Source: a virus
Lineage: Duplodnaviria > Caudoviricetes
Virus record (IMG/VR): IMGVR_UViG_3300045003_000152
Location: 1-34,166 of that record
DNA length: 34,166 nucleotides
Direction: 5' to 3' (one strand)
A program made the position numbers and the translations under genes. Below, piece after piece: positions 1 through 34,166 of this stretch. Each line of letters begins with the position of its first letter. Position 1 is the stretch's first letter. The notes beneath the pieces were generated by a model. It had not been told where the DNA came from, made no database searches, and worked only from the letters and a program-made list of their open reading frames with translations.

Positions 1-116
1 TCGTGTTGCGGCGAATGGTAGAGCGCCTTGTCGCCGCCGCGGCCGCGCTTGAGACCGAGGCGATCGGCGAGGTCGTGCAGGTCGATGCGTTGTTTCAGTT
101 CGTCGATCGAAGCCAT
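1..116 (-). CDS. CHC2 zinc-finger/primase-like phage replication protein (5' part, runs off window)
   Basis: Manual translation MASIDELKQRIDLHDLADRLGLKRGRGGDKALYHSPQH resembles a DnaG/CHC2 N-terminus; last gene of the early operon. Confidence 0.7.
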   Translation of the reverse strand, partial: MASIDELKQRIDLHDLADRLGLKRGRGGDKALYHSPQH

Positions 117-118
117 CG

Positions 119-382
119 TTATTGCTGTTGCTCAGGTTGCTGCTGGGTGTGGTCGGCCGGGTTGTTCGGCGTTGCGGGAGAGAAGACGAGCGCGCGCAGC
201 GCATCGGCGGACTCGGGAAAGCCGAGCGCGAGTCGATCGCTCAACGCAGCGACGAACAGGCCGAGCGTGCACTGGCGCGCGATGCTGCCGGGGCGATTGT
301 TGAAGTGCAGCGCGCTCGCGGCCGCAGCGATGGCGGCCCGCAGCGCCGCATCGTGCGGCGAGGTGTCGAGGGTGTAGTTCAT
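119..382 (-). CDS. Hypothetical early phage protein (87 aa)
   Basis: MNYTLDTSPHDAALR...; start overlaps stop of upstream gene (ATGA coupling), GGAG upstream. Confidence 0.75.
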   Translation of the reverse strand: MNYTLDTSPHDAALRAAIAAAASALHFNNRPGSIARQCTLGLFVAALSDRLALGFPESADALRALVFSPATPNNPADHTQQQPEQQQ

Positions 383-738
383 GCTGCTTCTCCGAGGATC
401 GCGAGCCGGTTGCGCGCGAGCTGATATGTGGCGAACTGCAGATCGGTGCGGGCCGCTGTCGCTTCGTCGAGCATCGTGCGCAGGCGGCGTCGATTGCGCT
501 CGACATTCGTCGTCGCATTCGTGATCGCGGCGGTGCGGGATGCGCCCGTGCCGGCCTGCATACCGGACGCCAGATGCGTGACGACCCATTTTTCCGGATG
601 GCCGTCGGCCAGATTGAGCTCGACGTGGATGCCGAAGGTCGCGCCGACGTCGTTCGGGATGACGACGTGCTCGCCGGCGACGGTGCGCAGGCCGGCCGGC
701 GTCAGCAGTTCGTAGCGGATGGAGGTGTCGATCGTCAT
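379..738 (-). CDS. Hypothetical early phage protein (119 aa)
   Basis: MTIDTSIRYELLTPAG...WVVTHLASG; tightly packed in early operon. Confidence 0.75.
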   Translation of the reverse strand: MTIDTSIRYELLTPAGLRTVAGEHVVIPNDVGATFGIHVELNLADGHPEKWVVTHLASGMQAGTGASRTAAITNATTNVERNRRRLRTMLDEATAARTDLQFATYQLARNRLAILGEAA

Positions 739-742
739 CGCG

Positions 743-937
743 TCACCCCCGCGGCGGGACCGACAAGGCGAGCGCCATGACGAGCGCAACCATCATGGCA
801 ACACCGATGACGAAAGCGATCGGCCGCGCATACCGGACGTCGAACAGGCGCAGGAGGTCAAACGCGATGGAGTAGATCCCGATGAGGGAGAACGAGAGCA
901 TCAGCAGCACGCCGATGCCGAAAACGTAGGGCTTCAT
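743..937 (-). CDS. Small two-TM membrane protein (64 aa)
   Basis: MKPYVFGIGVLLMLSFSLIGIY... with two hydrophobic segments; AGGA upstream. Confidence 0.75.
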   Translation of the reverse strand: MKPYVFGIGVLLMLSFSLIGIYSIAFDLLRLFDVRYARPIAFVIGVAMMVALVMALALSVPPRG

Positions 938-980
938 GGTGTGGTTCCTGTTGAATGCGCCGGCGGCCGGCGCGGGCAAG

Positions 981-1184
981 TCATTCGTCGACGTCGTTTG
1001 CGGCGCGGCGCTTCACGTCGGAAGCGCGCCGCAACCGGGCCTGTTCTCGGTCCTGCATCGCGCGCGCCGCGGATTCCACGACCAGGCGCACGGCGCGATG
1101 GCGGATCGACGTGTCGAAATCACCGACCATGCGCAGCCGATGCCACGCCGCGCGCAGGTCGACGTCGGTGAGGGGCGCGCGCAT
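981..1184 (-). CDS. Hypothetical early phage protein (67 aa)
   Basis: MRAPLTDVDLRAAW...DVKRRAAND; starts 4 nt after upstream stop. Confidence 0.7.
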   Translation of the reverse strand: MRAPLTDVDLRAAWHRLRMVGDFDTSIRHRAVRLVVESAARAMQDREQARLRRASDVKRRAANDVDE

Positions 1185-1188
1185 CGCG

Positions 1189-1383
1189 TCAGTGCATCCA
1201 GGCGAGCAGCGGTGTGCCGCGCGCGAGGTCCCACGACACGACGAAGCCGAGTGCGCGAGCGGACGCGACAAACACGTCCGCGCGCACGTCGGCGGCGCAG
1301 AGCTTCTGCAGGTATGCGAGGCGCTGGTTGAAATCGAGCGATGAGGCGAGGGCGGTGACGTGAGCGGGAGTCGGCGTTTGCAT
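1189..1383 (-). CDS. Hypothetical early phage protein (64 aa)
   Basis: ORF with GGAG Shine-Dalgarno; operon position. Confidence 0.7.
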   Translation of the reverse strand: MQTPTPAHVTALASSLDFNQRLAYLQKLCAADVRADVFVASARALGFVVSWDLARGTPLLAWMH

Positions 1384-1416
1384 GAGGTCTCCAGAATTTC
1401 AGGCAAAAGGAGTCCC

Positions 1417-1441
1417 TCGCGCCCGCGCGGGGCGGGTGCGA
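1417..1441 (-). terminator. GC-rich hairpin downstream of ogr (possible terminator/attenuator)
   Basis: TCGCGCCCGC-GCGGG-GCGGGTGCGA inverted repeat; only a short, displaced U-run follows on the minus strand. Confidence 0.3.
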
Positions 1442-1471
1442 TGGGTGCGAAACAAAAACTGCGATTACGGG

Positions 1472-1720
1472 TTAGGCGTCGATCAGCGGGAGCTGGCGCG
1501 GGTCGTGCGGTAGCCGGTCAACCTTGCCGAGAGGCAGGTAGACGGCCGGGTTCGGCGTCAGGCTCGGGGCGATCGTATGGACGGTGGCGACGTGAATCTT
1601 GTAGGTCGTCGCGCACTCGATGTTGGTGCATTGGCAATACGCTTCGCGAACGAGAGCGGACAGCGTGCGGCTGGTTCGAATAACGGCGCGGCTGCCGCAG
1701 TGATGGCACTTCAATTTCAT
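1472..1720 (-). CDS. ogr: Ogr/Delta zinc-finger late transcription activator
   Basis: C-x2-C (CHHCG) ... YCQCTNIECATTY pattern of the P2 Ogr family. Confidence 0.93.
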   Translation of the reverse strand: MKLKCHHCGSRAVIRTSRTLSALVREAYCQCTNIECATTYKIHVATVHTIAPSLTPNPAVYLPLGKVDRLPHDPRQLPLIDA

Positions 1721-1729
1721 TCCGGGCTC

Positions 1730-2008
1730 CTACGGGCGGCTGCATTCGCCGCGGCCTTGGCGGGCGCACTGGCAGAACATGCCGACTTCGCCCAAGGTCG
1801 CGACAGCGTCGAGGTATTTGCGGGTCACGCAGACGAAGCCCACGGCAGCGACAAGCGTGTCGATCTTGTCGATGACGATTCCCTTGCCGCCGCTCAGGAA
1901 GCGGCTGACCTCGGAGTCGTCCCATCCGAGTGCAGCTTGTACTTCGTGACGTTTGGGGCCGTGCAGCGCATGGCGCAGCGCGGGTTCGATAAGGGCGGGC
2001 GGCTGCAT
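1730..2008 (-). CDS. Putative HTH DNA-binding regulator (CII-like)
   Basis: HEVQAALGWDDSEVSRFLSG helix-turn-helix-like segment; second gene of early operon. Confidence 0.6.
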   Translation of the reverse strand: MQPPALIEPALRHALHGPKRHEVQAALGWDDSEVSRFLSGGKGIVIDKIDTLVAAVGFVCVTRKYLDAVATLGEVGMFCQCARQGRGECSRP

Positions 2009-2011
2009 GAC

Positions 2012-2248
2012 TCAACGCCCGGCAAAAGAACTTGCGTGCAGTTGAGCGGCCGGCCCGGTAACTTTGGCGCGGTATCGCTCGACGCCCTCGAGGTAGATCA
2101 GACGGGCGACGCTGGAGGTGGAGCGGTTCAGGAGCGTGGACAGCTCTTCGAGCGCACGGCGCTCGTCGGGCATCAGCCGCATGTATACGGGCTTGCTGGA
2201 CAGCACGCCGCGTGGTGAGCGCGTGATGGGGGCTTTCTTGCGGAGCAT
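2012..2248 (-). CDS. Small early regulator (ribbon-helix-helix-like, Cro/Cox position)
   Basis: KPVYMRLMPDERRALEELSTLLNRSTSSVARLIY fits RHH pattern; first gene divergent from repressor. Confidence 0.6.
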   Translation of the reverse strand: MLRKKAPITRSPRGVLSSKPVYMRLMPDERRALEELSTLLNRSTSSVARLIYLEGVERYRAKVTGPAAQLHASSFAGR

Positions 2249-2286
2249 GACGGTATACTTCCCTTCGTTAACCTTGCACAACCCTG

Positions 2287-2315
2287 ATAATACACACCGA
2301 TCGGTGTGTATGCAA
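2287..2315 (-). promoter_or_regulatory. Early lytic sigma70 promoter overlapped by 22-bp perfect palindrome (repressor operator)
   Basis: Minus strand TTGCAT-N17-TATTAT; ATACACACCGATCGGTGTGTAT at 2290-2311 is a perfect palindrome. Confidence 0.75.
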
Positions 2316-2330
2316 TAAAAAACAAACCGT

Positions 2331-2789
2331 ATGGTAAGTATCGGCGACCGACTGCGCGATGAACGGAAGCGCACGTCTCTGTCACAACGCGCGTTCGCTG
2401 AACGCGGTGGTGTGACGGAGAAGACGCAAGTGCTCTATGAAAAAGGGGAGCGCGTGCCGGATGCGATCTATCTGGAAAAGATTGCGGCCGCGGGCGTGGA
2501 CGTGCTTTTCGTTTTGACGGGGCACCGCAACTCAGCCGAACTGTCGCCCGATGAGGAAGTGCTGGTGACGGGTTATCGGTCCCTCGATGCGAAGGGCCGT
2601 GCTGGCGTGCTCGGCATGATCTCCGGGATGACGCAACAGGGAGCGACTGAGCCTGCGCCGGCGAAGAGCTCGAAGGTTCGCCAGAACTTTGAGGGTGCCA
2701 ACATCGGCCAGCACGTCACGGGCGATGTGACGGCGCCGTTCTCGATCAACATGGGCACTGCAGGGCGAAAGAAGAAGCGCGAAAGTTGA
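2331..2789 (+). CDS. Prophage immunity repressor, XRE/HTH_3 family, no S24 peptidase domain
   Basis: IGDRLRDERKRTSLSQRAFAERGGVTEKTQVLYEKGERVPD; divergent from early operon. Confidence 0.9.
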   Translation: MVSIGDRLRDERKRTSLSQRAFAERGGVTEKTQVLYEKGERVPDAIYLEKIAAAGVDVLFVLTGHRNSAELSPDEEVLVTGYRSLDAKGRAGVLGMISGMTQQGATEPAPAKSSKVRQNFEGANIGQHVTGDVTAPFSINMGTAGRKKKRES

Positions 2790-2838
2790 CCACAGCAGAC
2801 AACGGCAGGGCCAGCCGTAGGAGAAAAAAGGTAAGTCA

Positions 2839-3588
2839 ATGAATCAGAAGTTCGATGGAGAAATCGGGCAAGTCGCCGGCGGGGATGTGAAGAGCAACAG
2901 TGCGCAGACCAGCGTCAACGTGCACTTCCACGGTGGTGAGCCCAACGCTGTCACTACGAAGTTCATAACCGACAAGCAACGCGCCGCAATTGCGCGCAGA
3001 GCGTTCGAGATAGAAGCAAAGACGGGCACCGATAAATTGATGGTGTACCGACGCCTCAAGACCGTTTTCGGCTTCGAGTTTATCGAGCAGATGCCGCGCA
3101 GTACGTATGAACGGGCGATCAAGTACCTGGACAGCTGGATCCGAAATGGCAACCTCGGATACCCTCCCGATCCGTCCGGTGAACAGAAGGTAAAACACAC
3201 AGCTTCGCCTGCACCGACACCGCGTCGCGAGGCTCCTGCCCCGCGGCCGCAATTTTCAGCGTCCTCGGTTGCAATGGCATCCGCTCCTGTCACATCCCCG
3301 GTGAGCCCTGCCCTCATGCAACAAAATGGCAAGCCATCGCGGCGGGGTGCGGTGGCACTGGCTGGTGTCGCGGCGATAGTCGCTGCGGCTGGCGCGTACG
3401 TCTATGCCGACAGGCATCGTGTCCACGTCCCTCAACAAGTCCAAGCCGCTGAGCCGCCGCAATGCGAATACGGCGGCAATCGCTACTCGCTGGGTGGCGT
3501 CGTAATGCAGGCAGGGATTCGCCAGGAATGCGTTGCCGACGGCGAGCACGGGGCGAGGTGGGAACGGGCTAGCGGCCGCCGGCGTTAA
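2839..3588 (+). CDS. Membrane-anchored protein: ORF6C-like domain, Pro-rich linker, TM helix, small Cys-paired (DUF1496-like) C-terminal domain
   Basis: VYRRLKTVFGFEFIEQMPRSTYERAIKYLDSW; KPSRR then GAVALAGVAAIVAAAGAYVYA; CEYGGNRYSLGGVVMQAGIRQEC. Confidence 0.75.
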   Translation: MNQKFDGEIGQVAGGDVKSNSAQTSVNVHFHGGEPNAVTTKFITDKQRAAIARRAFEIEAKTGTDKLMVYRRLKTVFGFEFIEQMPRSTYERAIKYLDSWIRNGNLGYPPDPSGEQKVKHTASPAPTPRREAPAPRPQFSASSVAMASAPVTSPVSPALMQQNGKPSRRGAVALAGVAAIVAAAGAYVYADRHRVHVPQQVQAAEPPQCEYGGNRYSLGGVVMQAGIRQECVADGEHGARWERASGRRR

Positions 3589-3608
3589 TCGGCTGTTACC
3601 AAGGGCAG

Positions 3609-4748
3609 TTAGGTGCCATCGATCTCAGGCACCTCGCTCGCCTTGACTTCCAGATCGAGGTCCGATGTAAATCCGCCGTTACCGTCGAGCGTATGTGTAA
3701 CGCGCGCGACGATCCACTTGCAGTCGTCGATGACACGTTTGTAACCGCGCACGGTGACAGGCAATTCGGTCATCAGCTCTGGTCGGCCGAGCGCGAGCAC
3801 GATGCTGAACTCCGCAACGCCGCGTTGCAGCTTCTCCCATTCCGCCTTCGCCGCGCGCGTCGCGTTGCTCTTGTTCGCGTAGGTGTGCCGCAGCACCTTT
3901 ACGTTCTCGGCGGTGCCGAACAACACGTCGCCGCTCTTGTCGATCGGCTTCTTCTTCGTGGTGCGGCGCCTGCGCCGCTTCACGGTGGTCGACTGCTTCT
4001 TCGCGGTGCGCGTGTTCAGGTAGAACGCCTGCACGCCGGAATACGTGTCGCGATCGGCGACGCCGAACTCGTGGCGATCGCCAACGTCGCGCGTGATCGT
4101 GATGGCGGGCAACGGCTTGCCGCTGGCCGTCGTCGCCTCACCGGCCTTGATGAACAGCAGCTTTCCGTTCTTCACTGTCGCGATCGCATCGAACATTTTC
4201 GCCAGGCGCGACAACAGGTTCGCGTCCGACTCCGCGGTCTGGTCGATGTGGTCGACGAGCTGGCCGTCGAGCGCCTTGCTGATGCGCGCCTCCACCTTGT
4301 TCTGGCTCGCGATCGCGCGCACGATCGCGCCGACGGTCTGACGGTGCCACGATCGCTCCTTCTTGATCGACAGGCCTGCACGCAGATCGACGCTGCGCGC
4401 GCGAATCGTGAGCACGTCCGGCGTGCCGGTGTGCCGCACCTCGTCGACGACGAATTCGCCCTTGTCGACGAGGCCGTTTGCGGCACCGGCCCAACCGATC
4501 GCCACCTTCAATCTCACACCGCGGGTCGGAATCTCGAGCGCGCCGTCCGAATCGTCCAGGCTAATGTCGAGCTGGTCGGCTTCGAAGCCGCGGTTGTCCT
4601 GCAGCGTCATCGAGATCAGCCGGCCGTCGAACTTGTGCGAGATGTCCTTTCCGTTCAGCGTAATCGAGTAGATCGCGCACGGCACACGATCGTCGGCCAG
4701 GACGGTTTTCTGCATCAGGTCGGCGCCCGGCAGGTCGGCGAGGTTCAT
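3609..4748 (-). CDS. D: Tail/baseplate hub protein gpD
   Basis: LQDNRGFEADQLDISLDD, HIDQTAESDANLLSRLA; start MNLADLPG overlaps U stop. Confidence 0.93.
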   Translation of the reverse strand: MNLADLPGADLMQKTVLADDRVPCAIYSITLNGKDISHKFDGRLISMTLQDNRGFEADQLDISLDDSDGALEIPTRGVRLKVAIGWAGAANGLVDKGEFVVDEVRHTGTPDVLTIRARSVDLRAGLSIKKERSWHRQTVGAIVRAIASQNKVEARISKALDGQLVDHIDQTAESDANLLSRLAKMFDAIATVKNGKLLFIKAGEATTASGKPLPAITITRDVGDRHEFGVADRDTYSGVQAFYLNTRTAKKQSTTVKRRRRRTTKKKPIDKSGDVLFGTAENVKVLRHTYANKSNATRAAKAEWEKLQRGVAEFSIVLALGRPELMTELPVTVRGYKRVIDDCKWIVARVTHTLDGNGGFTSDLDLEVKASEVPEIDGT

Positions 4749-5173
4749 AGCGAGATCGCCTCCTTGATCGCGTCGGTCACGATGCCGAGCATGTCGATGT
4801 CGTCGTTGCGCGTGAGCGCGACCGTGAAATCGATGCGGCGCGCGGCGCCGTCCGGGAAAAACAGCGTGCGCGTCGTATCGATGTTGTCGATCGTGAACAT
4901 GCCGTAGATGTGGCCGGTGCCCTCGATTAGCGGCCACGCGGTGTGCTGGTCCGCCATCGCCTCGAGCACCGACAGCGACAGATCGCCGCCGGTCAGCTCG
5001 GGCAGCAGCACGCCGGACAGGACGATCGTTTCCTCGTCCTCGCCGACGTACTGCCGCGCCGGCTTCCGGCCGACACGGTTGTTGCTCGCGTAGCGCCAGC
5101 CGCGCCGGCGCTTCAGCTCCTGATAGGGCAGCGTCGAGAGGCTGAACACGAACAGCCCGAGCGCCATCATCAT
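4745..5173 (-). CDS. U: Tail protein gpU
   Basis: MMALGLFVFSLSTLPYQ...LSGVLLPELTGG...GAARRIDF. Confidence 0.93.
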   Translation of the reverse strand: MMMALGLFVFSLSTLPYQELKRRRGWRYASNNRVGRKPARQYVGEDEETIVLSGVLLPELTGGDLSLSVLEAMADQHTAWPLIEGTGHIYGMFTIDNIDTTRTLFFPDGAARRIDFTVALTRNDDIDMLGIVTDAIKEAISL

Positions 5174-5186
5174 GACAATCCCTCCT

Positions 5187-7931
5187 TCAATCCCGATCGC
5201 GCGCGGCCTGCGCGGCCTGCTCTTGGCGCATCAGCTGCAGCACCTTCTGCGCGAGCGCATTCGCGTCCATGCCGGGCGACGCGTACACGTTGATCGTGAT
5301 CGGCGCCGGTGTCGACGCTGGCGTGCGCGCAACGGCCGCGGCGATCAACGGCGGGCGGTTGTCGACGGTGAGGGGTGCGCCGCCGGCGATGGCCGCGCCC
5401 GTGATGCCGATGCCGGCGCCGGCCGCGACAATCCGCTTGCCGAGTTCGCGCACGGTCGCAAGCGGCCCGTCCTGGCCGTTGCGCAGCCCCTGCTCGAGAC
5501 CGGCCATCGTCCAGCCGCCGAGCGCGGCGAACACGCGGCTCGGCGAATGGATGCCGAGCCGTTCCTTGAACCAGCCGACCACGCTGTCGCCGGCGGACTG
5601 GATCGCGGTCTTCACGGCGCCCAGGCCGTTCGTGATCCCGTTGACGAGCCCCGACGTCAGATTCGAGCCGAACTCGGCGAAGCGTGCGGACGCCTGCGCG
5701 AGGCCGGCAATGATGTCGGCCAGCCACGTGCCGAAGGCGCGGCCGGCGCCGGTTGCGGCGTCGAGGCTCTTCTTGCTGGCATCGACAGGGGCCAGCAGTC
5801 GTGTAAGCCAGTCCCACACCCCTTTCAGGGCACCGGTCAGCCAATCGGCCAGGGGTTTGAGCGGCGCGAACGCGGCGCCGAGAATCGCGAAGGCTCGGCT
5901 CACGAGCGGCGCGAGCGGCTTCAGGCCGTCGGTGATCCCTTGCCAAAAGCCTGAGAAAAACGCCTTGATCGGCTCCCAATATTTGACGATGAGCAGCGCG
6001 GCTAGCGCGATGCCGGCAATCACGAGGCCGATCGGACTCGTCAATGCGACGCGGCCGACGAGCAGCAGCGTTTTGCCGATGGCGCCGAGCGCGCGCACCA
6101 GGACGCCGCCCTGAATGCCGAGCATCGACATGCTGAAGCGCACGATCGCGAGCGGCCCGAGGATGCCGGCGAGCGCGATCGTCAACGTGCCGAGCACGGC
6201 TAACAGCACGCCGAGCCCGGCCGCGCCGATCGCGACCGCGCGCGTGAAGTTGGGATACTGCTTCGCGAAGCCGAGCAGTCGCTCGAGCACGGTCGTCGTC
6301 AGCTCGAGCGCGCGGTTGTACACGGGCAATACCTGCTCGCCGATGACGGTGCGCAGGTTGCGTGCCTTCTCCAACGCGATCAGCTCGCGCCCTTCGGTTT
6401 GCTTCTGCCCGAGCGCGTGCAACTGGTCGATCCCGTACGCGCCCCGGTTCAGCTTCTCGTTTTTGTGAATCTGCTCGCGCTGCATGTACATCGTCGCGAA
6501 CAGACTCGCGCCGTTGCCGTTCGTCATGATCGTGGAGAATTCCTCCAGAATCTTGGCGTCCGACGTGATGCCCTTGGCTTTCAGCTTCGGCAGCAGCACC
6601 TTCTCCATCCATTCGAACGGCGACGCGTTGAACAGCTCCCCCTGGATCAGCGCACCGGGCTTGATGCGCTTCACGTTACCGATGGTGTTGTATTCGACTG
6701 ACTTCTTGTCGACGAGGCCCAGCTCGACCAGGCGCTTCGCGGCGCGCACGGTGGTCTTGCCTTGCATCAGGTTGCTGTACGCCGCTTGCACACCGGTGCC
6801 GGCCGCATGCCCGCCCATTTCCTGAATCAGCGGTTCCATCTGGTAGTAGAACGCGTCCTGGCGCATCTGTTTTGCAGCGACCTTGCCGGTCTGGATGAAG
6901 TTCCGCCATTCGTCGCCGCCGACGCGTCCACCGGTCGCGGTCAGCACCTGCTGAACCATGTTCGCTTCTTTGATGAACGCTGCCTCGGATTTCGTGCCGC
7001 CGCGCAGCTCGATCACCTTCAGCATGTTCATGAACTTCTCTTCGTTTTCGTGCCCCTGGCCGGCGCCGAACATCGCCTCGTTCGCGAACTTCATCTTCGC
7101 GAGCGTCGGCATCACCATCTGCGCGTGATGCTCGTCCGCGAAGATCGACATCGCGTCGCGCATCAGCGTCATGTTGTCCGCGATCGCGACGCCCGGCGTT
7201 TTCATTCCCCGCACGTAGCGCTCGGCGTCCTGCGTCGCGTGATCGCCGAGACCGAGCCCCTGAATGCGGCCGCGCTCGTTCTGGATTTTCTTCGCCTCGG
7301 CCAGCGGCTCGCGCAGATCGTCGAGAATGTGCTGACCGGTCGAGCGCGCGGCATATCCGCCGATTGCCATCTCGGCAGCAGCGCCACGCATGGCGCCCAT
7401 CTTCGTGCGCGCGGCCGCGATGCGCTGCTGACGGTGGTTCAGCGCGTCGAGACGGCGCGTCTGCGCATCGATGGCGCCGGTGGTTGCGGCGATGTCGTTG
7501 CGCAGAGTGCGCTCGTGCTGGGAGAGCTTGCTCGTGTCGACGCCGGCGCGCACGAGCCGATTGCGCAGCTCGTCAACGCCGGCCGATTGCTTCTTGAACG
7601 CGATACCGAGCCGCGACGACGCTTGCCGCGCCTTCGCCAGCTCGGCAATCATCTGCTGCGACGGCGGCCCGTACGCATGCAGCGACTTCGCGAGTTCCTT
7701 TACCTTCTTCTGCGCATCGGCGAGCTTCGCCGATGTGTTCGCGAGGCCCGTGCGCATCTCGCGGAACTCGCCGATACGCCGCTGCGTGTCGCTCAGCTCC
7801 TTCAGGCGCGCGCGGGTGTCGCGCAGGTCTTTCACCAGCGTGCGGTTGCGGCCGGTGATCTCGCGAATCGGGCGGCTCGCCTGGTCGAGCGCCTTCAGTA
7901 CCACTTCCAGACGAAGCGAACGGTCGCTCAT
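5187..7931 (-). CDS. T: Tail tape measure protein gpT
   Basis: 914 aa, Ala-rich helical; LEVVLKALDQASRP N-terminus and LGIHSPSRVF motif. Confidence 0.93.
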   Translation of the reverse strand: MSDRSLRLEVVLKALDQASRPIREITGRNRTLVKDLRDTRARLKELSDTQRRIGEFREMRTGLANTSAKLADAQKKVKELAKSLHAYGPPSQQMIAELAKARQASSRLGIAFKKQSAGVDELRNRLVRAGVDTSKLSQHERTLRNDIAATTGAIDAQTRRLDALNHRQQRIAAARTKMGAMRGAAAEMAIGGYAARSTGQHILDDLREPLAEAKKIQNERGRIQGLGLGDHATQDAERYVRGMKTPGVAIADNMTLMRDAMSIFADEHHAQMVMPTLAKMKFANEAMFGAGQGHENEEKFMNMLKVIELRGGTKSEAAFIKEANMVQQVLTATGGRVGGDEWRNFIQTGKVAAKQMRQDAFYYQMEPLIQEMGGHAAGTGVQAAYSNLMQGKTTVRAAKRLVELGLVDKKSVEYNTIGNVKRIKPGALIQGELFNASPFEWMEKVLLPKLKAKGITSDAKILEEFSTIMTNGNGASLFATMYMQREQIHKNEKLNRGAYGIDQLHALGQKQTEGRELIALEKARNLRTVIGEQVLPVYNRALELTTTVLERLLGFAKQYPNFTRAVAIGAAGLGVLLAVLGTLTIALAGILGPLAIVRFSMSMLGIQGGVLVRALGAIGKTLLLVGRVALTSPIGLVIAGIALAALLIVKYWEPIKAFFSGFWQGITDGLKPLAPLVSRAFAILGAAFAPLKPLADWLTGALKGVWDWLTRLLAPVDASKKSLDAATGAGRAFGTWLADIIAGLAQASARFAEFGSNLTSGLVNGITNGLGAVKTAIQSAGDSVVGWFKERLGIHSPSRVFAALGGWTMAGLEQGLRNGQDGPLATVRELGKRIVAAGAGIGITGAAIAGGAPLTVDNRPPLIAAAVARTPASTPAPITINVYASPGMDANALAQKVLQLMRQEQAAQAARDRD

Positions 7932-8104
7932 TCGTCGCCTCGCTCGTAGCGCTCGCGCGCGCGTTCGCGCCAGTCCATCAGCTCAGACAACGGCATGGCG
8001 GCCATCGCGTCAGGCGACCAGTGGAACACGAGCGCGATATCGGCCATCACGTCGTCGACGGTTCGAGGGAGGCGTCCGCCTTCGACGAGTTCGGCACCAA
8101 AAAA
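7928..8104 (-). CDS. E': gpE' extension made by -1 ribosomal frameshift (E+E')
   Basis: TTTTTTG slippery site at 8104-8098; -1 frame reads MADIALVFHWSPDAMAAMPLSELMDWRERARER to TGA overlapping the T start. Confidence 0.85.
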   Translation of the reverse strand, partial: FFGAELVEGGRLPRTVDDVMADIALVFHWSPDAMAAMPLSELMDWRERARERYERGDE

Positions 8105-8358
8105 CCGGCTACCTCGGTGCCAAGCTGGACGAGGTCCGCAGGGTCCAGGCGCAGCACGTCCTGCGTGGTCAGAACGGGATCGCTGATGCGCGGCAGCACC
8201 TTCGACAACGCGATCACGTCCAGCTGCAGCACGTCGGTCAGCGCGACGCCGCGCAGTGCGCCCGCGAGCGGCTTGTTCAGCGTGACAGCGGTGATTTCCT
8301 GCTCGCCGCGCTTGATCGGTGTGTCGAGCGTGATGACGGCGGATTGCTTCGATTGCAT
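8047..8358 (-). CDS. E: Tail assembly chaperone gpE
   Basis: ITLDTPIKRGEQEITAVTLNKPLAGALRGV...LPRISDP. Confidence 0.92.
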   Translation of the reverse strand: MQSKQSAVITLDTPIKRGEQEITAVTLNKPLAGALRGVALTDVLQLDVIALSKVLPRISDPVLTTQDVLRLDPADLVQLGTEVAGFLVPNSSKADASLEPSTT

Positions 8359-8390
8359 CGTATGGTTCCTCTGAGGGTAGGGGTAAGGGG

Positions 8391-8900
8391 TTACAGGCCG
8401 ATGGCGCGGCGCTGCTGTGCGAGGCGATCGACGCCGCCGACGATCTCGACGAAGTTCGGGACGTCGATCTCGATCAGCGTCTCGCCGTTGCAGACGAGCC
8501 GGTAATACGACAGGGACATCGTGCCGGTCTGGTCGGCGTTGTCGCCGGCCTTGGCCTTGCCGGGGTCGATTTCCTTGTAGCGGCCGCGCACATACACCTC
8601 GACCGCGTCGACATCCTCGCTGTCGTCGCGCTGATAGGAGCCAGCGAAACGTACGGTGACGCCGTCGACCTTCGACGTGCCCCACGTCTTGAACATCTCC
8701 TTCATGAAGCCGCCCATCGTCAGGCCGAGTTCCATCTTCTCCATGCCGAGGTCGATGTCGACCTCGGCGTTCATGCCGCCGCCGCGATACGCCTCCATCT
8801 TGCGCGTGAGCTTCGGCAGCTGGATTTCGGTGACTTCCCCGACGAACGAGGTGCCGTCTTCGAAGACGTTGAAGTTCTTCAGTTTGGATGGCAGAGCCAT
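8391..8900 (-). CDS. FII: Major tail tube protein gpFII
   Basis: MALPSKLKNFNVF...LPKLTRKMEAYRGGGM. Confidence 0.95.
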   Translation of the reverse strand: MALPSKLKNFNVFEDGTSFVGEVTEIQLPKLTRKMEAYRGGGMNAEVDIDLGMEKMELGLTMGGFMKEMFKTWGTSKVDGVTVRFAGSYQRDDSEDVDAVEVYVRGRYKEIDPGKAKAGDNADQTGTMSLSYYRLVCNGETLIEIDVPNFVEIVGGVDRLAQQRRAIGL

Positions 8901-8929
8901 TGCGTTTCCCTATGGTGAGTGTCGAGCAA

Positions 8930-10015
8930 TCAGACCGCGATGCTTTGCGCGAACTTGACCAGATAGCGGTCGGTGATGCGCTGGCGGAACGTCAGGTCTT
9001 CGAGCGGCGGGGCAGGGCAGAAGTCGTAGTCGATGAAGCCCAAGCCGGCCTTGAGCGAATCCTTGTCGTTCGCGCCCGGATCGAACCAGCATTCGCCGTC
9101 GATCAGGTAGCCGGCGGTCTTCCACGCGCGGAACTTCGCATTCACGCCATCGACGATGTCGCGCATCAGCGTGCGGCTCATCGGCTGGTCGACGGCCCAC
9201 ATGTGCGCCTCGGCCATCGTGTCGGCCGCGTTCACCAGCGTGGTCACTTCGTGGCTGTTCAGGTAGCCCGCGTCGGTGTTCGGATCTTGCAGGTCCCAGA
9301 ACACGTCGCGGCTGATGCCCGTGACGCCGTTGACCACGACGTTCGAGATCGTCTTGTGCCAGCCGATCTCTTCGTCGATCTTCGCGCGCATGCCGAGCGC
9401 GCGCGCCGTTGCCCACGTGATGTCCTCGGCGTTGGTCGTGGTGTTCCAGTTCACAAAATCCGGCCAGATCGTCATCAGCTCACGCTGGCCGAAATTCGCG
9501 CGGTAGGCGGTCGCTTCCTCCTTCGTCTGTGCGCCGAACGCGCTGATGTAGCCGAAGCCGCGTAGCTTCTGCGCGATCGTCGCAAGCTCGGACGCGACGG
9601 GCAGGGTGTCGAGGCCTGGACAACCGAGCACGCGCGGCTTCACGCCGAGGCGGCTCTTCGCGGCGAGCAGCGCCTTCATACCGGTGTACTGGCCGTCCGC
9701 GGTGGTCGTGCCGATCACGTTGCTGGTCGTGGTATCCGCATCCTTGCCGGTCGGCACACGCACCGCGACGATCAGCGGGGACGTCTGCGCGGCAATCGCA
9801 TCGAGCGAACGCCCGAGCGTGCCCTTCGTGCCTGCCTTGCCGACCGCTGCCTGCACGTCGGTGATGAGAACGGGACGGTTTTCGGGGAAGGTGGCCGCAT
9901 CGGCGTCGTCGGCCGTGCTGACCAAGCCGATGACGGCCGTGCTGACCGTGCGGATGGGGCGCGTACCCTCATTGATCTCAATGACCCGTACGCCGTGGTG
10001 GTAATCAGAAGGCAT
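8930..10015 (-). CDS. FI: Tail sheath protein gpFI, with apparent ~29-aa in-frame deletion
   Basis: MPSDYHHGVRVIEINEGTRPIRTVSTAVIG...GWHKTISN; 361 aa; GxRFWGxRT segment missing. Confidence 0.92.
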   Translation of the reverse strand: MPSDYHHGVRVIEINEGTRPIRTVSTAVIGLVSTADDADAATFPENRPVLITDVQAAVGKAGTKGTLGRSLDAIAAQTSPLIVAVRVPTGKDADTTTSNVIGTTTADGQYTGMKALLAAKSRLGVKPRVLGCPGLDTLPVASELATIAQKLRGFGYISAFGAQTKEEATAYRANFGQRELMTIWPDFVNWNTTTNAEDITWATARALGMRAKIDEEIGWHKTISNVVVNGVTGISRDVFWDLQDPNTDAGYLNSHEVTTLVNAADTMAEAHMWAVDQPMSRTLMRDIVDGVNAKFRAWKTAGYLIDGECWFDPGANDKDSLKAGLGFIDYDFCPAPPLEDLTFRQRITDRYLVKFAQSIAV

Positions 10016-10080
10016 GCAATCTCCCGGAAGTGAGCCTCCCGAAAGATTGCCGCTCGCGCGCGCGCAGATCACGCACGTGT

Positions 10081-10105
10081 GGTTGTGCAGCGGCCGAGCA
10101 CAACC
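10081..10105 (-). promoter_or_regulatory. Ogr-binding dyad of late promoter pF
   Basis: GGTTGT-N13-ACAACC upstream of FI; same element at V and P/O. Confidence 0.8.
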
Positions 10106-10125
10106 GAAACCGCCGCGAAACGTCG

Positions 10126-10875
10126 CTACGCCGCGACGCCCGGAGTGTCGAGCCCGGCCAGCCGCGCCGTTGCGACCTGATGGTAGGCCGGCTCGAGCTC
10201 GCAGCCGATCCAGTTCAAGCCGCCCTGTTTCGCAGCGTCGAGGAACGTCCCGGATCCGGCGAACGGGTCCAGGACGACGCCGCCGGCCGGCGCCAGGCGC
10301 ACGACTTCGCGCGCGAGCTGCGCGGGCTTTTCGGTCATGTGACGCTTCGGGTGCGCGAGGCGTTCGGAGAACACGCCGGGCAGGTACACGTCGGCGCGGC
10401 GCACGGCACCCTTCGTCGCCCAGACCAGGAATTCGGCCTGCTGCGCGAAGCCGCCGGCGCGCGGCCGTGTACGGCCGCTCGTCTTATCCCACACAGCGAC
10501 GCCGCGCCACGTGAAGCCGGCCGCCTGGATTGCATCGGTGAGGCTCGGCAACTGGCGCCAGTCGACGAAGCAGACGAGGTGCGCTTCGTTGCGACTGACG
10601 CGGTAGACCTCGGCGAGCCACGTCATGCACCAGAACGTCCACGACCGTTGATCCTTGCTGTCGTGCTGGAATTCAGGGTAGACGGTCTTCACGTCGCCGC
10701 CGATGTACTTGCTCGATGGCGCCTGGCTGCGCGACGCGCTCGTCGTGCCGCCGGACGAGTAGGGCGGATCCGTGAAGGTCAGGTCGATACAGCCGTCGGG
10801 CAACGCGCGGAGCACGCTCAGTGCGTCGGCCAGATGAATGCGGTTGATCAGGTCAGCGGAGATGGGGTGTTGCAT
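10126..10875 (-). CDS. N4-cytosine/N6-adenine DNA methyltransferase (beta class)
   Basis: DPPY motif IV precedes H-x-TEKP and DPFAGSGT motif I. Confidence 0.93.
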   Translation of the reverse strand: MQHPISADLINRIHLADALSVLRALPDGCIDLTFTDPPYSSGGTTSASRSQAPSSKYIGGDVKTVYPEFQHDSKDQRSWTFWCMTWLAEVYRVSRNEAHLVCFVDWRQLPSLTDAIQAAGFTWRGVAVWDKTSGRTRPRAGGFAQQAEFLVWATKGAVRRADVYLPGVFSERLAHPKRHMTEKPAQLAREVVRLAPAGGVVLDPFAGSGTFLDAAKQGGLNWIGCELEPAYHQVATARLAGLDTPGVAA

Positions 10876-11035
10876 GGGGCGATTCCCTCATATCGGAGGC
10901 TCGGTGGCCTGCGGGTAAGGGGCGCTCGGCCCTCAAGACGTTCATGGCCCGACAGCGCGGGCATTTAATCGCGAGCCGGACGTATTCGCCGGCTCCGAGT
11001 TTGCGGTTACAGCCTCCGCAACGAATTTCTTGCAT
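10853..11035 (-). CDS. com: Mu Com-family zinc-finger regulator
   Basis: MQEIRCGGCNRKL...IKCPRCRAMN; overlaps methyltransferase start. Confidence 0.85.
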   Translation of the reverse strand: MQEIRCGGCNRKLGAGEYVRLAIKCPRCRAMNVLRAERPLPAGHRASDMRESPHATPHLR

Positions 11036-11110
11036 GTGATGCTTCCTGCGTGCCGCACGCGCTGCGCAGCGATGCGTGATGGTGTCGCCGGTCAATCCAG
11101 CGGCGTATGG

Positions 11111-11734
11111 TTACGCGGATGCGGCCGTGCTTTCCGGCGCCGGTCCAGTAGGCTCGATCTGCGCGGTGTATGGCGCCGGCTCTGGTGGCCATTCGACCGC
11201 ATCAGGGAACGTATCTTTTTCGATCGCGCTGACGAGCGCCATCTGGTACGCCGACCAGGCTTTGAAGTAATAGATTTCCTCGTCATTGAGCAGGCCGGCC
11301 GCGATCGCGTCGGCCTTGCCGGCGTTCTTCGTGCGCGCGAGCGCAAGTCGGCGCTCGAATTCCGCCATCGCTGCGGCGTGTTTCTCGGCCGCAACGGCGG
11401 CTGGATCGAGCACCCACGCACCGTCACCCCAGACGTGTTTGTCTGAGGGGCGCGGTATCTCGGTAAGACCGCTTTCTTCCGGTGTGACGCCAGCAATCAG
11501 AATCTCGGCCGGCTCGCCGTTGTCGCAGCGATAAAGGATTCGGCCGCGCCAGTCGGGGCGAAGCACCCAGGCACCATCGATGTAAAACGGCCACGTGAGC
11601 GACTCGCGCGCGGGTAGCGCGTCGGTCGTCGCAAACGCAGGAATAAGCCAGCGACCTGGGTTGCGCGGGTCTTCATCGGCGAGTCGACTCGCGATGTATT
11701 GACCCGTGAGATTGTCGTATTGATGAATGAGCAT
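11111..11734 (-). CDS. Tail fibre assembly chaperone (gpG/Tfa-like)
   Basis: WLIPAFATTDALP...WPPEP C-terminus; follows fibre gene. Confidence 0.88.
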   Translation of the reverse strand: MLIHQYDNLTGQYIASRLADEDPRNPGRWLIPAFATTDALPARESLTWPFYIDGAWVLRPDWRGRILYRCDNGEPAEILIAGVTPEESGLTEIPRPSDKHVWGDGAWVLDPAAVAAEKHAAAMAEFERRLALARTKNAGKADAIAAGLLNDEEIYYFKAWSAYQMALVSAIEKDTFPDAVEWPPEPAPYTAQIEPTGPAPESTAASA

Positions 11735-11752
11735 GGTGGTTTTGCCTCGAAG

Positions 11753-13252
11753 TCAGTAAGCCCGGATCATTGCCAGAAACGCGACGCTTCGCACGCGTAC
11801 CTCATTTCCGCCGTCAGGGTTGATCGTGATCGCATGCGCGTGTGCGCCGGCCGCTCCAATGCCGACGTTGTGTCCGTGGTTTCCGCTGGCCGGTACGCGC
11901 GGGCGCGGCCCGCCGCCGGCATCGGACGCTTCCGCGCCATTGGAACCGTTGGTCGTGCCGGCGTTGAATGCATGCGGCCACGGATCCTCGTGATCGTGCC
12001 ACCCCTGTACATCGGTCCAGGCGCTGTGTACGTGGTCGCCGACCGATGACGAAGCCGCGCCGTGCGCGTGCGAGCGGTTCTGACTGTCTTGCCACGAGCC
12101 GATGCCGCGTCCCGGATCGACGCCTCGGCCGTCGTCCCAGAACCGGATGTATTCACCGCGCACTTCCGGGATGCGGAAGCTCGTCGAGCCGTTACCGGTC
12201 GAGAAGCAACCGAAATTTCCTGCGCCCCATTGCGCATCGGTGACGAGCGCACCACTCGCCAGCGCATACGCCCACAACAGCGGGTAGTCGGCGCGGTTCA
12301 AGAGTGCCCCATTGAGCTTGAGAAAGCCGGCGCGAGCGGTTGTGCGCGCTTCGATGACGATCTGTCCGACCAGTGCGGTCGCAACGGTAGCGATTACCCA
12401 CTCGGTCGTGGCGAGCTTCTTCGAGCTGTCGCCGATCGGCGGCGTTTGTGCCGTGACGAGACCGGCCACCTGCAGAAGGCCGATACCTTCATCGGCGACC
12501 GTGCCCACCAGTACCTTGCCGCCCCACGGCGCGATCGCGATATTCTTCTTCGTCAGGTTGCTGTTGTCTGTCGCTTCTATCGACAACCCATCGAACTTCG
12601 CAACCGAAAGGGCTGCCGCACGGACGTCGCTTTGGATCTTCGCCGAGCCGACAACAGCCTGACCATCCGTTGAAAGCTCCGTGGCCTTCACAGGACCGGC
12701 GAACGTTGCGCCCGTGAGCGCGGCGTATCGGCTCGCGGCCGTTTTCGGCGTGATCGCACGGACAGCGTCGATGCCGGCGTCGACCTCGGCTTGCGTCGCC
12801 AGCTCGACTACACCGCGGACGTCCGTCGTGGCCGGCGGATTGAGGAACGTCGTCGGCCCGAACTCGAGTTTCGACACGTCGATCGACGTAAACACCACGT
12901 CGCTCGCGAGCAGCATCATCGATGCCGACGACTTCTCCAGAATCGGCACTTCCTGCACGTACACGCCGAACAGCACACCGTTGTCCAAATAGAGACCGAA
13001 TGCGTACAGCGTGTACCGGTCCGTCGAATCGTCCTCGATGACGACATGGATCGTGTCGAGCGCCACATTGGCACCACCGAAAGTCGTGATGCGCTTGAGC
13101 TCACTCGGCAGTGCATCCATGTCCGGTTTGAAGGCGAACGGAGCGGTACCTAGGCCGATTTGCGTCACCCGGTGCGCCGTGGTGCCCGTATTGCCCGATG
13201 CGACGAGCGCGGCGCGGCCGGCGTCCGTCAACTGAATTCGATTTCCTGGCAT
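11753..13252 (-). CDS. H: Tail fibre protein gpH with collar domain
   Basis: GFLKLNGALLNRADYPLLW...FRIPEVRGEYIRFWDDGRGVD collar, HxH repeats, EVRVRSVAFLAMIRAY end. Confidence 0.9.
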   Translation of the reverse strand: MPGNRIQLTDAGRAALVASGNTGTTAHRVTQIGLGTAPFAFKPDMDALPSELKRITTFGGANVALDTIHVVIEDDSTDRYTLYAFGLYLDNGVLFGVYVQEVPILEKSSASMMLLASDVVFTSIDVSKLEFGPTTFLNPPATTDVRGVVELATQAEVDAGIDAVRAITPKTAASRYAALTGATFAGPVKATELSTDGQAVVGSAKIQSDVRAAALSVAKFDGLSIEATDNSNLTKKNIAIAPWGGKVLVGTVADEGIGLLQVAGLVTAQTPPIGDSSKKLATTEWVIATVATALVGQIVIEARTTARAGFLKLNGALLNRADYPLLWAYALASGALVTDAQWGAGNFGCFSTGNGSTSFRIPEVRGEYIRFWDDGRGVDPGRGIGSWQDSQNRSHAHGAASSSVGDHVHSAWTDVQGWHDHEDPWPHAFNAGTTNGSNGAEASDAGGGPRPRVPASGNHGHNVGIGAAGAHAHAITINPDGGNEVRVRSVAFLAMIRAY

Positions 13253-13257
13253 ATCCG

Positions 13258-13809
13258 TTAATCCGTGAGCGAAAGGCGGCAATAGACCGCCGCACGGACG
13301 GCGGCAGTGATACCGACCGCGCCGGTGGCGCCGAATCCCTGAGTAAAGGTGTAGTGGGCAGTGCCGCGCTTCGCGCGATCGACCTCGGCCATGATGTCCG
13401 CGACGTACTGAGCGGTGGCCGGCACGCCATCACGCGCGCCGACCGTCATGACGATCTCAAACGTGCCAGGCACCCCTCGCGGCGTCATCTCGAACCACTC
13501 GCGCATCATCACGTTCGCGCCGAACGACGCGCAGACCTCGCGCACAGCGTCGGCCGTACCCTTTTTGCGCGCGATGCGGATCGCCGATTTCACGCGCGCG
13601 CGCTTCACCTGCTCGGGCCATTCGTCGCGCCACGTATCGACGCCCATGTGCCAGGCGAGCCACGGTAGGAAGCGCAGCGGAGTCCGGTCCGGGTCCATCA
13701 GCGTGTCGATCTCAATCGGGATGTCGAGCACGTCCGCATTGGCCTGAGCGAGGCGCCGCTCGAGCGCCGTCGCGTTCGGCGGCAACAGTGAGCGGGTCGG
13801 CTTACTCAT
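13258..13809 (-). CDS. I: Baseplate wedge protein gpI
   Basis: SLLPPNATALER...FLPWLAW...KGT. Confidence 0.93.
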   Translation of the reverse strand: MSKPTRSLLPPNATALERRLAQANADVLDIPIEIDTLMDPDRTPLRFLPWLAWHMGVDTWRDEWPEQVKRARVKSAIRIARKKGTADAVREVCASFGANVMMREWFEMTPRGVPGTFEIVMTVGARDGVPATAQYVADIMAEVDRAKRGTAHYTFTQGFGATGAVGITAAVRAAVYCRLSLTD

Positions 13810-14707
13810 CGGCCACCCCGCCGTCGAGCAGCTCGATACCGGTGCAGTACGGCGCCTCGTCGATCGCGATCGGCACACCGTTTGCCGGCGTATCGAGCAG
13901 CACCTTCTGGACGCCGGCTACCCGCATCGACGCATACAAGCCGTCCAGTGTGATCTCGGAGCCGGGACGGTGCATCGCATCGGCGAACTGCTGCGTGTTC
14001 TTGCGTGCGGCGGCGATCGCAACCGCGCGATCCGGGCCGTTGAAGAAGCGCAGCGTTGCGCGGACCGCGTACCGCACGATCTTCGCGCTCTGCACGATGA
14101 CCTCGTCCGCCTGGGGGCGCTTCTTCTCCAGTGCCTTCCTGACGATGCCGAGCAGTTCCTCGCTGGCCGTGCCGTCGCCTTCACGCGACAGAATCGTGAC
14201 GATCATCACGCACGGCGACGGGCTGTACGCGGTGGCGTCTTTCACGCGGCCGTCAGCGGCGCGCGCGTGGAATACATACGCGTCGTCCGGGCCGGCGACG
14301 GAGAATCCGCGCGGCGCGAGCTGGATGCGCTCCCGCAGGCTGTCGTCGTCCTCGTAGATCGGGTCGATGCCGTTATCAGGGTCGCCTGGCGAGATCAACA
14401 GCCGTTCGACGTCGAACAACGCGCCGAGGTGCTCGAGTGTCGTGCGCTTCGCGTACGCCAGCAGGATGCCGCGTGCCTTCTCGTTAATGAGCGCGAGCAG
14501 CAGCATTTTTTCGTACGCGCCTTCCTGCAGCAGCTTCACCATCGGCTCGGATTCGAGCTCGAGCGCGGCAGCGATCTCATCCTGTTGTTCCTTCGGGTAC
14601 AGGGAAACGAGCCGGGCCTTCTTCTCGGCGAGGATGGTTTCGTAGTCGAGCTCCTCGACGATGTCCGGCGCCGGCAGTTGCGACAGATCTATCGGGGTGG
14701 TTCTCAT
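13802..14707 (-). CDS. J: Baseplate assembly protein gpJ
   Basis: IDLSQLPAPDIVEELDYE...GFSVAGPDDAY. Confidence 0.95.
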   Translation of the reverse strand: MRTTPIDLSQLPAPDIVEELDYETILAEKKARLVSLYPKEQQDEIAAALELESEPMVKLLQEGAYEKMLLLALINEKARGILLAYAKRTTLEHLGALFDVERLLISPGDPDNGIDPIYEDDDSLRERIQLAPRGFSVAGPDDAYVFHARAADGRVKDATAYSPSPCVMIVTILSREGDGTASEELLGIVRKALEKKRPQADEVIVQSAKIVRYAVRATLRFFNGPDRAVAIAAARKNTQQFADAMHRPGSEITLDGLYASMRVAGVQKVLLDTPANGVPIAIDEAPYCTGIELLDGGVADE

Positions 14708-15081
14708 GCCGGGCCTCGACCTGTGGCGCGACCGCCCATCGTTGGCAGACGCATGGAGAAGGGCGTGCCGGCGCGCGGGCCGTCGGTGCGCTCGCCGTGC
14801 AGCTCAAGCACAGCGCCGCCGTCGATGCCGGTGCTTGCGAAATCCACCTGATTGACCTGAATGCGCGGCTCCCAGCGGGCCAGCGCCATGACGGACGCGG
14901 CCATCACGCGCATGCGCATGAGTGGATTGACCGGGCCGTCGATCAGATCGGGAAGCAGCGACCCGTAGTCGCGGCGCATGACGCGCGTGCCCAGCGGCGT
15001 GAACAGAATGTCGGCGGCGGATTGTTCGATGTGCGCCTGATTTGCGACCGTGCGGCCGGTGCGTGCGTTCATGCCGATCAT
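14704..15081 (-). CDS. W: Baseplate protein gpW (gp25-like)
   Basis: HIEQSAADILFTPLGTRVMRRDYGS...WEPRI. Confidence 0.93.
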   Translation of the reverse strand: MIGMNARTGRTVANQAHIEQSAADILFTPLGTRVMRRDYGSLLPDLIDGPVNPLMRMRVMAASVMALARWEPRIQVNQVDFASTGIDGGAVLELHGERTDGPRAGTPFSMRLPTMGGRATGRGPA

Positions 15082-15710
15082 CCGTGCCCCTTCGACGTGG
15101 TGCCGCCCATCGAATCGACGTGATCGTGTTGGTCGACCGACACGCCGTTCGAACGCAGCGAGCCGCCTTCGTGCGTGATGTTGCCGCGCAGGACGGTGCC
15201 GACGTCGCCGCCTTCGCCCGCGAGGCCGGCCATGTACGACAGCAGCTTCATGACGGTGCCCGCGCCTTCGATCGTCACGTCACCGGTGAAGACGACCTTT
15301 GGCATGTCGAACGTAAGCGTGCCGCTGCCCTGGACCGTTGCGGTCTTGATGCCGGACACAGTGAGATGGCCGGTCTCAGCGTCGTACGCCACACGAGCGC
15401 CGTCCGAATAGACGCGCACATGTTCGTTCGGGTTCGAGCTCGGCGCGTCGTGACCGTCGCAGTACACGCCGGGCAGGAACAGGCCCGTCGTCGGCTCGCC
15501 CGACGGGCACAGCAGCAGACCGGGTTCGCCGATCGACGGCGGGTCCCATTCGACGCTGGCGCCGGTTCGCTGCGCAAGCCAGCGGATCCAATCGGTTTGC
15601 AGGCCGCCGGATTCCACGCGCACGCGGCGGGCATCGTGATCGACGTCGATCACGGTGCCCTCGCGCAGCAGGCTTTCGAGGCGGCGGTTCAGGTCAGCAA
15701 AATCATCCAT
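15078..15710 (-). CDS. V: Baseplate spike protein gpV
   Basis: LLREGTVIDVD...TDWIRW...PPSIGE...HDH metal-binding tip. Confidence 0.93.
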   Translation of the reverse strand: MDDFADLNRRLESLLREGTVIDVDHDARRVRVESGGLQTDWIRWLAQRTGASVEWDPPSIGEPGLLLCPSGEPTTGLFLPGVYCDGHDAPSSNPNEHVRVYSDGARVAYDAETGHLTVSGIKTATVQGSGTLTFDMPKVVFTGDVTIEGAGTVMKLLSYMAGLAGEGGDVGTVLRGNITHEGGSLRSNGVSVDQHDHVDSMGGTTSKGHG

Positions 15711-15753
15711 GCGGCAAGGATGCCGCGCGCGCGGGAGAGGATCACGTGGAAAT

Positions 15754-15778
15754 GGTTGTGCACGGCCGGTTAACAACG
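15754..15778 (-). promoter_or_regulatory. Ogr-binding dyad of late promoter pV
   Basis: GGTTGT-N13-ACAACG upstream of V. Confidence 0.8.
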
Positions 15779-15911
15779 CAAAGCCTGCCGCGCATCGCGA
15801 TGCCGCGATAGACGATCGAGATCGGCTAGAAGGTGAAGTTCGGCGGCCACGCGAAGCACGGTCGGATCATCGGGGCGAATGTATTCGTCCCGCGCGCGCT
15901 TTCCATGCGCT

Positions 15912-17792
15912 CTATGTTCCACTTGCCTTCGCGAGGATTTGCTTGAGCATTTCCGGAACTGTTCCTTTTGCCTCAACCGTCGCGGTGCGATAGGCATACT
16001 GATTCTTTGCGAGTTGGATACCGGCAGTTGCCTCAATTGCCTCACACGATGTCCTCCAATCGGTCCAGTTCGACTCGAGGTAGGTCTCAAGGTGATCACT
16101 CAGGGTAGCTACCTGAGTGCCGATTTTCTCCAGAGGGAAATCGACCTCATCCTCGCCAAAATACTTGAGAAGCCGGCGGTTCTCGGTGGAAAACTTCGTA
16201 CGGTCACTCTCTATTGCAGCCGGCTTTTTGCCAGCAGCTTTAGCTCGTTCTTCAAAGCCAGCATCTCCGTCGAAAAGTACGTAGGTTGGTATTCCGAGGG
16301 AGGTAAGAATGGCATGAGCGAGGGGAATCCCCCCTTTGCCGCCAGCGGAAACAATTGACAGCCCTTGTGATTCGAGACATCCGACGGCGTCCCGATCTCC
16401 TATGCCGTAGAAAACCGCCGCCTCGGTATCTCCTTCGACAAGTAGCACGCGTGTTGCGAACAACGCGATTGAAAGACGACTCGTAACGACGCCATCGAGT
16501 TGGCGGGCGACTTGGTCGGCATCAACCGTTCCGTTGAGCTTCGTCTTCACGTCGTCGACCGTGGCGCGATGCACGGTGACGGCGGGAATTTCGTCAGACG
16601 ATCGCGTGAGCCGGCGTATCTGATGGAAATGGCGTGCTTCAAGAAAGTACGGGCTATGAGTGGCATACGCGACCTGAATGCGCTTACTGGTGTCTTCGGC
16701 CAGTGACCGTAGAACTTTCGCAAACGTCTGCGCTTGGATCGGGTGTTGAAAAAGCTCCGGTTCCTCGATCGCGAGGCAGATCACCCCCTCTGCCGATGCA
16801 GCCCCTGACCGCGCCAAGAGCTGGAGAGCCGAAATTAGAAGCGTACGCTGGAACCCGTGCCCCTGTCGCTCCACGGCCGTCTCGGTTGCGCCATCGAGCA
16901 CTGCCACTTCGAATGTGGTTCGAGGTGCCTTGAGCTCTACTTCTGCTGGCGACACCGTGACAGCCCGGCCCGGGGAATATGAAGAGACGACATCGTTGAG
17001 CTGAGCCGTCATTTTCTCAAGCTGCGCTTTGAACTTCTCCGCATAGACAGTCTGCTGCTTCGCGCGTGATTCCTCGACGATCTTTGCAATTTCTTCATCC
17101 GCAGCAGCACGATCCACGGAACGCTCAAGGATCCGACCGATGATGCTCGATTTCCCGTCGACTGACTCTTCGCTCGCCCGAAGGTCGGCAGTGACCAAGA
17201 CGAAGTCAAAAAGACCGCTCATCTTGCCGCCACTGTTGAAGCCGAAGAAGTTGGTCTGCAGAGATTCGGGTGCGTCGATAAGTTGATCGGTGTGACTGGC
17301 CTCCCACGTCGTCATGGCTTGATTAGCGGCATCGAGGCTGCTCCAGGGTGGGAGGCCTAGCGAAGGATCGGACTCTCGCAACTCGTTGTACACGACCCTC
17401 TTGTCGCCGGCCGATCCCTTGCTGCGAATGTCGTTGAATGGCGGGTAACTCTTGGAGTTTGCAGATATGCTTTCAGCGCCATCTTTGCTTCGGCGCTTCC
17501 ATGCGGTGAACGTCGTAGTGCCCTCGGGGGCATATTTGCCAAGCTCAGCTCGGTCCTTTTCCGTGAGGTCGTCGAATGTGACCTGAACTTCGATGTCTTC
17601 GTCGGACGCGCCGAAGGAACAGTCCCTCTCGGTGAGCAAACCCGGCCGCCCGTTAAAAAACCAGTCGAGTGCGCGGAGCACCGTGGATTTGCCGGTGCCG
17701 TTTGGCCCAATCAGCGTCGTGACGGAATCAAAAGGAATCGCCACGTCTTTCAGTGTGCGGAAGTTCTTGATGCGAACGGATTGGATCTTCAT
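15912..17792 (-). CDS. OLD-family ATP-dependent nuclease (ABC ATPase + TOPRIM), putative anti-phage defence
   Basis: IKNFR, Walker A GPNGTGKS, QGHGFQR signature, Walker B IEEPE, ATHSPY H-loop, TOPRIM VEGDTE and FDGD; start MKIQSVRI. Confidence 0.9.
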   Translation of the reverse strand: MKIQSVRIKNFRTLKDVAIPFDSVTTLIGPNGTGKSTVLRALDWFFNGRPGLLTERDCSFGASDEDIEVQVTFDDLTEKDRAELGKYAPEGTTTFTAWKRRSKDGAESISANSKSYPPFNDIRSKGSAGDKRVVYNELRESDPSLGLPPWSSLDAANQAMTTWEASHTDQLIDAPESLQTNFFGFNSGGKMSGLFDFVLVTADLRASEESVDGKSSIIGRILERSVDRAAADEEIAKIVEESRAKQQTVYAEKFKAQLEKMTAQLNDVVSSYSPGRAVTVSPAEVELKAPRTTFEVAVLDGATETAVERQGHGFQRTLLISALQLLARSGAASAEGVICLAIEEPELFQHPIQAQTFAKVLRSLAEDTSKRIQVAYATHSPYFLEARHFHQIRRLTRSSDEIPAVTVHRATVDDVKTKLNGTVDADQVARQLDGVVTSRLSIALFATRVLLVEGDTEAAVFYGIGDRDAVGCLESQGLSIVSAGGKGGIPLAHAILTSLGIPTYVLFDGDAGFEERAKAAGKKPAAIESDRTKFSTENRRLLKYFGEDEVDFPLEKIGTQVATLSDHLETYLESNWTDWRTSCEAIEATAGIQLAKNQYAYRTATVEAKGTVPEMLKQILAKASGT

Positions 17793-17974
17793 AGTTGGTC
17801 CCCACTTCTTTTTGTCTATGGCACGAACACCGGCTTGCTGCCCCGAAACAGCGACGTTATTCAACCAGCAGGTGCCGCTATTAAAGCAGGCTTTCGCGGG
17901 AAGCGATATTCCGTCCGAGTTATGTCCCATGTCCGCCTAACCTGGAACGACGGAATGTCAGGACGTGGTTTTGG

Positions 17975-18424
17975 CTATTGCGATAAAGATACGAGGACGA
18001 TTTCCGCGATCCGATCGACATCGACATCGGCAAGGCCGAGCAATTCTCGCGCGGGATACTGCACGATTGGACCGTCGCGCTGCACCCGATCGCGCAGGCC
18101 ATCTTGATGGACGCGCGCGATGCGCTCGACGTCGCGCGTGAAATGCAGCACCGACGCGTCGGCGCTCGAGGTGGTCTTGAGGAAGCGGGACGTGCGCAGC
18201 TTGGCGAACATCGCGCGCCGGATGCTGCCTTTCTTGCGCCGCGCCTGCGGCTTGCGCGGCGCATAGCGGCTGCCGTCCGGGTTGCGCGCTTCGGCGATGC
18301 GACGCGACTGGCGCCGTCGCAGCTCCGCCGCAAGCTCTTTCGCCAAGCGCGCACGCTGCGCGCTCGTGAGCTGGCCGAGCAGGCCCGAGGCCCATTCCTC
18401 GACGCGGGACAGGCGATCGGCCAT
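17975..18424 (-). CDS. S: Tail completion protein gpS
   Basis: RRIAEARNPDGSRYAPRK...MFAKLR...IARVHQDG...YPARELLG. Confidence 0.93.
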   Translation of the reverse strand: MADRLSRVEEWASGLLGQLTSAQRARLAKELAAELRRRQSRRIAEARNPDGSRYAPRKPQARRKKGSIRRAMFAKLRTSRFLKTTSSADASVLHFTRDVERIARVHQDGLRDRVQRDGPIVQYPARELLGLADVDVDRIAEIVLVSLSQ

Positions 18425-18834
18425 CACGTCCCCGCGATCGGCGGCTCGCCGAAGTGCCGAATCTCGTAGCCGTCCGGCCGCTCGGTAACACCGACGCGCT
18501 CGGTCAGCTTCAGCAGGATCTCGACGTCCGATTTCCCGTTGTCGAGCAGCTCTGCCTGGAACTTGAATCCGTCGCGGCACAGATCCCGATTCAGCAGCAG
18601 CTCGGGCTGGTGAACCTTCAGCCAGGCGATGATCGGTACGATCAGATGATCCGAATGGCCCGCGTAGTCCGTTACGACGATGTCGAGCGTATACGCATAC
18701 TCGAACGAAAGCGATTGCGCTGCGGTGACGGCGATCGACCCGTGTTCGATGAAGAGGTGCAGCCGATCCGGGTTGCGCGCGAACTCGGGCAGGGCGGCCG
18801 TGAGCGCCGCGCGCAGGCTGTTCGGTTTGTTCAC
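18424..18834 (-). CDS. R: Tail completion protein gpR
   Basis: MNKPNSLRAAL...SLSFEYAYTL...LTERV (GTG start). Confidence 0.93.
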   Translation of the reverse strand: MNKPNSLRAALTAALPEFARNPDRLHLFIEHGSIAVTAAQSLSFEYAYTLDIVVTDYAGHSDHLIVPIIAWLKVHQPELLLNRDLCRDGFKFQAELLDNGKSDVEILLKLTERVGVTERPDGYEIRHFGEPPIAGT

Positions 18835-19322
18835 GGCGCCTCCTGCTCGACGTCGCGCACGCGCGCCTGCAGCGCGATCAGCTGCTCGGCGTTTTCGTGG
18901 CAGGTGGTGTAGTTGCCGGCGACGGTTGCGGCGACGGCAGAGAGCGTAACGCCCGCGGCGGCCGCATCAGCGCTTCCGGGATCGCCCACCGGCACGTTGG
19001 CGGCTGCTGCGTCGTGCACGCGCACAAAGCCGACAGGAACAACGCAGGCACGATCCGCTTCGCGGTCCACATAAACGGGAACCTCCTTGACGATGGTGTC
19101 GCCCTTCTCGCGGACGACCTGGACACGATCAACGTACTGCGTGACGACCTTGACATCGCGGCGCGCTGCGTCGCGCTCTGCCGTCCGATCGCGCACGTCA
19201 CGTTCGAGCGCGTCGACGCGCTGGCCGGCGCTGATCAGACGGGCATGCTGGATAGCGATGACGGCGGCCGCGCCGGCGAGCGCGATCGCGCCGGCGACGA
19301 AGATGCGGGTGCTGATGGTCAT
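18831..19322 (-). CDS. Inner-membrane spanin (Rz/LysB-like)
   Basis: N-terminal TM, coiled coil, VTQYVDRVQVVREKG; follows endolysin. Confidence 0.85.
   Translation of the reverse strand: MTISTRIFVAGAIALAGAAAVIAIQHARLISAGQRVDALERDVRDRTAERDAARRDVKVVTQYVDRVQVVREKGDTIVKEVPVYVDREADRACVVPVGFVRVHDAAAANVPVGDPGSADAAAAGVTLSAVAATVAGNYTTCHENAEQLIALQARVRDVEQEAP
18878..19072 (-). CDS. Outer-membrane spanin lipoprotein (Rz1-like), embedded in Rz in another frame
   Basis: MWTAKRIVPALFLSALCAC lipobox followed by a Pro-rich mature part. Confidence 0.75.
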   Translation of the reverse strand: MWTAKRIVPALFLSALCACTTQQPPTCRWAIPEALMRPPRALRSLPSPQPSPATTPPATKTPSS

Positions 19323-20119
19323 GCGGCCACCCGGCTGTAGCGATCGAACGCCCGTTCAAGCTTCACGTCGTACAGGTGCTCTGCGTAAGCCTTGCCGTTG
19401 TACAGCTCGGCGAACTTCGCCCACTTCCGGCCGCGCAGCGCGGCGAGTAGCGCTTTGTCGCCGAGGATGAAGCGCACGAACGCCTCGAGCTGCTCGGCTT
19501 CGCTGACCTTCATCGCGTCGACGAACGCGAACACGTCCGGGTAGCCGAGCGCGTTCCAGTGAAAGCCCATGATTTGGAACGCGCCCCAGCTCGCGGCCTC
19601 GAGCGCGCACGCGGCAGAAATCTGCGACGCGCTTGCCAGGCGCGCATATTCCGCCGCGCCTCCGGCATAGCCGCCGCGCTTCGGATTGACGACGCCCGGA
19701 TACTTTGCCGCGAGCGCGTCTGCGTCCAGGCCGGCGGCCGCGAGCTGGCGATACATCACGTGACGTTCGAACAGGATCACGGGCCGGCCGTCGGGGAGGA
19801 AGCCAGCGCCGCGCGACTCGACTTCGTTCACGGCGCGCACGGCCGCAAGGTCGACCTGCAGGCGATCGGCCGCTCGCTGCAGGTCGGCATCGGTGAGATG
19901 GCGCGGATCGCGCCGGCCGGCCGCGAGCGCGGCCCACGTCTTCGGGCCGGCGATGCCGTCGGCGACCAGGCCGTGCGACGCTTGAAACGCGACCACGGCG
20001 CCGCGCGTCGCGCTGCCGTAGATCGCGTCGGTATCGATGCGCGCGCCGGCGGCGACGAGCTGACGCTGCAGGTACGCGACGTCGGCGCCGTGGTCGCCGA
20101 GGCGAAGGGTCTTATACAT
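19319..20119 (-). CDS. Modular endolysin (PG-binding domain + DUF3380 muramidase)
   Basis: LRLGDHGADVAYLQ...DGIAGPKTW; VESRG...ILFERH...SWGAFQIMGF. Confidence 0.93.
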   Translation of the reverse strand: MYKTLRLGDHGADVAYLQRQLVAAGARIDTDAIYGSATRGAVVAFQASHGLVADGIAGPKTWAALAAGRRDPRHLTDADLQRAADRLQVDLAAVRAVNEVESRGAGFLPDGRPVILFERHVMYRQLAAAGLDADALAAKYPGVVNPKRGGYAGGAAEYARLASASQISAACALEAASWGAFQIMGFHWNALGYPDVFAFVDAMKVSEAEQLEAFVRFILGDKALLAALRGRKWAKFAELYNGKAYAEHLYDVKLERAFDRYSRVAA

Positions 20120-20432
20120 GGCGCCCCCGCGGTTTGAACTGCAGCACGCGCGCGATCAGCGAGTCGCGCGGATTGCCGCGGTGGAACAGTTCGACGACGT
20201 TGCCGCGTACGCCGTACACGGCCAGGCACAGGACGCCGACGAGGACGGTGTCCGCCAGATCCGCCGGCGGCAGCGCGCCGAACGCGGCGCGGATCGGCGC
20301 GGCGCCGGCCGCCACCGCCAGTGCGTAGGCCAGGCACGAAGCGAGCGGTCGGTGAGCGCTCCCGCGCCGGCGAAAGATCACCAGACGCAGCGCGAGCGCG
20401 GCGCACAGCAGCACGTAGACGGCCGTGAGCAT
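20112..20432 (-). CDS. Holin
   Basis: Three hydrophobic segments, RGNV motif, directly upstream of endolysin. Confidence 0.8.
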   Translation of the reverse strand: MLTAVYVLLCAALALRLVIFRRRGSAHRPLASCLAYALAVAAGAAPIRAAFGALPPADLADTVLVGVLCLAVYGVRGNVVELFHRGNPRDSLIARVLQFKPRGRHV

Positions 20433-20806
20433 CACTTGTCCCTCCCCTTGAACACGTTCAACAGCCGGTCGGGCGCGTCGGCCTGGGCGATCAGCCACAG
20501 CAGCAGCTTCACGACGAGCGCGGAGGCGATCAGCGCGCCGATGCCGGCGTGGACCTCGATGCGCGCGGGCAGCACGGCGTCGAGGCCGGCCGCGAAGAGC
20601 TCGGCCGTCAGGCACCCGGCGACGAACGAGATCACGAAGAAGGCGACGCGCTTCGGAATCGACGGATCGGCCGATGTCATCACGAACAGCAGCGAGCCGG
20701 CGAAGGCGCCCATGACGACGTTGGCGTCGACGCCGGGAAACAGCGACAGCGTCGCGACGCCGAGCGCCGCCACCGTCGCGGACGACGTGGAAATAGGTTC
20801 AGCCAT
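20432..20806 (-). CDS. Holin/antiholin-family membrane protein
   Basis: MAEPISTS...GAFAGSLLFV; multi-TM; first gene of lysis cassette. Confidence 0.78.
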   Translation of the reverse strand: MAEPISTSSATVAALGVATLSLFPGVDANVVMGAFAGSLLFVMTSADPSIPKRVAFFVISFVAGCLTAELFAAGLDAVLPARIEVHAGIGALIASALVVKLLLWLIAQADAPDRLLNVFKGRDK

Positions 20807-20808
20807 TC

Positions 20809-21021
20809 TCAGTCCCATAACTGGAGCCGCTCGGCGCCGGATTGCGCCGCTTGCGGTACTTCATCGGGCAGCTCGACGAGCAGCCCGTGAGGCAGGATCG
20901 GGCCGTACTGCGCGAGATCCCGGTTGAGGTCGAGCACCGCTTCGACGACGCCGCGCGTGCGGCCGAGTGCACGCCAGCACAGCGCGTCGACGGTTTCACC
21001 CTGCAGTGCGCGAACGATCAT
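20809..21021 (-). CDS. X: Tail protein gpX (LysM-like)
   Basis: VRALQGETVDALCWR...GPILPHG...LQLWD. Confidence 0.93.
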   Translation of the reverse strand: MIVRALQGETVDALCWRALGRTRGVVEAVLDLNRDLAQYGPILPHGLLVELPDEVPQAAQSGAERLQLWD

Positions 21022-21272
21022 GGTTCGATGCGCCTGCCACGCGGATCAAAAACAGCCACGAGAAACGGCGGGCGTCCGGTCAGCGTGGCAATCGCGAATT
21101 CGGCGTCCTGTTCCGTTTCGAACGATTCTTTCCGCGCATCCCGCCAGCCACGCCACGTTCGCCGCTGAACGCGGTAGCGCTTGACGTGCCGAACGCGGTC
21201 GCGCGGGTCCGGCGCTAGGAGATCCCGTACCAGCAGTTCATCCACGCACACGATGCGATAGGCGCCTTTCAT
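21018..21272 (-). CDS. Hypothetical protein (84 aa), likely paralogue of neighbour
   Basis: MKGAYRIVC...; start/stop overlaps on both sides. Confidence 0.75.
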   Translation of the reverse strand: MKGAYRIVCVDELLVRDLLAPDPRDRVRHVKRYRVQRRTWRGWRDARKESFETEQDAEFAIATLTGRPPFLVAVFDPRGRRIEP

Positions 21273-21514
21273 CAGATCAGCTCCCTGCCGTTGGCGTCGT
21301 AACGTGCGACGAGCAGCGGCTTCAGTGATGCCAGACGGCGTGCGCGCGCTGCGCTGTGCAGCATCAGGGAAGCGGTCTCGCGGTCTCGGCACACGGCGAT
21401 TTCTCGCCAGAACAGCCACGCGACGCGGCGCTGAACCTGAAACGGCGCGGTAATGCGTTGGCCGTTGACGACGCGGTCCTGCGCGAGGCGACGGATTCGG
21501 AACATTGTTCGCAT
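21272..21514 (-). CDS. Hypothetical protein (80 aa)
   Basis: MRTMFRIRR...; TGATG coupling to L and to next gene. Confidence 0.75.
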   Translation of the reverse strand: MRTMFRIRRLAQDRVVNGQRITAPFQVQRRVAWLFWREIAVCRDRETASLMLHSAARARRLASLKPLLVARYDANGRELI

Positions 21515-21990
21515 CAGATGAGCTCCACGGTCACACGTGGCCGACCGACGATGTCGCTGATTGCCCAGCGTGCGTCGCGACGCAGCTCGTCGCTCTGCGG
21601 CTCGAGCTCGTCGGCGCGGCGCGCGCCGTCGGCGGTCGTGTCGTAGTCGCGATACCGCTCGATCAGCGTCGCCTTCGCCAGGCAGTACACGGCGCGCCGG
21701 TAGTGCTGCAGCAGCACGCTTTCGCCGTCGAGCTGGTCGGCCGGCACGTCAGCGAGCCGTGTGATGCTGGCCTCGCGCCACGCCGAGCGAGCGGCACGCA
21801 GCTCGTCGTTGACGCTGGCGATCGCCGCGAGCAGCTCGTGTCGCAGGCGCGCGTCGGTCACGGTGCCGTCGAGGCGCATCGTGTCGCGTGCGTGCTCCAG
21901 CGACACGTCCGGGTAGAACGCATCGTTCGTGATTGGCGGTGCCGGCGTTTCGGACGGCTGCGACAGCGGCGGGGTCGAGACAAAGGACAT
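21514..21990 (-). CDS. L: Head completion protein gpL
   Basis: ITNDAFYPD...YRRAVY...YRDYDTT...TVELI; alternative GTG start at 22005. Confidence 0.92.
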   Translation of the reverse strand: MSFVSTPPLSQPSETPAPPITNDAFYPDVSLEHARDTMRLDGTVTDARLRHELLAAIASVNDELRAARSAWREASITRLADVPADQLDGESVLLQHYRRAVYCLAKATLIERYRDYDTTADGARRADELEPQSDELRRDARWAISDIVGRPRVTVELI

Positions 21991-22093
21991 GGTCGGGTAC
22001 GTCACGTTGAAAGGGTGAGGCGGTGGACGGGGCTTTCGCGCGGACAGCGCCGGCTACGGCCCCGTGCCGCCTGGTGCGCGGGGTCGCTCGGTA

Positions 22094-22780
22094 TCAGCCA
22101 TCGGGGCCGCGCTGGCCCCCGCTGGCAGAGTTCTTCAGCTCGCGCTCGAGCCGCTCGATGTCCTTCTTCACGCCGACGTTCGCAAACAGCTGCAGCGCGC
22201 GGCGCAGGTGGTCGAGTGCATTTGCAGGATGGGACGCCGCCAGCCCGTAGCCGATTGCCTTGTGCAGCTTCGCGCGTACCTCGTCGGGCATGTCCGCCAA
22301 TGCGGTGAGCTGCTCGATGTCCAGCAGCGGCTCAACCTGAATCGGCTCGCTGGAGCGATGCGCGCGCAGCGCGGCCTCGGCGAATTCCTCCACGAGCAGG
22401 CACGGCGTGCTGCGCTTGTACTGGTCGGGCAGCGGAAGGTCGTGTCGCAGCGCGTACGCGCCGATCTCCAGTGCACCGCGGAAGTCGCCGACGTCGACGC
22501 GCCAGACCATGATCGTCATCAGCACGTCGTCGGGCGCGCCGACCGCACCGTCCAGGACGCCCGCGACCCACGCGTCGTACGCCGGCAGGAACTGCCGTTT
22601 CAGGTCGGCCTTGCGCTCGAGCGACTCGACGGCCTTCAGCGCGCGGCGGTGCTCATCGAGCTGCGCCAGCATCAGCGTGTACGCCGAGTCGTCGCGCAGC
22701 CCGCCGACGCTCGCCGGCGTGCCGTGCGCGGCCTTGGCCGCGACGGTGCGCTGGAAGTGTTGGCGGAACGGGTTCGTCAT
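22094..22780 (-). CDS. M: Terminase small (endonuclease) subunit gpM
   Basis: MTNPFRQHF...DMPDEVRAKLHK...GVKKDIERLER. Confidence 0.93.
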   Translation of the reverse strand: MTNPFRQHFQRTVAAKAAHGTPASVGGLRDDSAYTLMLAQLDEHRRALKAVESLERKADLKRQFLPAYDAWVAGVLDGAVGAPDDVLMTIMVWRVDVGDFRGALEIGAYALRHDLPLPDQYKRSTPCLLVEEFAEAALRAHRSSEPIQVEPLLDIEQLTALADMPDEVRAKLHKAIGYGLAASHPANALDHLRRALQLFANVGVKKDIERLERELKNSASGGQRGPDG

Positions 22781-23802
22781 GCGCCACCCGCCGGTGCGTC
22801 CGGCGCCGGATCGGTGTCGACGAAGCGGATGTCCTCGACCACGCAGCCCGCGCCGAATTCCTCGATCACGTACGCATCGTTCGAGCTTTCGAAGTTCTCG
22901 ATGCGATCGCGCTTCGGGTTGTCGATCAGCGCGCGACGGCGCGCACCGATTTGCCAGTACAGCGACAGGTTGTCCAGGCGCGTGATCATCAGTGCGCGCG
23001 GGGGGAAGTACGGCACGCGCACGGCCGGCAGATTGCCGATGCGCTTCTGCGCCGTGATGACGTCCGCGGCGAGCGCTTCGGTCGGCGGCTGATCCTTGTT
23101 CACGACCGGGAAATACTTGTCCTGCAGCAGCTCGCGGCCGCAGATCACGACGAGATTCGGATCCTCGACGTACCACGGCTCAAGCAGTTCGTTGTTCGCG
23201 AGCGTGACGACGGCGTCGAGGTTCTTGAACTGCTCGCCCTTGCCGATCTTCACGCCCGAGAACACGCGTTCCTTCGCGTTGTTGCGGTATTGCTGCAGCC
23301 AGCCGATGTTCACGTCCTGCAACAGCGGGTTCGCCGCGAGATCGGTGTCGGCTGCCGCGCGCACGCCATTCCAGCCGATCATGATCCGGTCGAGCGCCGC
23401 GCGTCGAATGATCGCGTCGCGCAGACGAGCCTGGAAGTCCGGGAACTTCGCCCAGGCGTCGAGGCGCTGATACGTGATGTGCGTGTCGTAGTTCGTCTTC
23501 TCGGCGCGATAGCGTTGGCTGTCGAGCGTCGCGATGTCGCGCGTTTCGCGCTCACGCTTGCTCGTGTCGGTGCGGCTCGCGGACGGCCCCGAAACGCCGA
23601 GACCGACCTTCTCGCCTTCCATCTCGGTCACGCCGATCACGTTGATGCTGTTCAGGAAGGCGCTCGATTCCTGCGTCTTGGTTTCGAGCGTCTGCTGCAC
23701 GGTAGGATCGACCGAAAACTTCACAGTCGCATCGCTGATGCCATTCAGTTCCTGAATGCGCTGGACGAAGCGGGAATAGAGCTCGCGGGTATCGTTCCGC
23801 AT
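22777..23802 (-). CDS. N: Major capsid protein gpN
   Basis: FSVDPTVQQTLE...LDAWAKF...LDRIMIGWNG...NPLLQDVNIGWLQ. Confidence 0.96.
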   Translation of the reverse strand: MRNDTRELYSRFVQRIQELNGISDATVKFSVDPTVQQTLETKTQESSAFLNSINVIGVTEMEGEKVGLGVSGPSASRTDTSKRERETRDIATLDSQRYRAEKTNYDTHITYQRLDAWAKFPDFQARLRDAIIRRAALDRIMIGWNGVRAAADTDLAANPLLQDVNIGWLQQYRNNAKERVFSGVKIGKGEQFKNLDAVVTLANNELLEPWYVEDPNLVVICGRELLQDKYFPVVNKDQPPTEALAADVITAQKRIGNLPAVRVPYFPPRALMITRLDNLSLYWQIGARRRALIDNPKRDRIENFESSNDAYVIEEFGAGCVVEDIRFVDTDPAPDAPAGGA

Positions 23803-23839
23803 GGATTCTCCGTTTAACGAAAATGGGTGATGAGGGCGA

Positions 23840-24661
23840 TCAGCAATCGGTCAGCGCGGCGTTGTCGCCGCCCGTCGACATCGGCCGTTGCTGGCGGTCG
23901 CTGTCGGTGCGCGACAGCTTCTGCACCAGATCGGAATGGCGCCCTTCGGCGTCTTTCAGCGCGCGCTTCACATCGGCGAGCTCGCTGCTGAACTGCTCGA
24001 CCTGGTCGAGCACCTGGCTCTGGCTTTCGGCGACCGCCACGACGGACTGCGACAGGTCGGAGAAGCGCTGATCGTCAGACACTTCCTTGCGATTGAGCAG
24101 GCTGCGGACCTTGGAGAACAGCGAACGCGCGGCTTCACCCGAGCGCGTCGGCGCGTCGTCCTCGAGCTCGATGTCGGCTTCGATCGCTGCGCTGAAGAGG
24201 TTGTCGGGGCGCAGCTTGCGGGTGTCGAACGCGCGGTTCTTCGCGCTGAAGGCGAGCATCTCCGTGCCGAGGCTCGCGGGGTTGTCGGTGACGGCGAGGC
24301 CAACGAGGTACGCCTCGCCGGTGCCGGCGAAGTCCGGATCGACTTCCATCGACGTGTAGACCTTCTGGCGCTGCTCGGTCGTCATCGCAATCAGGTCTTT
24401 CGTCGGCGAGAGCTGCGCGAACAACCGCATCTTTCCGTCCTGCTCTTCGGCCTTCAGCGCGATCACGTCGCCGTACGCGCGGAATGCGCCATCCGGATAG
24501 AGCCCGCGAATGTGTTCCATGTTGATGCGCGCGCCGTATACCGCCGGGTCGTACGTGCGCGCCATCTGTTCGAGCATCGCGCGATCGATCGTGCGCCCGT
24601 CCGTTGTCGCGCCTTCGGTCGCGATCCGGAAAAACTTCGTCTTCTTCGTGTCCTGTGCCAT
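23840..24661 (-). CDS. O: Capsid scaffolding protein/protease gpO
   Basis: KFFRIATEGATTDGR...YLVGLAVTDNPASLGTE...LTDC. Confidence 0.96.
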   Translation of the reverse strand: MAQDTKKTKFFRIATEGATTDGRTIDRAMLEQMARTYDPAVYGARINMEHIRGLYPDGAFRAYGDVIALKAEEQDGKMRLFAQLSPTKDLIAMTTEQRQKVYTSMEVDPDFAGTGEAYLVGLAVTDNPASLGTEMLAFSAKNRAFDTRKLRPDNLFSAAIEADIELEDDAPTRSGEAARSLFSKVRSLLNRKEVSDDQRFSDLSQSVVAVAESQSQVLDQVEQFSSELADVKRALKDAEGRHSDLVQKLSRTDSDRQQRPMSTGGDNAALTDC

Positions 24662-24742
24662 GTGCGAAACCTCTGAGAGGGCGGGGTGCTGTGTTCAGGG
24701 ATTCCAGTGTCGGCAGTTCGAAGCGGTGTAGCAATGAACGTT

Positions 24743-24767
24743 GGTTGTGTGCACAACCGGTACAACC
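24743..24767. promoter_or_regulatory. Ogr-binding dyad between divergent late promoters pO and pP
   Basis: GGTTGT-N13-ACAACC in the O/P intergenic region. Confidence 0.8.
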
Positions 24768-24810
24768 GAAGGCAGTAGGGCTCGCGCGCGCGCGTCGGTA
24801 GCCTTGCTGC

Positions 24811-26577
24811 ATGACTGCACTTCCCATCGATTCATCCGACGTTGATCCACGCCGACGCGCACGCGACCTGTACTGGCAGGGCTATCGAATTGCGCGGATT
24901 GCCGAAATGCTCGGCGAGAAGCCGGCCACGCTCTACAGCTGGAAGCGGCGCGATCGATGGGACGAAACCGAGCCGGTCGATCGTGTCGCGCTGTCGATGG
25001 AAGCGCAGCTGATTCGGCTTGTCGTGAAGGAGAAAAAGGAGGGGCGCGACTTCAAGGAGATCGACCTGCTGACGCGTCAGCTCGACCGGTTGCGCGCACG
25101 GCCGGCGAACGATGCGAAGGTGAGCGACTCCGGAAGTGCGGCCTGCTCGCGCCGTTCGCGCCGCGCGGACGAGCGCAACGCGTTCAGCGATGAGCAGATC
25201 GAGAAGCTCAACGACGCGTTCCTCGAATCGATCTTCGATTATCAGCGCACCTGGTATCGCGCCGGCTTCAAGGAACGGATTCGCAACATCCTGAAGAGCC
25301 GGCAGATCGGCGCGACCTGGTACTTCGCGCGCGAGGCGTTGCTCGACGCGCTGAACACAGGCCGCAATCAAATCTTCCTGTCGGCCAGCAAGGCACAGGC
25401 GCACGTGTTCCGCCAGTACATCGTGCAGTTCGCGAAAGACGCGGTCGACGTCGAGCTGAAGGGCGACCCGATCGTGTTGCCGAACGGTGCGACGCTGTAC
25501 TTCCTCGGCACCAACGCGCGCACTGCGCAGAGCTACCACGGCAACCTGTATTTCGACGAGTACTTCTGGGTGCCGCGCTTCCAGGAGCTGCGCAAGGTCG
25601 CCTCGGGCATGGCGATTCACGACCAGTGGCGGCAGACGTATTTCTCGACGCCGTCGAGCCTCGCGCACGACGCCTATCCGTTCTGGTCGGGCAAGCTGTT
25701 CAACCGTGGCCGGCCGAAAGATCAGCACGTATCGATCGACATTTCGCACGCGGCGCTGGCCGCGGGACGTTCGTGTCAGGACGGCCAGTGGCGCCAGATC
25801 GTCACGGTCGAGGACGCCGTGCGCGGCGGTTGCAACAGCGGGGCGCGGCCGCTCTTCAATCTCGAACGGCTACGACTGGAATACAGCCCCGAGGAATACG
25901 CGAACCTGCTGCTGTGCCAGTTCATCGATGATTCGTTGTCGGTTTTCCCGTTGACGGTGTTGCAGCCGTGCATGGTCGATACGTGGGAGGTGTGGGACGA
26001 CTTCAAGCCGCTGTACCTGCGTCCGTTCGGCGACGAGGAGGTCTGGATCGGCTACGACCCGTCGCATACGGGCGATAGCGCCGGCTGCGTGGTGATTGCG
26101 CCGCCGAAGCGTCCGGGCGGGAAGTTCCGCGTGCTCGAGCGGTTCCAGTGGCACGGTCTGGACTTCGAGGCGCAGGCTGCGCAGATCGAAGCGCTGACGC
26201 GGCGCTATCGCGTGACCTACATCGGCATCGATACGACCGGGATCGGGCAGGGCGTGTATCAGCTCGTCACGAAGTTTTTCCCGGCCGCGACGCCGTTCCA
26301 CTACTCGGTGGAAATCAAGACCGCGCTGGTGATGAAGGCGCAGAACGTGATTCGCAAGGGCCGGCTCGAGTTCGACGCCGGCTGGAACGATCTCGCCGCG
26401 TCATTCATGGCGATCAAGAAAACCATCACGCCCAGCGGCCTGCAGGTCACGTACAAGGCGAGCCGCTCGGAAGAAGCGAGCCACGGCGATCTCGCCTGGG
26501 CGTGCATGCACGCGCTGGCGAACGAGCCGCTCGAAGGGGCGACTGCCACCAATACCGGATTCATGGAGATTTTCTGA
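24811..26577 (+). CDS. P: Terminase large (ATPase) subunit gpP
   Basis: ARDLYWQG...LKSRQIGATWYFA...LYFDEYFW...GYDP...HGDLAWA. Confidence 0.96.
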   Translation: MTALPIDSSDVDPRRRARDLYWQGYRIARIAEMLGEKPATLYSWKRRDRWDETEPVDRVALSMEAQLIRLVVKEKKEGRDFKEIDLLTRQLDRLRARPANDAKVSDSGSAACSRRSRRADERNAFSDEQIEKLNDAFLESIFDYQRTWYRAGFKERIRNILKSRQIGATWYFAREALLDALNTGRNQIFLSASKAQAHVFRQYIVQFAKDAVDVELKGDPIVLPNGATLYFLGTNARTAQSYHGNLYFDEYFWVPRFQELRKVASGMAIHDQWRQTYFSTPSSLAHDAYPFWSGKLFNRGRPKDQHVSIDISHAALAAGRSCQDGQWRQIVTVEDAVRGGCNSGARPLFNLERLRLEYSPEEYANLLLCQFIDDSLSVFPLTVLQPCMVDTWEVWDDFKPLYLRPFGDEEVWIGYDPSHTGDSAGCVVIAPPKRPGGKFRVLERFQWHGLDFEAQAAQIEALTRRYRVTYIGIDTTGIGQGVYQLVTKFFPAATPFHYSVEIKTALVMKAQNVIRKGRLEFDAGWNDLAASFMAIKKTITPSGLQVTYKASRSEEASHGDLAWACMHALANEPLEGATATNTGFMEIF

Positions 26578-27629
26578 TGTCACGAAAGTATCGACGCGGC
26601 GCCGGGCGCCGCGCACACGATCGGACCGAGCCGGTGGCCGACATGCAGTCGGCCTCGGCCACGCGCGCGGAAGTGTTCTCGTTCGGCGACCCGATCGCCG
26701 TGCTGGATCGGCGCGAGCTGCTCGACTACGTCGAGTGCATGCGCATGGGGAACTGGTACGAGCCGCCGCTGCCGCTCGACGGGCTCGCGCGCTCGTTCCG
26801 GGCCGCGCCGCATCACAGCTCGGCCATCTACGTGAAGCGCAACATCCTGGTGCAGTCGTACATCGAGCATCCGCTGCTGCCGCGCGCGGACTTCAGCCGG
26901 TTCGTGCTGGAGTACCTGGTGTTCGCGAACAGCTACCTCGAGCGGCGCACGAATCGGCTCGGCCAGCCGATGGCGCTGAAATGCTCGCTCGCGAAATACA
27001 CGCGGGTCGGCGTCGAGCCGGACCAGTACTGGTTCGTGACGAACGTGCGTGAACCGCACGCGTTTCCGGCGGGCGCCATCTATCACCTGTACGAGCCGGA
27101 CCTGAACCAGGAGATTTACGGGCTGCCCGAATACCTGTCGGCGCTGAACTCGACCTGGCTGAACGAGAGCGCGACGCTGTTTCGTCGGCGCTACTACAAG
27201 AACGGCAGTCACGCGGGCTTCATCCTGTACATGACCGACCCGGCCGACAAGCAGGAGGACGTCGACAACCTGCGCGCGGCCCTGAAGAACGCGAAGGGGC
27301 CGGGCAATTTCCGGAACCTGTTCATGTACGCGCCGAAGGGCAAGAAGGACGGGATCCAGCTGCTGCCGATCGGCGAGGTGGCGGCGAAGGACGAGTTCTG
27401 GAACATCAAGAAGGTGACGGTCGAGGATCAACTCGCGGCGCACCGCGTGCCGCCGCAACTGATGGGGATCATCCCGTCGAACGCGGGCGGGTTCGGTGAC
27501 GTGCACAAGGCCGCCGAGGTGTTCAACGAGCTCGAGATCGAGCCGCTGAAGGCGCGGCTGCGGGAGGTGAACGACTGGCTCGGGATCGAGGTGGTGCGCT
27601 TCAAGGACTTCGAGACGGCCAAGGGCTGA
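26577..27629 (+). CDS. Q: Portal protein gpQ
   Basis: FSFGDP...QEIYGLPEY...YYKNGSHAGFI...AAHRVPPQLMG; start overlaps P stop. Confidence 0.96.
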   Translation: MSRKYRRGAGRRAHDRTEPVADMQSASATRAEVFSFGDPIAVLDRRELLDYVECMRMGNWYEPPLPLDGLARSFRAAPHHSSAIYVKRNILVQSYIEHPLLPRADFSRFVLEYLVFANSYLERRTNRLGQPMALKCSLAKYTRVGVEPDQYWFVTNVREPHAFPAGAIYHLYEPDLNQEIYGLPEYLSALNSTWLNESATLFRRRYYKNGSHAGFILYMTDPADKQEDVDNLRAALKNAKGPGNFRNLFMYAPKGKKDGIQLLPIGEVAAKDEFWNIKKVTVEDQLAAHRVPPQLMGIIPSNAGGFGDVHKAAEVFNELEIEPLKARLREVNDWLGIEVVRFKDFETAKG

Positions 27630-27656
27630 CGTCCAACCGCGCGACCGGCAGACGAC

Positions 27657-27691
27657 AAGCCGCCGGGCACTTCGGTGCCGGCGGCTTTTTT
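27657..27691 (+). terminator. Intrinsic terminator after Q
   Basis: AAGCCGCCGGGCAC-TTCG-GTGCCGGCGGC followed by TTTTTT. Confidence 0.9.
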
Positions 27692-27872
27692 GCGTCTGGC
27701 GCCATGCGCCGCCGCGGCGGAATAGGGCGCCTCAGAGCCGCTGGCGCGCCGGCTGGCGGCTCGAGTCGGCCGAGGCCGCCGCGAGCCCGTGGTGGCCCTT
27801 GGGCCGCGCCGCAGAGGCGTTCTCGGGTCCGGACCCCGCCCGGAGGACGCTGCCTGCGACCCGGCGCGCGCA

Positions 27873-27891
27873 GTTGTGACCCCGCCCCACC
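27873..27891. other. P2-type cos site (putative 19-nt cohesive end)
   Basis: GCGCGCA-GTTGTGACCCCGCCCCACC-TGCCCGC resembles P2 cos (GTGCTTTCCCCGCCTCGCC, recalled) at the expected position after Q. Confidence 0.78.
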
Positions 27892-28058
27892 TGCCCGCGA
27901 AAACGAACGGTTTTTATGCACGCATGCACCGGCCGCTCAGGGCCGGCCAGCGTGGACTGCGCGCAGATCGATTGGGTGATTTCGTTATGCGGCTTTATGC
28001 GCCTTGGTTATGCAGTCTCGGCGTTTCTTTGCCTGTCCTAGAACTATGCACAATCCAT

Positions 28059-29378
28059 CTAGATTGCATCCAGTCCAACTGATGAGCCGAACCATACCGA
28101 GCGTGCTATCGAATAAGTTACGGTCGATAGCACATTCGCAGCACAGTTGGTTGCCGGATTCGGTACCCAAAAGATCGTGTTCGAGCTGGCGGCATCGAAA
28201 TTCTCGACGACAGCCATCACGTAGTTATTTTTGTGAGCTTGAGCCTGAGCCCACTCCCGATTCGTCAGTACGGGTGCGCAGGTCGCAACAGAACTCTTGA
28301 CTTCGACCAAGATGGTTCGAGAACTCTTTTTCGCTAACAGGTCACACCCGAGCTGCATGCGAGATACGTCATGTACGGTCCAGCCGGCTAGGGTTAATGC
28401 TTCGGCGACGCATTTCTGCGCATCCCAGCCGCTATTGTGCTGCGGTGCCGACACAATAGTTCCGGCCGGTGGCAGAAGAGGAATCGCGGGGAGTGCGACT
28501 GGCGCCGGTTGTGCGGCTTGTTGTCCGGGATGCTGAACTGCGACCGTCCCGGTTTCAGCGGCGCCGTCCGCAGCTCGCAGATAGGTGAAGTTTCCTCCGG
28601 CTTCGATAATTCGAGCGTTCAAAGGATTTTCGGGGGAATCATCGAAGTAAGCTTGGAACTCTTCGAGCGAGAAATTGAAGTCGACCATGAAATCTCGAAT
28701 CCCGACTGTTGATCGTTCCGCAAGCTTGAGCCCCATACCAGCGTCATGATAGAGAGCCACGATCAACGGCAGCGCGGGAATGCGCACGCCAGTCGGCACG
28801 ACGTATGGCGCGAAATTAAAGATGGCCGATGAATCAATGGCCGCGTACCCGGTGCGACCGGGATCGATCCGCAGCCACTTCCGGTGTTTTTCGCCTCTGT
28901 AGCTTCCAGTCGAACATAGGCTACAACTCGAACCTGAGAACACACCAGGGGTGGGGCTCGCTAGAAATTGGCATTCTTCTCGAGATTGATTGAGGAATGC
29001 GGCTCCTGCCAATATGTTGGCAGGAGCATAGCAACCAATTCCTTTTTGTATATTTAAATTGTTTCTCCAGGTATTTTGCGGCCCTTTGCCGGGGCTCGAA
29101 ACTCCACTCCGTGCCAAAAAATTGCTTTCAAAGAGCATCAAGACTGCCGCTTCGAGTGGTTTTGACGCCTTCGCATACAGGTCGTCGAGTAATATTTGAA
29201 TAACTTCGACAGATATAAATCTTCCCGAGTGCATGCTCGGAATGTCATTTTGGTAGAACTTGAGGGCCAGAAATATTTGTGTAAATCTGCCTTTAAACCA
29301 CTTGCCTACCGCCGATTTGTGAGCCGAAAGGCAATCAAGGGAAGTATCAAAAAGTACATTTTGAGTCACTGGAATCAT
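28059..29378 (-). CDS. Putative restriction endonuclease with C-terminal DUF3883-like PD-(D/E)XK domain
   Basis: GWTVHDVS...GCDL...VEVKSS...LTNREW; start overlaps the stop of the C5 methyltransferase. Confidence 0.72.
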   Translation of the reverse strand: MIPVTQNVLFDTSLDCLSAHKSAVGKWFKGRFTQIFLALKFYQNDIPSMHSGRFISVEVIQILLDDLYAKASKPLEAAVLMLFESNFLARSGVSSPGKGPQNTWRNNLNIQKGIGCYAPANILAGAAFLNQSREECQFLASPTPGVFSGSSCSLCSTGSYRGEKHRKWLRIDPGRTGYAAIDSSAIFNFAPYVVPTGVRIPALPLIVALYHDAGMGLKLAERSTVGIRDFMVDFNFSLEEFQAYFDDSPENPLNARIIEAGGNFTYLRAADGAAETGTVAVQHPGQQAAQPAPVALPAIPLLPPAGTIVSAPQHNSGWDAQKCVAEALTLAGWTVHDVSRMQLGCDLLAKKSSRTILVEVKSSVATCAPVLTNREWAQAQAHKNNYVMAVVENFDAASSNTIFWVPNPATNCAANVLSTVTYSIARSVWFGSSVGLDAI

Positions 29379-30568
29379 CGCGTCTCTCCCCGTGCGATGG
29401 CATTAATGTATTCTGCGGGGCTCAATGAGCCACGCATTAATTTTTGAAACAAGGTATCCGGTGAGTGTAAATAATTTTTCGCGGATCCATCTTCTCCCGC
29501 GCTGAGTGGGGGAAGGTCGCTAATAGCGTCTTGCACACCACACACAATGGGCAAATCATCAAATAAATCACGTGATGACCCAGATCGGGTGATAGGACGC
29601 GGACTCTGGATCTCTTGAGCACCGTGGCGATTGCCGACAAGGAATACACGTTGCCGCTTTTGCGGAATACCGTAGGCATCTGCATTCAGGCGCCAAGTAT
29701 GCACATCAAATCCGGACTCGGAAAGCGTTGTCTTTATCTCCTCCAGCACTTTCCCTTTCTCCATGCTAAGCAAGCCCGGCACATTTTCGAAAACGAAATG
29801 TGAAGGTTTTAACGCATCTAGCACCTTTGCGTATGACTTAAACAGGTGGTTGCGCTGATCCTGCATGGAACGGGCGTTGCCGGCGGTGGAAAATCCTTGG
29901 CACGGAGGTCCGCCGAGAACGATTAGCGGTTCCGTGGCAGTGGAGTTTTTTCTCGCTGTAGAGATTAAGCTCTCGAAAACATCTTCGTTTGCGATATCTC
30001 CGAGCACAGTTGGGCTATTCAGGTTGGCCGAGTGCGTCTCTAGAAAGGATGCCTCGATATCGTTGGATGCGAGAGACTTCCAACCGGCCCACTCGAAACC
30101 TAGGGCGAGTCCGCCCGCGCCACAGAAGAGATCGACGTACTGGCCTACGAATGGGAAGCCCAATGCTATTTGATAGGCGAGTAACGGTGGTACAGCATTT
30201 CCGATTTGCTTGTACACGCTCCCTCTGACTGCTTTGAAGATAAAATCATCTGGAAAGCTTTGGAGGCGTGCGCCTTCTCGTTGGGAAATTAGGCGATGCT
30301 GGCCACCATCAAAGTCGTAGTGAGCAAAACAGCCATTCCCAGGGCGATTAAAGTATGTGGTGATCGTATAAGCTGGTTCATGAGCACGAAGTCGACCATA
30401 GTACGTTGATCGACTGCCTTCGCCCCTTGCGAAGCTTTCGCGTATTTGCGCCAATCGCTTGGACGGAATGGTGTCGGGAATATTCTTCCAATTTCCGCCG
30501 GGCGGAACGCTCTTGATCATGGCAACGTCGAGGTCGCTCAACGTGGCGCTATAATGGTTTTCAATCAT
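29375..30568 (-). CDS. Circularly permuted C5-cytosine DNA methyltransferase (Alw26I/Eco31I/Esp3I-like)
   Basis: TRD and motifs IX-X (REGARLQSFPD, YKQIGNAVPP) precede motif I DLFCGAGG, IV GGPPCQGFS, VI ENV and VIII QKRQR. Confidence 0.92.
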   Translation of the reverse strand: MIENHYSATLSDLDVAMIKSVPPGGNWKNIPDTIPSKRLAQIRESFARGEGSRSTYYGRLRAHEPAYTITTYFNRPGNGCFAHYDFDGGQHRLISQREGARLQSFPDDFIFKAVRGSVYKQIGNAVPPLLAYQIALGFPFVGQYVDLFCGAGGLALGFEWAGWKSLASNDIEASFLETHSANLNSPTVLGDIANEDVFESLISTARKNSTATEPLIVLGGPPCQGFSTAGNARSMQDQRNHLFKSYAKVLDALKPSHFVFENVPGLLSMEKGKVLEEIKTTLSESGFDVHTWRLNADAYGIPQKRQRVFLVGNRHGAQEIQSPRPITRSGSSRDLFDDLPIVCGVQDAISDLPPLSAGEDGSAKNYLHSPDTLFQKLMRGSLSPAEYINAIARGETR

Positions 30569-30580
30569 CTAACTTTAAAG

Positions 30581-32200
30581 TTAATACAACTTCAGCAGTG
30601 AATCGCGAGAAAGTGGGCTTAGCCCGGGGAAGGATTCGAGTGCCGCAGAAAATTGCGATTTTTTCAAACCGTACGCCTTGGCAACCGCCACCTCAAGGAT
30701 ATACTCGTATTGAGTTGGGTTGCCTATACACTTTCTCGTGATTTCAGAAAGCCGCCGAACAATTGTCAGTCTTCTTAGGTCCGGAATTTTTACGCCGCGG
30801 ACTAATCCCAGAGAGATATGGCTGGTTGTCGATCTCGCGCGGATTTGAGTTTCAAACACGAGCGAATTCATTACGCCCAGCATGGCATATGTTTGTTCCT
30901 CAAATTGCGGCTCAAACAACGCAATGTTGAGCGAGTTTCCCGTCACAAAGCCGGGGTCGACAAGCGTTGCATGCATTCGACGCTGCTGTGTTGGGCGAGA
31001 CACGTCGCGCCACGCGATGCGCCGTAGGTCTGCGCTCCGGGGAATGCGCGTAGTCCGCGAGTCGATTCGGTTTACAGCCTGCTCGATGAGTTGGAATCGC
31101 CCAACCATTCTTCCCTTCAGGAAGCGGTATTGGCCATGTTCACTAAATTTTGTTGCGATTCGTGTTTCGTCTAGTTCACGGCCACACCACAGACCAAAGG
31201 CTCCGCCTTCGACGTCCGACCACGAAGGCAGGCTGCCAAGAGCGTCAAAGAAATCGCTTGTCGCACCGCTGATAGTAAAGGGGATGCAAAAGTCACGCTC
31301 TTCCCAAATTGCGTTCGTCGGGGAGATGGACCTCACGTCGTACGCTCCAGTCTCATGACGGAAGGTATGTAACTCGAAGTGCTGATGCTGGACTTCGAAT
31401 TTTTGAGCTACCGCGACCATGGATGATTGGTCGACTTTGGTGAACAGGCGTGACTCCGCTGCGAAATAGCCAACGTCTGTAAAGCGAAGGCGGCCCAACA
31501 ACCACTTTCGAAGTGGCACTGATACTTGGTCAGCGAAGGTGGATGCTGGTAGAACCATGGCAACGATGCCGTCCGGCACCGTAAGTGCTTCTGCCAACTC
31601 GGCGCCTACGCGTGACAAGTTTGTTCCCCACCCGGCGAATTTTCGCTGTGGTTGCGAGCGTGGATAGTCGGCCGCTAGGCGTTGGTCTAAAGCGCGGAGC
31701 TCGGCGATATATCGCTCTTGGTCAGTCCTACTGAGCTGATCTAATTCTCTACGATCAGGTTTCAGGGCGTCCCAAGGAGGGTTAGTTACCACCAAGTCAA
31801 AAAGCTGAGCGTCTTTAGCCAACGCGAACGCGTCGCCAGAGACGGATTTCAAATTCACTCGACGCCGAAGTGCGATCGGAAGGGCCGCTGCGCGGCGACT
31901 TGCCTCCTCCAATGCCGCTTCATCGGTGTCCCATAGCGTGACGTCCCAACTGCGTCGGATCCCATGCTTCTCTGCACATTCGATCAACCACCATACCAGG
32001 CGACCATCTCCTGAGAATGGATCGATCACTGACAGACGCTTCTTGGGTGAATGTGCAAGCAGCCTAACGACATTTTCCGCAAGAAAATTGCCGATTGTGG
32101 CGGGGGTGTAGAATTTTCCAGTTGCGCGAGCCAGGAGAGATTTTTGAGCAAGCGCTAGGCCTTGATTGCGGCGCAGCTTCAGGACTGGAAGATGGTTCAT
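30581..32200 (-). CDS. N6-adenine DNA methyltransferase, gamma class (Alw26I/Eco31I/Esp3I-like)
   Basis: GKFYTP, DPFSGDG, NPPWDALKPDRREL, GTNLSRVG, C-terminal TRD. Confidence 0.88.
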   Translation of the reverse strand: MNHLPVLKLRRNQGLALAQKSLLARATGKFYTPATIGNFLAENVVRLLAHSPKKRLSVIDPFSGDGRLVWWLIECAEKHGIRRSWDVTLWDTDEAALEEASRRAAALPIALRRRVNLKSVSGDAFALAKDAQLFDLVVTNPPWDALKPDRRELDQLSRTDQERYIAELRALDQRLAADYPRSQPQRKFAGWGTNLSRVGAELAEALTVPDGIVAMVLPASTFADQVSVPLRKWLLGRLRFTDVGYFAAESRLFTKVDQSSMVAVAQKFEVQHQHFELHTFRHETGAYDVRSISPTNAIWEERDFCIPFTISGATSDFFDALGSLPSWSDVEGGAFGLWCGRELDETRIATKFSEHGQYRFLKGRMVGRFQLIEQAVNRIDSRTTRIPRSADLRRIAWRDVSRPTQQRRMHATLVDPGFVTGNSLNIALFEPQFEEQTYAMLGVMNSLVFETQIRARSTTSHISLGLVRGVKIPDLRRLTIVRRLSEITRKCIGNPTQYEYILEVAVAKAYGLKKSQFSAALESFPGLSPLSRDSLLKLY

Positions 32201-32253
32201 TGCGAAGTCATGTAAAGGCTCTATTACCGGCGCCTGTATGGTGCGCCGGCTAC

Positions 32254-32550
32254 TTAGTCGTCGTTCAGGATCGGCAGTTGGCCCTGCCGGTTACCGCCAA
32301 ATCGACCTTTGGCGGAGCCTCCTCTGGGTCGTTTCGGTTCGATCTCGATGGCATTCAGCACCTGGCGGAAGTCCAAGTGCTTCTCAGCCATCTCTCCTAG
32401 AAGAGCTGCTATCACGGCCAAATGCGATGGCACGTGCCCGGTGCGGGCGTAGTTCGTCACCGAATTGGGGTTCGATTTGATCAGCACAGCAAGCTCCCGG
32501 GTCGTTAGGCCGGCCTTTCCCAGCTGACGCCTAAATTCTTCGTAGGTCAT
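32254..32550 (-). CDS. XRE-like HTH regulator heading the RM operon
   Basis: MTYEEFRRQLGKAGLTTRELAVLIKSNPNSVTNY...VPSHLAVIA; alternative start 32577. Confidence 0.8.
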   Translation of the reverse strand: MTYEEFRRQLGKAGLTTRELAVLIKSNPNSVTNYARTGHVPSHLAVIAALLGEMAEKHLDFRQVLNAIEIEPKRPRGGSAKGRFGGNRQGQLPILNDD

Positions 32551-32578
32551 GCGCGCATTGTACTTGGCGGTGGGCATT

Positions 32579-32683
32579 GCACATAAATTAATGATGTAGG
32601 CACATGTAAAAAGGTGTTTATTGAACTAACTAATGTAGTTGATACATATATATGTGTGTTAGACACATAAATTTGTGTGTTTG
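32579..32683. repeat. Degenerate 21-bp-period array with internal dyads (operator-like)
   Basis: Units at 32579, 32600, (32621), 32642 and 32663; e.g. ATACATATATATGTGTGTTAG and ACACATAAATTTGTGTGTTTG. Confidence 0.6.
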
Positions 32684-32770
32684 TGAGTAGCGCTGTTGTC
32701 TGTGAGGGGCGCTGCTGTGCTGATCTACCGGGGGCGAATGGGGACGTAAGTTTTCGCCGGGAGAAATAGG

Positions 32771-32976
32771 ATGAGTGACCTGAACGAAAGTCCGCGATCA
32801 GAACGTCCGGAGCGTCTGCTGCGCTTCGCAGAGGTCCGCGCCCGCATTGGCTTGTCCAAGAGTGAGATCTATCGCAGGATCGGAGCAGGAACATTCCCAG
32901 CTGGTGTCAAGCTGGGTGCCGGGCCGTGGCTTGGCGCGAATCCGTCGTTGAGGATTGGATCCGTGCTCTCGGGTAG
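32771..32976 (+). pseudogene. alpA: AlpA-family regulator/excisionase, frameshifted
   Basis: RLLRFAEVRARIGLSKSEIYRRIGAGTFPAGVKLG; conserved tail AVAWRESVVEDWI lies in another frame after an apparent 1-nt loss near 32920. Confidence 0.8.
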
Positions 32977-33123
32977 ATTCGCGTCGTGTCATCCGGGGAT
33001 CTTCGAGGCGTTTCCAATCAGAATTCGATCCTTATCAGACAAGGCCGGGAAGGGAGCGGAAACGTGTATTTTGGAAACGCGGAAACACGCTAAGTTATGG
33101 AAATCGTTGAAAATTCCAACTGC

Positions 33124-33166
33124 TTTGTAATCATCAGGTGGCGGGTTCGAGTCCTGCAGCCCACCA
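33124..33166 (+). other. attR: displaced 3' half of tRNA-Thr(UGU)
   Basis: TTTGTAA anticodon loop, TCATC, AGGTG, T-arm GCGGG-TTCGAGT-CCTGC, then AGCCC-ACCA; no 5' half upstream. Confidence 0.85.
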
Positions 33167-33179
33167 AATAAAGCAAGCC

Positions 33180-33211
33180 AAAAAGCCCAGCCCCATCCGG
33201 CTGGGCTTTTT
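33180..33211. terminator. Bidirectional intrinsic terminator after tRNA fragment
   Basis: AAAAAGCCCAGCC-CCATCC-GGCTGGGCTTTTT. Confidence 0.9.
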
Positions 33212-33330
33212 AGTTTCCACCGGCTAAACCGTACCCAGCCCCCACCAGCCACACTTCGCCGCAACGTCGTTTTTCCGCCGCGCCCACCCACCGGCCGGTT
33301 GACGCGTTCGACACCGGCCCCTTACCCTCT

Positions 33331-33505
33331 CGCGCTGATGGTTCCCGGCGACGGGATCAAAAGGGAACGCAGTAAAGGCGCGAGCCTTCGAGTCTGCGGC
33401 TGCCCCCGCAACTGTGAGCGGCGAGTCCATGCCATTCGAGGCCACTGGGAAACCGGGAAGGCCGGCATGGGCGCCGAGCCGCGAGCCAGGAGACCTGCCA
33501 TCGAC
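33331..33505 (+). ncRNA. Cobalamin (B12) riboswitch
   Basis: AAAAGGGAA...CTGCCCCCGCAACTGT...GCCACTGGGAAACCGGGAAGG...AGCCAGGAGACCTGCC B12 box upstream of a TonB-dependent receptor. Confidence 0.93.
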
Positions 33506-33607
33506 CGAGGTCCATGCAGCCGCAACGGGCGGGGTGTCCCAATGCGCAAAAGGCGCCGCTCGATGCGGCCGCCCGTTGCAGGACAGCCCGACCTCCGGAT
33601 CTGTCAT

Positions 33608-34166
33608 ATGTCCATCGTTTTATCCGCGCCTCGCGTCCAGACGGCCGTTCGCCGCTCTATCGCGACATCGGCGATTACCGCCGTCTGCGCATCGCTCGGC
33701 GCCCACGCCGCCGAAAACCCATCCACCGCCCAAGCACAGCAGGACGCCGCGCCCGACGCAGGCACGTTGCCGAACATCGTCGTCGTTGGCGACACGCTGC
33801 ATCTGCCCCAATCGTTCGATCAGCGCTACGCGACCACCCAGGTGCTCACGCGCGCCGACCTCGACCGCGTCTCGCCGGCCGACCCCAGCATCGCGCAGGC
33901 GCTCGCGACGCTGCCCGGCGTCACCGTCACGCAGAACGGCGGCCCGGGCGCTCTGGCCTCGGTCAGCATCCGCGGCTCGGCGGGCAATCAGGTCGCCGTT
34001 TTCATCGACGGCATTCGCGTCGGCTCGGCGACCACCGGCGCCGCCGAATGGGCCGACCTGCCGACGTCCGCCTTCGATCGCGTCGAAGTGATTTCGGGGC
34101 CGGCGGCCGCGTCGTTCGGCGCGAATGCCGTGGGCGGCGTGGTTCAACTCTTCACGCGCCACGCGT
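33608..34166 (+). CDS. btuB: TonB-dependent vitamin B12 receptor (5' part, runs off window)
   Basis: Manual translation: signal peptide, LPNIVVVG, plug ALATLPGVTVTQNGGPGALASVSIRGS...VFIDGIR...DRVEVISGPAAASFGANAVGGVVQLFT; riboswitch upstream. Confidence 0.88.
   Translation, partial: MSIVLSAPRVQTAVRRSIATSAITAVCASLGAHAAENPSTAQAQQDAAPDAGTLPNIVVVGDTLHLPQSFDQRYATTQVLTRADLDRVSPADPSIAQALATLPGVTVTQNGGPGALASVSIRGSAGNQVAVFIDGIRVGSATTGAAEWADLPTSAFDRVEVISGPAAASFGANAVGGVVQLFTRHA

Follow-up and report, generated by a model that had tools for sequence, protein, structure and literature searches.

The C-terminal tail of a phage lysogeny repressor and the N-terminal head of the membrane protein encoded next to it form a selected, co-evolving module, built on matched copies of one short motif. 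The module was analysed from its occurrence in a 34,166-nucleotide stretch of DNA (the window), for which an earlier note had pointed out the shared motif, and from its relatives in other phages and prophages.

The repressor and partner genes of the window

The flanking genes (ogr, tail D, U and tape measure) identified the window as a P2-like prophage, and it is a KS5-like P2 prophage of Burkholderia. The XRE-family immunity repressor gene (2331..2789, + strand) encodes a 152-aa orthologue of KS5 gp11, an annotated repressor with which it shares 94% identity. Its HTH (aa 3-65) was matched by Pfam HTH_3 (E 3.4e-5) and HTH_31 and by PHROG 17822 (E 3.4e-10), and is followed by a helical hairpin (aa 73-102), a disordered linker, the motif and a basic tail. 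In the AlphaFold2 model the helices lay within aa 4-102 and the C-terminal tail was of low confidence. The motif itself, QNFEGANIGQHVTGDVTAPFSINMG, occupies aa 118-142 (2682..2756, + strand) and is better conserved within the clade than any other part of the repressor. No S24 peptidase domain was found by Pfam in the window repressor, nor in 89 motif-bearing repressors scanned (80 aligned and 9 further), which bears out the earlier statement that this repressor has no S24 autoprotease.

The partner gene (2839..3588, + strand) starts with MNQKFDGEIGQVAGGDVKSNSAQTSVNVHFHG and lies in the same orientation as the repressor, 49 nt past its stop codon. It encodes a 249-aa single-pass membrane protein of PHROG 6521, orthologous to KS5 gp12, an annotated membrane protein (68% identity). 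The N-terminal motif (2839..2937, + strand; core aa 1-18, with an extension to aa 33) was modelled as a low-confidence coil in the monomer. A putatively cytoplasmic three-helix domain follows (aa 43-104; 2965..3150, + strand; AlphaFold2 pLDDT 85-89), then a low-complexity linker, a transmembrane (TM) helix predicted from sequence (aa 170-190; 3346..3408, + strand) and a small C-terminal domain (3460..3561, + strand) with conserved cysteines at aa 209 and 231. The last of these gave a weak match to DUF1496 (E 0.075) and is probably periplasmic. Membrane orientation was taken from the positive-inside rule: because RR stands just before the TM helix, the partner N-terminus is predicted to be cytoplasmic. 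The database name 'alpha/beta hydrolase' for the partner was rejected, as no Pfam or NCBIfam match backs it.

A perfect 22-bp palindrome (2290..2311) between the divergent genes is, from its position, a candidate operator. Beyond it, the divergent early gene (2012..2248, − strand) encodes a small Arc-like repressor resembling KS5 gp10 (PHROG 3431, E 2.2e-28), which is likely the lytic-side counterpart in the switch. The region 2150-3700 contained no sigma-70 promoter and no terminator, against 0.5 and 1.7 expected. With the consensus of the E. coli-type LexA box, no site was found in the window against 0.25 expected, a weak negative given that the window lacks part of the prophage. In RNA runs, relatives were present only as short contigs, none of which spanned the repressor and partner genes.

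Other genes of the window were also recorded. A cargo block at 28059-32200 (− strand), comprising a 539-aa N6 methyltransferase, a 397-aa C5 cytosine methyltransferase and a 439-aa NOV_C-domain protein, looks like a restriction-modification-type defence locus. A 672-aa OLD-family ATPase/TOPRIM protein in the tail-lysis region (15912-17930, − strand) is likely an exclusion or defence gene, and an N6/N4 DNA methyltransferase gene (10126-10875, − strand) lies between the tail sheath and tail fibre genes.

Both copies of the motif are under purifying selection

The repressor end and the partner start share the consensus Q-x-F-x-G-x(1,2)-[IV]-G-Q-x3-G-D-V, at the positions that the earlier note had given; in the window clade the repressor copy has a one-residue insertion relative to the partner copy. 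Local alignment of the facing 45-aa ends gave 12 identities in 29 columns (score 38, shuffle p 0.004). By itself the match of the window pair is suggestive, not decisive, and it rises above chance because it is conserved and co-varies in relatives. The remainder of the two proteins proved unrelated, as had been claimed, the repressor body matching HTH_3/HTH_31 and the membrane protein PHROG 6521. The longer consensus first proposed held in relatives for its core, while its final S-[IV]-N was kept in the Burkholderia clade and only loosely elsewhere.

Among 43 repressors of the Burkholderia-type clade, the motif had an amino acid identity of 0.77 and a dN/dS of 0.09, compared with 0.63 and 0.13 for the HTH and 0.39 and 0.53 for the linker, and among the 43 partners the motif core had 0.85 and 0.08, with dN/dS of ~0.5 in the linkers and 0.15 in the two-Cys domain (43 sequences), all of these ratios being rough as synonymous sites are near saturation. 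Between relatives the HTH differs while the repressor tail stays. Both copies of the motif are under strong purifying selection.

At a locus nearly identical to the window (L032), 3 of the 9 identical core residues share a codon. Over 45 cognate pairs, codons were shared at 185/418 identical residues (44%) vs 6759/16551 (41%) in non-cognate pairs; recent DNA duplication as the general cause of the match was ruled out by this near-background figure. Two pairs with high codon identity, L126 (9/11) and L204 (8/12), appear to have arisen by more recent duplication, which means that the match is at times reset in this way. Selection, together with the lack of excess codon identity in cognate pairs, indicates that the match is kept at the protein level, and the earlier argument from differing codons is upheld.

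The motif is strictly terminal and moves between unrelated proteins

Pattern and profile scans, in which the consensus Q-x-F-x-G-x-[VI]-G-Q-x3-G-[DN]-[IV] was searched, located the motif in Burkholderia, Paraburkholderia, Ralstonia phages, Pseudomonas, Zoogloea, Dechloromonas, Cellvibrio, Marinobacter, Marinobacterium and Neptuniibacter. When 1.84 billion protein representatives were searched by profile, 50 of the 51 matches fell at an N- or C-terminal end, the remaining one being an unrelated repeat protein. Among 401 genomes of the genus of G001, a Pseudomonas, all 4 genomes with E<0.005 carry adjacent pairs. A class-wide sample of 400 genomes, for which part of the candidates was scored, yielded no clear new locus, and the module is therefore uncommon. 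Some three-quarters of 67 pattern matches on genome contigs were chance matches in wrong frames, and 16 were judged real by eye.

The 108 distinct repressor tails fell into 49 clusters. A motif-headed gene was present within 400 nt in 41 of the 47 clusters with enough downstream DNA, and within the locus in 43 of 47, values biased upward because many loci were found via the motif, with four repressors and one partner classed by hand. For clusters found via the repressor, an adjacent partner was present in 21 of 25; the four misses were a broken partner (L364), a divergent motif (L381) and two loci with none (L371 and L018). At L364 the motif-headed partner is cut short and the repressor tail is intact.

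On the partner side, 128 distinct N-terminal motifs stood on 11 body families, two of them chance matches. The partner bodies thus number about nine, unrelated and mostly membrane-anchored, with a TM segment in 52/70 and 27/28 members of the two largest families. A motif-tailed repressor lay at most 1.8 kb upstream of 92 of the 100 motif-headed genes with room for one. The eight misses were three chance matches, four genes in loci with a probable sub-threshold repressor tail (seen for L267 and L380, with L388 assumed alike) and one orphan. The orphan, L207 (2495-3226), has no repressor upstream and lies near a tail D-like gene in an apparently decayed prophage.

Up to three motif-headed genes occur per operon (L078/L094, G633), and in Pseudomonas loci repressor and partner often abut, with a spacing of -4 to +5 nt. 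Both XRE and Phage_CI_repr HTH proteins occur among the repressor bodies, their middles being unrelated; in marine loci the tail stands on 230-aa repressors whose middles are likewise unrelated. One viral contig carries two repressor-partner pairs (L014 and L016), each with a 330-nt spacer in place of the usual 50 nt. P0122, a 142-aa protein without an HTH, carries the motif close to its C-terminus together with remnants of a partner-like helical region.

Tail and head change in step

In 45 clusters with a partner (the four clusters without one having been left out), the cognate core score was 40.5 vs 35.3 for permuted pairs, with p 2e-4 to 2e-3 after collapse to 17-21 groups. The window clade adds little to this signal, its cognate ranks being 7-33 of 45 for the most part, and some of the cognate similarity can come from common descent within lineages. 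A cleaner test used the best 80 of 568 loci matched by HTH pattern alone, with partners located by their helical domain. The 52 pairs obtained, in 14 groups, scored 44 for cognate vs 34.5 for shuffled pairs (p 5e-5), and the cognate partner was the best match in 6-7 of the 14 groups.

Matched shifts were seen by eye at individual loci: GDVAQII in one protein with GDVAQLI in the other (L551-L556), GQNIYGNI with GQNVFGNI (L519), GDVKNISG with GDVKKVING (L491), IxVxG in both proteins of phage RSA1, and, at L204, one extra residue inserted in each protein. A distinct form, R[IV]AGRDY (subtype B, the window form being subtype A), was fetched at 69 loci, where a matching partner accompanied 25 of the 28 distinct repressors. 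The bodies of eight such partners scored 47-55 bits on the helical-domain HMM of the window family, which places both forms in a single system. With both subtype HMMs run on all loci, 95 A-A, 28 B-B and no mixed pairs were counted and 16 loci were without a partner; the counts are not independent and the loci came from subtype-specific patterns. The co-occurrence and co-variation that the earlier note had put forward as an HMM check were thus found. On the repressor tree, a quick one of 103 columns with a mosaic HTH, the subtypes interleave with nine changes, at least five of them forced. Both subtypes are found in a single genome record set, IMG 2882925227 (L400 of subtype A; L440, found via the subtype B pattern).

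Repressor tails persist where the partner is absent

Of 69 distinct repressors found by their HTH, 42 had a partner by HMM and three more by eye, 21 ended in a G/V/N/Q-rich tail but showed no partner up to 1.5 kb away, including L543 with a broken one, and the other three had neither. No partner stood beside a tail-less repressor in this set, and three near-complete Ralstonia-type proviruses had no partner gene anywhere. Conservation of the motif in both proteins among homologues was supported by selection (dN/dS 0.09 and 0.08); the 21 tails without a partner, which speak against a simple switch made of a fixed pair, had not been foreseen. Since tails persist where the partner is absent, the tail has a job that is independent of it; most simply, this is self-association, the partner being an optional addition. 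The mechanism proposed below takes this asymmetry into account.

Downstream of several partnerless repressors (L018-L025, L499, L509 and L535) lies highly variable cargo, part of which appeared defence-like by eye (ParA-like ATPase, nucleoside-transferase-like and kinase-like proteins). In the cultured phage RSA1 (L028, 1175-2395), a transposase gene separates the repressor from the motif partner; it is missing in the relatives L029 and L030.

Domains of the partner proteins

The helical domain of the window partner is homologous to that of Flk_N-bearing partners in Pseudomonas. These matched aa 23-154 of Flk (NCBIfam PRK10715, E 9e-16), at 58 bits and so far below the Flk cut-off of 353; the window partner itself gave no NCBIfam match to Flk. 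In a longer-protein search, Pfam Flk_N was found in 85 of the 120 matches listed, of 170. Such Flk-like proteins (Flk_N plus a C-terminal anchor; L078, 1838-2434, and the 85 listed homologues) are encoded directly after the repressor in Pseudomonas prophages. They may hint at a phage connection of the Flk N-terminal domain or at an influence of phages on the export of flagellar proteins.

Weak matches to antirepressor families, ORF6C and Ant among them, fell on the helical domain and not on the motif, both in the window partner (ORF6C, E 0.016; phrog_463, E 0.043) and, for phrog_245, in the partners of L108 (E 3e-8) and L078 (E 2.9e-4). PHROG 17822, which matches the repressor HTH, also matched the helical region of the L108 partner (E 7.9e-22). 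The L108 partner is soluble, without a TM segment, and many partners lack the helical domain entirely. No repressor-partner fusion occurred among 120 listed of 170 matches, and PADLOC gave no match for 10 partner proteins.

The top four fold matches of the three-helix domain were the phage recombination proteins Sak, NinB and the Red-beta C-terminal domain with exonuclease and with the SSB tail, at Z 7.8 (rmsd 3.3, 71 aligned), 7.5 (5.5, 66), 6.2 (2.8, 62) and 6.2 (3.2, 64), all under the tool's caution level for helical bundles and with a Foldseek E of 1.0. The modelled resemblance to these proteins is a lead only. Foldseek gave no match at E<=0.001 in PDB or BFVD, and a PDB sequence search returned a best E of 0.053 for the partner and HTH domains only for the repressor. 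In the ESM Atlas there was no match for the repressor tail. Both motifs were low-confidence coil in the AlphaFold2 monomers, which are uninformative on assembly.

Proposed mechanism and alternatives

Because the match is selected and co-varies between the two proteins in many unrelated phages, repressor and partner probably bind each other directly through the motif. Matched co-variation on unrelated bodies points to like-binds-like recognition, as a fixed host factor would not give it. Whether the bound motif would take an amyloid state, judged by analogy, could fall either way. The reading that we prefer, plausible if somewhat short of probable on the sequence data, is that the motif acts as a like-binds-like beta-strand tag and that membrane capture of the repressor lowers repression.

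In this proposal the tail would first have been a self-association element of the repressor, since it persists without the partner, and membrane partners would have copied it to join the repressor assembly. The partner would be made during lysogeny and kept latent, as suggested by the co-oriented and often abutting genes. A signal that clusters the partner would then make it a template on which repressor tails stack into an assembly, possibly of cross-beta type; captured at the inner membrane, the repressor would leave its operator, and induction would follow without RecA-stimulated cleavage. The polarity would be that of amyloid signalling pairs, with the N-terminal motif on the receptor and the C-terminal motif on the effector, and one to three partners per operon would provide several inputs to one switch. 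Lowered repression is supported by the weak antirepressor-family matches of the partner domain. Against it weigh the 21 partnerless tails, the low cognate ranks in the window clade and the ciprofloxacin response of KS5 lysogens described below; a co-transcribed antirepressor also needs a latency mechanism, and sequence cannot give the direction of the partner's effect on the repressor.

A stronger version, drawn by analogy and rather unlikely, is a prion-like switch in which membrane sensors would nucleate cross-beta conversion of the repressor tail. Induction would then be all-or-none and without cleavage, the subtypes would insulate co-resident prophages, and several sensors could serve one repressor.

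KS5 lysogens are sensitised to ciprofloxacin and were depleted 12.7-fold, for which the authors consider possible induction (PMC12780198); DNA damage therefore probably reaches the KS5-type switch in some way. If the modelled fold resemblance holds, the three-helix domain of KS5-type partners might read SSB-coated single-stranded DNA, which would explain this sensitivity in a repressor with no S24 domain. The response may also reflect another inducer encoded outside the window.

An opposite direction of control, which we consider improbable, would make the membrane partners latent toxins or abortive-infection effectors whose head is masked by the repressor tail, and which are freed when the repressor is lost or titrated through superinfection, curing or failed induction. 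The partners do occupy a variable cargo slot after the repressor and are diverse, mostly small, transmembrane and optional; a tail without a partner is common, a partner without a tail was met once, in the decayed L207 prophage, and some partners are broken (L364) or separated by an insertion sequence (RSA1). The absence of any PADLOC match among the 10 partner proteins counts against this, as does the receptor-like layout of the window partner with its conserved, probably periplasmic Cys domain; it is the receptor, and not the effector, that bears the N-terminal motif in known amyloid pairs (10.1101/2024.11.07.622273).

Marginally less probable again is a non-amyloid tether or co-repressor, in which 1:1 beta-strand addition would hold the repressor-operator complex at the membrane, or lend it the three-helix domain, and so stabilise lysogeny. 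Co-expression with the repressor would fit a helper role, as would the soluble L108 partner, and the match of PHROG 17822 to both the repressor HTH and the L108 helical region suggests that the two domains perhaps occur fused. Yet no fused form was among the 120 listed matches, many partners have no helical domain to lend, and the G/V/Q/N composition is that of stacking motifs (10.1101/2020.01.06.895854).

It is doubtful that the two motifs instead bind a third protein (a host protease adaptor, a chaperone or a phage protein) for which repressor and partner compete. The predicted exposed coil of both motifs agrees with such binding, and a decoy role would need matching sequences too; a fixed host factor, however, does not explain both subtypes in IMG 2882925227 or matched switching many times over, and in the loci read the pair had no third conserved gene alongside. 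The idea that the match has no joint function, and is left over from repeated duplication of the repressor 3' end in place or due to low-complexity chance, could appeal to the p of 0.004 for the window pair alone and to the codon identity at L126 and L204, and is already largely refuted and very improbable given dN/dS of ~0.08-0.09 with synonymous sites near saturation, cognate codon identity close to background, the strict terminal position and the absence of mixed pairs.

How temperate phages with non-self-cleaving repressors are induced is largely open, and the motif offers a defined, 20-residue co-evolving handle on this question, one that is present both in KS5, a cultured phage, and in many betaproteobacterial and gammaproteobacterial prophages. 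If repressor and partner are bound through it, the lysogeny switch would be linked to the cell membrane in a way absent from the literature searched. Should the motif stack as amyloid, transcriptional control would join cell death among the processes run by amyloid signalling; should the direction be reversed, the pair would be a toxin or defence module of a new, repressor-gated kind. Natural orthogonal binding tags would also be at hand in the matched subtypes.

Comparison with known systems

Among the closest described counterparts of the window pair are its KS5 orthologues gp11 and gp12, and the passages on them in PMC3091744 describe no shared motif or interaction. In line with the earlier note, no account of a motif shared by a repressor tail and a partner head was found in the literature searched, which took in few subscription journals; the motif-list supplements and figures of the BASS work lie outside this coverage and could hold related motifs. 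Lambda-type CI repressors differ in their C-terminal S24 autoprotease, absent in all 89 repressors scanned.

Qtip of vibriophage VP882 also inactivates a repressor without cleaving it, by sequestration to a cellular site (10.1101/2019.12.16.877910). It is induced by quorum sensing and binds the N-terminal DNA-binding part of a repressor that autoproteolyses (10.1101/2019.12.16.877910). Unlike Qtip, for which the text available describes no shared motif, the partner here has a membrane anchor, is encoded in the same direction as the repressor and mirrors the C-terminal tail of that protein. Flk (Fluke) is a membrane-anchored regulator of flagellar secretion (PMC13344023); the Pseudomonas partners share its C-terminal membrane anchor and differ in their prophage context and in the N-terminal motif upstream of the Flk-matching region.

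Described amyloid signalling pairs include BASS1-10 of the Bell/NLR type (10.1101/2020.01.06.895854) and the Bab/Agp pair with BASS11 in an E. coli prophage hotspot (10.1101/2024.11.07.622273). In such pairs the N-terminal motif is carried by the receptor and the C-terminal motif by the effector that it activates (10.1101/2024.11.07.622273). The present module shares with BASS pairs the adjacent genes, a motif of ~20-25 aa at one C-terminus and the next N-terminus, and its movement between unrelated domains while matched within pairs, and with Bab/Agp the prophage location. Its composition (G 18.5, V 11.6, Q 10.4, N 8.6 and L 0.6 percent) resembles that of BASS motifs, which are rich in Q, N, G, V and I and poor in K, P and L (10.1101/2020.01.06.895854). 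The likeness in layout and composition drawn by the earlier note was supported.

Its label 'RHIM-like' was not. Motifs of the RHIM, PP and BASS3 kind are likewise short, G/Q/V-rich and homotypic-looking, but membership was rejected as their core G-phi-Q-phi-G occurs in 0/184 motif cores, the core here being G-x-[VI]-G-Q (155/184). The Bab residues named in the text of 10.1101/2024.11.07.622273 are I87-G88-S89-V90, Q92, D99 and N100. In register with these text-named residues alone, G, V and Q coincide, with N at Q+8 in 100/184 cores, whereas the D-N pair at Q+7/+8 of Bab is present in 0/184.

The main text on Bab/Agp (10.1101/2024.11.07.622273) mentions neither HTH, repressor nor XRE, and the available text of the BASS paper (10.1101/2020.01.06.895854) does not mention HTH. 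In contrast to BASS, what carries the C-terminal motif here is a DNA-binding immunity repressor in place of a Bell or cell-death domain, the N-terminal motif is on a small membrane protein in place of an NLR (NB-ARC/NACHT) or TGP, and the hosts are unicellular Proteobacteria. Judged by its domains, the module appears to be BASS-like in layout and not a member of BASS, having no NLR, TGP or Bell domain and carrying its matched motif on an immunity repressor and a membrane partner.
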